A stretch of 64,000 nt of DNA from Octopus sinensis (GCF_006345805.1 NC_043013.1:11532001-11596000), one strand, 5' to 3'. Positions 1 to 64,000 are shown, counted from the stretch's first letter. A program made the numbers and translations. The notes: generated by a model not told the origin, from the letters alone.

Positions 1-430
1 CGGTAGATTTATTAAACGTTAAGTATTATCAGAATTGTTAATGTTGTCAGTACCCCTTTAAGTGGAAATGGGGAACAATACATAACGGCCAGACAATTTT
101 TATAAACACTGCGGGAGTTATTTCCCTTCAGTAGCAAAACCATAATTCAATAGTCTATATAATGCTGATGGGGTTCGGAGAATATATCAGATATTTCGTG
201 CACACACGCACTGAAATGCATTCAGGCAAGCATGCTTACACGATTTCACACTAATCCATACCACTTATACTTTCATACTCACACACACATATGTACAAAC
301 TCAAATACGCATGAACACACGCACACACACGTCCACATACATTTTTATACACGCATAAAAAAGATACATTGACTCCGGCAATTCTCTACATTATCAACAT
401 TGCTAGCAGTCGTGTGTGTCTCAGTTTATT

Positions 431-451
431 TATCTATTCATCTATCTATTC

Positions 452-518
<67 letters not shown>

Positions 519-534
519 AGTCTCAAATTCTCAC

Positions 535-577
<43 letters not shown>

Positions 578-598
578 ATATATATAAATGTATGTATG

Positions 599-642
<44 letters not shown>
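431..642. repeat. Compound microsatellite (TATC)n-(TC)n-(TA)n
   Basis: Directly visible tandem units; explains the ORFs at 369-787. Confidence 0.95.
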
Positions 643-644
<2 letters not shown>

Positions 645-648
645 TTGT

Positions 649-805
649 CGGAGGGCGCTGGAGTGGTAAGAATCGGGCTTTCAAACATATGGTTCTGAGT
701 TCAGTCCCACTGCGTGGCACCTTGGCATGTGTCTTCTACTATAGCCTCTGGCTAACCAAGCCTTGTCAGTGGATTGGTAGAAGGTAGAAGGAAACTGAAA
801 GCCCG

Positions 806-847
<42 letters not shown>

Positions 848-1172
848 ATATGTACGTATGTATGTATGTATGTATGTATGTATGTATGATGTATGTATGT
901 ATGTATGTATGTACGTAGTATGTATGTATGTATGTATTATGTATGTATGTGTGTGTCTCTGGTGTGTGCATGTATCTATTTCTGTGCCTGTTTTGTACCT
1001 GCACCATCACTAACAACCGATGCTTGTGTGTTTATGTCCGCAAAACATAATGGTTCGGCAAAATAAATCGATAGAATAAGTATAAGTCTTGGGGTCGATT
1101 TGTTCGACTAAGTGCAGTGCTCAAGCATGGCGGCAGTCAAATGACTGAAACGTGAAAATGAATAAAAGAAAG
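649..1172 (+). mobile_element. SINE family A (tRNA-like head, internal microsatellite, CR1-type tail), diverged copy
   Basis: Head GGTTCTGAGTTCAGTCCCACTGCGTGGCACCTTGG, internal (TA)n/(TATG)n and tail GCATGGCGGCAGTCAAATGACTGAAAC match the young copies at 14530 and 45811. Confidence 0.85.
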
Positions 1173-1190
1173 AAAAAATATACATATATT

Positions 1191-1345
1191 TGACAACCGG
1201 TAGTGGTGGGTTTACATCCCTCTCACTTTGTGGTTCGGCAAAAGAGAAGAAAGAATAAGTGCTAAGCGTTCAAAACAAATCCTGGGCCGAACCGTCGAAT
1301 AAAATAATTGAAGGCGGTGCCCCAGGATGTCCTCCGATCACAATA
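1191..1345 (+). mobile_element. SINE family A, 3' half fragment
   Basis: TGACAACCGG...GGTTCGGCAAAAGAG...GAATAAGT...GAAGGCGGTGCCCCAG matches the family A 3' half. Confidence 0.7.
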
Positions 1346-1366
1346 CTCCAGTGCCAAATTCTGAAG

Positions 1367-1489
1367 AGAGAGAGAGAGAGAGAGAGAGAGGAGATGAGAG
1401 AGGGAGAGAGAGAGAGAGGAGAGGAGCGAGAGCGAGAGAGGGAGAAGAGAGAGAGAGAGAGGAGGGAGAGAGAGAGAGAGAGAGAGAGA
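1367..1489. repeat. (GA)n microsatellite
   Basis: Visible imperfect GA run. Confidence 0.95.
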
Positions 1490-1687
1490 TATCGTGGGAA
1501 AATAGGTAAGTAGGAGAAACGTTATCGCATTACTCGACTCGAAACCACAAATGGCAAAATTGACAACGCCGTGATTTGAACTCACATCTCTGCGCGTGTG
1601 CATGCGTGCGTATATATGTATATACACACACACCACACACACACATACATATATATAATTAGAAATAATGATATTTATATATAATGT

Positions 1688-1897
1688 AGGCACAAGCGTG
1701 ACTGAATGGTAAGAAGTTTGCTTTTGAACCATATATTCCAGGTTCAGTCTTACTGCATGCCACGTTCAGAGAATATCGTCTATGGTTCGACAAAACCCTT
1801 GCGAATGGATTTGGTGGAAAGAACCCCGTCGCACATACATACATGCATACATACACACATGCATACGTACATGCATACATACATACATACTACATAC

Positions 1898-1944
<47 letters not shown>

Positions 1945-2522
1945 TGTGTGTAAGTGTGTATGTGTGTGCGCGTATAAATATATTAATCGAAGGACATATT
2001 AATGTGTCTACCCGCTAGAAATAAGACTTAAAACCCTCATTTGGACCGCCAAAAATTATTTACACTGAAAATAACAGATTCAACAGTATACGGGCGATCG
2101 AACCGCAAGAAAATCCCTCACATACTTATATAGCATAAAACTATATAGTTAAAGGAATAGATAGATAAGTGGACCGGTTTCTGGTTTGATACTCAGATCT
2201 TTCCTTATTCAGTATATCTTATCCCTTTGTAACATCTTCCCAATCCGCCAGGTTGAAATCTGTTGACGTCCTTAATTGCTTAACGTCAAATTGTGGACAG
2301 CGTCTGGGTGAAAAATACTAATCATCATGTATATATGTATGTGTGTGTCTTTATATCTGCGTTCGTCCCCCTCCGCTGCTTGATAACCAGGTTCGGTGTT
2401 TTTATGTACCCCACCACAACTTAGCATTTCGGCACAAGGAACCAGGATTTAAAATGTAAGTCATAGCGTCGATTTGTTCGACTAAAATTCTGGCCGCTGG
2501 GTTATAAGTGAAATAAGTAAAA
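1688..2522 (+). mobile_element. Old SINE family A copy split by microsatellite and an unidentified insert
   Basis: Diverged head at 1688-1830 and diverged 3' half at about 2330-2522. Confidence 0.55.
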
Positions 2523-2788
2523 GACAAATTGAAATATAAACGTGCAGGCGCGGCTGTATAGTAAGAAGCTTGCTTCTCAATTACAAAGTTCCGGGTTCAG
2601 TCCCACTGTATGACACCTCGGGCAAGTGTCTCCTACTATGGCCTAGGGCTCGCCAAATTTTTGTGAGTAGACCTGGTTGACGAAAACTGAAAGAAGCCCG
2701 TCGTATATATGTGTGTGTGTGTATATATATATAGTATATATACATATATATGTGTGTGTGTGTTTGTGTATATATATATACACACATA

Positions 2789-3996
2789 CAGGGCTTGGAC
2801 AGAATAATGGAAACACATAGCATCATAATTCTGAAATATCCATAAAACCGCCAAAAACTTGTTTATTTTTATGTTTTTTGATTTATTATTAGTGTTGCTT
2901 AATATGTTTTGGTAAGTTTGCTGTTTCTTTTCAAATATCATCAGGCAAAGGTAATCAAAATTCATTAAAATGACAGATTTATTGGACTTTCAAAGAGGTC
3001 AAATTGTTGGTGCTCGTATGGCAGGCGCTGGCATATCGAAAACAGCCGAAATGTTTGTTGTATCAAGAAGTATTGTCTCGAAAGTAATGACAGCCTTTGA
3101 GAAAGAGGGAAAAACCTCCTCGTCCAAACAAAACTCCGGAAGGAAACGATAACTTTCAGATAGGGACCATCGGACTCTTACACGAATTTTTAGAAACGAT
3201 CACAAAAGTACAGCTCCTTAACTTACTGCTGAGCTTAATGACCACGTCGAGAACCCAGTTTCAACAAAAGCTGTTCTACGGGAGCTGCACAAACCGGATT
3301 TCACAGGAGGGCTGCAATCAGAAAACTACTACTTTCAAAAACAAACTACAGAATTGATCCCTAGAGCAATGGAAGAATGTTATTTTCCGACGAGTCATCC
3401 TTTAGCTTATTTCCGACGACTGACCGAGTATACCTGTGGAGACAGCCAAAAGAAGCATTTGACTCATAGTGCATTCTTGCGACGATCTGGGGGTGGAATA
3501 TATCTTGAAAATCCGCCGGACCAACGGTTTCTCTTCATGACAGAATTAATACTCAAGACAATTTAAGCAATTTATTTGATCAAATTCATCCTATGTTTGC
3601 AGAACTGTTTCCGGATGGAAACGCAATCATTCAGGATGATAATGCGCCGATTCACACAGCTAAATTTGTTACTGAATGGCACGAGGAACACCCTAGTGAA
3701 GTTGAACATATTATCTAGCCACCACAGTCCTCAGATCTCAATATTATCGAACATTTATGGTGCATTTTAGAAAAACAAGTAAGGAGTCGATATCCTCCAT
3801 CATCATCACTACAAGAACTGGAGACTGCTGTAGCTGAAGAATGGACGAAAATTCCTTTGGAAACAATTCAAACTTTGTGCGAGTCAATATCTCGTGGAAT
3901 TCAAGCTGCAATTACTGCCAAAGTCGTTCGTACCCCATTTTAAATTAAACTTGTTTGAAAGTCTAAGGTGTTTTCCATTATTTTATCTGACCCCTG
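2789..3996 (+). mobile_element. Tc1-family DNA transposon, full length (about 1.2 kb), degenerate
   Basis: TIRs CAGGGCTTGGACAGAATAATGGAAACAC / GTGTTTTCCATTATTTTATCTGACCCCTG, flanked by TA at 2787-2788 and 3997-3998. Confidence 0.93.
2970..3940 (+). pseudogene. Tc1 (DD34E) transposase, frameshifted and with stops
   Basis: N-terminal HTH MTDLLDFQRGQIVGARMAG...SGRKR; across frames FSDES, FQDDNAPIHTAK and PPQSSDLNIIEHLW motifs. Confidence 0.9.
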
Positions 3997-4340
3997 TATA
4001 TTGTGTGTGTATATCTATGCGTGTCTTTGTGTCTGTGTTACTCCCTCCCCTTAGGGCTTGACAACTAGCGTCAGTGTGACTGCGCCTCGGTAATCAAGCG
4101 GTTTTTCAATAGAGACGAGTAGAATAAGTAATAGAGTTTAAAAATGTCCCAGGGCTAATTTATTCGACAAAAATCCTTGAAGGCGGTGCACCAGCATGGC
4201 CATAGTAAACTGACTGTAACAAGTAAAAAGATAAAAGTATACACACACACATATATATATATACAGTAAATGAGTGACACTGGCGAACCAGCAAATGAAG
4301 ATGTATATAAATGCAAAATATATACACGCACACACACACA

Positions 4341-4417
<77 letters not shown>

Positions 4418-4589
4418 ATCAAAATAAGCAACAGGATATCCACTACGATCGTTTCCAGCGACTCCATCTAATTGAACAATGCAACTATTACATCAATTTA
4501 AATGCAGAGCAATTCTTAGCTCCATATATACATAGAATTAAATTAAATTAAAACAGATTGTCACATTTGTATAATTTTACCTAAAACCT

Positions 4590-5140
4590 CCAAGAAGGTA
4601 TGCAGATAGACAAAGAACATGCTGTCTTCACTTCGGTTTAGAAGCTAAAGCTGACCACAGCATTCTATGAAAAAAACTATCCAAAACTGGGACCTGAGGT
4701 AAACTATTAAAGTGGATTGAATAGAACAGAACACAGGACGTGATGATAGATGGCGTTGGGTCAAGGCTCGGCAAGTGTCATCATTTGAGTCCGACAAGGC
4801 ACTGTATTGAGCCTACTCAAAAACCAGCAGTTTTAGAATTTTCGCAGATGACTCTCACATTCTGAAGGTTAACAAGAGGGTAGGAGGCTAGACTAATCTC
4901 CAATCAGATCTTTTCACAGTTATACGACGGGCGGGAAAACATAATATGCAGCTAAACTAGAATAGATTTGAATTAATTCTCTTCGGCAAAGAAGCTACTC
5001 TAAATCAACTATACACCCTTTCCTTGGGCAAAGACATCGTAGCACAAAATGCCATTAGGTATCTCGGAGTAACCATCCACAACAACTTAAGCTGGAGTAC
5101 CTCCATAAAGAAAACAGTCGACATGGCTCGTAGATCGATC
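4590..5140 (+). mobile_element. CR1-clade LINE reverse transcriptase remnant
   Basis: Broken frames give DHSIL, RQGTVLS, IFADDS and IRYLGVTIHNNLSWSTSI, typical of CR1 RT domains. Confidence 0.75.
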
Positions 5141-6336
5141 ATGGCCCCAAATATCGATCACAAAAAATGGTTAGACTTAATGACAAGTATTCATTATGTA
5201 TATATATATATGTATATTACAGACATTCAAAGCAAGTTATGTAATTTTCATTAACCGATCCTACAGTACAGCAATAAGTTTCTGGCGCTTCTCTACTTAA
5301 AATGGCTGCTTGTGGGCAAATTTTTCAGCTTTGTAAGAGTAAGTTACTCAATATTTCTGCTGTTCTAATGGTGTCTATGCGTTCGAAAATAAATTATCAT
5401 TTAAAAAAATCTATTTTCCGTTACTTCATATGTACCTTGTTGCAAGCTGTCTTTCGTAATCATGCATGATTCTTACAAATGGAAATTCTGAATGCGTTCT
5501 GGATCAGTTTTTACATCTCTTATATTTTTCTTTAATATTTCATATGCTTTAGTCATTGGACAGTGTCTATGCTTTTAACGGCTTTAGTCGATCAAATAGA
5601 CCCCAGTACTCACTATATCGGTACCTTCAGGCTAGCAGCTAGATTACGAGGACGTAAACAAGCAGTGTGGAGCGGGGGAGGCAAATATATATTCTTGTTT
5701 CTTATTTTGATTTTAATCACCTTACTTTGAAATTGTATAAATAATACCGTACTAAATTCTGGTGCCTCAACTTAAGTACCATATTCATCTACCATACCCA
5801 AAGTATATGTATATATATATACATATACATATGTATATATATATTAGTTTTACGTATTATTATTATTGTTTTTACGTATTTTTGTATTCATATTCGTGTA
5901 ACATCGTCCGTTTTCCGTCTTTGGTTTGTATACATTCGAGGCTTTCTTCCAAGGAATCTAATGCGCTTAGCTTAGATTTTCTTTGGGGCTGGCCAGATCG
6001 GAGCAATCTCAAGATTAATCTGCCGAAATTGCGAGGATGATCCGGTTCTTGACTGAAGATTGAAGGTTTCGAATATCCCGTCTGTTTTTTTTGTATCGTC
6101 TTCTAAATGTTTTGCGTTCTTGTCCCAGTTTGTATTTTTTTACATATAAATATATATATGTATATATGTATGTATGTATGTATGCATGTATGTATGTATG
6201 TATGTATGTATGTATGTATGTATGTATGTATGTATGTATATTTACTTATTATATTATATATTTATCATTCATTTTATACTTCTTGAGATCTAGTTTATAA
6301 GTTGTATATTTATATAAAAAATTATATATATATATC

Positions 6337-6722
6337 CTCTTTTACCTCTTTTACTTGTTTCAGTCATTTGACTGTGGCCATGCTGGAGCACCACCTTTCG
6401 TCGAGAAAATCGACCCCATGACTTATTTTTTGTAAGCCTAGTACTTATTCTATCCGTCTCTTTTGCCGAACCGCTAAGTTACGGGGATGTAAACACACCA
6501 GCATCGGCTGTCAAGATGTTGGGGGAGGACAAACACAGACACACAAACGTATACACACACACACATACATATAGATATATACATATATATTTGGGCTTCT
6601 TTCAGTTTCCACCTACCGAATCCACTCACAAGGCTTTGGTCGGCGCAAGGCTATAGTAGAAGACATTTGCCCAAGGTGCCATGCAGTGGTACTGAACCCG
6701 GAACCATATGATTCGGCAGCAA
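6337..6722 (-). mobile_element. SINE family A, near full length
   Basis: Reverse complement of the family A consensus, from tail CTCTTTTACTTGTTTCAGTCATTTGACTG to head GAACCCGGAACCATATG. Confidence 0.9.
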
Positions 6723-7586
6723 ATATATATATATATATATATATATATTATTTGTTATATATATATTGGTTTATGTCTATCACTGTTTGAGTTGCATAAT
6801 AGTGGTTTTATCTCTAATTCATGTTATATATATACATACGTACATAAAAATATACTTAAACATCCACCAGTTTCTCTCTACTAACATACACATATATGGC
6901 ATTGGTCGGCCAGAGGAATGAGACTGTATTGGAGGACACTTGCCCAAGGTACCATTGAGTTGTGCTGACCCTGAAACAATGTGATTTCAATGCCAATTTC
7001 TTAAACATACAACCATTCCGGTCTCGAACATCTTTTCCTTTCTCCCTTTCTTTCCTTCGCTATGTCCTTTATTCTTTCGTTTATATCTAAATCCTTGCCC
7101 TTATCCTATAATTGCTTCACTTCTCGGCCATTTTTCATTCAGCCACGCTTTCTCTTTTTGACATTGTAGCAGTTGAGTGTAAACAACATTCAATGAATAG
7201 CCTAAAATACCTTCAATTAACAAGATTGTATTAAGCTGTTATCTGTTTATATCTATATCCACAAACAAATATTTTATTTCTTCTCTGCACAAACCATCTA
7301 ATAATTATATCTAATTAAAATTACCTTTATATATGCAGTCAACCAAAGACTTCGTTATCGTTTTTGTGTTCACTCTCTGAATATTCCTCTCGACGGTTCC
7401 ACTTCCATTGTTAAAATCCCGTTTCGGAATCGGAGACGTGAAACTCAAAACAACGACAATTAGATATATTAGATTGATCTGATTAATCTAATCAATTAGA
7501 TTAATTGATATATGTTTTGATACTTTAGATTTAGTACCGAGTATTTTCAATGTTTTTCTTATCGAATAGGTCGGAGGCTTTTGCTT

Positions 7587-7849
7587 CCACGTGTTTACAC
7601 ACACTCACACATGTATATATTAAATTGCAACCGTACACAGGTATATGTCGGAATATGTGAGTGGAAGAATATGCATACATAATATATATATAAGTATATA
7701 CATCTGTATCTATATGCATATATATATGCGAGTGTGTGTGTATGTGTGTATGTGTGTTAAAAGAGAGGGAATTATGATAAATGCTGTCTAAAGTTTTATC
7801 ATACACATACATATGTGTATGTATATAAACACACATACATATGTATAAA

Positions 7850-7891
<42 letters not shown>

Positions 7892-8163
7892 TGTTGCACC
7901 ACAATAATTCCAACTATAAGCACGCATGCGTCGAAGTCAGCGTGACAGTAATATGTCAAGGTGAAACTGCGGAAAATTTTTGACTTCTCCTCCTATATAT
8001 AGCTGACGGTAGATACGGTTGTTATGTCTGAGGAGGAAGAGGAAATCACCACGTGATCCGGCACTTCCAGCAGCTGTAGCAGACGATTCCAATCTGTCAT
8101 TGATATAATTACGAGTGCTTTTATTCACCACGTGTCGATATGAGAGCCCCGCTCAAGGTAAAT
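7587..8163 (+). promoter_or_regulatory. Candidate Pol II promoter/first exon (TATA-like box, three CCACGTG E-boxes, splice donor)
   Basis: CCACGTG at 7587, 8049 and 8128; TATATATAG at 7994-8002; locally GC/CpG-enriched; donor-like CTCAAG|GTAAAT at 8157/8158. Inference only. Confidence 0.3.
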
Positions 8164-8593
8164 AACACTGTAGTCTCGGTTGTAAGACAAAATTCACGTA
8201 AAGTTTGAGATCAAAACTTTCTTTCGGTATTAATACAGTTACTCTGAATTATAATTATAATATAATTATTATTATAATTAAAACATAGAATTGTTATAAT
8301 GGAGTTGTTGAAGTATAAAAATATCATGGAAAGAAAGAATAAGACATTTTGCATAAAGTCTCCTATAGCACTTTCTAGGATAACTGCGTATATTGTGGAT
8401 TTCTAAGCAAATTATGATTTCCATATGAAAGACAACAACAACAACTTCAGAGACGAAAGAATCAAGGAATATTCTTATTAAAAGTTACTAGTAATTACCA
8501 GCTCCAGAATTATCTTTGGATTATGAATTCATTGCTCTAAATTGGTACAATGTTTTGCTTGTTCATTCTTTCTTTGTAATATATATCTACCAG

Positions 8594-8692
8594 CTCAATG
8601 GTTAATCACCTATAGCCAGTCATTCTTAAGCAGCTACAATATCACTCCTGCCTTAGTTGCAGTTCAAGATGGAGTTTTTATGATTAACCAAC
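8594..8692 (+). CDS. Candidate internal coding exon (99 nt, phase 1-1), product unknown
   Basis: Pyrimidine-rich acceptor ...TCTACCAG|, donor AAC|GTGAGC, length divisible by 3, one open frame (QWLITYSQSFLSSYNITPALVAVQDGVFMINQ). No family recognised. Confidence 0.3.
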
Positions 8693-8818
8693 GTGAGCAC
8701 TTATTGAATATGTCTATTACATCACATCATTAGACGCAATTCTCTCTCATCACTGCTCTCTCTCTCTCTCTCCTCTCTCTCTCTTCTCTCTCTCTTCTCT
8801 CTATCTCGTATATATCTA

Positions 8819-8857
<39 letters not shown>

Positions 8858-9011
8858 ATAATAATAATAATATAATGATGAGGGGAATATTATTCCAAAC
8901 TTACAGGGAAAAATTCAATTTAGAAATACTAAATCAAATTTCACAAATATCAATAATATATTATATATATAATTTAGAAAAAAATAATATACGTTTTATA
9001 TATATAGCTTT

Positions 9012-9060
<49 letters not shown>

Positions 9061-9414
9061 GTTTTATATATATACATATATACCAAATATATGCGTTTTA
9101 TTTACTATTTTGCATATTACTTAATTATTAATAAATCTCTGGACATCCCTTTGCAAATAGCATAAGAGCACAGAAAGTGTGCCCAAAGCCAGCTGGAGAC
9201 GATGATCTCCTGGGGCTACAAGCTACAGTAACACCCACCCTTAGTGGTTAGCCATATTGAGATGGCAAGTATACCTTACTTAATTATTGTTATATGTTTT
9301 ATCTTATATTGAATCTTTCTATAACATGTAATTTTTTCTAAATGGTATAATTTAATTTTTCATTATTGAATTGATAAAGGGTGTTATTTTTTCTAATTTA
9401 TATATCTATATCTA

Positions 9415-9481
<67 letters not shown>

Positions 9482-9483
9482 AT

Positions 9484-9845
9484 TATTCTTTTATTCTTTT
9501 ACTGGTTTCAGCCAGAAGCTGGGGTCATGTTGGAGCATCGCTTGTCACTGCTTTTGGGTTCCTATTTGTCCTGTTTTTGGTGAAGAAGCGAGTTACTACG
9601 ATGAAGGCTCACCTGGGATTTCAGATAGAAATTTGTCCAGGTGCTTTTAGAAAGTCTCCACATCTACACCTCGCAAATCTCTGAGGTTGTTTGGCAGCAT
9701 GTTTAACCGTCGTGAACCCCTGAAACCCAATCTATTGCAATACTAAGGTCCTTATCCGAGATCAAGAAAGAGGGACTTTTAGTAATATGCAGTGCCGTCC
9801 AGTTTGTTGGTTGGTATAGCTTTTAATTCTAAAGTTCGGAGCTGT
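9484..9845 (-). mobile_element. CR1 LINE 3' end fragment with terminal stem-loop tail
   Basis: Minus strand encodes TGRHCIL...CNRLGFRGSRRLNMLPNNLRDLRGVDVETF...LDKFLSEIPGEP, homologous to 32340-32560, followed by the tail GCGATGCTCCAACATGACCCCAGCTTCTGGCTGAAAC. Confidence 0.8.
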
Positions 9846-9920
9846 ACATACATACATTTATACATACATACATACATACATACATACATACATACATACA
9901 TGCATACATACATACATACA

Positions 9921-9954
<34 letters not shown>

Positions 9955-10153
9955 CATACATGCATACATACATACATACATACATACATACATACATACA
10001 TACATACATGCATGCATACATACATACATACATACATACATACATACATACACACATGCATGAATACATACATACATACATACATACACACATGCATGCA
10101 TACATACATATATACATACATACATACATACATACATACATACATACATACAT
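9846..10153. repeat. (TACA)n microsatellite, about 300 bp
   Basis: Visible; source of the MYVC/HTYI ORFs. Confidence 0.97.
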
Positions 10154-10641
10154 ACAGACAGTACAGACAGACAGACAGATATAACTTTCTGTCTCTCTGC
10201 TTGCCCGTCTGTCTGTTTATCTAGCTATGCGTCTATATATATATGTAAAGGTGTAAAGGATTATCTTATGAATTTCAGTAGCTTACCACTGTTTCAGGTG
10301 TAAAATGAATTAGACCCATAGTTGAGTGTCTAAGTAACACCCTATAAATTCATCAGAGCCTCGAATATGGAGCATATATATGTCTGCGCTTGTTCGAAGT
10401 ATAACATTATTTACATTGTATATGAATGGAAAACGTAAAAATATAATAACCGTAACAACAACGAAGGGGCCATATTGACAAAATATATCGTGGTCATATA
10501 TATTTCATACACCTCACATGTTCAATATAGAACTCATATATAAAGAATAACAAAGATACAAATAAAAAATAAAAACGCTAATATAAAATAAACGAACAAT
10601 GAAATAAATCCACCACCTGTCCACCTATCTTTCTCTCGTTC

Positions 10642-10644
<3 letters not shown>

Positions 10645-10712
<68 letters not shown>

Positions 10713-10887
10713 TATATATATATAATATATATATATGTATATATATATATGTGTATATATATATGTATAGTCTATATGTATGTATATATATATGTGTATA
10801 TATATATACACGCGCAAATATACATCCATACATATATATATATATATACATGTATGTATATATATAAACATATATATACATATATAA

Positions 10888-10920
<33 letters not shown>

Positions 10921-10950
10921 TACATACATATATGTGTGCGTGTGTGTGTA
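10645..10950. repeat. (TA)n / degenerate TA-TG microsatellite
   Basis: Visible. Confidence 0.95.
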
Positions 10951-11789
10951 TGTGCGAAGATAATCCGGCGAAGGACTGTAGGCCAGACATATTTTTGAGC
11001 AGCGAGAATAGCGTCTTTGTTTATTGGTTTCTTTGAAAGGATTGTAATGTTTCCTGTGTCAGAGGAAATACCAAGACGGTGTCTAGCTGGCATCTAAGAT
11101 GGCTAATAGGCGAAACGACTTTGTCTTGTAACCCTGGACCACATTTCATTGTTATTGTTTTTTGCTGGTGTCATTTTACTGGGCTAAAACTTCAAAATTT
11201 TTTCGTCACACATACATAAATGCATGCGTGCACGCACACACACACTAACACAAACACGCACACATGCACACACACACACACACACACACCACACACATAT
11301 ATATATATTGAAATGATTACGCACATACATATATACTTACGTCGGACATTGAATAAGCAAATAATACAAGATTTATGATAGTTCCAGACGTCAGAACATC
11401 GAACATTATAATTGAATGCAAGAATACTTATATATATATATAAATATATACACTCACACGCATACACACACACATACTCATAAACATCACGCACACTATA
11501 TATATATATTATATATATATATATATATATGTGAATATATAAATATATATACACACATATATGTAACTGTACTTAATATAAATATATATATATTATATAT
11601 ATATATATATATATTATATATATGTGTATATGTATATATGTTTGTATGTATGCAAGTGTGCTTGTATGAATGTACGTATATGTATGTACTTATATAGATA
11701 GACAGATTTAAATATTACGCGTAAGGACATATATACGTGTGTTTATTAGAATATAGATTGCTTTTTCTGCTTTTTTAACGATTCGTAAC

Positions 11790-11842
<53 letters not shown>

Positions 11843-11852
11843 CATTATTATT

Positions 11853-11896
<44 letters not shown>

Positions 11897-11924
11897 AATG
11901 ATTACTATCATCATCATCATTATT

Positions 11925-12370
11925 AGTCAGTAGTCTTATCTTATGACATGCTTTCACTGCTCTACTGAGCACAGATCTGTGTGCCTTAGGTATGTGTTGT
12001 GGTTTGTTCTGGTGTTGTTATTTTCACTGTGCTGAAAATGATTTTTGTAGGCTGTGTACAGCGTCTAGTTTCGCTATTTACCCAATGTTATACTCGAAAG
12101 TTCTTTCCTTTGGTTATGCATTTGTTAATATGCTTTTTAACTATACCTAACGTCCTGTTATTATGCAGATGGGTTCCGCTTTTCAGCTTTGGATTTGGGT
12201 TATCTCTATTTGCAGATCTTTTTATTTCGAGTGTTTCTTCGTTTCTTCTAGAGATTTATTGTTGTATATTGGGATTGATATATCAATCAGAAATTATTTT
12301 TCTTGGTGGTCTCGGACAACTATATCCGGTCTATTATCCTTGTTTGTACTGACATATCCCTGAGTATGGT
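11925..12370 (-). mobile_element. R4/Dong-type LINE, diverged 3' end
   Basis: CAGTAGTCTTATC...CTGTGTGCCTTAGGTATGTG is the reverse complement of the 3' UTR at 26409-26505; adjoins the (TTA)n/(ATG)n tract at 11790-11924. Confidence 0.8.
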
Positions 12371-12418
12371 TGCTTTGTCATTTTATCGTTATTGACATTG
12401 TTATTATTATTATTTTAA

Positions 12419-12630
12419 GGTGGCGAGCTGGTGGAATCGTTAGCATGCCGGGCGAAATGTTCAGCAGTATTTCGTCTGTCGATACAGACAGACGAAACAG
12501 AGGTCGACTTCGTCTTTCATCATTTCGGGGTCGATAAAATAAGTACCAGTCGAGCAGTGGTATCAATGTAATCGACTCATCCACTCTCTCCAAATTGCTG
12601 CTCTTGTGGCATAATTTGAAACCATTATTA
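12419..12630 (+). mobile_element. SINE family B (tail type 2), B-box region replaced by a fold-back
   Basis: Head GGTGGCGAGCTGGTGGAATCGTTAGCATGCCGGGCG, central CTTTCATCATTTCGGGGTCGATAAAATAAGTACC, tail AATTTGAAACCATTATTATT. Confidence 0.85.
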
Positions 12631-13800
12631 TTTCTTTAGTCTTCTGTCAAGTAACAAGGACCTCAGACAGATAATACTTTCCATAAGATGCGCCCTGTGC
12701 TCAATAAGGCTGTTTTTTGCAAGACATCAATCTTGCATAGGATTTCCAGTTGCCTTAAGAAGTCTTGAGATTACGATGGGATTGAGCCCAACGCTCCGAT
12801 CTCCACTGGTATCATTTTTACATTACCCTCTCACATTCCATTCAGTCTTGCCATTTCCACTTTCAATTTGGAGTACATGGTGATTTTTTCAACCTTTTTA
12901 CTCATAACATTCACGTCATTTGTAATGGCTTCATCAATGATCTGACAGTATTTATCTCTCTTATTCAATATGGCAATTTCCGTCCGATCGTGTTCGATTA
13001 CACGATCCGTCTGAAAATCATAGTCCCAGAGTCCCAGAGTGACGTTACTTTTCCAGTCTTCTGAATAACTTTACTTGGTACATCCTCATACCAGTTCTCT
13101 GTTACTTCGTATTGGTATTTACAGCAAATGGGCCAATGAAGATACTCACACGCTTTATCGTGGCGGCGATTGTATTCTTTTTGTGCAAGGCTCTCACATC
13201 CACTTACCAAGTGGCTCACATTCTCCACACCCTTTCCACAGTGTCTTCATTTCTGGGTGTCAAAAGTTTTATAGATGTCATACTTCACTGAATTGGTAGC
13301 GAGAGACTGGTCTTGCGCAGCAATGATCAGGCTTTCAAATCACCTGGCTCAAGCCATGCTTACGATACTGTATTAATCTTAACGTCCTGTGTATTCCTTT
13401 CAAACTGTCCATGCATTCTCATTTCAAGAAGGTCTTCTTTTCCCTTCTCTTCATCTCATTGTTTAAACTCTTCCTCACCCATCATTTCATCTGCATTTAC
13501 ATCCATATCTTTCGCGGCATATTACAGCAGGGCTTCATCGGTAAGCATCCTTACGCAATGGTCTATACTAATTAGTCCTCTGTCACTGTACTTTCTTTTC
13601 ATATACAGTGTGTTTACGTTTGCTTTACGGTGAATCGCCCCATGCAATGTCACCAAATTTCTCGCCCTTCTATCCAGTGTTGCTATTTCCTCCTTGGCCC
13701 ATTTGAGGATGAACGCACTATATCTGATCATCACAACTGCCCAGATATTCATTGCGGTAATCAAATTTTTGGCATTCAGGTTAGATTTTAACACCATCTT
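12630..13800 (-). mobile_element. R4/Dong-type LINE fragment (RT C-terminus, CCHC knuckle, RLE endonuclease), second subfamily
   Basis: ORFs LNAKNLITAMNIWAVVMIRYS...RGLISID and ENVSHLVSGCESLAQKEYNRRHD parallel the 25092-26408 ORF; bounded by (TTA)n at 13855-13910. Confidence 0.85.
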
Positions 13801-13856
13801 CTCCCTTTTTTTGATACGCGTCGCTGACCTTGACTTTTAGCTCTCTGTTTATAATA

Positions 13857-13910
<54 letters not shown>

Positions 13911-14257
13911 TATCAGTTTACACACACACACACACAACACACACACACACACACATTTTCAAGCATCTTAGTAATGATCCACAGATGTTTTTCTATCACG
14001 TTTATTTTTCTGACTAAATTGAAGCCCTGATTGCAACTGATTTATTATATATATATATTCATATATAAATAAATTTTTTTTCAGAATGAGATCAAAATTC
14101 AAGGCTGTGAAATATTTCACATCATTTATAAATCACCGGACTCCTCATTCACATAATCACCGAACCTGGAGCTTAACTATAAGTCTGTCCCTAGCACTTA
14201 CTCGGCATTACCTGAAACCTTTGGGTCTTATTGACACCATTATCTCTCATAGCCTGT

Positions 14258-14342
<85 letters not shown>

Positions 14343-14465
14343 CAAGAACGCAAAACATCCGGACAACTAAGTGATACAAAAAGGACAACAAAACATCCAG
14401 ATAGACGATTCAAAAAAACAAGGACGAGTCATGCACACACATACATATATACATCTCACTCTCCT

Positions 14466-14529
<64 letters not shown>

Positions 14530-14932
14530 GGCGCAGGAGTGGCTGTGTGGTAGGTAGCTTGTTTACCAACCACATGGTTCCGGGTTCAGTCCCACTGCGT
14601 GGCACCTTGGGCAAGTGTCTTCTACTATAACCTCGGGCCGACCAAAGCCTTGTGAGTGGATTTGGTAGACGGAAACTGAAAGAAGCCTGTCGTATATATG
14701 TATATATATATGCGTGTGTGTGTTTGTGAGTCTGTGTTTGTCCCCCTAGCATTGCTTGACAACCGATGCTGGTGTGTTTATGTCCCCGTTACTTAGCGGT
14801 TCGGTAAAAGAGACCGATAGAATAAGTAATGGGCTTACAAAAGAATAAGTCCCAGGGTCGAGTTGCTCGATTAAAGTCGGTACTCCAGCATGGCCGCAGT
14901 CAAATGACTGAAACAAGTAAAAAAGAAAGAGA
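14530..14932 (+). mobile_element. SINE family A, young full-length copy
   Basis: GGCGCAGGAGTGGCTGTGTGG (A box), GGTTCAGTCCC (B box), CCTTGGGCAAGT core-like motif, internal microsatellite, tail CCAGCATGGCCGCAGTCAAATGACTGAAACAAG. Confidence 0.92.
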
Positions 14933-15001
14933 AAAAGAGAATATATACATACACTCGCGCATACATATATACATCTATCTATCTATCTATCTATCTATCT
15001 A

Positions 15002-15076
<75 letters not shown>

Positions 15077-15204
15077 CGAGAGACAGTGAGAGAGTGAGAG
15101 AGAGAGAGAGAGAAAGAGAGAGAAAGAGAGAGAGAGGATGTATGATTTATGATACATGAGGTGTGTGCATATAGATGTTTATGTATGTGTGTGTGTATTT
15201 TACA

Positions 15205-15258
<54 letters not shown>

Positions 15259-16147
15259 CACAGACAGTCAAATAGCTAGATAGATGGAAATATGTGTAAG
15301 TTCCCAAAAGTATGTATCTATGTTTATAAAATATACGCAGATGGGGATGAATATTTTTGAGAGCGAGAATTTGGCGTGTGTGCGTTTCTTATAATTGTGT
15401 TCGTGTGTTTGTTACAAGCGAAACCTATCGAGCACATTCATCAGAAGTAGCAAGACAATGCTGTGAAAGGCTTTACTACTTATTAACGAAATCGATAAAT
15501 GAACTAAACACATGCAGATAATCCTCCCTTCGAAGCAATTTTATAATAGGCGAATCAGTGGAGCATCGTGTAAAAATGTATTTTGCCATGGTTTTTCATG
15601 TCATGTGTTCGAATCTTTCTCAAGCTATTGACATTCATAATCTTTGTGTATACTAGGCATCGGTCTGCGCTCACGCTGGGCAAAGAGCTCGAAGGAATTA
15701 GTCTAAAGAAAGCGACCAAACAGATTAGATTTTATTTCAAAGTCTGGTTCTCATTCTATTTGCGTTTGTTTTCGAACCGCTACGTCACGGGAACTGAAAT
15801 AATCTGACTTCAGATTTCAAGCGTTCGGAGAACAAACACAACGACACGCATGCACAAATGCTCACACGCACACACACAGACAGACAAACAGACACACACA
15901 CGCACGGTTACGTGCGTAGGTGCATGTGCGTGCATGCATGCATATGTATATATATATAAGCATGTATGTATAAACATGTGTATATATATATATATGTGTG
16001 TGTGCATGTATGTATAAACATGTATATATATATGTATATATATATATATACATGTACATGTAGGCATGTATGTATATGTATATACACATACACACATCAA
16101 ACTCACACACACACACATAAACACACAAACGCACACACACAACTACG

Positions 16148-16366
16148 TACACAAGGGGGCTAAACACAGAGGGCACAAATACGGACAGACAAAGGGATTA
16201 AGTCGATTACATCGACCCTAGTGCGTAACTGGTAATTAATTTATCGACCCCGAAAAGATGAAAGGCAAAATCGACTTCGGCGGAATTTGAACTCGGAACG
16301 TCATGACAAACGAAATACGGCTACGCATTTCGCCCGATGTGCTAACGTTTCTGCCAGCTCGCCGCC
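16148..16366 (-). mobile_element. SINE family B (tail type 1), full length
   Basis: Reverse complement of the 17897 and 36520 copies. Confidence 0.9.
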
Positions 16367-16632
16367 TTCGTGCATACATACATATATACATACACACACC
16401 GAACACATACAGCTTTGATTGACCTAGGGTTACAGCAGAAGAAAATTGCCCGAGTTGCAACAGAGCTATAAGCCCTTGTCAATCAAGGCCGTGTAAGTGA
16501 GTTCGGTGTATGTATGTTTGTATCCATACATCGATAAGTGTTGTCGAGATATGAACGAAATCAACGTAAAAGCGAACCTCTTATCAGCAGCTAGAAATAG
16601 TAGTACAAAGTCCCTCAAATCATGTCTTATCG

Positions 16633-16750
16633 CAGTGGTTCCCAAATAATTTTTCACAGTAGTTCCCAACACCTTTATGTAAATGAATTTTCCCAAGGAC
16701 CCCTTTTAATATGCTTATGTTTTTTACATACATACACACACACACATATA

Positions 16751-16806
<56 letters not shown>

Positions 16807-17507
16807 TATTTTTGGCATCCTTTTTGTCTCGGGAGACAATAGAGTTGCGCATAAAATAGTCCAGTCCAGCTTTTACATTTCATGTCCTGATACATTTCCT
16901 GCTTTGGATGTGTAGTCCTATCCTGGACAAACAGTCCCTCTGGCAGGTACCTCAAATGTAGCGAAGACTGTTCCTGGCTGGTTGTAGTGTCATACTTTCT
17001 TGTTGACGTCTTTTCTTGTCTTTCCATTTCTCCTCTCTCTCTCTCTTTCACTCCTTTGTATTCCCACTTTTACGGTACGTCGCCAATCTCCACGGTTGCT
17101 GGCAATTGCTTCCCATCTGCTAATGTTGATGTTGCAGGCCTTTATGTCCCTTTTGCAAACATCCTTGTAACGTAAGGACGTTCTACCCACAGACCTAGTA
17201 CCCCTAGCAAGCTCCCCGTAGTGTATGTCCTTGGGGATTCTGCCATATTTCATACGGCTAACATGCCCAAGCTATCTCATACGTCTTTGTGCGAGGAGTG
17301 CAAACATGCTTGGTATTCCTGCTTGCTTGAGGACATCTTTGCTGGGGATAAGATTCTGCCATTTGATGCGGATATATATATATATATATCTATGTATATA
17401 TATACATATATGTGTGTGTGTGAAATTTTGAATCTAGTACATGCCCCCCCCCGTACTAAATTTGTGAACCACCAGGGGGTTTGTGGATTGCAGGTTGGGA
17501 ACCACTG
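16633..17507 (+). mobile_element. hAT (Charlie-like) MITE carrying a nested RTE fragment
   Basis: TIRs CAGTGGTTCCCAA / TTGGGAACCACTG; 8-bp TSD TCTTATCG / CCTTATCG. Confidence 0.85.
16810..17350 (-). mobile_element. RTE-clade LINE 3' fragment
   Basis: GRIPKDIHYGELARGTRSVGRTSLRYKDVCKRD...NRGDWR, terminal CQRDCLSRIGLHI zinc-finger-like motif, 3' end ATTGTCTCCCGAGACAAAAAGGATGCC. Confidence 0.85.
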
Positions 17508-17636
17508 CCTTATCGTTTTAAAATTTGGGTCACATTCGGTAACAGGACTATGTGTGCAATATGTTAGGACAGAGGACGGGATGGTCACGTTAAATGCCTG
17601 TGGCCTAGGTCTATTTCAAACATGATGATGAAAAGA

Positions 17637-17668
<32 letters not shown>

Positions 17669-17896
17669 CATCATCATCATCATCATCATCTTCAGCGTCT
17701 GATCTACAGTGTTGCTGTGCCCTTGCGCTGCACACATGACTACTCGTACTTAACTCGCTACCTATATTTCAAATGTAGGAATTTGATCTAGTTTACAGGA
17801 TAGTATACGTTTGTAATAGAATGACTGGATACAGCAAAATAACGACCGGTGCAATCAGTTACTTCTCTATCAGACTTATAGTATTAAGCAGTCATA

Positions 17897-18129
17897 AGGC
17901 GGTGAGCTGGCAGAAACGTTAGCACGCCCGGCGAGATGCTTAGCGGTATTTCGTCCGCCACTGCGTTATGAGCTCAGATTGCGCCGAGGTCGACTTTGCA
18001 TTTCATTCTTTCGAGGTCGATAAATTAAGTACCAGTTGCGCACAGGGGTCGATATAATCAACTTAACCCCTTTGTCTCTCCTTGTTTGTCTCCTCCTACG
18101 TTTAGCCCCTTGTGGGCAAGAAAGAAATA
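17897..18129 (+). mobile_element. SINE family B (tail type 1), full length
   Basis: GGCGGTGAGCTGGCAGAAACGTTAGCAC...GGTCGATAAATTAAGTACC...GTGGGCAAGAAAGAAATA. Confidence 0.9.
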
Positions 18130-18176
18130 AGCATTAAGCAGTTACTGTGCTTAATGCTACCGGTCAAGAAACACGT

Positions 18177-18289
<113 letters not shown>

Positions 18290-19233
18290 CTTTGGTTTGC
18301 TTCAATTATTGGATTGCGGCTATGCTGAAGTAACACTTTGAATGTTTTAATGAAACATAACTAGTTCCTGAGTCAAGTAGTGTTCTTTCAGTCCCCTTTG
18401 ACGAAGAGCAAAGTTATAGGGATGTTAAATACCAACGTTGGTTGTCAGGTGATGGAGAAGGAGACAAATACCCCACAAAGACTCTCACACACATATATGT
18501 ACACGACAGTCTTCCATAAAATTTTCGTCTACGAAATTCATTCAAAAAGCTTTGGTCGTCTATCGAATACGAGAAAACGCCCAGAATTGATCAGAATAAA
18601 GAATTAGACTTGTACTGCTTTCGATTGGTACGCTTCGAAGGATCTCAAGTAGAATTCCAGAGTATATCATATACCACTACGGCGGATATATTAGGAACTT
18701 ATCTTTGATAATATAATATCCATTTCACTCCATCTCAACCGCATGAGGAATACCTTGAAAAAGGCTGTACAAGAATATCAGTCTTTAGACCAGATTTTGT
18801 ACTATAAATGATTTAATATAACTTGATTAGATACAGAGAGTTACACTATCTAAGACACACATAAAGGAGAAACACGTGTCAGAATATTTTGTCTTTTTAC
18901 ATGCACAAATGTTCGCTTGAAAGATAGCTGCACGAATGTATCTTCGTAGGAATATATGTATGTACACATACACTCACGTCATTCTAATATATCTTTTGTC
19001 TTAATAACGGTCAATTACATAGTAATTTCCCTTTGTTTAACGGTCATTTTCATGGCATATTTTAATTGTCTCGATAACTGAAAAGATGCCGGTGAAGTTT
19101 TCCACCTCAACATCCGAAATTCGGAGTTTTATTATGGCATCCGAATATTTGTTACATATTATATTAGACAAATTCCTTTATTTACATAATATCGTGGTCT
19201 CTTTCATTGTTTTGTTGTCTTACTATTACTATT

Positions 19234-19274
<41 letters not shown>

Positions 19275-19644
19275 CGAGCAAAACGACATCTCCCCCATCC
19301 AATGGATGGTGCTGAATCATATCTGCTGAATAAAAAGCAATCAGTGTTTTCTTTTCATTAAAAAATAATTAAGCATGCCATTATTTCGATAAAATTTTGG
19401 GTTTTGTTAAACGAAGTTAAGGCAAAAAAAAAAAAAGAATTCTTGAGAAACCAAATAGTCTTTCCTTCCTTCATGCCAAGTTCGAAGAAAATATCTCTTT
19501 TGCATCTTACGTTTTTGGTCTCTTAAATATACTGCATCTTGTGGCATTATTTCAAGCCAGCAGGCTTTTTTTGCGCAAACTGCACGTTCCCACGGCTTTA
19601 TCGATCGCATTCTCATCTGGAATCGATTTTATTGAACATAAACA

Positions 19645-19900
19645 AACCAGCATCAGTTGTCAAGCGAAGGCGTGGGGAACAAACGCAGACATAAACACAT
19701 AATATACATATATTTTATATATATATATATATACATACACGACGGGTTTCTTTCAGTTTCCGTCTACCGAATCCACTCACAATGCTTTGGTCGGCTCGAG
19801 GATATAGTTAGAAGACACTTGCTCAATGTGCTACGCAATGGGACTGAACACGGAACCATGTGATTGGGATGGAAGCTTCTTACCACACAGCCACACCTGC
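19645..19900 (-). mobile_element. SINE family A, 5' and central part
   Basis: GACGGGTTTCTTTCAGTTTCCGTCTACC...GGGACTGAACACGGAACCATGTG...CCACACAGCCAC. Confidence 0.8.
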
Positions 19901-20852
19901 AACTATATTCACATGTACATGTATAATATATATGTATATGTGTGCGTATGTGTCTGCGTGTTTGTGTTTATGTATGTATGTGCATATTTTGGAAGGAATA
20001 GTATACAAATTGATAACAGATTACTATCAGGAGAGATGAAAATTTATGAAAGAAATTTACGCCACCAGAAAAAAAAAATGAAAAAGGAGTACACGCAAAA
20101 ACAAAGCGAAAGAATTTGAAATAGATCGAGTTAAAACAGAACAGTGTTGACGTGTGAATCAAGCGTTTTCATCCGGGCTTTTCAAGATCAAAATATGTTA
20201 TGTTTATGAATCGATTGCTTAGCAACGTTTTCATTTGTGTCTCTTTAAGAAGAGTTGTTACGTGTTTAGAAAATTCACTGATAAAATATTTTTGTGGATC
20301 GTCCCTTGAACATTTAAAAAAAAAAATCATATCGCGAATTTTTATTCCTCCAGATTTCTTTTGAAATAAGCCAAAAGCGAACTACAAAGGTTTCATAAGA
20401 TATAAAACACCCTTCACCAGTTCATTAAATTTACAATAGAAACCAGCAGAAAAGGAGTACCATTTTCGGATATCCTGGTAAATCTATGTAACTCCATAGC
20501 GACAACATATATATTTTAAAAAAATACAGATTCGCATCAACGTTTGAATGTCTTTGTTCATGCCATCCATCACAAATGAAACAAAATATTCCATACTGTA
20601 TTGTAAGATGAATATACACGGTGGCGGTTGATATGGAACTACACATTCAACTCGTTGAACTTAGAGGCTTCAAAATGGGAAAGAAAAAATACATTTCTCG
20701 AAAACAGACCAGGAGATTGCTTCTTGATATATTTCTTGAAAATAGAACAGGTTATTAAAAGAAAAAGAAATTGGAAATATCTCATCTTGGCCAAAAAATG
20801 TGTAGGCTCTTATTCCGATGGTCAACACCGTTAATCTCGGAGGGTTAAGCAT

Positions 20853-21018
20853 ACTCTTTTACTCTCTTCTACTCGTTTCAGTCATTTGACTGTGACCATG
20901 CTGGAGCACCGCCTTTAGTCGAAGAAATCGACCCCCAGGGCTTATTCTTTGTGAGCCTAGTACTTATTCTATCGGTCTGTTTTGCCGAACCGCTAAGTTA
21001 CGGGGACGTAAACACACC
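20853..21018 (-). mobile_element. SINE family A, 3' half
   Basis: TTTCAGTCATTTGACTGTGACCATGCTGGAGCACCGCC...GCCGAACCGCTAAGTTACGGGG. Confidence 0.85.
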
Positions 21019-21430
21019 TCTCTCCCATTCATCTTGATCTTCCATAATAGTCCTCAGCTCCTGTAACCCTTCCATACCAGTATCCTCCAGCAAGTTGTCG
21101 GTATAGATCGTATTCCTCCTTCTCTTGGTGCCTCTTTCTGTTAGTTGCCAGAGCACTAGCTTTTTAGCAATTTCATTGGTATGTCTGATGCAGTGTCCAG
21201 CCAACCTCATCTTTCAATGCTGTATCTTCCATGTTACTTTTGGTAGTCCCTGGTATAAGTTGGCGTTTGTTGTTTGACTCCTCCAGGAGACATTGAGTGC
21301 CATTTTCTAAACATCCTCGTATAACAATCATCCAACTGCTTCTTCAAGGCTTTTGTGAGCGTCCATGTTTCAGCCCCGCAGAGAACAACAGACTCCACTG
21401 GTTACCAGAAACAACATGGAGTTCAAAGTT
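21019..21430 (-). mobile_element. RTE-type LINE fragment
   Basis: Minus frames give GAETWTLTKALKKQLD and MRLAGHCIRH...LVLWQ...YTDNLLEDTG. Confidence 0.75.
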
Positions 21431-21479
21431 AGTAAGGAAATTGAAAGTGAGGTTGAAAGTGATATCCTCCACTCTTGCC

Positions 21480-22494
21480 ATTTTCCAACTTACATCAACC
21501 GTTTTATAAATACACTCGAGGGCAGCACTTCCCTATCCAATCTCACTTTCTTTTTCAAGTAAAACTTGAAAAAGTCGATGAAAGCTTTTCCGAAGACAAA
21601 TGTCTCTGTTCTCATTCTTTTCAGCTTCATCCACCAGACAACCCCTTTCGCTACAGCAGCCAGGCAAGGGAAAAATGCCTTACCTGCTCGATTGAAGGAG
21701 GGCAGCGGGGTAAATCATTACTACTCAGATGACAAACGGATCCATCTCGCACGCGTCAGATGACAAACGGATCCGTTTCGTACAAGTCAGCAATTACCGG
21801 ACACTGAACAAGTGCATGCAGAACTGTTTCGTCGCTCTGCGTACACCTCGAACAAGCCCGTCTGACAACACAACCGTGCTTGTAGAGTTTATCTGGAACC
21901 GGTAGCGCCCCACCTCCTCGGTAACACTGCCAAGCCAAAGACATCTGGAAATTATCCATAATAGTCCTCAATCGAAAAGTACTCCGGAACACACTAGTCA
22001 TTTCATCTTCGTCAACATCTAGAGACTCCCCTTGGACGTCGTCGCACTCTCCTGTCGCTAATTCTATATAGATAGCTAAAGTGGAACATCCACCAAACCT
22101 ATTGCATGACTGATGGATAATGAGCGCCTGAGGACATTCTAAGTGCCAGGCACCCAGTCTTGGTCTATCCTTCACCCAGGACTGCAGCTCCGTCAAAGAA
22201 ACGAGTCGCAGAAACATGTGCCTCACAAACGGTATCTACACGTTCACCTTCTAGAAATTGTTGCTGTTGGTAAAACCTGAGTACATGTCTGCACATCAAA
22301 AGTCGCCACGTAGAGGGAACTGACAGCAGATTGATCGCCTGACCAATGGAACATGTCCCTTCTACAAGAACATGAACAAGAGACGCTGTAACTTCATCAA
22401 GCAATAACTGGTCACGCACGGCGGTCAAACGATAAATGGTAACGAAGGCGATGTCGGCATTCGCCACATCTGCCCGACCTTTCTTGTTGCCCAC
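21480..22494 (-). mobile_element. Tx1/L1-clade LINE ORF2 C-terminal fragment
   Basis: CCHC knuckle CSRCTQSDETVLHALVQC preceded by SLAWQCYRGGGALPV, typical of Tx1/L1 C-termini. Confidence 0.7.
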
Positions 22495-22668
22495 TCCTGG
22501 CTAAAAAGGAATATATTCACAGACAAGACAGAGTTGGGACCTATATACAGTGGAAGCTATGTCAACATTATGGAATAACAACAGAAAAAAAGATGGAATA
22601 GGCGCACGCTAAAAAAGGTCACAAAAATGAGAAAGCAACCACATTCTGGGATACACCAATACACACAG
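22489..22668 (+). mobile_element. Short fragment of the same Dong family as 23653-26510
   Basis: Close match by eye to 25892-26070 (CCTGGCTAA.AAGGAATATATTCACAGACA...GGAAGCTATGTCAACATTATGGAATAACAACAGAAAAAAGATGG). Confidence 0.85.
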
Positions 22669-22689
22669 TAAGTTTCAGTCATGAAGCTT

Positions 22690-23545
22690 AATCAGCAATT
22701 TAAAAAGTCTCTTGGCCAACAAGTTAACAATAAGAATGACCGAAGATACCCAAATACTGATAGTCCTACCATTGCTTTTCCTGATTTAAAAATTAACAAT
22801 CAGAAAGACCATAGAGATCCAAACAACGACAAACCTATTGTTGATGCAAAAAACATCAAACAAAAATTATAGAAGGCTTGCATGAGTAATATCGAAGACA
22901 ACTAGAAAGGTAAACTCATGCTTGGAAAATAACCTAAATGCCTGCCCAAGTCAGATAGTGATCATGATCTAACGCACTAATGGCTACAAGGAACAGGTCC
23001 GCAAGGTGAAATAGAAACTTTTGTTATTGCAGCGCAAGGTAGGAGCTTAACCTACCAGAAACTACCTTGCAAGCGTCCTTAAAGATAGATCTGACACCAC
23101 CATGCGGAATTTGCAGAAAATTCACAGAGAATTGATCATGTCGTTTCTGGCTGCCCAGTTCTCAATAAAAAGGAGTATCTCGTAAGATATGACAAACTAG
23201 GAATTCTTGTAAACACTGGAATTCTTGTAAATACGACAAAATTAATCCCATAATAAGTGGTACAGACAACATCCAGAAAATGTAGTAAAAGGCGAGAGCG
23301 TCACCATCCTTTGGAACTTCCTAATACAAGCAGTCAGAAAAGTTGACACCAGTAGACCAGACATTGTGATCAAGGAATACAACAGTGGAAATTGTCTGTT
23401 AATAGATATACGTATCTGTCCCACAAGATCAAAAGAAAGGAATACGAAAAGCTTTCTCACTATAAAGATCTACAAATTGAATACACAAAATGTGGAAGCT
23501 TAGTACTACGATAATACCAGTTGTAATTGGTGCGTTGGGAATTAT
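22690..23545 (+). mobile_element. Older Dong-type LINE 3' fragment
   Basis: Broken frames: IDHVVSGCPVLNKKEYL, RPDIVIKEYNSGNCLLIDI, IPVVIGALGI; runs into (GAT/TAA)n. Confidence 0.75.
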
Positions 23546-23590
23546 GATGATGATGATAATGATAATAATAATAATAATAATAATAAGGGG

Positions 23591-23652
<62 letters not shown>
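23546..23652. repeat. (GAT)n-(TAA)n microsatellite (Dong target-type tract)
   Basis: Visible; directly 5' of the main Dong copy. Confidence 0.95.
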
Positions 23653-23654
<2 letters not shown>

Positions 23655-26510
23655 GAAGGGGAGCCTAATGATTATGATAATTTAAAAAATAAAATTAAAA
23701 AAAATTAGAAAAGACCTGTCGATTCTTAATGAAATCAGCAAACAATCAACGCTACTGAGCAACAAAAAGAGAACAAAAATACTCCGCAAATATAACATCA
23801 CAGAAAAAGATTTGCCGGAGATAAAAGAAAAGCTGAAGCAAGATATCCTTGCCAAAGCTCAAAGGATCCGCCGGTACGAGAAACGCCAACGCTTCTTTGA
23901 ACAAAACAAAAAGTTCAACTCCAACCCCAAAAAGTTCTACCAAGAACTGGGCAAAAATAAAATAGAAGTCACTGCAGCACCAACGGCAGAAGAATTGGAA
24001 GAATTCTGGAGAGAAATATGGTCGGCGAACGAACAGCCAAAAAAGAGGAGTATCAAAATAACAAACTCGGCATCTGAACAACTTTAGACCCCCATAACAA
24101 CTGAAGAGGTCACCCAGGCACTGCAAAAACTAAGCAACTGGAAGGCACCTGGGCATGACAAGATCCCCAACTTCTGGTTGAAATATCTAACAGGAATGCA
24201 CAAAAAGCTGGCTGAAAACTTTAACACCATACTAGCAGAGCCAGAGACAATGCCTGGAATGGCTCACGAAGGGGAAAACCATCTTAATTCCCAAATCAAA
24301 TGAAACAGCAAAACCAGAAAACTACAGACCAATAACCTGCCTCCCTACTATGTTCAAGGCATTTACTGCAGTGATATCGCAAAGGCTGAACAAGCACCTG
24401 GACGAAAACAAACTGTTCCCAGAAGAGCAGAAAGGATGTCCGCAAAGGCTCATATGGCTGTAAAGATCAACTAATGATTAATAAAGCCGTAACTGAAGAC
24501 AGCCACAGAAAGAAGAAAGGCCTCAGTATGGCCTGGATTGACTACAAAAAGGCGTTTGATAGCATCCCCCACACATGGATCCTCGAAACACTAGCCATTA
24601 ACAAAGTAGCACCAACAATCATAAAATTCATAGAGCACTCTATGAATAAATGGCAAACAGTCCTACACCTCCAAACAAAAGAGGGACTCATGAAAACCAA
24701 AGACATCCCCATTAGAAGAGGAATATTCCAGGGAGACACGCTCTCTCCACTCCTTTTCTGCTTGGCACTGTCACCTCTATCTGATATGCTAAATAGAACT
24801 GGATGCGGATATAAATGTTACGGCAAAACGATCAGCCACCTTTTATATATGGATAACCTAAAACTATACGCTGCAAATGACAAACAGCTGGAAACACTAT
24901 TAAGACAGTTCATGGATTTACCAAAGAAATAGATATGAAATTTGGATTAGAAAAATGCGCCAAAGTAACCATGAAAGAGGAAAACTAGTTAAGAGTAACA
25001 ACATCACACTAGATGAAATAAAAGAATTAGACCAAGCCAAACTTACAAATACTTAGGAATCCATGAACTAGATAAGACACAACACACACAAATGAAAGAG
25101 AAAATAAAAAAAGAATATTATAGACGAGTTAGATCAATACTAAAAACAGAGCTCAATGCTAAAAACAAGATAATAGGTATCAACACTTTAGCTGTCCCAG
25201 TTATAAGTTACAGCTACAATATCCTTAACTGGACACGAAATGAACTGTCCAAAATAGATAGGAAAACAAGAAAAATAATGACAGGATCTAGGATGCATCA
25301 CCCAAAATATGACATAGAAAGACTATATATACAACGTATAGAAGGTGGTAGAGGCCTTATACAGCTGGAAAACTACTATAAAATAACCACCATAGGACTG
25401 CAAAAATATCTACTTCAGAAGGAAGGAAAACTGATCCAGATAGCGGCAAAACACGAGCAAAACAAAAAACTGTTCTCAGTATTTAAGGAAGCTGACAAAT
25501 ACAAACAAGAAATCATACCACCTAATAAACAAGAAGAAGAAGAAGAAGAAGAAGAAGAAGAAGATAAAGAAACAACAAAAGCTATAAAACAAATGAAATC
25601 CAAACTAAAAATAGAACAGCAACGAACCATGATAAAACGATGGCAAGAAAAGCCCCTTCATGGTAAATACTGGACTAAACTAAACGCAAAAGAAATAGAC
25701 AAAGAAAAATCCCAGCAATGGTTGAGAAGCTCAGGACTCAAAGCAGTAAACAGAGGGATTTTTAATTGCAGCACAAGACCAAAGCCTCCCCACCAGAAAT
25801 TACCAAAAACATGTAATGAAAAAAATATTACAAGTAACTGCAGAATATGTGGAGATGGACAAGAAACAATAAATCATATTATCTCTAGCTGCCCAGTCCT
25901 GGCTAAGAAGGAATATATTCACAGACATGACAGAGTTGAAACCTACATACATTGGAAGCTATGTCAACATTATGGAATAACAACAGAAAAAAGATGGTAT
26001 AGGCACACACCAGAAAAGGTCACAGAAAACGAGAAAGCAACCATACTCTGGGATATGCCGATACACACAGATAGAGAAATTAAGGCCAACAGACCAGATA
26101 TAGTTGTCAGAGATCATGAAGAAAAAAAATGCTTTCTAATTGATGTATCAATACCGGCAGATGACAACGTGTCTCTAAAAGAAATGGAGAAACTCTCAAA
26201 ATACAAAGACCTGGAAATAGAGGTAACTAGAATGTGGAATCTGAAAACAGAAACAATTGCTATCATAGTAGGTGCATTAGGCATGATAAAAAAATATTCA
26301 GACAAATACATAACAAAAACACCAGGACTTACAAACACATATAACATACAGAAAATTGCACAACTAGGCACTGCACACATCCTACGCAGAACACTTTCCA
26401 TACAATAACCATCAGAGCATCACAACAAATCACAGCACATACCCAAGGCACACAGAGCTGCGCTCGGTAGTGAAGTGAAAGCACGCTATAAAAATAAAAC
26501 TACTGAATAA
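23653..26510 (+). mobile_element. R4/Dong-clade non-LTR retrotransposon (RT + CCHC + RLE endonuclease), 5'-truncated, several frameshifts
   Basis: WKAPGHDKIPNFWLK, NYRPITCLPT, IDYKKAFDSIPH, GIFQGDTLSPLLF, YMDN(D), CRICGDGQETINHIISSC, NRPDIVV...IDVSIP...EKLSKY; 3' UTR ends in (TAA)n. Confidence 0.93.
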
Positions 26511-26654
26511 CAATAATAATAATAATAATAAGAAGAAGAATAAGAAGAAGAAGACGTAGAAAAAGAAGAAATAGAAGAATTTCTCACTTTTCTTTCTTCT
26601 TTTTTCCCTTTTATATATTTTTTCTTTCTTTCATTTTTTCTATCACGTAACTTC

Positions 26655-26790
26655 ACTTTGTAAATGAATAAGCGGGTGTGCTTATTTTAATGGCTTACTA
26701 ATGTATACAGTGAGTTTCTTTGCCTTTAGGTGTCGAGAAGACATCCGGCAAGAAAGGAAAACGAAAATGAAATAAATAAGTAAATAGATG
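26655..26790 (+). mobile_element. Dong-type 3' UTR-only fragment
   Basis: GAGTTTCTTTGCCTTTAGGTGTCGAGAAGACATCCGGCAAGAAAGGAAAACGAAAATGAA resembles the 3' UTR at 55578-55635; followed by (TAAA)n(TAA)n. Confidence 0.55.
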
Positions 26791-26800
26791 AATAAATAAA

Positions 26801-26831
<31 letters not shown>

Positions 26832-26893
26832 TAATAATGTTGATACAGATGTTGCTGTTGATGATAATGCGATGAAGATGATGTCGACGATGG

Positions 26894-26926
<33 letters not shown>

Positions 26927-27554
26927 GTCACGGTGTGTTCAGATGTCGAGATACCATCTTACCTTAGTCTCAAGATGGGATCGTTCGATAGTGAAAAAAG
27001 AATCAGATATTTTGTGGGAAGTTCAAATACAACCAAATAAATAAAATGATGATTCAGGCTTTGAAAAATGTTTCACGTTGGGTCGGAGTAAATGATTTAT
27101 AGAATTTAGATAGGTTCTACCCACTTCGTTAAAATTTCAAATAATACCGGAAGCCAACATCGCCTTTCATCTTTCTGAGTGTGAACGAGTGGTGGGTGTT
27201 AAATTGATTAAATTATCTCATACTGCTGAAACGAAAGTTATCTGACGCAGGAAATTTAGTCTTGCGCTTTTTTTTGTGTTCTTTTTACTCCGTTTACTTT
27301 TCTGAATTTATTATAGATGTGAGATATGTTTGTTGTTTTTGTTATTGTAGTGCCAGTGGTAGTTTAACCCCTTTCTATTCCCAATGAAACAGACAGACTT
27401 ATGATTAAAGATATTAAAGTTATAGCTAGCTATCGCGCCCTTATTTTACACGCTGTGGCAAATCTTGGTCAACCTATCTAATGTGACTTTTCTATTTTGA
27501 AACTAAAAAGTGTAAATATCCATAGATTTGGCTGTTATTGTTAGCAGATCGATT

Positions 27555-28215
27555 AAGGCGCTGACTTTGTAAGATCATTAGCACGCTGGTTACAATGCTT
27601 AGCGGCATTTCGTCTGTCTTTAAGTTCTAATTTCAAATCCTGCCGGGGTCAAATTTGCATTTAATCCTTTGAAGGTCGATAAAATAAATGCCAGTTGAAT
27701 AATGGGATCGATCGCATCGACTTAGTTCCTTTGCGAAATCGTTGGTTCTGTGCCAAAATTTTGAAGCCATTATTAGGAGATCGAGAAGGTGGCGGGTTAG
27801 CAGAATGATTAGCACGTTGGATCAAATACTTAGTGTAAGTATTACACGTTTATGCTATGAGTTCAAATTCCGCAAAGGTCGACTTTACGTTTTATCCTTT
27901 CGGAGTCGATTAAATAAGTACTAGCGAAGCACCGGGTTCGATGCAATCGACTGTTCCTCTCTCCGCAAATTAGAACTATTGTGCCTCATCTAGAATGTCA
28001 GCAGCGATTTGACAGAGTCCATAGTACACCGGAAAAAATGTTTAGCTGCATTTATCTGGCATTCAGTTCTTGATTGCATTATCGCCGAGATTGACGTTTC
28101 CATTTATCCTTTCAAGATCAATAAAATATGGTCGAGCTGAGACCTGAGGCCGAAGAAATCGACTAAGCCACCACCACTGCAAGAAAAAATAAAATCTAGG
28201 CCTTGTGCGTAGGGT
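27555..28215 (+). mobile_element. Three head-to-tail old SINE family B copies
   Basis: Diverged heads at about 27555, 27786 and 27995, each followed by the TTT(C/A)ATCCTTT..GGTCGAT-like core and a TTGTGCC-type tail. Confidence 0.7.
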
Positions 28216-28387
28216 GTAAATACTTAGCTGATCAAATCAACATACTGGAGCATCTTTTTGTACTCGTGCGAGAACTGGGGATACAGCGAAAAGTCTGTCC
28301 ATGGTGTGACGAGACATAATATAATGAACGCTGAAGAATTGTTTCGAAGAAACTAGGCAACAAATGAGATATTAATGCATTTATATA

Positions 28388-28760
28388 TCTTTACTCTCTT
28401 TTACACTTTTACTTGTTCCAGTCATTTGACTGTAGCCATTCTAGAGCACCGCCTTTGGTCGAGGAAATCGACCCCATGACTTATTCTCTGTAAACTTAGT
28501 ACTTATTCTATCGGTTTGTTTTGCCGAACAACTAAGTTACGTGGATGTAAACACACCAGCATCGGTTGTCAAGCGATGTTGGGGAGACAAACACAGACAC
28601 ACAAACACACACACATACACATATATATATACATACATATATACAACGGGCCTCTTTCAGTTTCCGTCTACCAAATCCACTCACAAAGCTTTGGTCGGCC
28701 AGAGGCTATAGTTGAAGACACTTACCCAAGGTTCCACGCATTGGGAATGAACCCGGAACA
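28388..28760 (-). mobile_element. SINE family A, near full length
   Basis: Reverse-complement match from tail to B box. Confidence 0.88.
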
Positions 28761-29232
28761 ATATTCATATAAAAAATCAAAAGATAATGGCATGCGTACT
28801 AACCTAAATTTAAAAAAGAAAGTGTATGTGGCGTTACAAACACGTTTTCATTGCATGTTATCAATTTAAAACATATATTTGTTCTAAACATCCAGGTTTG
28901 AGTTCAAACTTTTAGACGGACATTGTTCCATACATTTAGAGTAACATAGTTTTCTTTCATAAGGAAACCTATACATTACTCAGAGGAGTTGAAACATATG
29001 TGGAATGTGTATCATTTGCGCCGCATGGACTCCAGAGAAATATGACCTATATATTACGTATGATACAGAGGACAGACAATGGGTTAAAGTAACTAACACA
29101 GAAATAGTGAAAGGCAGTAATCTGTCAGTAAAGTTTGTCTGCATGCCTGTTATGTTTATTATTGTCTTTCTCTCCCTCTATGACCTCCTCTCTCTCTCTC
29201 TCTCTTTACAAATGTGTATATCTTTATATCTT

Positions 29233-29265
<33 letters not shown>

Positions 29266-29274
29266 TATATATAT

Positions 29275-29556
29275 GGAGGCGTCATGGCCCAATGGTTAGG
29301 GCAGCGGACTTGCGGTTTCGATTACCAGAGCGAGCGTTGTGAGTGTTTATTGAGCGAAAACACCTAAAGACCACGAGGCTCCGGCAGGGGGTGGTGGCGA
29401 TCCCTGCTGTACTCTTTCGCCACAACTTTCTCTCACTCTTTCTTCTGTTGGCCTGCTCGCTTAGCCAACAGGATGGCGTCATTTGAAGGCTAAAACAATG
29501 CGAAGCGCATTGTGATCAGCGATGTGTAGCAACATCTGATAGCCTGGTCGGTCACA

Positions 29557-29561
<5 letters not shown>
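29275..29561 (+). mobile_element. SINE family C (OR-like tRNA head), tail type 1
   Basis: GGAGGCGTCATGGCCCAATGGTTAGGGCAGCGGAC...GTGTTTATTGAGCGAAAACACCTAA...CTTTCTCTCACTCT, then a distinct tail. Confidence 0.85.
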
Positions 29562-29595
<34 letters not shown>

Positions 29596-29935
29596 CTAGC
29601 TAGCTAGCTAGATCGATAGATACAGCGTGCGATGGATAAATTCTCGCCATTTTATACTTTTTCATTTCGCGCGTGCGTTTTGTTTGTTTTTGATTTTGTC
29701 GATTACACAGTATAGTAACATCCGTTGGGCTCCAGCTGTGAGAAAAACAACACCATGACACAATTCACTCCGCCAGATATTTATTTGGCATGATGTACTG
29801 CTTGGTGTTCGTTCGGGAAGCTCCGGTACGAACATTTGAGTGTTTCGGTGTCAATCGTATGGAAAACTATACATTCATCATCATCATATATGTGAATGTA
29901 TGTATAAATATTCACACATATGTATACACCCCCCC

Positions 29936-29983
<48 letters not shown>

Positions 29984-30083
29984 TATATATACATACAAAT
30001 ATGATGAACACTCCCGTCATTAGACAACATATAAGGCTTCAGCAGTTATTTTACCGAACAACCACACAAATGACTTGTTTATA

Positions 30084-30131
<48 letters not shown>

Positions 30132-31372
30132 CACGCACAAACACACATATATAGTGTTGTATGTAACGTGCTTGTATGAATGAATGCATATGGATGTATA
30201 ATATGCATACACAAGTGAGTATGTACGTATTTCTTTGTGGATGTAGGTGTTTTCCTCTATGTATTTGCCTGCGTTCAAATATCGCACACACTCACACACG
30301 GAAAAGTACTCCGGTCCCAACGACATACACACAATATCTAAGTCATCAATATTTTACAGAATAATTTAAATGATTTGATTTTTAAACATGATTCATTAAC
30401 ATGGATAGTTAGGGACTGTTGTGTAAATGTTTGTGTAAGCATAATATTAATGGTATTATTGATGATGATGATGATAACGATTTCTTTCGTAAATAATTAT
30501 AATAATGGTGATTAAGATGCTAAAATCCACACTCATTCATTTATATTTCAATGATAGAGTTTATTTTAATATTTCATGAAATACAACAACAAACCAACAA
30601 TAACAACAATAACAGCACCAACAAAATAATGATATCAATAAGAATAACTCTTTAAAATGTTTAGAAAAATTATAAGAATTCTCAAAACATAGATACCAAA
30701 ATAAATGAATAAAATAACGCATTTGATAATGTAAACTTTACCCCCCTCCCCCTCCCCCTCAAAAAAAATTAATAAATATAACGATTAAAATAAGCATATT
30801 GAAAAACAATATCAACCATTTAAAAATACAAAAAAATTTTCAAAAACTCGCCGAAGAAAAACAACGGAAAATAGAAGAAAAATGAAATCTATTATAAATA
30901 CATTTATTTTTATCAAGAGAATTAAGTTTTAACAACCATTCAAATATTATTTAAATATTATTTCATAATTCTCACTTTTAAAATCAATATGTCAACTGGG
31001 ATCGTATCTTCCAAGCAACTAGATCACAAGTTTTTGTTTTTTTTCTCTTTAGGGCCAAAAATCCACAAATGTAAACGTCAACTAACGACCCGATCTCACT
31101 ACCAAAGGGAATTGCCCCCTTTTCTTTTCTTTTTTTTTTTACATTATTTCTTTTTTTTATTTGTTTTCTTCTCTTTATAGAAGAATACTTTAAGATAAAC
31201 ACATCAAGATGTTTCTTTTCTTAAATCGAAAAAACAAAAACAAAAATAAAACAACAAATGCATTCAAAGCGTTCCTTGTTTTGATTTGTTATCCAATATT
31301 TTATTTATTTATTTATTCTAGTTATCCTCCTCCTCCTCATCATCATTATCATCAGCAGCCGCATCGTCATCG

Positions 31373-31436
<64 letters not shown>

Positions 31437-31699
31437 TTACTGTGTGATTAAGAATCATTAACAATCATTAGGTTTTGAATGAACAAAATGAAATAACATA
31501 AAATAGAATATAAATGAAAATAAATATATCACAGAGACAAAAGTATAATAACATTTAAACGTCTCTATATCTCCTTCGCCGCAATTTTTCCTTGCAATTT
31601 TCACTTTTACGCCAACCATCTCACTTCAAATATACCCTTTGTCTACGACTGTCTCTGTTTTAATTCTCTGTCTGTCATCTCTCTCCGAACACATACAAA

Positions 31700-31824
31700 T
31701 ACAACATACACACACACTCATACACACACATACATATGCATACATTCGTATATACATGCATACATACATACATACATACATACATACATACATACATACA
31801 TACATACGTACATACATACATACG

Positions 31825-31853
<29 letters not shown>
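31700..31853. repeat. (TACA)n microsatellite
   Basis: Visible. Confidence 0.95.
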
Positions 31854-31854
<1 letters not shown>

Positions 31855-31855
<1 letters not shown>

Positions 31856-32709
31856 GAAAAGAATAGCATGCAGTTCAATGCTGAAAAGTTTCAACCTTTA
31901 TGCTATCAGCATGCAAAATTAAATGCAATACCCAATAAATAAACTGGACCTGGAGGGATTGCAATCCCAAAGGCACAGTCAGTGCGAGACCTGGGTATTT
32001 ACATGAGTGATGATGCAACCTTTCATGTGCATGTTGCTGAATTGGCAATGAAATGTAGAACAAGAGACCAGGAAACCATGATGGTCCTCTGGAGGACACT
32101 GGTCCTAACCCACTTTGACTATTGCTCTCAGCTATGGTCACCATCCAGTGTCAAGTTAATCACAGAACTTGAGGAGATCCAACGAAGCTACACGAAGAAG
32201 ATAGCCTCTGCACAGCATATAAGCTATTGGGAAAGACTCAAGAGATTGGGACTCTATTCCTTAGAGCGTAGGCGAGAAAGATATGCCATAATATACATCT
32301 GGAAGATCCTAGAAGGACTTGTCCCAAACTTTGGCATCGAGAGTTATACAAATGCCAGAACAGGGCGCCACTGCCAAGGACTCCAAATTTGCCATCAAGA
32401 TGTAGGACAAGATACTGCGATAGCCTGGGCTTCCGAGGCCCACAGCTCTTCAATATCCTCCCGAAGAACCTAAGAGAACTGCATGGGGTGGATGCAGATG
32501 TCTTTAAAATGAAACTGGATCTCTTCTTGTCAGGTGTCCCAGATGAACCAACTTCACGGCAGGAGGTGCAGATAAGGCCAGCTGCATCGAACTCTCTCAT
32601 GCACCAAATGGCAATTGCTAGAGGACATTCGTGAAGTAAAATCATGTAGCAACACCAAATGGCGGTGCCCCAGTATGGCTTGTGAGCTGAAACTAGATAA
32701 AAAAAAAAT
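31855..32709 (+). mobile_element. CR1-clade LINE, 5'-truncated, with 3' stem-loop and A tail
   Basis: [66 protein letters not shown]; ends AAATGGCGGTGCCCCAGTATGGCTTGTGAGCTGAAACTAGATAAAAAAAAAA. Confidence 0.9.
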
Positions 32710-33069
32710 ATATATATATTCATATATATGTTTATATGCACATGTATGCATATAAACATATATATACATATATATATATATATGTGTGTGTATATATATA
32801 TATATGTATATATATGTATATGTATATGTATATATGTATGCATATATACATATATGTATATACACATATATATATAGATGTATATATATATATATATTAT
32901 ATATGTGTGTGAGAGAGTGTGCTTGTGTGTGTAAGTGTACGTGCAGGTATCTGTGTGTACCAATCTACGACTAGTATTTACAAATTTACCTATATGTGTA
33001 CATGTGTATATGCATACATATGCATATAAACATATATATGTATATATATGTTTATATACACACACAGAC

Positions 33070-33100
<31 letters not shown>

Positions 33101-33129
33101 ACATATATGTGCATATTTAGCAAATACAT

Positions 33130-34290
33130 ATGTATAATATATATATATATACATGCAATCTAGTAGTTCTGCGTGGGTAAGACGTAAAACAATATATGAA
33201 AAAGTGAAAGGGGTACAATGAATTTGCTGTGAGGAGTTGAATATTCAACGTTTCGGATTCAATCCTTCGTCGGGGCAGAGAAAAAGAGAAAAAAGTCAAA
33301 TAGAGTCTACACCCTCCCAGCTTGTAAAACTGGCTGCAACTGATAATGGGTGCAGAATAATACGGACAGCTAAGTAAAACATGTTGTTGCAGAAATGAGA
33401 AGGAAAAGAGTGATGGAGATAATAGAGGTAAGTAAATACGGGAATTTTATAGAGAAAGGGTGGAAAGAGGATTAAAAAGGGTAAAAAAGAATTAGGAGGA
33501 GGTGAAAGGATGAAAGGAAAAACGGTCATTGATACCTTTTGGGGACATAGTGCCAAAATCAAATATGAGTCGTTACTCCTTTCGTTTCCTAGAGAAACAG
33601 GGTCCGTGATGCAAGGACATGCCACACACTGATAAGTCTGCAATGGAATGATCCACAGTGTTGAGGTGGGTGGCGACAGGTAGACAATGCATACGTGGCA
33701 TTATCATTCTGATGTGTTCGCAAAAGCGGTCCCCAAGGCGTCACCTTGTTTCTCCAATATAAAGAGCACTGCAGTTTGCATATAATGCAATATATAAGTT
33801 TCGCCGAAGTGCAAGAGGAGTGGTGTGTTATGTGATATTGCTTCTTGAGCCCCGTGATGTTGGCAATATTGTTGATGTAGGGGCATGTGTTACATCGTCG
33901 GCGCGAATATTTAAAGGCTCCTGGTTGTTTGGAGCTGGGAGCTGTGAAGCTGATAACATAAATTGTTCTAAGACTCCTATCTTTTTAAAAGACAGGAGAG
34001 GCGGTGTGGAAAAGACAGGGGCGGTTTTTGGGTCAGAAAGAAGAATGCAAAAGTTGTGGGCGAGAGATGATGGACAAGTGATAGATAAGAGAGAATGGAA
34101 TACGGTCAGTGGAAGTGCGTGAAGATGGTAGGAGGATGCGTTGCATTTAATGGCTCGGGCTCGGTGGAGTAGCGGGTCGACAACTGATGGAGTATACTCC
34201 CGCTTTAGAAAAAGCTGTTGCACCGTTTTGCAGTGGGATTCGTTGGGTATTCCACTCCTCACGCCATGTTCACTGTAGCCTTTTCACATT
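33130..34290 (-). mobile_element. Penelope-like element: RT thumb, GIY-YIG endonuclease remnant and pseudo-LTR
   Basis: PLTVFH...HNFCILLSDPKTAPVFSTPPLLSFKK; NCSALYIGETR*RLGDRFCEHIR (YIG motif) at about 33710-33780. Confidence 0.85.
33243..33278 (-). ncRNA. Minimal hammerhead-ribozyme-like motif (variant core)
   Basis: Minus strand reads C-CCGACGAA-GGAT-TGA-ATCC-GAAACGTT, giving a 4-bp stem II and palindromic AACGTT, at the PLE 3' end. Stem I is poorly formed. Confidence 0.5.
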
Positions 34291-34338
34291 TTCCTATACA
34301 TATATGCATACATATATCTATGTATGTATGCGTGTGTT

Positions 34339-34409
<71 letters not shown>

Positions 34410-35499
34410 TCGTGTGTGGATGCATGTGTGGATACTAAACGTTTAGCTCACAATTAGAAAATCTAAGATAAATGTAATGTAGATGCCTCCATCTTATAAA
34501 ACCTGCGAAGACTGTGTGAAACAAACGTAAACACTTCTGGTTATTCAAATAGCACACATTTGTTCAATTTCCGATGCATATATTTTATATTCAATAGGGT
34601 AAATATATTATATATGTTATTGATGGTTTTTTTTAAATGTTGATCGTGTATAAAATGTGTATTAAGTAACTAATCATTTCTGAGTCATATGCAAGTTAGT
34701 TTAGTATCTCAGCTATGTCGTCTTTTGTGTCTGATTTAAATAGCGATTGCTATCAATTTAATTTACAGTGCAGAAAACTGAGGTTTGCTTATTTTCTGAC
34801 GATCTGCGATGCGCTGTGAATCATGTCAGGACATTCTCAAGTTTATGAATGTGTGAAGAGAAAAATAATATGTATGTGTGTTTACTTTGTACAATAGATA
34901 CATAGATAAACCACGCTTTGCTTTATAATGTTTCTTCTTTTCTTCATACTACGGGAATGTCATGGTACATACGTGCATATTTCTTTTTACAAATTAAGTT
35001 AAAAGTTAATGTTAGTCCTTGAGTACATTTTATGTAAATTTTGTTTAATATTTAATTAACTTCTGTTGCAAGAAAGAAAGTGTTAGTTACATGAATGGTA
35101 ACATTAGACACGCCTCCATTTCGACCCCTAAAACTGAAGTAAAATTTGAAAACAATAACACATGTTTTTAAGTCTAAATGTTAAAGTGTTAAATGAATAC
35201 AAATGACCACGCAAATCAATCAAATACCTACATTTTAATAATTGAACGAAACAAATAAAATCGATATTTCTAAAACCCAAGCGTCAGTAAATTTTGCTCG
35301 TATTGTTAATCAAAGGGAAATTTCTCGATAGCTTAGCTCACAAAAAGCCAAAATAACAACTGAAACATATGTTACAAGATTGAATGCATTCTTTCTCGAA
35401 GAATTCTTCTAGTAAAAGGCTAAAAGGCAAGTGTCTCCTTACCAGAAGTAGTGACAAGTTTTTGTGGTATGTTATCAGGCTAGTCTTGATAGTCTCTGT

Positions 35500-35754
35500 T
35501 ACTCTTTTACTCTCTTTTATTTGTTTCAGTCATTTGACAGGTGGCCGTGCTGGAGCACCGCCTTTAGTGGAGGAGCAAATCGACCCCAGGACTTATTCTT
35601 TGTAAGCCTAGTATTTATTCTATCGGTTTCTTTTGCCGAACTGCTAAGTTACGGGGGCGTAAACACACCAGCATCGATTGTCAAGCGATGTTGGGGGCGG
35701 GACACAGATACAAAAACACATACATACATAATACATACATGCATATATATATAT

Positions 35755-35815
<61 letters not shown>

Positions 35816-35925
35816 CGTATATATAAATACATATATACGACGGGCTTTTTCAGGTTCCGTCTACCAAATCCACTCACAAGGATTTGGTCGACACGAGGCT
35901 ATAGTAGAAGACACTTGCTCAAGGA
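35500..35925 (-). mobile_element. SINE family A
   Basis: Reverse-complement match with expanded internal (TA)n. Confidence 0.88.
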
Positions 35926-36124
35926 ACCATGCGCCTACTAATATTTCTCTACATTTTGCAATGATGCAGAACAATTAGATGCCAGAGTCTCCTAGCATAT
36001 GGTCACAAAATCAGCCGAATGAGTCGAAATCCCGTTAGATGCATAAAAAAGATATTACTCTCTCTCTCTCTCTCTCTAGGACTCGTAGTATCGATTATTC
36101 GGTCTCCCTGGCCTATATGTGACT

Positions 36125-36302
36125 GAGAGCAGAACATTACCCTTGAACGGAATGCCACTATGTCGCAGGATTACAAGTTTACAGTTGAGTGACAGAAACA
36201 GCTTGAAAGCTCAAGAACTCAATGCACCGCATGGTCTAGGAATCGAAACCATAGTCTAGCAATCACGAGTGCTATACTCTAACCACTAGGCCACGCATCT
36301 TC
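36125..36302 (-). mobile_element. SINE family D-like (OR-type head, different core), diverged
   Basis: CTCAAGAACTCAA...GGAATCGAAACC...CTAACCACTAGGCCACGCATCTTCC resembles 56815-57056. Confidence 0.6.
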
Positions 36303-36519
36303 CTACCCTAAAACTAATAGATAGTTTGAAAGGCGATGAAGATACGGCAAAAACTTGAACGGCATCAGGATGATAGCCAATTTTTGAAAAAGAAAGTAAA
36401 AGTATAGCATCATTCGAAAACAAACTGTCCAACTGAACGTGAGGTGTTTCTTTAATCGTCTAACAAAGAAAATGTGCACGAACACGTTTGGATGTACAAC
36501 AATATATTATGAGAAGTAG

Positions 36520-36824
36520 GGCGGCGAGCTGGCAGAAACGTTAGCACGCCGGCCGAAATCCTTTGTGGTATTTCGTCCGCCGCTGCGTTCTGAGTTCAAA
36601 TTCCGCTGAGGTCGACTTTGCCTTTCATCCTTTCGGCGTCGATAAATTAAGTACCAGTTACGCACAGGGGTGGATGTAATCGACCTAATCCGTTTGTCTG
36701 TGCTTGTTTGTTCTCTCTGTGTGTAGCCCCTTGTGGGTAGTAAAGAAATAGGTATTTCGTCTGCCGTTACGTTCTGAGTTCAAATTCCGCCGAGGTCGAC
36801 TTTGCCTTTAATGCTTTCGGGGTC
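36520..36824 (+). mobile_element. SINE family B monomer plus partial headless second unit
   Basis: Full copy to ...GTAGTAAAGAAATA (36750), then GGTATTTCGTCTGCCGTTACG... to 36824. Confidence 0.9.
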
Positions 36825-37120
36825 ATGTCTCACACGTATATGGGTGGTTTACATTGGTCTTTCTTAGGTTTCATTTGTATCTCGGGTTGGTCATTATGGG
36901 AATGATATGGATTTTATATATGTTTGGAAATTTATTTATTCATTTTTTTTATATATGAATTTTATCCAGTTTTTAAATGTCTTAATATTATATATTGTAT
37001 GACTTGCCTCACATACGTTGCTATATAACTATGAGCTATGGGTATACATAGCCGCACGACTTTTAAACCACAATAGCAGCGTGTATAGAAAAACGAATGA
37101 ACGAATCGAATAAGTCACAC

Positions 37121-37128
37121 TACTACTG

Positions 37129-37182
<54 letters not shown>

Positions 37183-37280
37183 TACTACTACTACTACTAA
37201 TACTACTGTTGCTGCTACTGCTGATTATAATAAAGGATTATTATTGTTGTTATTATCATCACCATCATCATCACCATCAC

Positions 37281-37331
<51 letters not shown>

Positions 37332-37363
37332 CATCATCATCATTATTATCATTATCATTATTA

Positions 37364-37450
<87 letters not shown>

Positions 37451-37465
37451 TATTATTATTATTAA
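37121..37465. repeat. Compound trinucleotide array (TAC)n-(CAT)n-(TAT)n
   Basis: Visible. Confidence 0.95.
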
Positions 37466-38520
37466 TTGAATAAATAATATTACTGCCAGTTACTAGACGC
37501 TGGTAACAAATCTGTCAGAAAAAAAATGGATTTTTACTGCAGTCGTTTGATGGAAATCTTTTTATGGTTAGTTTTGTTAACAAAGAAATTTAGATGGTTT
37601 TAACCATCCATTCCATTAAAACTAGGATAAAGGAAAATTCGTACGTAGACATTTATTATATTTTTGAAACCATAAAAATGTAATTCTCCATTTGTGGTTC
37701 AGTATGATGAACCGTGTGGGGAACAAGAATAAGTGTTTGTCACAAGGTAGTGGCAACACATAAATATTACGAAAATATTGAAAATTTTCGACAAGCTGCC
37801 GGACGAGATAGGGAAGATGCCCGACGACTGCTCGGTTCAAAGAATCTCTTGACCAGAAATGGCCTGAACTCTTTGCATGAACACCCTCCCTGTACATAAC
37901 TCCATGTCCCCCTACATGGCCTTGCTTTTGCTTTTTGAGCCAAAAAAGTAACTTAACTTATATAAGATAGATAAAGAAACATTAAAGTCTTTTTTAAAGG
38001 GCATAGTTTTAAAATCGGACATTTACAATTTGCCAAATTTCATTGAAATTTGACTGAAGAGCAAATTTCAATGAAACTTTGCAACCCGTCCTCATCTTTA
38101 GCTAGCGTTGCATGTCTTGAAGAAGTAATGGATAAGTAAAGAGGATTAAAAAAAGTGGTATGCAAGAAAGTCAGTGCTTTCTGATTTGCCGAATTTAACA
38201 AATGTCATAGGGGAAGGAGAAGAAAATTATTTTAAATGATAATTCAAAATAAGCTGGTTCTACTTTCATGAATAGAGAACTAGGTAAGGTGTGGGAAGAT
38301 GTATGTTGATCGGCCGCAGCAGATTAAGTTTAAGGATGAAGAGGTAAGAGACAAAATCAAATAGTACTCCACGCACATGAACACAGGCGCCATGTGATAT
38401 GAGGATTCGAAACTCAAATGATATGGTCAGTGGCATTTGGGGAAGTCGACCCAACTCTCGTCTCCGATTTTATGACATAATACGAGTAAGTGATGTTTTA
38501 GATGACTGCTTCGAATTAGC

Positions 38521-39054
38521 ATAATATTAGAGAGATACATATTTGCATGTGTGCATTTAAAATACTGTGCGCGTGAGGAGGGATTCATCATAAATCAATT
38601 ACTTCTCATTATGAGGAAATTGTTAGCGCTGTTGTGATTTACCATAGAGGAATTCTCTATTTTTGTGTCAGAGACGAATTTAATCCGATTAGCAGAGTAA
38701 GGAAGAAAACCCTGTTGTTCTATGTGTCAAAGTAAACTCTGCTTGAAGGCTTTCAATCTAAATCCGAAGAAAGATTACTTCGGCGACAACAGAAGCATCA
38801 ACGACATGTCCCATGTTTCAACTACAACCAGATTTCAAGAAACTGAATTCTCCATATTGCCTGAGGTACTACGAGCCGACAACAGGGCCGAACCAGCAAC
38901 TCCAAATATCTCATTAGCCTTCACTTAACTTGGCAAAGATCACTTTCTGTCCGACTAAATTGTTATAAAACCACGGGGGATATTATATAAGATACATCCA
39001 CAGATAATATTAGAGAGATACATATTTGCATGTGTGCATTTAAAATACTGTGCG
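38521..39054. repeat. Exact 51-bp direct repeat pair, 483 bp apart, in otherwise unique sequence
   Basis: ATAATATTAGAGAGATACATATTTGCATGTGTGCATTTAAAATACTGTGCG at 38521-38571 and 39004-39054. Confidence 0.9.
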
Positions 39055-40079
39055 ACAACAACAACAAAGAGAAAAGTGAGAATAGGAAAGAACAAACGAT
39101 CCGAGATCAGCAACGGATAACAGATTTGCAGGTGGTGAGAGCAGTGGTGACAGGCAAAGTATATTCAGATGACGTCTGTGCGATTATCATATTTGTTGGT
39201 ACTCGAAGATGGGAAGGCATTCAAGATGTTGTATTTCAATGAGAGAGTGATATGAGGCCAAACTTCCAACTGCTAAACTCGAGCTCTTTGTGCCTTAAAG
39301 AAAACGGGAAAAGAACCGAATATCTAGCATGTTCCCATATTATAGTATTAGAATTTTTCCAAAACCAATGCTCGTGTGCGCGTGTACGAATGTCTACATG
39401 CGCATATATATGTATATACAAATCTATGTATCTACACATTTATGGATGTATGTGTATTTAACACACTCTCTCTCTCCATCACCCTCATACTAAATGTATA
39501 CGTGTGTGCGTTGCAACACATTGTATGAAGTGTATTGTATCGTATGTACAGGTCCAGCCCTGTGGCCAAAATAGAAAGGATTATTATCATTATTTTTACT
39601 TGACTATCACCAAGGATTGGCAAAACATCTAGATCGTCTTACTAAATGTTTAGTTTCGATCCTCTGTGTTCTGAGTTCAAGTCGAACCGAGGTCATCTCT
39701 GCCTTTCATCCGCAGGAGTTCGATAAGAGGAGTTTCAGGCATGTACTGACTTATTCAACTATACTGCTATCACATAGAAATAGGATTTCTGCCAAGGCAA
39801 AAGAAATCGATATTGGCTGTACAAAAGGTGAAAAACCAACGTGTAAGGGAAGGGTGGGGTTTTATAATTTCAAAGGGAGCAGTTCACGTCCCTGTTTCGA
39901 TTTCTCGTTGAAGCGATTTTCATTTCGTTTATGTTGCTAATCTCCTTGAGGGAAGCACTGTCGTCACAATATCTCATTTCCTTCTCATGTGTATACATAC
40001 GTAGAAAGCATATGCATATATATATACATACATACATACATATATATATATGTATGTATTTTGTATGTATATATATATA

Positions 40080-40122
<43 letters not shown>

Positions 40123-40291
40123 CATATACATATATATATATATATATGCATATAATTTTGTTTGAACATCTATATATTCTTATATATATATATATCGATA
40201 TGCGCGCTCACACACACACAGACACACGCACACAAAAGCGTGCTCGCACATACACATGTATAGATACATACGTGTATGTGTATATATGTAC

Positions 40292-40330
<39 letters not shown>

Positions 40331-40347
40331 TACATACATATATATAT

Positions 40348-40396
<49 letters not shown>

Positions 40397-40519
40397 ATAT
40401 ACATATACATATATGGCTATAGAATTTACGCATCGAAAGCAACATATATATACATGGTACTATAACAAAAACAAAAGCTAATAGTTACTATTTCAGCAAC
40501 AATAATTACCATACTCCCC

Positions 40520-40541
40520 TCCCCTCCTCCTCCTCCTCCTC

Positions 40542-40592
<51 letters not shown>

Positions 40593-41259
40593 GTGCGAAA
40601 ATTACTACTGTCGCCATTATCGAGCCACCAGTAGAAACACCAATGCTACTATCGCAACCATCTTTAGAACAAACGCTACCACCACCACCACCACTACCAA
40701 CAACAACAACAACAACAACAGCAACAACAACACAGCCACAAGAACAGTAGCAGCAGCAGCAGCAGCAGCAACAAGAACAAAAACGATGACCCCCCCTTCG
40801 GTTAATGCCATCATGGATACAAACATCAGAACAACATCATCAGACAATTAACACTTTGGCAACTTCTATAACCTTCCAGTACACCCGTACCAGTAGCGCC
40901 ACCACCACCACCGGCACCACTGACAACAACAACAACAACAAGGACGACACCATATAATAGTATCATCACAACCTCAACGATCATCTCCATGGCAACCACA
41001 GCCATTACAGATAATGACTCGACAGCAACAAAACATACACTACCATCACCATCACCATCACCATCACCACCAGCACCACCACCACCGCCGCCACCACAAC
41101 CATCATCATCATCTTCTTCATCATAATCATCATCATCATCATCACCATAACAATCATGTTCATTTCTTCCTGTCTTTTCCCACTTTCTTCTCATTAACGT
41201 CATCATCACCATCATCACCATCATCGTCATCATCATCGTCGTCATTATCATCATCGTCG

Positions 41260-41310
<51 letters not shown>

Positions 41311-41817
41311 CCATCATCATCATCATTATCAACATCATCATTAACATCATCATGATATTACGGTCATTATTGCCTTCTTCCATATATTATGATGAGGAAG
41401 ATGATGACGACGACGACAACGATGGCAGCGACGACGACTACGACTACGACGAAGATGAGGATGATGATGATGATAATTACTATATTATAATGTTCATTAT
41501 CAACATTGTCGACATACTAACTTTCAACATCATCACTAATATAACAATGATGATGATGGTGTGGAAGATGATGATGAAGAGGACTAGGACCAGGACAACC
41601 GTCATTATCATCATCATCAGCATCGTCTTCAACAACATCATTTTCATCGTCGTCGTCGTTGTCGTCGGCCTCGTCGTCATCATCATCATCATCATCAGCA
41701 TCAGCATCGTCTTCATCAACATCATTTTCATCGTCTTCGTCGTTGTCGTCGTTGTCGTCATCATCATCATCATCATTAACATCAACATCGCCGTCGTCGG
41801 CCTCATCGTCGTCGTCG

Positions 41818-41855
<38 letters not shown>

Positions 41856-41900
41856 TTCATCATCGTTGTCGTCTTCATCATCGTTGTCGTCGTTGTCGGC
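40520..41900. repeat. Long cryptic trinucleotide region (CCT, TAC, CAA, CAT, CGT)
   Basis: Visible; produces homopolymer ORFs on both strands. Confidence 0.9.
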
Positions 41901-42528
41901 GTTGTCGCATCCAAGTACAACTCACCGACATTGTTACTCACATAACCAGCATCAGAATCACTTATTCACAACAGCCTACGTCCTCTTTCATTCATCTTCT
42001 CTTTTACTCGCCCAACTCATATCATTTTTCCTCCCCTATTCTCTTTCAACTCAACATTTTCTTTTGCTTTCTTCTTTTTTTCTTTCTTTGCTTCTTGAAG
42101 TATTTTCCTTTATTATCAAATTTTTTTTTTGTATTTTCTGTTTCCTTCTTGTTTTTCTACATTCCTGCATTATTTATTTTTCTTGATGGCTTACTAAGCG
42201 CTCCGTATGTCTATGTGGTTAAGAAGTTCGTTCGAAATGACACACGAGTTACTTGTTTGATCTAACTGAGAAGCATGTTAGGCTTGTGTCTTCCGCTATA
42301 CACTTATATTGATCATTTATCTCGTAAGAAAAACGTTGGCAGACAGAAAACTGCATAGAAAACTCGCGTCATTGGAGTATAACGCCATACCAGAATATGT
42401 ACACACTCGCCTTACGGGCCTCTAAGTGCAGTCAATGATACGTTGGACTTTCATTGAAATGATACTTGAGACAAATAGGTAACCATGTCTGCAGTAAAAT
42501 CAGTGGAGGAAAATGATGAAGGTTGAAT

Positions 42529-42763
42529 CAAAACATCATGCTGGGTTAAAACCCACGACTCTTGTGCCAGGCCAAAGATTTGCATATTCTATTAAATGAG
42601 CACATCTCTGATGGCTGTCAGAGGGAACAAGTGTCACAGTATGAATTCTTTTGATATGCCTCTTCAATCTTCCAACTGAATGGCACACCTTTCCACAGGT
42701 TGCACATGTTCTATTGTGAGCAACAGCCATATCACAACTTACACCAAAACATCATGCTGGGTT
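42529..42763 (-). mobile_element. 197-bp insert encoding a C2H2 zinc-finger-like peptide between 19-bp direct repeats
   Basis: CAAAACATCATGCTGGGTT at 42529-42547 and 42745-42763; minus ORF TCATCGKVCHSVGRLKRHIKRIH. Confidence 0.55.
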
Positions 42764-42841
42764 TAAAAGCCATGATGTAGGGTAAACATCAGGAATGATG
42801 TAATATGGCCAGAACATCCACCAAGTTACAGGTTACTTTGT

Positions 42842-43146
42842 GGAGGCACATGGCCTAGTGGATAGAGCAGCGGACTCGCGGTCGAGGGATCGTGGGTTCG
42901 AATCTCAGACCGAGCGATGTGTGTGTTTATGAGCGAAACTCCTAAGCTCCACGGGGCTACGGCAGAAGGTAATGGCGAACCTTCTGCTGACTCTTTCACA
43001 ACTTTCTCTCACTCTTTCCTCCTGCATCTTGCAGCTCACCTGCGACGGACCGGCGTCCTGTCCAGGTGGGGAACCTATACGCCAAGGAAACCAGGAAACT
43101 GGCCCTTATGAGCCAGGCATGGCTCGAAAAGGAACAAACAAACAAC
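42842..43146 (+). mobile_element. SINE family C variant, tail type 2
   Basis: GGAGGCACATGGCCTAGTGG...GGTTCGAATC...GTTTATGAGCGAAAC; tail ...ATGAGCCAGGCATGGCTCGAAAAGGAACAAACAAACAACA. Confidence 0.85.
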
Positions 43147-43328
43147 AGGTTACTTCGTGGTTAGAGAATCCCACCTGCTGTTTTGTTTCATCTCCTTCTG
43201 CCTTCTAATGCAAGATTCGTTTCCTTAATTTTATCTTCCTGCTTCACATATTGTGTGTTAGCGAAAGAATGAGACTGATGTACATGTACCTCTTTCTACC
43301 CGCCTCTCTCTTATTATATGTGTATATA

Positions 43329-44175
43329 CGTTTGAGTACTGAAAAGTACCAGGCTTTGAAGCAGAGACGTACCACCTTGGGGTGCTAGATAGGCTTGAAT
43401 AAAATAAATCGTTTGCAACATTTTAGTTTTATGGCAAAATATGCACCTAATTCAATACAGTTATAAAGGTTACTCTGATTACTATGCATAAAACCCAAAA
43501 TATTTTATCTTTTTGTAGATTAGGTAGAAATAATTCGCCCCTGCTTTTTAATCTCAGTATTAATGCTACGTATTAATGCTATGGAGAGGTTCTTAAGCAG
43601 ATAAGGCCGAAAATGTCGCTAGTAACTGGGATCACCAAGTGTAGATTTGCATATTTCGGTTATATTATGCGGAGAAAATCCCTGGAGAAGGACATCATGC
43701 TCGGAATGGTCAGTGGCAAGAGAGGAAGAGGTCGACCAAGAACCCACTGGCTTGACACCGTCAGCAGTGATACCGGAATGGACATGGCCAATCTGAAGGA
43801 AGCGGCCTAGGATAGAACTGACTGGAGGACACTGATCCAACGAGTGACCGAGAGTCGACTTCGACTGAGCGGATAGAGAGAGATAGTAATGCTGTAGTCC
43901 ACATGCTATGTACACCCCAACAACACCGTTTTCTTTACGTGCCATAAAAGCAGAAGTAAATCTGCCTTCACCTCAGTCGCGTACCTGTATTTCGATTATT
44001 TTGGGGGTGTTTTACTGCATAAAGATCACCAACTGCCTACCCTGAGTAATTACTGACGGTCCCTTAGGGACTTACAAAACCTGAAGAACTACTGCAATAA
44101 GTGTGCGAATCTGAGAGAGGAATACGTTGCATAATACCATAATTAACTGATCTCCTTTTTCATAAAGAGGCTCCT
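43329..44175 (+). mobile_element. Degraded mariner-like element interrupted by an RTE fragment
   Basis: TA followed by TIR-like CG..GAGTACTGAAAAGTACCAGGCTTT; mariner-like C-terminus YCNKCANLREEYVA* at about 44090-44133. Confidence 0.5.
43600..43880 (+). mobile_element. RTE-clade (BovB-like) LINE 3' end
   Basis: YFGYIMRRKSLEKDIMLGMVSGKRGRGRPRTHWLD...DRTDWRTLIQRVTESRLRLSG*. Confidence 0.85.
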
Positions 44176-44472
44176 ACATTTCATTTCAGTCTCAGAAAAA
44201 AATTATCTTCATTTGCTTCAAGCACTTCCCACCGATCAGAGCAATCTTCTCCCCATTTCATCATCAAATGGAGTGTATATCGTATGTTTATGTGTTAGTA
44301 CATAATTGTTCTTTATTATGGATACGTAAAATATAGCGTATATTGGCCGTAATGGAGAACCCATAGCTTCTCCCTCTTCAGGTTTATATAAGTAACCTTG
44401 TGAAGGCAAAAAGGGTCTTTCAGTTTCACCAATAACAGGGACTGGGAAATGTGGTTTTCTCTCAATAATGTA

Positions 44473-45031
44473 TTGGGTTGTCCGGAAAGTTCGTGCCGAT
44501 TTTTAAAGGAAAGGAAAAGGTCAATAAATACTTGCCTTACATTTTTAATCAACTCAATATGAACCATTTTGTTACACAATGCGTCTCCACCTTTCCTTTA
44601 ACTTGAAAATACCTTCTTCTCAGAATTAAGGTGGTTTCATGGCAAAGAATTCATCAAGGTATCTTTTTATCTCATCCAAGGAATTGAAATTTTTACCATT
44701 AAGACCATTTTGTAGAGACCTGAATAAGTGGAAATCCGAAGGAGCAATATCCGGTGAATATGGAGGGTGGGGTAACACATCCCAGACGAGCTGCAGCAAT
44801 TTTTGTCTGGCTCCCAAAACATCAAGTGCTGAAAAGGAACTTTCTTATCTTCCATTTTAAAGAGTTACAGAATTAACACAGATTATAGAAACCTTCTTCC
44901 ACGAAAATATAGCTTAAACTATGCTCTAAATGAAGGTGCAGTCAAATCCTACTTTATGGACTCAAACATGTTCTAAAATAAGTCGAAAGATAAGCTACAA
45001 TAAATCGGCACGAACTTTCCGGACAACCTAA
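44473..45031 (-). mobile_element. Mariner internal-deletion derivative (559 bp) with both TIRs
   Basis: TIRs TTGGGTTGTCCGGAAAGTTCGTGCCGATTT / AAATCGGCACGAACTTTCCGGACAACCTAA, TA on both sides; HPPYSPDIAPSDFHLF motif. Confidence 0.93.
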
Positions 45032-45449
45032 TATTTATCAACGCTTTCTTACTTAGTTTGACTTTCAGTTAAGTAGTATTAATCTGTGTGCATCCTTAGA
45101 TAATCAATTACGACGTTCAGTAGATTGCTAGTTTTTGTAATATATTCGATTTCTCTGTGATCACGAACATATCAATACAGTTGTCTAACATATTACGAAG
45201 TTGTCTTTAATTTTTTATTTTATTTTACATTATGCAGAGACATGTTAGGTTTTTGTTGAGCACTTGCTTAATGCCTTGTCTGTATCTATGTTTATCCGAT
45301 TTAATTTGGATTAATTCTCGAAACGTATGATCTATAAGTATAATACTTTATCTCCGATATTTTTGAAGGTGCGTAGTCTAATGGTAACGGTATTGCGCTC
45401 AGGATAACAAGATAGCTGTTTCAATTCCTGTCCAGTTGCGGTTTTGGGT

Positions 45450-45750
45450 ACTGGTGGTGTTGGAGTGATAAACTCTTCCTTCTTTACGGTAGTGGAGCAA
45501 TGGTGAATGACATAAGCACAAACGCAAACACACACATACATATATGTGTATATATGCATACATAGATACATAAAAACATACATACATACACACACATATA
45601 TGACTGTGTGCGCGTGTGAGTCTAACCATGTCCATACATACATATATATCAAATGCTGTTGTGAACAATGCAGTGATGTGAATGGCGTGGTAGTAGTAGA
45701 ATTGGTGGTCCCGATAATGATACCGTTTTTAATTGCTAGCTATTGAAAAG
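45450..45750. repeat. Local duplicated block, copy 1 (paralogue at 49945-50450)
   Basis: Shared TGGTGGTGTTGG.GTGATAAACTCTTCC...GGTAGTGGAGCAATG and GTGTGCGCGTGTGAGTCTAACCATG...GCTAGCTATTGAAAAGT. Confidence 0.9.
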
Positions 45751-45810
45751 TCATATATATATATATATAATAACAAAGGGTAAAATTAATTAATTAAGAA
45801 GTAATCGATA

Positions 45811-46223
45811 GGCGCAGGAGTGGCTGTGTGGTAAGTAGCTTGCTAACCAACCACATGGTTCCGGGTTCAGTCCCACTGCGTGGCATCTTGGGCAAGTGTC
45901 TTCTGCTATAGCCCCGGGCCGACCAGTTCCTTGTGAGTGGATTTGGTAGATGGAAACTGAAAGAAGCCTGTCGTATATATGTATATATGTATGTATGTGT
46001 GTGTGTTTGTGTGTCTGTGTCTGTCACCCTAGAATTGCTTGACAACCGATGCTGGTGTGTTTGCGTCCCCGTCACTTAGCGGTTCGGCAAAAGAGACCGA
46101 TAGAATAAGTACTGGGCTTACAAAGAATAAGTCCCGGGGTCGATTTGCTCGACTGAAGGCGGTGCTCCAGCATGGCCGCAGTCAAATGACTGAAACAAGT
46201 AAAAGAGTAAAAGAGTAAAGAGT
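45811..46223 (+). mobile_element. SINE family A, young full-length copy
   Basis: Complete head, internal microsatellite, tail and (GTAAAAGA)n end. Confidence 0.93.
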
Positions 46224-46467
46224 AATAATTTCACCAAGTAGAATTCGGCATGAAAAAAGACCATTTCACCATAAATTTAAGTAATACTTTATAATTAGGG
46301 TTCAGCAAGGATTTGCTTTTCCACATACCGAAGTTTAGAAAAAGTTGTCAAAAAACCTTAGCTATTTCTTCTACTTTATAAAGGGACTCCCAGAAAAACC
46401 AAATTACTTGAAAACAATCTACGCAGGCAGAGAGGAAAAATAACGAAAATCAATCCCTAGTTATAAA

Positions 46468-46532
<65 letters not shown>

Positions 46533-47184
46533 AACATATTTATATTATTTTAACACAAGTGAGAGGGGAAAGTGTACGAAATTTTGGGATTAATTTAGAA
46601 TAACATGAAGTACGATTTCGATGAAGTGCGATTTCAGTGTGGGTGGTATGACCAATTTGGGAGTTAAATTCATGGTTATGAGATGGTGGTTTCGATACGC
46701 AGATCGGGTTGTGAGTTTACTTCTGTTCACGTGACTCCAGTTCACTTAGCTGTAATTGAGTAACTCTGCGGTGGTCGGTCGTCCTGTTCAGTGGCATGTT
46801 GTGATCTTAAGAAACCAGGTAAACTGCCCTGAGGCTCCTAGGTCACGAGATATTAATTAAACGCGAGGCTTTGTTGCTGTCGTTCTTCTTGATAATGATG
46901 ATGATGATGGTGATGATGATGATTATGATGATGATGACGATGATGATGATGATGATGATGATGATGACGATGGCGATGATGATGGTGATAGTGATAGTGA
47001 TGATGATGGTGATTAATTTGAGTTCAATATTCATTTGTCCTTCGCTCATCTTACGCTTGTGTATTAAAGACAGAACCAAAGTTCAAGAAGAAGAAACGTA
47101 AAAGACTTTGTTTATATTCCTGAGCGTTATACTAATACATCTGTTTGTTTTGTACACCACCTGTCTCCCTACACACACACACAC

Positions 47185-47222
<38 letters not shown>

Positions 47223-47719
47223 ACACACAAATATACACACATAGATCATAGATACTGCTTTCGAATAATGATTCTCGAAGCATATCGTTTAGAGCTATAA
47301 AGACTAGAATGTAAATATTAAGTTGGAAAACTCTTTTGGATAGAAAAATTAAAGGCTGCTCATTGGTCACGAACCTACGTCTCGCATCTCCACATAAGAA
47401 GCAGCCTTCTTTTTCGATCAAAAAATGTTTATCAACCCAATTTTTACATGTACTTCTTTATTATTTAGGTGATGCGCTTTGAGAACTATTATTCGAAAGT
47501 TTACGAAAATACTTATGACATCATACACGCATACATATATACACATAACAGGCTGTGGATTTCTCCTTGAAAATCAGACAGAAATAGTGTAACTTATGGA
47601 AAGCTAATTCGAAACCTCTAGCGTTTATGCCCAAGTGCGCCAGTAATAATCGGTGCATTTGGTTTTGTGAGTAAACACCTAAGTGACAGTCTGAATAAGC
47701 TTGGATTGTCAGAAAAAGA

Positions 47720-48110
47720 AATCAGCTTTGCACATTACAAATGGGGAAGCACTCCGTCGGTTACGACGACGAGGGTTCCGGTTGATCCGAATCAACGGAA
47801 CAGCCTGCTCGTGAAATTAACGTGTAAGTGGCTGAGCACTCCACAGACACGTGTACTCTTAACGTAGTTCTCGGGGATATTCAGCGTGACACAGAGAGTG
47901 ACAATGCCGTACAACAGAAACAGGAAGTAAGAGTGAGAGAAAGTTGTGGTGAAAGAGTACAGCAGGGATCACCACCATCCCCTACCGGAGCCTCGTGGAG
48001 CTTTAGGCGTTTTCGCTCAATAAACACTCACAACGCCCGGTCTGGGAATCGAAACCGCGATCCTATGACCGCGAGTCCGCTGCCCTAACCACTGGGCCAT
48101 TGCGCCTCCA
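47720..48110 (-). mobile_element. SINE family C, tail type 3
   Basis: Head reverse complement CCTAACCACTGGGCCATTGCGCCTCC; shared body to 47915; distinct distal domain CACTCCGTCGGTTACGACGACGAGGG...GTGGCTGAGCACTCCACAGAC. Confidence 0.85.
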
Positions 48111-48315
48111 CACATTACAAATACAATCTGTCGAAAAGAAAAAAAAATATGCGACGTTTCTCACGTGATTCTTTTTTCATTATCAACATTCCAACGATGA
48201 ATCTTTGTATTTATGTTAGCAACCATCTCTTTCCTGAGAAGAATAATTTAAGTAATTAAAAACAGAAGAGAACACTCACACACACGTATACACATGTATG
48301 CATGCATATATACAT

Positions 48316-48545
48316 GCGGCGAGCTGTCAGAAACGTTAGCATGCCGGGCGAAATGCGTAACCGTATTTCGTCTGTCGTTACGTTCTTAGTTCAAATTCCG
48401 CCGTGGTCGACTTTGCCTTTCATTCTTTCGGGGTCGATAAATTAAGTACGCGGTTTCGCACTGGGGTCGATATAATCGACTTAATCCGTTTGTCTGTCCT
48501 TGTTTGTCCCGTCTATGTTTAGCCCCTTGTGGGTAATAAAGAAAT
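48316..48545 (+). mobile_element. SINE family B (tail type 1), full length
   Basis: GCGGCGAGCTGTCAGAAACGTTAGC...GTGGGTAATAAAGAAATA. Confidence 0.9.
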
Positions 48546-48793
48546 ATATATACATACACACATACATACATACACACATACATACATACATACATTCCTT
48601 CAAGTAAATCTCATTCAAAAGTTATTAGTCATGCCATGGTACCACTAGGTACCGAGACATTTCCTTGAAATGCCAAGCATTGGGACGAAGCAGAAGACAA
48701 GATTGCGAAGTGAATTTTCTAACCACATCCACGTTTGTCGCCTTTTGTTTCGTTTCCTTCTTTGCGCATTACATATATTCTTTACTCGATTAT

Positions 48794-48794
<1 letters not shown>

Positions 48795-48849
<55 letters not shown>

Positions 48850-48927
48850 TCCTTCTTCCTTCCTTTCTTTCTTCTTTCCTTTCTTTCTTTCTTCCTTTCT
48901 TCCTTCCTTTCTTTCCTCTTTCTGTTT

Positions 48928-48994
<67 letters not shown>

Positions 48995-49135
48995 TCCTCT
49001 TTCTTTTTTCTTTCTTTCTTTCTTTCTTTCTTTCTGCCTTCCTTTCTTTCTTCCTCCCTTCCATCCTTTCTTTCCTCTTTCTTTCTCTCTTTCTTTCCTT
49101 CTTTCTTTCTTTCTTCCTTCCTTCCTTTCTTTCGA
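48795..49135. repeat. (TTTC)n polypyrimidine tract
   Basis: Visible; source of the 331-aa F/L/S ORF. Confidence 0.95.
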
Positions 49136-49944
49136 GAATTATTTCTTTTCTTTTATTCTTATTATCTATCATCTCTGTTGTAAGTTATCTTTTTTTTCAA
49201 ATCTTCTTTTCTTTCATCTTGAATTCCATTCATTCTCTCTTCCTCTCTCTCTCTCTCTCTCTCTTTCCTAAGTTCCTCTCACTTTTCCTCTACCTCTTTC
49301 GCTCTCTCTCTCTCTCTTTCTCTTTTACCCTAACACTTTCTTCACTTCTCTCTCCGGAGTGTCTCTTCCTTTCTTATTTTGCACACTTCAACTTTGTAAT
49401 TTTTTTTTCCAGTTTTTCATTCTTTCTTTCCTGTTTATGCTTTCATGCCTTCTTCACACACACACACACTTTCATTCATTCCTTCTTTCCTCTCTTCCTT
49501 TCCTTCTTCCATGTCTTTCCTTTCCTATTCCTTACCTCCTACTGCCTCTCTTTCTTCATTCTTCTACCACTTCATTCCACATCAAATACACCCACCACTC
49601 GCCTCATCATACAGAATGTTCATCTGCATAAGTTATTTCTACAAATAGACTTCGGATTCCTGTAACAATCGATTGATGTCGAAGCTGATTTCCATAACAG
49701 TTACAAGAGAAGGAATTGGGCCTCCCCCTATAGACCAATATTTCTAAAACAACTATTGTATACTTTCTTGTTCATGCACACGCACGCACGCATTCACACA
49801 TACATATATTTAAATTATATTTATTATATTTGTAAATATTGTGATGCAGATGGTGGCAGAACTGGCAGACGTGGCGGTAACGGTGGTGGTGGTGGTGGTG
49901 ATGGTGTTGGTGGTGGTAGTGCTGGTAGTGCTTCCGTTGGTGGC

Positions 49945-50182
49945 GCTGGTGGTGTTGGCGTGATAAACTCTTCCTTCTTCACGGTAGTGGAGCAATGATG
50001 AATAACGTAAGCGCAAACAACGCATACACGCACATACATATATGCATATACATGCATACATAGATACTTAAAAACATACATAACAATATATATTATATAT
50101 GTATATATATATATACATATTTTATATATATATAATATATATATATGAAGGTCTGTATATCATTTCTATGAGCCATGTATGT

Positions 50183-50250
<68 letters not shown>

Positions 50251-50450
50251 TTAGACATACAGATACATATTATGAACGTATGTATGCATACACATATACG
50301 TCTGTGTGCGCGTGTGAGTCTAACCATGTCCATACATACATATATATCAAATGCTGTTGTGAACAATGCAGTGATGTGAATGGCGTGGTAATAGTAGAAT
50401 TGGTGGTCCCTATAATGGTACCGTTTTTAATTGCTAGCTATTGAAAAGTG
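49945..50450. repeat. Local duplicated block, copy 2 (expanded internal microsatellite)
   Basis: See 45450-45750. Confidence 0.9.
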
Positions 50451-51194
50451 ATATATATATATGCACACACACACACATACACATATATATATACATATAC
50501 ATGTACATGAATATATATATATATATATGTGTATCAAATGAAGATATGCATTTATGATATACATGCGCACACCCTGTATACATATTATATATACAGTGTA
50601 TCAATATTTAAGCAATTATTGTCTTCCATATGTTAAAAATATAATATAGCATATTTATCAATATATGTCTGTGTGTGTATCTGTGTGCTTGTATGCGTGT
50701 GTTTGCGCGTGTGTGTGTGGGTGTGTGTGTGTGTGTGTGTTTGAATGTGTGTGCTAATGTTAGTCGTTGCTCTGTCGCAAACAATTCGATTCATCTGACC
50801 AGAACACATTCCAGTTTCCTTGGAATATAAATGACAAAGGTCACAATATTCACCCTTCCGCGGTTGGACTGTCTGTCTTAGAACCAACCCACCTGTTTGT
50901 CAAATGCTACTAGTAATCATCTAATTGAAACCCAACAACATGAAATTGTTTCATTCAAGAAGTGAACTCACTACTATGTCTGCGTATCGAAACCACCATC
51001 TCATGACCGTGAATTTAATTCCAAACCTTTAGACCGCACACTCTGAAATCGTATTTCATCGACCGTTTGTTATTCTAAATTAAACACAAAATTTCGTACA
51101 TTTTCCACTCTCACTTGTGTTGTAAGAATATAAAAAGTTGTTGTGGCTAAAAATCAATTTCGTGATAGGCAGAAAACATCAAATTTTAATTAAA

Positions 51195-51599
51195 AGGTTT
51201 AATCTTTAATTTTCGTCTGTCGTTACGTTCTGAGTTCAAATTCCACCGAGGGCGACTTTGTCTTTCATCCTTCCGGGGTCGATAAATTAAGTACCAGTTA
51301 CGCACTGGGGTTAATATGATCGACTTAATCCGTTTGTCTGTCCTTGTTTGTCGTCTCTGTGTTTAGCCCCCTGTGGATAGTAAAGAAATAGGTTTAATCT
51401 CTAATTTTCATCTGCCGTTACGTTCTGAGTTCAAATTCGCCGAGGTCGACTTTGCCTTTCATCCATTCGGGGTCGATTAATTAAGTACCAGTTACGCACT
51501 GGGGTCGATATAATCGACTTAATCTGTTTGTTTATCCTTGTTTGTCGTCTCTGTGTTTAGCCCCTTGTGGGTAGTAAAGAAATAGGTTTAATTGCTAAT
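51195..51599 (+). repeat. Tandem dimer (about 195-bp period) of headless SINE family B
   Basis: Units start AGGTTTAAT at 51195, 51390 and 51584; each carries body plus tail 1 but no A-box head. Confidence 0.9.
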
Positions 51600-52019
51600 A
51601 GGTAGTCATATTACACCCCTGGTATATATATATATATATATATATATATTCCCTTCGAACTCAGGAGGATGAACGGCAAATTTAATCTCGAAGCTAGCTC
51701 TTACCCGGGCAGAATGGATCTCAAGTCATTTGGGTGAAGTCAGTGTTGATTAAAGCAATCTTATCGACCGTAAGAAGTAAATAAAAAAAAAAGAAGGTTG
51801 AAATATACTTCGGTGAAATTAGAACTACAGATGTAGAGCTGCAATGCATTTTGCTGGGCAAACTAAATTCTAATTTCTAAAACTCTGATCGTCCATCGAC
51901 CTTCATTCCATCATGATTTACTATTTTCCAAATGGAAGCATGGTTATTCTGCTATTGTTTTTGTTATTACTTTTGTTACTGTTCTAACTTCTGTTATTGT
52001 ACATAAGTTGTTGCTATAG

Positions 52020-52298
<279 letters not shown>

Positions 52299-52299
52299 T

Positions 52300-52720
52300 G
52301 AAGAATCTACTCTAACTACAAAGAATGCGTGTGGCAACCTGAAGATCCACCCACCACACGCGAAAGATTGGCGGTTGCACGGGCGCGAAAGCTACGTTGT
52401 TATCCTCATTCGGTAAACGGTGGCTTTTAACAGGTGGAGAGCTGAACCATCCTGGGGCACAGAGGATTCGCAATCTAGACTAGGATCTGAAGGTTTACCA
52501 CATCATAGTGGGTTACATCATGGTTCCTCTGCTTTGTGGCAGAAGTAGGAAGAAAGAGTGAGAGAAAGTTGTGGTGAAAGAGTACAGCGGGTTTCACCAC
52601 ACCTCCCCAGAGCTAAGGTGTTTTTGCTTAATAAACACTCACAATGCCCGATCTGGGAATCAAAACCACGTTTTTACGACCGCGAGTCCGCTGCCCTGAC
52701 CACTAGGCCATTACGCCTCC
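52300..52720 (-). mobile_element. SINE family C, tail type 5
   Basis: Head and body at 52545-52720; distinct distal segment at 52300-52545 running into (AAC)n in SINE sense. Confidence 0.7.
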
Positions 52721-52769
52721 ACTATAGCTGTTGTTGTCGTCGAGTACCTGAGTACCAAAGCTATGTTAT

Positions 52770-52972
52770 ATATTTCTTTACTACCCACAAGGAGCTAAAC
52801 ATAGAGGGCACAAACAAGGACAAAGGGATTAAGTCGATTACATCAACTCCAGTGCGAAATTGGTACTTTATTTTATCGATCCCGAAAGGATGAAAGGCAA
52901 AGTCGACCTCGGCGGAATTTGAACTCAGAACGTAACGACAGACGAAATACCAATTTCTTTATTGCCCACAGC
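52770..52972 (-). mobile_element. Headless SINE family B unit preceded by a short piece of a previous tail
   Basis: Minus strand GTGGGCAATAAAGAAATT|GGTATTTCGTC...GTGGGTAGTAAAGAAATA. Confidence 0.88.
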
Positions 52973-53329
52973 TAGGCATTACGCCTGGCGTGTTAATGAT
53001 TCTACCAGCTCTCTGCCTTTACCAAAGCTATTTTATAAACGAGAGATGGTCGATGCTCGTTTTAATCATCTTCTAGCAGTAAGAGACATTTCATGAAGAC
53101 AAGTCTTGTCTATATTATAGGAACAAAGACAGAGATGAAGCTTCTATGCAGTCATTTGGCATTAATAATAGCAACAAAATTTCTGCAAATCTCTTATTAT
53201 TGTTTAAAGCAAAAATGAACGGACACGTTATATGATATAGTCTTAGTTGCAGTAGTTATAGCTGGAACATCTTTTTACCATAAGACATCTGGGTCAGGTT
53301 TTGACTTACTGCTAAAGGAAAATACTATC

Positions 53330-53752
53330 GCTATATGATGGATAAATTATACTTTCCCCATCATGTATAATATTCGTTTCAAATTTTGCTACAAGGACAA
53401 GTATTCCGGGGGATGCGGAATATCGAGTACATCAACCATCAATGATCAACTAGTACATGTTTTATCGACCCAGAGAAGGACAGAGTTTGAAATAAGAATG
53501 TAAAGACAGACGAAATACCTATTTGTTTACTACCCACATGTGGCTAAACACAGAGAGGACAAACAAGGACAGACAAACGGATTAAGTCGATTATATCGCC
53601 CCAAGTGCGTAACTGGTACTTATTTAATCGACCCCAAAAGGATGAAAGTCAAAGTCGACCTCGGCGGAATTTGAACTCAGAACGCAGCGGCGGACGAAAC
53701 TCCGCAAAGAATTTCGCCCGGCGTGCTAACAATTCTGCCAGCTCACCGCCTT
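53330..53752 (-). mobile_element. SINE family B dimer (monomer plus degraded headless unit with tail 2)
   Basis: Full copy at 53520-53752; junction GTAGTAAACAAATA|GGTATTTCGTC. Confidence 0.8.
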
Positions 53753-54153
53753 CATCATGAGTAATATTAGAAAATATGGCATTCCTACAATATTATAATT
53801 TAATTTTTATCAAATTTCTTGGTGCTTGTACAAAATGATGAAATGTATTCTAATTTTCAAAAGAAGAATATTTATTACCTCAAAATATAATTAAATGAAT
53901 CAATATTCAAACGTTAAGAAATAAAGTAAAAAGGAAAACTTCACGTTGATTTTGTATTATGGAAGTTCACAGCCATATACATTCAACTTCTCTCACACTT
54001 TCTCTTTATCTATCTATCTTCTATCTATTTCTATGTATCATCTATCTATATCTAGCTATCTATCTATCTATCTCTATCTATCTATCTATCTATCTATCAT
54101 CTACATATGTAATATATATATATATATATATAATATATATTATATATATAAGA

Positions 54154-54184
<31 letters not shown>

Positions 54185-54208
54185 TAGATAGATAGATAGA
54201 TAGATAGG

Positions 54209-54241
<33 letters not shown>

Positions 54242-54274
54242 ATGTGTATATAAACATATATATATAATTTTACA

Positions 54275-54515
54275 TTTTTACTCTTTTATTTGTTTCAGTG
54301 ATTTGATTGCAGCCGTGCTGGAGCACCGACTTTGGTGGAACAAATGGACCCCAGAACTTACTCTTTGTAAGTCTAGTACTTATTCTATCGATCTCTTTTT
54401 GCTGAACCGCTAGGGTTACGGGGGACGTAAATCCACCAGCATCGGTTGTCAAGTGAAGCAGAGGAGGAAGACTAACACAGACACACAAACATATATACAC
54501 ACACACATATGTATA
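54275..54515 (-). mobile_element. SINE family A, 3' half
   Basis: Tail to internal microsatellite; the 5' half is replaced by a mariner-like end. Confidence 0.85.
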
Positions 54516-54517
54516 TA

Positions 54518-54625
54518 CGAGGGTGAGTCAAAATGTAATGCCATTTTGTTTAAACCAGGTATAATTACCAACACAGGAACATGTATCGTACGTTAAAATG
54601 AAGCTGGTCCTCTGATGGATTCGGA
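54518..54625 (+). mobile_element. Mariner-like left terminus (truncated)
   Basis: TA followed by CGAGGGTGAGTCAAAATGTAATGCC, a mariner-type TIR start; no partner TIR found. Confidence 0.5.
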
Positions 54626-54952
54626 TGAAACTTTCAGGGACGTTAGCCCTCGTGACTGGTACGAACTTGTTAGATTTGGGAATCGATCAGATAAGGATTC
54701 TGAATTCTTTTCCCTCTTTATTTGCTTAATTTTTGAGAACGATCATGATCACTTTTAGTATTTTCGTTTGTGAGAGCAGTCGAGTTTATTTCAGATATTC
54801 CCATATTAAAAATCATCTCTTCCTAATCGTTGAAATGACGTTGCTGTTGCCTTGGTAAAGGTTTCCGCCCCCTTAGTGCTTTTGTTATATTTTCTTATTA
54901 CGACAGTGAATGAAAAAAATAATAATTTTGAGACGATACACGCAGGTGTATA

Positions 54953-54999
<47 letters not shown>

Positions 55000-55058
55000 A
55001 ACAACAACAACAACAACAACAACACAACAACTACTACTACTACTACTACTACCACTAT

Positions 55059-55104
<46 letters not shown>

Positions 55105-55228
55105 ACTACAACTACTATCACTGCTGCTGCTGCTACTACTACTACTACTACTAACTACTACTACTACACTACTACTACTACTGGTACTGCTGCTGCTACC
55201 GCCGCTAATGAAGATGGTGATGATGATA

Positions 55229-55260
<32 letters not shown>

Positions 55261-55263
<3 letters not shown>

Positions 55264-55640
55264 CATTTGACAAGATCAGTAAATATAAAGACTTGCTAAT
55301 AGAAATTGAAAAAGTGTGGCATCTCAAGGCGATTACAGTACCAGTGATTGTAGGATCTCTAGGAATGATAAAAAAGGTACTGAATCCTATTTGAAAATGG
55401 TACCAGACTTACCATCCCTACATGAAGTGCAAAAAATCGTGTTAACTGGAACGGCTCATGTACTGAGAAGAGCATTATCGCTGTGAAAACAACATCCATT
55501 CATGAATTTATTTATTTATTTATTAAATACATATTTTACTTGTGAATTTGCGTGTGTAATCTGGGGATGCATGCCATGAGCTTCTCTGCCCCGGGCGTAC
55601 GGAAGACACTCGGCGAGAAGTGGAAGAAAATTTGAAGAAA
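55261..55640 (+). mobile_element. Dong-type LINE 3' end inserted after (TAA)n
   Basis: SKYKDLLIEIEKVWHLKAITVPVIVGSLGMIKK...EVQKIVLTGTAHVLRRALSL*, homologous to the 26200-26408 C-terminus. Confidence 0.85.
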
Positions 55641-55784
55641 GAAGAAAGAAAGAAAGAAAGAAAGAAGAAGAAGAAGAAGAAGAAGAAGAAGAAGAACAAG
55701 AACAAGAACAAGAACAAGAACAAGAACAAGAACAAGAACAACAACAACAACAACAGCAACAACGACAAGAGCAGCAACAACAGT

Positions 55785-56155
55785 GGAGGCGCAATGGCCA
55801 ATCGGTTAGGGCAGCGGACTCGCGGTCGGAGGATCGCGGTTTCGATTCCCAAACCGGGCGTTGTGTGTGTTTATTGAGCGAAAATACCTAAAGCTCCACG
55901 AGGCTCCGACAGGAGTTGGTGGCGACCCCTGTTGTACTCTTTCGCTCCAACTTTCTCTCACTCTTTCTTCCTGTTTCTTGTCCCCGACTTCCTACGCAAC
56001 CGCTGAGCCTGGATGCGCATTCATCCATCCACCGATGCTTTCAGTGTCGGGGGTTGACCTGCTTTCTCTTCTGCGGGTCTTACGAATAGCAAAGGACCAC
56101 GTTTCGGACTTCTCCCATCTTGCAAGCTCTGGGACGAAGACCGTTCGCTCAACAG
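55785..56155 (+). mobile_element. SINE family C, tail type 4
   Basis: GGAGGCGCAATGGCCAATCGGTTAGGGCAGCGGACTCGCGG...; distinct distal domain ending in (CAA/CAG)n. Confidence 0.85.
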
Positions 56156-56524
56156 CAACAGCAGCAACAACAACGGTAATAATAATAACTGATCCAGAGG
56201 AACTACAAGAGAAACACCAATAATATCACTAGAATGGTTCACTGAGAACCGTGAAATAAGTTTTGGTTAGATAAATCGAGAAATTTCTACGAACATAAGC
56301 TGCAGGTTGTAGTAGAAAAGGACAGAGGAAAGATACTTTGGAACTTTAAAATCCATCGTAATTATGAAAGAGAACATCGGAAAACCGATGGAAAGATAAG
56401 CGTAAAAATGAAAATAAGGCCCATCTAGAAAACAGCTTTATGTGACAGCGCAAGAAGTCTCCGCAAAGTCTTCGTAAGTTGAACTGAACAAGCTAGTCTA
56501 ATTGATGTGAACAGTTACTATATT

Positions 56525-56736
56525 AATACTTTCTACTAAAGGAACAAGGCCTGGAATTTTGGGTGACAGTTCTAGTTGATTACATCGACCCCTGTTTATA
56601 CTTATTTTATCGACCCGGAAAGGATGAAAGGCAAAATCGATCCCGGCGGAATTTGAACTGAGAACATAAAAATGGACAAAATGCTGCTATGTATTTTGCC
56701 CGGCGTGCTAACAATAACTACTAGCTCGTCGCCTTA
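56525..56736 (-). mobile_element. SINE family B (tail type 2)
   Basis: TTTATCGACCCGGAAAGGATGAAAGGC...GCCCGGCGTGCTAAC...GCTCGTCGCCTTA. Confidence 0.85.
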
Positions 56737-56814
56737 AGCTAGTATGGTAATGAAATCTCTATCGGCAAGCTCAATTCGTGAGATATTACAATAAAAAAAA
56801 ATAATAATTAATAA

Positions 56815-57056
56815 GCCCTTTTAAAGTCTAGCCGGCTCATGGCCCCGGTTTCCCGGTTTAAATGGCGTATGTGTTCCCTAGCTGGACGGGATGCTAGTCC
56901 ATCGCAGCGTTACTCATTTTTGCCCGCTGAGTGGACTGGAGCAACGTAAAATGAAGTGTTTTGCTCAAGAACACAACGTGTCGCCCGGTTTAGGAATCGA
57001 AACCACAATCTTACGATCATGATTCTGAAACCCTAAACACTAAGCCACGCGCCTCC
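56815..57056 (-). mobile_element. SINE family D (OR-type head, TTCTTGAGCAAAACACTT core)
   Basis: Head reverse complement CTAAGCCACGCGCCTCC; tail GGGAAACCGGGGCCATGAGCCGGCTAG resembles tail 2 of 43090-43130. Confidence 0.8.
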
Positions 57057-57420
57057 ACAGTTATTACAATGATGATACAAACATAATAATTGCTTTTGCT
57101 GTTGTTGTTATTACTTTCGTCAACGCGGTGACTGGCAGAATCGTTAGCACGGAGGACAAAACGCTTAGCTCGTGTTATTGATCTTTATATTTTGGGTTCA
57201 AATTCTGCCGACTTTGCCTTTTATTCTTTCGGAGATGATAAATAAGTCTCTGTCATGTAGTGGAGTGGATGTAATTGACTAGCTACTTCTCCGAAAATGT
57301 AAAGCCTCGTGTCTATGACAGAAAATACTATTATTTTAGTTGATGTTTAACTTTTCAACGATATTTCGTTTTTGGATTTGGTTTGCAAGATTCTTTATAT
57401 GAGTTCGTGTGTTGAAGCAT

Positions 57421-57641
57421 ATTCTGTTGTGTCTGGGGAGAGTCATTTTCTTTTTGTGTCTGATAATGTAACATACTCACCGGTAAAATTTCCACTCTTT
57501 TCTCATTTTTATTTTCCTTAAATTTTCTTTGCGTCTTGCAACTTTTTCAATAGTTTTGACTCTTGGTTTTGAATTTTACCGGTGAGTGTGTAACATTATA
57601 AGGCACAAAAAGAAAATGACTCTCCCCAGACACAACAGAAT
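57421..57641. repeat. 70-bp inverted repeat with 81-bp spacer
   Basis: 57421-57490 versus 57572-57641, 66/70 identity by manual alignment. Confidence 0.9.
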
Positions 57642-57774
57642 TTGCGAAGATAGTTGTGGAAATAGAAAGACAGTGAACGGTACCACAAAAGGTATTGCTC
57701 TAACGGTAGAAGTACTGGAATACATACTGACGCAACTGCCACAAACCCTGAACAACTTAATATTCTTATATTCT

Positions 57775-57963
57775 TTTAAACTTTTCCTTGTTTCAGTCAT
57801 GTGGCTGCGACCATGCTGGAGCACCAACTTCAGGGTGTTATTTAGACGAACAAATCGACACCAGCGGTGATGGGAGAAAACACAGGCACAAAGACATAAA
57901 CATATGTGGATAAATACATATACATGTTCATACATGCATACACATATACATACATACATACAT

Positions 57964-58056
<93 letters not shown>

Positions 58057-58135
58057 CGAAAGGCTTCTTTCAGTTTCCGTCTAGCAAATCCACTCACAAG
58101 GCTTTGGTCGGTTCGAGGCTGTAGAAAGCACTCGC
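57775..58135 (-). mobile_element. SINE family A
   Basis: Tail TTGTTTCAGTCATGTGGCTGCGACCATGCTGGAGCACC through CACTCACAAGGCTTTGGTCGG. Confidence 0.8.
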
Positions 58136-58878
58136 CCAACGAGTGACGTACACAACCCAAATTATTGGCATCGTCAAAATATGTAAATTACGAAAGATCA
58201 TACATATGGATATGCCACATATTCCACATAGATTACTCTCCATATAAATGCAGCCATACTCTTGCTTTTTTGGGGTCCCATGGACGTCAGTGTTTTCAAT
58301 TACCTGTCATCCCATCCGTTAGCATAATCGAATGCAAAACCCTGTCCCTCGTCTCTGACCGAGACTTAGGTGCAACTCGTTAAATCAAAGTAAAACAAAA
58401 CCGAAACTTATAATGATGATGATGATGATGACGTTAAGAGACGAAAGAAAGATTTAGTCAAGAATATCTCAGATGAACCAAATTAATCATGGAGAGTAGA
58501 CTCAATGGAAAGCACAAAATCATGTCAATGAATACATGTGTTGTTCCCTAATTGCGATACGTCACAGATGTCGTTAGGAATACAAAAAAGAATGAGCTTG
58601 AGGGAATGTACAGCAAAACAGGAAAGTTGTGAGAGTGGACAAGAAACTGCACCGTAAATGCGATATCGATAGAATGTAAGTGCCTAGACTCAAGGACGGT
58701 ACGGGCCTCATAGAATGCAAGATCTGTGATGCCAGGGAAGAAAACATTCTGGGTTGATACATTAAACAGTAGCTTCAGCCCTTCTTTGTCGCTGTTAGAA
58801 TTAGCAACATAATACATACAGAAAATAATGACACTCCACAAACCATTTAAGAAACAAAGATTAAAATTTCAGTATCTC

Positions 58879-58986
58879 ATACTAGCTACAGCGGTACATA
58901 TTCTAAAATTGGAACGATACAGAGAAGATTTTAGCATGGCCCCTGCACAAGGATGACACGCAAATTCGTGAAGCGTTCCATATTTT
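58879..58986 (+). pseudogene. U6: Full-length U6 snRNA retrocopy
   Basis: CATATTCTAAAATTGGAACGATACAGAGAAGATT(TT)AGCATGGCCCCTGCACAAGGATGACACGCAAATTCGTGAAGCGTTCCATATTTT matches canonical metazoan U6; ACAGAGA box at 58919-58925; 2-nt insertion and damaged 5' stem. Confidence 0.95.
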
Positions 58987-58988
58987 CT

Positions 58989-59036
58989 AAATGGCGGTGC
59001 CCCAGCATGGCCACAGCTCATGAGCTGAAACTAGAA
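58989..59036 (+). mobile_element. CR1 3'-terminal stem-loop fused to U6
   Basis: AAATGGCGGTGCCCCAGCATGGCCACAGCTCATGAGCTGAAACTAGA matches the CR1 end at 32657-32697. Confidence 0.88.
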
Positions 59037-59145
59037 TCAATCATACGATTTACTCTTGTTATTGTTGTGTTGTGCTGAGACCGAAATGAACTGAATGAGC
59101 AGGTTTTATTTTTAAATCTAAGACAGACTTTCATTCCGACTATAG

Positions 59146-59689
59146 CAGTGGTTCCCAAACCATGAGTCGCGACCCGCAGATGGGTCGCGAACGGAATCTT
59201 AGTGGGTCGCAAAAATGTTATAAAATTACGCATTAGCTTTGATTAACTGCTGTCTATCGAGATAGTTCAAGAGTTATGTTTTGAAACATACCAGACACCC
59301 GAAAATTGGTACAATTCTGGGCGTCTCTTCAAACCTCGTACCCAATCGTTTGCACGCAAAGCATTAGAAGTATTTCTCCCTTTCACGTCATCTTACATTT
59401 GTGAAGCTGGATTTTCATCATTGGTTGGGATTAAAAAGCAAATAATCGAAATAATCTGCAGCTCTCAAATTCTTTAAGCCTGAAACTATCACGCATTGAA
59501 CCTGATGTTAATTCTATTATTGAGCGTAGCAAGAAACAGGCTAATCCTTCTCACAGGCCTCACTGAAGATGTAATCTGAAATAAATTTGTTAATTTCATT
59601 AATGTTTTCACTCAGTAGAGTTAAGTGGGTCGTCATAAACTGGTGTGATGAATAGTGGGTCGCGACTCTGAAAAGTTTGGGAACCACTG
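59146..59689 (+). mobile_element. hAT (Charlie/Buster-like) deletion derivative, 544 bp
   Basis: TIRs CAGTGGTTCCCAAAC / GTTTGGGAACCACTG; TSD GACTATAG / ATCTATAG; subterminal GGGTCGCG repeats; dimerisation-domain remnant LPFTSSYICEAGFSSLVGIKSK. Confidence 0.9.
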
Positions 59690-60329
59690 ATCTATAGCAT
59701 TCAGTTTTTTGAGAAGAGAGTAGTCTTGAACTACAGTATACAGTGCTTCGTTTCTTTATCTTGTATCATAGGGGTAATTAGGAGATTAGACTACTATTTC
59801 TAGCATATGAAGCGATCTCCAAAAATTGTTTAGTTTATGGTTAAGATTACATACAAAGTGATGGATCTTATGGCGACAATAATACAGTGTATGTCGGGTA
59901 GGTGACTAGGTGTCCGGGTGTCTGTAAACGAAGATGTTGCTATAGAGGGTACAGGGAAAAGTTAAAAGAGTAATGGCGTGTGGGTATTATTTATATTTTA
60001 TTCATTTTGTTTCATTATTTTCTTTTTATTTCATATATTTTGAATTTATATTTTTAGCTGTCTTATTTTCGTTATATTTTATTTCGTTAATCGTTTGTCC
60101 TTTTACTTTCAGAATATGACAACGAGATCACCAATGATAACAACAACAACAACAACAACAACCACATGGACAATAATAAAGCTGACGCCAAAACAACAAC
60201 AACAACAACAACAACAAGAATATATGCAAAAATATAATATTTAAAAAAAATCATGATTACGCTGAATAATTATTTCAATGATGATGATTACAACGAAAAC
60301 GATGAATACAACGTTCATGTTGTCTATGA

Positions 60330-60790
60330 AGTAGTTGATGATGATGATGATGAAGATGATGATGATGATGATGATAATGACGACGACAAAAACGATGATG
60401 ACGATGATGATAGTGAAGATGAAGATGGGTGTTAGAATGGTGGTGGTGGTGGGGGTAAAGATGTTGAGGATAATGATTATGATGATGGTGATAATAGTGA
60501 TGATGATGATGATGATGATGAATATGGTAATGATGATGATAAGGATGATGATGATGATGATGATGATGGTGATGATGAATATGGTGACGATGATGATGAT
60601 GACGACGACGATGAAGATGATGATGATGATGAAGACGACGACGATGATGATGATGATGATGAGGATGATGATGGTGATGATGAAGATGATGATGATGATG
60701 AAGACGACGACGATGTTGATGATGATGATGATATGATAATGATGAGTATGATGATGATGGTGATGGTGGTGGTGTGTGGGTGGTGATGAT
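60330..60790. repeat. (GAT)n-based cryptic trinucleotide array
   Basis: Visible. Confidence 0.93.
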
Positions 60791-60961
60791 CGTGATGACT
60801 GATAAAAATAAAGATACATATATATATATATATATAATATATATATATATTATATAATATATATATACACATACATATTGATATCATAATAACAGCAAAA
60901 ACTTCCAAAATACAACATATTTTGTGAGACGGGTATGAAGTTTTCTTTTGTTCATATATAC

Positions 60962-61004
<43 letters not shown>

Positions 61005-61114
61005 CGTGTGGATGTGTAGCTGTGTGTATATACATAAATATATATACATATATGCATATATGTATACATATGCGTGTTGTTACGTGTGCTGTGTATGTGT
61101 GTGCATGTGCGTTT

Positions 61115-61154
<40 letters not shown>

Positions 61155-61260
61155 AGACATCGATTCAGTTTTTTTTAAACTTTATATTTAGTTTTCCTTA
61201 ATCTTATTCTTTCTTATTCTTATAATTTTCATTTATAATAATAATAATAATAACAATAAC

Positions 61261-61309
<49 letters not shown>

Positions 61310-61802
61310 GCAACAACAATAACGCTGAAATAATAACAATAACAACAACAGCGTCAACAACGAAAACAACAACGTCAACAAAAACGACAACAACAACAAC
61401 GACAACAATTTTTATCGATCAATTCAATCGTCTTCTATTGCTTGCCAATGAGTTGATGTCTAGTTTTAATGAATTTTACTAGTCGAGGATAAGAGCCGGA
61501 TCAATAAACGCCCTTATTTTTTTGTGTTTTTTGTCAATACATCAAAGACATCAGCATTGTGGTCTATCTACTGCTGGCTCCTTCCTCCAACACTGCACAC
61601 ACACATACACACACACACACACATACACACACACAAGTTAACGCACCCGCGTGCTTACACACGTTCACAAACACATACACACGTACGTACACACACGCCC
61701 GCAATGAAGCACGCATGCATAGACACCCTTATGTACATACACAACCTTACACACATATACACACATGAGTACAAATATATGACACAGACATGTATGTATT
61801 TA

Positions 61803-61840
<38 letters not shown>

Positions 61841-62606
61841 GAGTGTGTGTGTGTGTGTGTATAGAAGAAACTCGATCTTATTGATATTATACATAAACAC
61901 ACAAATATATATATAGAAACACACACACACACGTATACATTTATGAATTCACATTCATGCGTCTGCAAATGTGTATATATACACACTCACTCGCACATCC
62001 AAACGCACATGCTGTTTTAGTTAAATTACTCACCAAATGATACACACACACACACACATATATATATACATATATAAATATATACATATATAAATATATT
62101 CATATATACGTACATGCACACGCTCCTTAGCACATAGACAACCATACATGAGGACAATCACACACACGTTCACACGTTCACACCCATTTGAGTGCATCAC
62201 CCATAGATATACATATAGACACATACGCATTTATATATATGCATATATTTTCAAATGCACACATACACACACATCTATATACATACACTTTAAAACTTAG
62301 AATTTACCACATATTCACATACACAAGGATATAAAGTAGTCACCATGCTGGAAGGTCTACGCAAACACACGCTCGCACAGTGGAGGACAGAAATATACAG
62401 AGTAATCAATAGACGTATATACGCACAAACACACGCATATTAGCTCGTATATATACACATAGACACAAACACATACATGCAAACAAAATTTTAAATAACG
62501 TAGTCAACTATATAGTCAGACTCTACATATATATACATACGTAAATATATATATATATATATATATTTGTGCGTGTGTATGCATATATATATATATACAT
62601 ATATAC

Positions 62607-62637
<31 letters not shown>

Positions 62638-62980
62638 TGCATGTATGTATATTTATATGCATGTAATATATAGACATACATATATACATAACCACCTGCA
62701 AACAAAAAAAGCAAATTATAGAAAACACAGCACACATGCACGAAGACGATGCCAACACGAATATCCAGAATTCACAATGATGTATATGTATATATGTGTA
62801 TATATATATATATATATATAATATATATGTATGTATATGTTCATATATATCCAAATATATTTATATATATATACGTATATATATATAGACACACATACAT
62901 GCATATAAGCATACATTTATATATAGGTATGCTTATATGTATATATGTATATATGTATGCTTGTATGCTTATATATATAG

Positions 62981-63013
<33 letters not shown>

Positions 63014-63632
63014 TATATATTACATATATATACATGCATATGCATATATATGTATATATGAACTTATACATATACATATAAACAGATATGAACATAGAGA
63101 CACTGTATAATCAATGAGAACACCGCACATTCACAGAAGTACTCAGACACGCACATATATAGACTCCCACGCATTCACTCTCTTCTGTCTCACACATACA
63201 TAATTTCATCGAAACACGAAATGAAATAGCTTATTGAACGATATAGTAATGCTCTACACATGCAGACACATACTGGCACACATACTCACACGCACACAGA
63301 CATCCACAAAATATCTTAGTCACACACATATACACAGATACGCGAACATACGTAGACAACAGCTACGCATGCAAAAGCCTACACGCATATACGTACATAT
63401 GCTCAGATAAAGCTTAAGACGATGAACAGCCTATACCAAAATGCATACACCTACGCACAGATGCGTAGAGATATATAGATACCACACACAATGACACAAT
63501 AAAGTTTCACATATTTTTGTACACAATCTCACACACACTTAGAAATATGAAAAAATTAGAGTCAATGTCCTCGGAAAAGCACTATGCATATACACATGCG
63601 TAGGGAGACGACAATAAAAACCTAGACTTTAT

Positions 63633-63663
<31 letters not shown>

Positions 63664-63763
63664 GAATCATTTATCTATATGCATATACATATATATATAT
63701 ATAGATACATTTATCTATATACATATACACACACATATATCATATATATATATATGTAAATAC

Positions 63764-63800
<37 letters not shown>

Positions 63801-63840
63801 TATATATATATATATATATAATATATATATAAAGTTAATC

Positions 63841-64000
63841 CAACAAGAAACACACAAAAAACAAAAAAAACAACAGCAACGCGAGGACGTGGAACAAATT
63901 AGTATTATTGGACGCTCAGGAAAGAAGGAAAGAAGGAGGGTTTAACGTTTCGAGCGGATCTCTTCGTCGGAACATAGGAGAAGGAAAGATCCAGAGAAGG
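63841..64000 (-). mobile_element. Probable Penelope-like pseudo-LTR, cut by the window edge
   Basis: Carries the same minimal hammerhead-like core as the PLE at 33.2 kb; no coding part inside the window. Confidence 0.5.
63940..63974 (-). ncRNA. Minimal hammerhead-ribozyme-like motif (variant core)
   Basis: Minus strand GTT-CCGACGAA-GAG-ATCCG-CTC-GAAACGTT-AAAC; stem I GTT/AAC, stem II GAG/CTC. Confidence 0.55.

What the first reader, a model, noticed from the sequence alone, without database searches (positions are those of the whole stretch)
58879..59045. U6 snRNA-CR1 chimeric retrocopy: a candidate U6-headed SINE or RNA-ligation product in a cephalopod
Seen: a complete U6 sequence ending ...CCATATTTT is joined through 2 nt (CT) to only the last ~48 nt of the local CR1 family, i.e. 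just the recognition stem-loop, then AATCAATCA. There is no obvious upstream PSE/TATA and no convincing TSD. Established: U6/LINE-1 chimeras with full-length U6 joined at its 3' U-tract are known in mammals and are attributed to RNA ligation or template switching. I am not aware of a described equivalent with a CR1 stem-loop in molluscs, but cannot check. Inference: either the U6-LINE fusion pathway extends to stringent CR1 elements in invertebrates, or this is one member of a snRNA-headed SINE family with a head-plus-LINE-tail design.
Basis: partly seen in the sequence, partly recalled or inferred. Interest (0 to 1): 0.8.

Follow-up and report, generated by a model that had tools for sequence, protein, structure and literature searches.

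The report
U6 snRNA fused to CR1-like LINE tail
A dead copy of the U6 spliceosomal RNA is fused head-to-tail to the last ~50 bases of a CR1-like jumping gene, most likely made in one retrotransposition event of a kind already known from vertebrates and apparently not yet described in a mollusc.

Summary
Window 58879-58986 is a full-length U6 (Rfam 96 bits, E 1e-23, the only snRNA in 64 kb). It ends in TTTT and abuts 58987-59043 directly.

That tail is the terminal part of the 3' UTR of a CR1-like LINE. A copy of the LINE lies at 31868-32697, and its relatives include one from the octopod Argonauta hians. The tail carries two hairpins, supported by covariation across 13 tails, followed by a short repeat.

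The best explanation is a single-event U6/LINE chimeric retropseudogene, formed by template switching or by RNA ligation before reverse transcription. U6 chimeras with stringent LINEs (L2, RTE) are already published for platypus and lizard, and one unresolved CR1 case for turkey (Doucet 2015). This is therefore a new member of a known kind.

The rival reading, a U6-headed SINE family, could not be tested because no cephalopod genome was searchable. Three indirect searches found no second copy. An automated Octopus vulgaris annotation lists SINE/U and SINE/U-L1 families, so this reading stays open at about 0.2. A 6-bp flanking repeat (TCATAC) may be a target-site duplication but is not significant.

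The parts
58879..58986 (+). U6 snRNA-derived segment, full length from nt 1 to the TTTT terminator/3' U-tract. It carries a TT insertion between GAUU and AGC and a G>A change in CUGCGCAAGG, so it is a pseudogene and not a working U6.
   Evidence: Rfam RF00026, 96.2 bits, E 1.3e-23, model 1-105/105. Alignment to vertebrate-type U6 gives 9 substitutions plus a 2-nt insertion, with 7 of the 9 substitutions in nt 1-19.
58987..59034 (+). Terminal 48 nt of the 3' UTR of a CR1-like LINE: CTAAATGG, then hairpin 1, hairpin 2 and CTGAAACTAG. It is joined directly to the U6 U-tract.
   Evidence: Matches the window LINE 3' end at 32655-32697 and LINE 3' ends in L003, L004, L005, L006 and L002 (Argonauta hians). 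Covariance model R1 scores it 60.3 bits, though this tail was one of the training rows.
58992..59013 (+). Hairpin 1 of the LINE tail. Outer pairs are 58992-58995 with 59010-59013; inner pairs are 58997-59000 with 59005-59008.
   Evidence: MFE fold -18 kcal/mol, z -2.3. In alignment A1 the pair at columns 8-23 varies CG:9, UA:2, UG:2.
59014..59027 (+). Hairpin 2 of the LINE tail (CAGCTCATGAGCTG), the likely reverse-transcriptase recognition stem-loop.
   Evidence: Covariation across 13 tails: columns 30-38 show CG:6 and UA:6, and columns 31-37 show CG:9 and UA:1. Helix 2 is 95% paired. The whole structure is 91.5% paired, against 20-39% when partners are slid.
59035..59043 (+). AATCAATCA, a short microsatellite-like 3' terminus. 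It sits where related LINEs and SINEs carry (TAAAAGAG)n, (TAAAAGAA)n or (ATTAAAAC)n.
   Evidence: Alignment A1; sequence.
58877..58882 (+). TCATAC, the possible 5' copy of a 6-bp target-site duplication. It overlaps the first 4 nt of U6, which could reflect microhomology at the 5' junction.
   Evidence: Longest shared word between the two flanks. Not significant: >=6 nt in 13% of random pairs.
59041..59046 (+). TCATAC, the possible 3' copy of the target-site duplication. It overlaps the end of the AATCA repeat.
31868..32697 (+). 5'-truncated copy of the donor-type CR1-like LINE. It comprises the C-terminal ORF, a stop at 32632-32634, and a 63-nt 3' UTR with part of hairpin 2 deleted. It is reference material for the tail, not part of the chimera.
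   Evidence: Translation, sequence, homologues at 58-70% identity including Argonauta hians, and R1 hit at 32658-32713, 47.1 bits.

Best explanation
This is a U6/LINE chimeric retropseudogene made in one retrotransposition event by the machinery of a CR1-like ('stringent') LINE.

Proposed steps:
1. The LINE's reverse transcriptase bound the two-hairpin module at the 3' end of its own RNA, or of a fragment of it.
2. It primed on nicked target DNA through the terminal short repeat and copied about 50 nt.
3. It then continued onto a U6 snRNA. Either it jumped templates to the U6 3' end, or the U6 (which ends in UUUU with a 2',3'-cyclic phosphate) had already been ligated to a 5'-OH fragment of the LINE 3' UTR by an RtcB-type ligase.
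4. U6 was copied to, or nearly to, its 5' end, and the cDNA was joined to the target, possibly through a 4-nt microhomology (ATAC) inside a 6-bp target-site duplication.

The product has no known promoter of its own and is an inert pseudogene.

Shown here: the two parts, their orientation, the exact junction, and the conserved structure of the tail. Inferred: that it arose in one event, the enzyme responsible, and the choice between template switching and ligation.
For: - U6 is full length and in sense orientation, and ends in exactly TTTT.
- The next base begins homology to the LINE 3' UTR, 21 nt after that LINE's stop codon, and runs to the LINE's natural 3' terminus.
- There is no filler and no poly(A) between the parts.
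- The tail retains the whole conserved two-hairpin module, which a stringent LINE would need in order to be copied. The structure is 91.5% paired across 13 tails and has covarying pairs.
- The tail is of the LINE type (27/27 nt identical to L003; CTGAAACTAGA as in the window LINE), not the type of the abundant local SINE.
- None of the other 13 tails in the window is a tail-only fragment; the shortest is a 164-nt truncated SINE. With about 14 tails per 64 kb, an independent insertion landing within about 2 nt of the U6 end has a chance of about 1e-3.
- The tail alone has no flanking repeat longer than 4 nt, whereas the whole chimera has a 6-nt one.
- Published precedent: U6 chimeras with short L2 tails and 1-9 bp TSDs in platypus, and with L2/RTE in lizard (PMC4476161). 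RtcB ligation joins U6 ending in 4 U precisely to 5'-OH RNA (PMC6789731).
- The U6 part is not a working gene: it has a TT insertion between the ACAGAGA box and the AGC triad, and a G>A change at a conserved position.
Against: - Only one locus was seen, and no orthologous empty site was available, so the one-event origin is not demonstrated.
- The TSD is not statistically supported (p about 0.13).
- Copy number in the genome is unknown, so an amplified family is not excluded.
- The LINE's clade (CR1 in the strict sense) was not tested by phylogeny.
- The organism is only inferred to be an octopod, from the best named LINE homologue (Argonauta hians, 58% identity).
Confidence: 0.6

Rival explanations
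1. The locus is one member of an amplified U6-headed, CR1-mobilised SINE family, with a head-plus-LINE-tail design and no body. A founding chimera of the above kind would have landed where it could be transcribed, and its transcripts would have been copied repeatedly by the LINE.
For: - The design (small-RNA head plus complete LINE recognition module) is what a minimal SINE needs.
- snRNA-headed SINEs exist (SINEU, with U1/U2 heads, in crocodilians; PMC4494074).
- CR1 template switching onto a tRNA has founded a SINE family (PittSINE; PMC5729268).
- An automated Octopus vulgaris repeat annotation lists one 'SINE/U' family (369,490 bp) and one 'SINE/U-L1' family (52,753 bp). Two 'recent' insertions of the latter total 353 bp, about 176 bp each, close to this 165-bp element (PMC13282606). 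Those families are not described, and it is not stated which snRNA is involved.
- Seven of the 9 U6 substitutions lie in the 5' stem-loop yet keep 6 of 7 pairs. This could reflect a propagating variant.
Against: - There is no second copy in the 64-kb window at any Rfam threshold.
- There is none among 39 U6-antisense ORFs in 5.8 billion clustered proteins, a set that did recover mammalian U6/L1-type ORFs.
- There is none in the sense frame among 1.84 billion representatives.
- By established knowledge, metazoan U6 genes use an external type-3 promoter that a retrocopy does not carry, so a U6 head gives no self-transcription.
- RepeatModeler-type labels 'SINE/U' normally arise from similarity to U1/U2-derived SINEU, not U6 (my own knowledge, unverified).
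Confidence: 0.2
2. Two independent events produced the structure. A U6 pseudogene or decayed U6 gene copy was already present, and an extremely 5'-truncated CR1-like insertion (about 55 nt) later landed exactly at its T-tract.
For: - LINE insertions are often heavily 5'-truncated.
- A T-rich terminator could be a favoured nick site.
- No significant TSD ties the two parts together.
- Doucet et al. note that two-step origins cannot always be excluded (PMC4476161).
Against: - The junction is exact, with no intervening base.
- The tail alone has no flanking repeat longer than 4 nt.
- None of the 13 other tails in the window is a tail-only fragment.
- Chance adjacency is about 1e-3, given about 14 tails per 64 kb.
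- A stand-alone U6 retrocopy needs a relaxed LINE and would usually carry poly(A) or be 3'-truncated (PMC4476161). Here U6 is complete with no A-tail.
Confidence: 0.12
3. This is a functional or recently functional U6 gene that happens to have a LINE tail downstream.
For: - The segment runs the full length of U6 with a TTTT terminator.
- The 5' stem is largely paired.
- A TTTAAG motif lies around -33 to -28.
Against: - A 2-nt insertion lies between the ACAGAGA box and the AGC triad.
- There is a G>A change in the conserved CUGCGCAAGG, and the UUCG loop is lost.
- No recognisable PSE is present, and the upstream region is simply AT-rich.
Confidence: 0.03

Closest known systems
U6/L2, U6/Mon-1 (platypus) and U6/L2, U6/RTE, U6/AnolisSINE2 (Anolis) chimeric retropseudogenes (Doucet et al. 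2015, PMC4476161)
   Same: The U6 snRNA copy is fused at its 3' end to a short 3'-terminal piece of a stringent, stem-loop-recognising LINE that ends in a simple repeat. TSDs are very short or absent. The published interpretation is template switching during target-primed reverse transcription.
   Different: The host appears to be a mollusc (octopod-like) rather than a vertebrate. The LINE is CR1-like rather than L2 or RTE. U6 is full length here, whereas almost all platypus cases are 5'-truncated. The only published CR1 case (turkey) was 5'-truncated and unresolved because of an assembly gap.
Mammalian U6/L1 chimeric pseudogenes (Buzdin 2002; Garcia-Perez 2007; Moldovan et al. 2019, PMC6789731)
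   Same: A full-length U6 ending in its U-tract is joined precisely, in the same orientation, to a 5'-truncated LINE 3' end. This is compatible with RtcB-type ligation of U6>p to a 5'-OH LINE RNA followed by retrotransposition.
   Different: L1 is a relaxed, poly(A)-dependent LINE whose retained portions vary and are often long, with 6-19 bp TSDs. Here the retained LINE part is only the about 50-nt structured recognition module plus a short repeat, and the TSD is at most 6 bp.
SINEU (U1/U2 snRNA-headed SINEs of crocodilians; Kojima 2015, PMC4494074)
   Same: An snRNA-derived head lies at the 5' end of a non-autonomous retroelement, and the origin is proposed to be template switching onto an snRNA.
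   Different: SINEU families are multi-copy, with subfamilies, shared internal deletions and 5' extensions. Their heads are U1/U2, not U6. Here only a single copy is documented.
CR1-mobilised tRNA SINEs such as TguSINE1/PittSINE (Suh et al. 2017, PMC5729268)
   Same: The tail is the CR1 hairpin (reverse-transcriptase binding site) plus a terminal microsatellite. The head was acquired by template switching onto a small pol III RNA.
   Different: Those heads are tRNAs with internal A and B boxes, and the families are amplified. A U6 head has no known internal promoter in animals.

Membership tests
U6/LINE chimeric retropseudogene | Sense-oriented U6 snRNA sequence at the 5' side, ending at its 3' U-tract | tested here: met
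   Rfam U6 model 1-105/105, 96.2 bits; the copy ends in TTTT at 58986
U6/LINE chimeric retropseudogene | Direct fusion, in the same orientation, to a 5'-truncated LINE that runs to the LINE's natural 3' terminus | tested here: met
   58987-59043 aligns to the LINE 3' UTR at 32655-32697 and to five external LINE 3' ends, through to the terminal repeat
U6/LINE chimeric retropseudogene | Target-site duplication flanking the whole chimera and not the parts | tested here: inconclusive
   TCATAC flanks the whole element, and the tail alone has no repeat longer than 4 nt. Six-nt repeats arise in 13% of random pairs. Stringent-LINE chimeras often have 1-9 bp TSDs.
U6/LINE chimeric retropseudogene | Both parts arrive together, i.e. 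the orthologous site is empty in an outgroup | not testable with these tools
   No cephalopod genome collection was searchable, and flanking ORFs are not in the protein collection
U6/LINE chimeric retropseudogene | No U6 gene promoter (PSE/TATA) upstream | tested here: inconclusive
   No PSE is recognisable and the upstream region is AT-rich with a TTTAAG at about -30. No bona fide U6 gene of the species was available for comparison.
SINE (snRNA-headed, LINE-tailed) | Many copies sharing the same head-tail junction and diagnostic mutations | tested here: inconclusive
   There is one copy in 64 kb. No other copy was found in the protein-space searches or the pattern scans. Control scans show that the prokaryote-genome and viral collections hold no octopod DNA.
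SINE (snRNA-headed, LINE-tailed) | 3' tail shared with a partner LINE | tested here: met
   Alignment A1 and model R1
SINE (snRNA-headed, LINE-tailed) | Head provides transcription (internal pol III promoter or equivalent) | not testable with these tools
   By established knowledge, animal U6 genes use external type-3 promoters. No expression data were available.
CR1-clade LINE (donor of the tail) | 3' end made of a hairpin (reverse-transcriptase binding site) followed by a roughly 8-bp microsatellite | tested here: met
   Two hairpins with covariation, followed by (TAAAAGAG)n, (TAAAAGAA)n or (ATTAAAAC)n in relatives. The criterion is taken from PMC5729268. In the chimera the terminal repeat is only AATCAATCA.
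CR1-clade LINE (donor of the tail) | Reverse-transcriptase / C-terminal domain groups with CR1 in a phylogeny | not tested
   Only an RVT_1 domain and a CR1/L2-group C-terminal motif ([13 protein letters not shown]) were seen. No reference set was available for a tree, so 'CR1-like' is a provisional label.
Functional U6 snRNA gene | Invariant catalytic-core sequence and spacing (ACAGAGA ... AGC, ISL) | tested here: not met
   A TT insertion lies between GAUU and AGC, there is a G>A change in CUGCGCAAGG, and the UUCG loop is lost

The most novel reading that the evidence does not exclude
The locus is a member, or the fossil founder, of a U6-headed SINE family in octopods that is mobilised by a CR1-like LINE. 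It would be the first SINE class with a U6 head. Such a family would imply either a non-canonical internal pol III promoter in the U6-plus-tail unit or repeated read-through from a master locus. The unexplained 'SINE/U' and 'SINE/U-L1' entries in the Octopus vulgaris repeat annotation could be this family.
Probability: 0.17. Interest if true: 0.65.

Novelty: new member of a known kind. Interest (0 to 1): 0.35.

Why it matters
If confirmed as a one-step insertion, this would be a clean example that U6 capture also happens with a CR1-type, stem-loop-dependent LINE, and in a mollusc. I found no invertebrate case in the literature I searched. That would support the published view that U6/LINE fusion is a general property of non-LTR retrotransposition, or of U6>p ligation, rather than a peculiarity of mammalian L1.

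It also shows what a stringent LINE needs to have copied: about 50 nt holding two covarying hairpins plus a short repeat. Such chimeras are the presumed raw material from which new SINEs arise, so a genome-wide census in octopods, where SINEs make up about 12% of the genome, would show whether a U6 head can ever found a family. As a single decayed copy it has no evident consequence for the host.

Tried and rejected
1. Junction-pattern scan of JGI metagenome contigs. The single hit (L001) lies in a bacterial coding region, has no U6 by Rfam, and is a chance match.

2. Junction scans of the prokaryote genome contigs and the viral contigs found nothing. Control scans with the tail core alone gave one chance hit in Ramlibacter and none in the viral set. 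Those collections therefore hold no octopod DNA, and the negatives carry no information.

3. Protein-space search. The chimera is open in the antisense frame (53 aa) and in one sense frame (47 aa).
- The antisense query against 5.8 billion proteins returned 39 spurious U6-antisense ORFs. Several have mammalian L1-like neighbours, so the approach can detect chimeras. None carried a CR1-type tail.
- The sense query against 1.84 billion representatives returned only an unrelated repeat protein.

4. Exact look-up of 10 ORFs around the locus, intended to find the same or an orthologous locus. None is in the collection.

5. Paralogous empty site. The immediate flanks (58140-58878 and 59044-59900) are unique in the window.

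6. Species identification through a second LINE ORF (25092-26405). The best hit was an unnamed Logan contig at 83%, and the named hits were corals, fish and shrimps at about 50%. This was not informative.

7. Reading the TSD as solid was rejected after the random-pair control.

8. Reading the 5' stem differences as heavy decay was rejected, because they preserve pairing.

9. Rfam sub-threshold hits for other small RNAs were all microsatellite artefacts.

Full report
**1. The observation**

Rfam finds a single family at gathering threshold in the whole 64-kb window. It is U6 (RF00026) at 58879-58987 on the + strand, covering model positions 1-105 of 105, with 96.2 bits against a threshold of 44 and E 1.3e-23. 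A permissive scan at E<=0.1 adds only 'miRNA' matches that sit on (TA)n and (TATG)n microsatellites.

The U6 copy ends ...GCGTTCCATATTTT at 58986. Directly after it comes CTAAATGGCGGTGCCCCAGCATGGCCACAGCTCATGAGCTGAAACTAGAATCAATCA (58987-59043).

The best match to this tail elsewhere in the window is 32655-32697...CACCAAATGGCGGTGCCCCAGTATGGCTTGTGAGCTGAAACTAGA followed by A-rich and TA repeats. That stretch is the 3' UTR of a 5'-truncated LINE fragment (31868-32697). The fragment's reading frame ends at a TGA at 32632. It carries the C-terminal motif ...[28 protein letters not shown]..., which is characteristic of the CR1/L2 group.

One refinement concerns the two 'linker' bases CT. They align with CC of the LINE copy, so the fusion is most simply read as direct, with the LINE part starting 21 nt after the LINE's stop codon.

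**2. What the tail is**

A protein search with the LINE's C-terminal 257 residues found relatives at 58-70% identity. The only named one among the closest hits is from the octopod Argonauta hians. More distant hits, at about 40%, come from cnidarians and crustaceans.

I fetched DNA for five of these relatives (L002-L006). In every case the ORF is followed, after a short UTR, by the same module. It reads GGYGGTGCNCCAGCATGRCCNCAG, then a short hairpin, then CTGAAAC, then a 5-8-nt unit repeated. The abundant SINE of the window ends in the same module, with (TAAAAGAG)n as the repeat.

Thirteen tails were aligned (A1).
- The chimera's tail folds into two adjacent hairpins (-18 kcal/mol, z = -2.3).
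- On the alignment this structure is paired in 91.5% of cells, against 20-39% when the partners are slid by 1-3 columns.
- It has compensatory pairs. Columns 30-38 show CG in 6 sequences and UA in 6. Columns 31-37 show CG in 9 and UA in 1. Columns 8-23 show CG in 9, UA in 2 and UG in 2.

[quoted passage not shown] I did not place the reverse transcriptase in a phylogeny, so 'CR1-like' remains a provisional label.

The chimera's tail is of the LINE type, not the local SINE type. It is identical to L003 over 27 nt, and it shares CTGAAACTAGA with the window LINE. The SINE has a different hairpin 2 (CAGTCAAATGACTG).

**3. One event or two**

A covariance model of the tail (R1) finds 13 tails in the window at E below 1e-8, plus one weaker match.
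- Ten or eleven are SINE copies whose homology extends 100-350 nt upstream of the tail.
- One of them is a 164-nt truncated SINE.
- Two are LINE 3' ends.
- Only the tail next to U6 has no upstream homology to anything else.

Tail-only fragments are therefore not a common background here. At about 14 tails per 64 kb, an independent insertion whose 5' end falls within 2 nt of the U6 terminus would be expected with a probability of about 1e-3.

The tail on its own has no flanking direct repeat longer than 4 nt. The whole chimera is flanked by TCATAC (58877-58882 and 59041-59046). That repeat is not significant by itself, because 13% of random window pairs at the same spacing share 6 nt or more in this low-complexity sequence. 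If it is real, its 5' copy overlaps the first four bases of U6 (ATAC). That would be an ordinary microhomology at the 5' junction. This last point is inference.

**4. State of the U6 part**

I compared the copy with vertebrate-type U6, a reference sequence recalled from memory. The copy has 9 substitutions and a 2-nt insertion. The TT insertion lies between GAUU and the AGC triad. One substitution is a G>A change in the conserved CUGCGCAAGG. Both make a working U6 unlikely.

Seven of the nine substitutions fall in nt 1-19, yet 6 of the 7 pairs of the 5' stem survive, including a G3-C17 to A3-U17 exchange. This looks more like the native, species-specific 5' stem-loop of the source gene than like decay. 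In that case the copy is only about 2-3% diverged over the rest of its length. No bona fide U6 gene of the organism was available to check this, or to judge the upstream region. That region is AT-rich with no recognisable PSE.

**5. Mechanism**

The anatomy matches the known U6/LINE chimeric retropseudogenes. Two routes are published, and the present locus fits both.
- Template switching of the LINE reverse transcriptase from its own RNA onto U6 during target-primed reverse transcription (PMC4476161).
- Ligation of U6, which ends in UUUU with a 2',3'-cyclic phosphate, to a 5'-OH LINE RNA fragment by RtcB, followed by retrotransposition of the fused RNA (PMC6789731).

U6 ends in exactly four T, there is no microhomology at the junction, and the LINE part begins in the unstructured stretch about 5 nt upstream of hairpin 1. 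I cannot separate the two routes from one genomic copy.

Because the LINE is of the stringent type, only RNAs carrying the hairpin module can be copied. This explains why the LINE part extends to the natural 3' end and includes the entire module.

**6. Comparison with the literature**

Doucet et al. 2015 report the following:
- About 40 U6-L2/Mon-1 chimeras in platypus, with short L2 pieces, 1-9 bp TSDs, and nearly all U6 copies 5'-truncated.
- U6 chimeras with L1, L2, RTE and AnolisSINE2 in Anolis.
- One unresolved 5'-truncated U6 next to a CR1-like element in turkey.

They conclude that the process is general to non-LTR retrotransposons. I found no report of a U6/LINE chimera in a mollusc or other invertebrate, and no U6-headed SINE, in the full-text library. 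Known snRNA-headed SINEs (SINEU) have U1 or U2 heads. The finding is therefore a new member of a known kind.

**7. The SINE-family alternative**

I could not run the decisive genome-wide search, because no cephalopod genome is in the searchable DNA collections.

Indirect attempts found no second copy:
- A junction scan of metagenome contigs gave one chance bacterial match.
- Scans of the prokaryote and viral collections were empty. Control scans show these collections lack octopod DNA.
- The antisense translation of the chimera retrieved 39 U6-antisense 'proteins', including mammalian U6/L1-like ones, but none with this tail.
- The sense translation retrieved nothing relevant.

These negatives are weak. 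The best LINE hit was only 66% identical, which suggests that the source species is poorly represented in the protein collection.

One point favours the alternative. A 2026 automated repeat annotation of Octopus vulgaris lists one 'SINE/U' family (369 kb) and one 'SINE/U-L1' family (53 kb, with a consensus of about 176 bp judged from two full-length insertions), without further description. This is a lead, not evidence, because the paper does not say which snRNA is involved.

A priori, a U6 head is a poor SINE head, because animal U6 promoters lie upstream of the gene (established knowledge). I put this reading at about 0.2.

**8. Verdict**

The best explanation, at confidence about 0.6, is a single-event U6/CR1-like chimeric retropseudogene that is old enough to carry an indel and is inert. 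The rivals are an amplified U6-headed SINE (0.2), two independent insertions (0.12) and a U6 gene with a downstream LINE (0.03). Interest is moderate to low. It would rise substantially only if a genome-wide census shows an amplified family.

Noticed in passing
window tails at 1110+, 4179+, 6337-, 14873+, 20855-, 28395-, 35503-, 46155+, 54272-, 57770-, 18279- (weak): At least 10-11 copies of one SINE family lie in the 64 kb. Each has an internal (TG/TA)n-rich stretch and a CR1-type two-hairpin tail ending in (TAAAAGAG)n. Hairpin 2 (CAGTCAAATGACTG) differs from that of the LINEs by compensatory changes, which suggests a separate LINE partner subfamily.
   Followed up: partly
window 31868-32697 (+) and about 9485-9839 (-): Two 5'-truncated LINE 3' ends belong to the same tail group. 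The first has lost part of hairpin 2 through a 6-10 nt deletion. The second belongs to another subfamily (hairpin CAGCTTCTGGCTG, repeat TAAAAGAA).
   Followed up: partly
window 24474-24932 and 25092-26408 (+): A different LINE has an RVT_1 ORF followed by an intact 438-aa ORF with a zf-RVT domain. It is 83% identical to a protein from a Logan contig, and about 50% identical over its full length to proteins of corals, a killifish, shrimps and a sea star. That is an unusually wide host spread for one family.
   Followed up: partly
window 59140-59175 and 59657-59697: A 41-nt inverted repeat (83%) encloses about 480 bp and starts about 95 bp downstream of the chimera (GCAGTGGTTCCCAAACCATGAGTCGCGACCCGC...). 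It may mark the terminal inverted repeats of a MITE.
   Followed up: no
window-wide, e.g. 1853-1967, 9953-10161, 40272-40343: More than 150 sub-threshold Rfam 'microRNA' matches (mir-297, mir-3149, mir-1277, mir-466 and others) all lie on TA/TATG/CATA microsatellites. They are artefacts of low-complexity sequence.
   Followed up: yes
protein database hits P0001-P0039: The public protein collection contains 39 'proteins' that are antisense translations of U6 (…KYGTLHEFACHPCAGAMLIFSVSFQF). Several are preceded by mammalian L1-like peptide. They are spurious ORFs called over U6 pseudogenes and U6/L1 chimeras.
   Followed up: partly
window 58879-58897: In the U6 copy, 7 of the 9 substitutions relative to vertebrate-type U6 are concentrated in the 5' stem-loop, yet 6 of its 7 base pairs are kept (G3-C17 becomes A3-U17). 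This probably reflects the native U6 5' stem of this organism rather than decay.
   Followed up: partly
window 60241-60819, 41352-41945, 37100-37500: Long trinucleotide-repeat tracts (GAT/ATC, CTA, TTA) create long spurious ORFs on both strands and dominate the repeat finder's output.
   Followed up: no
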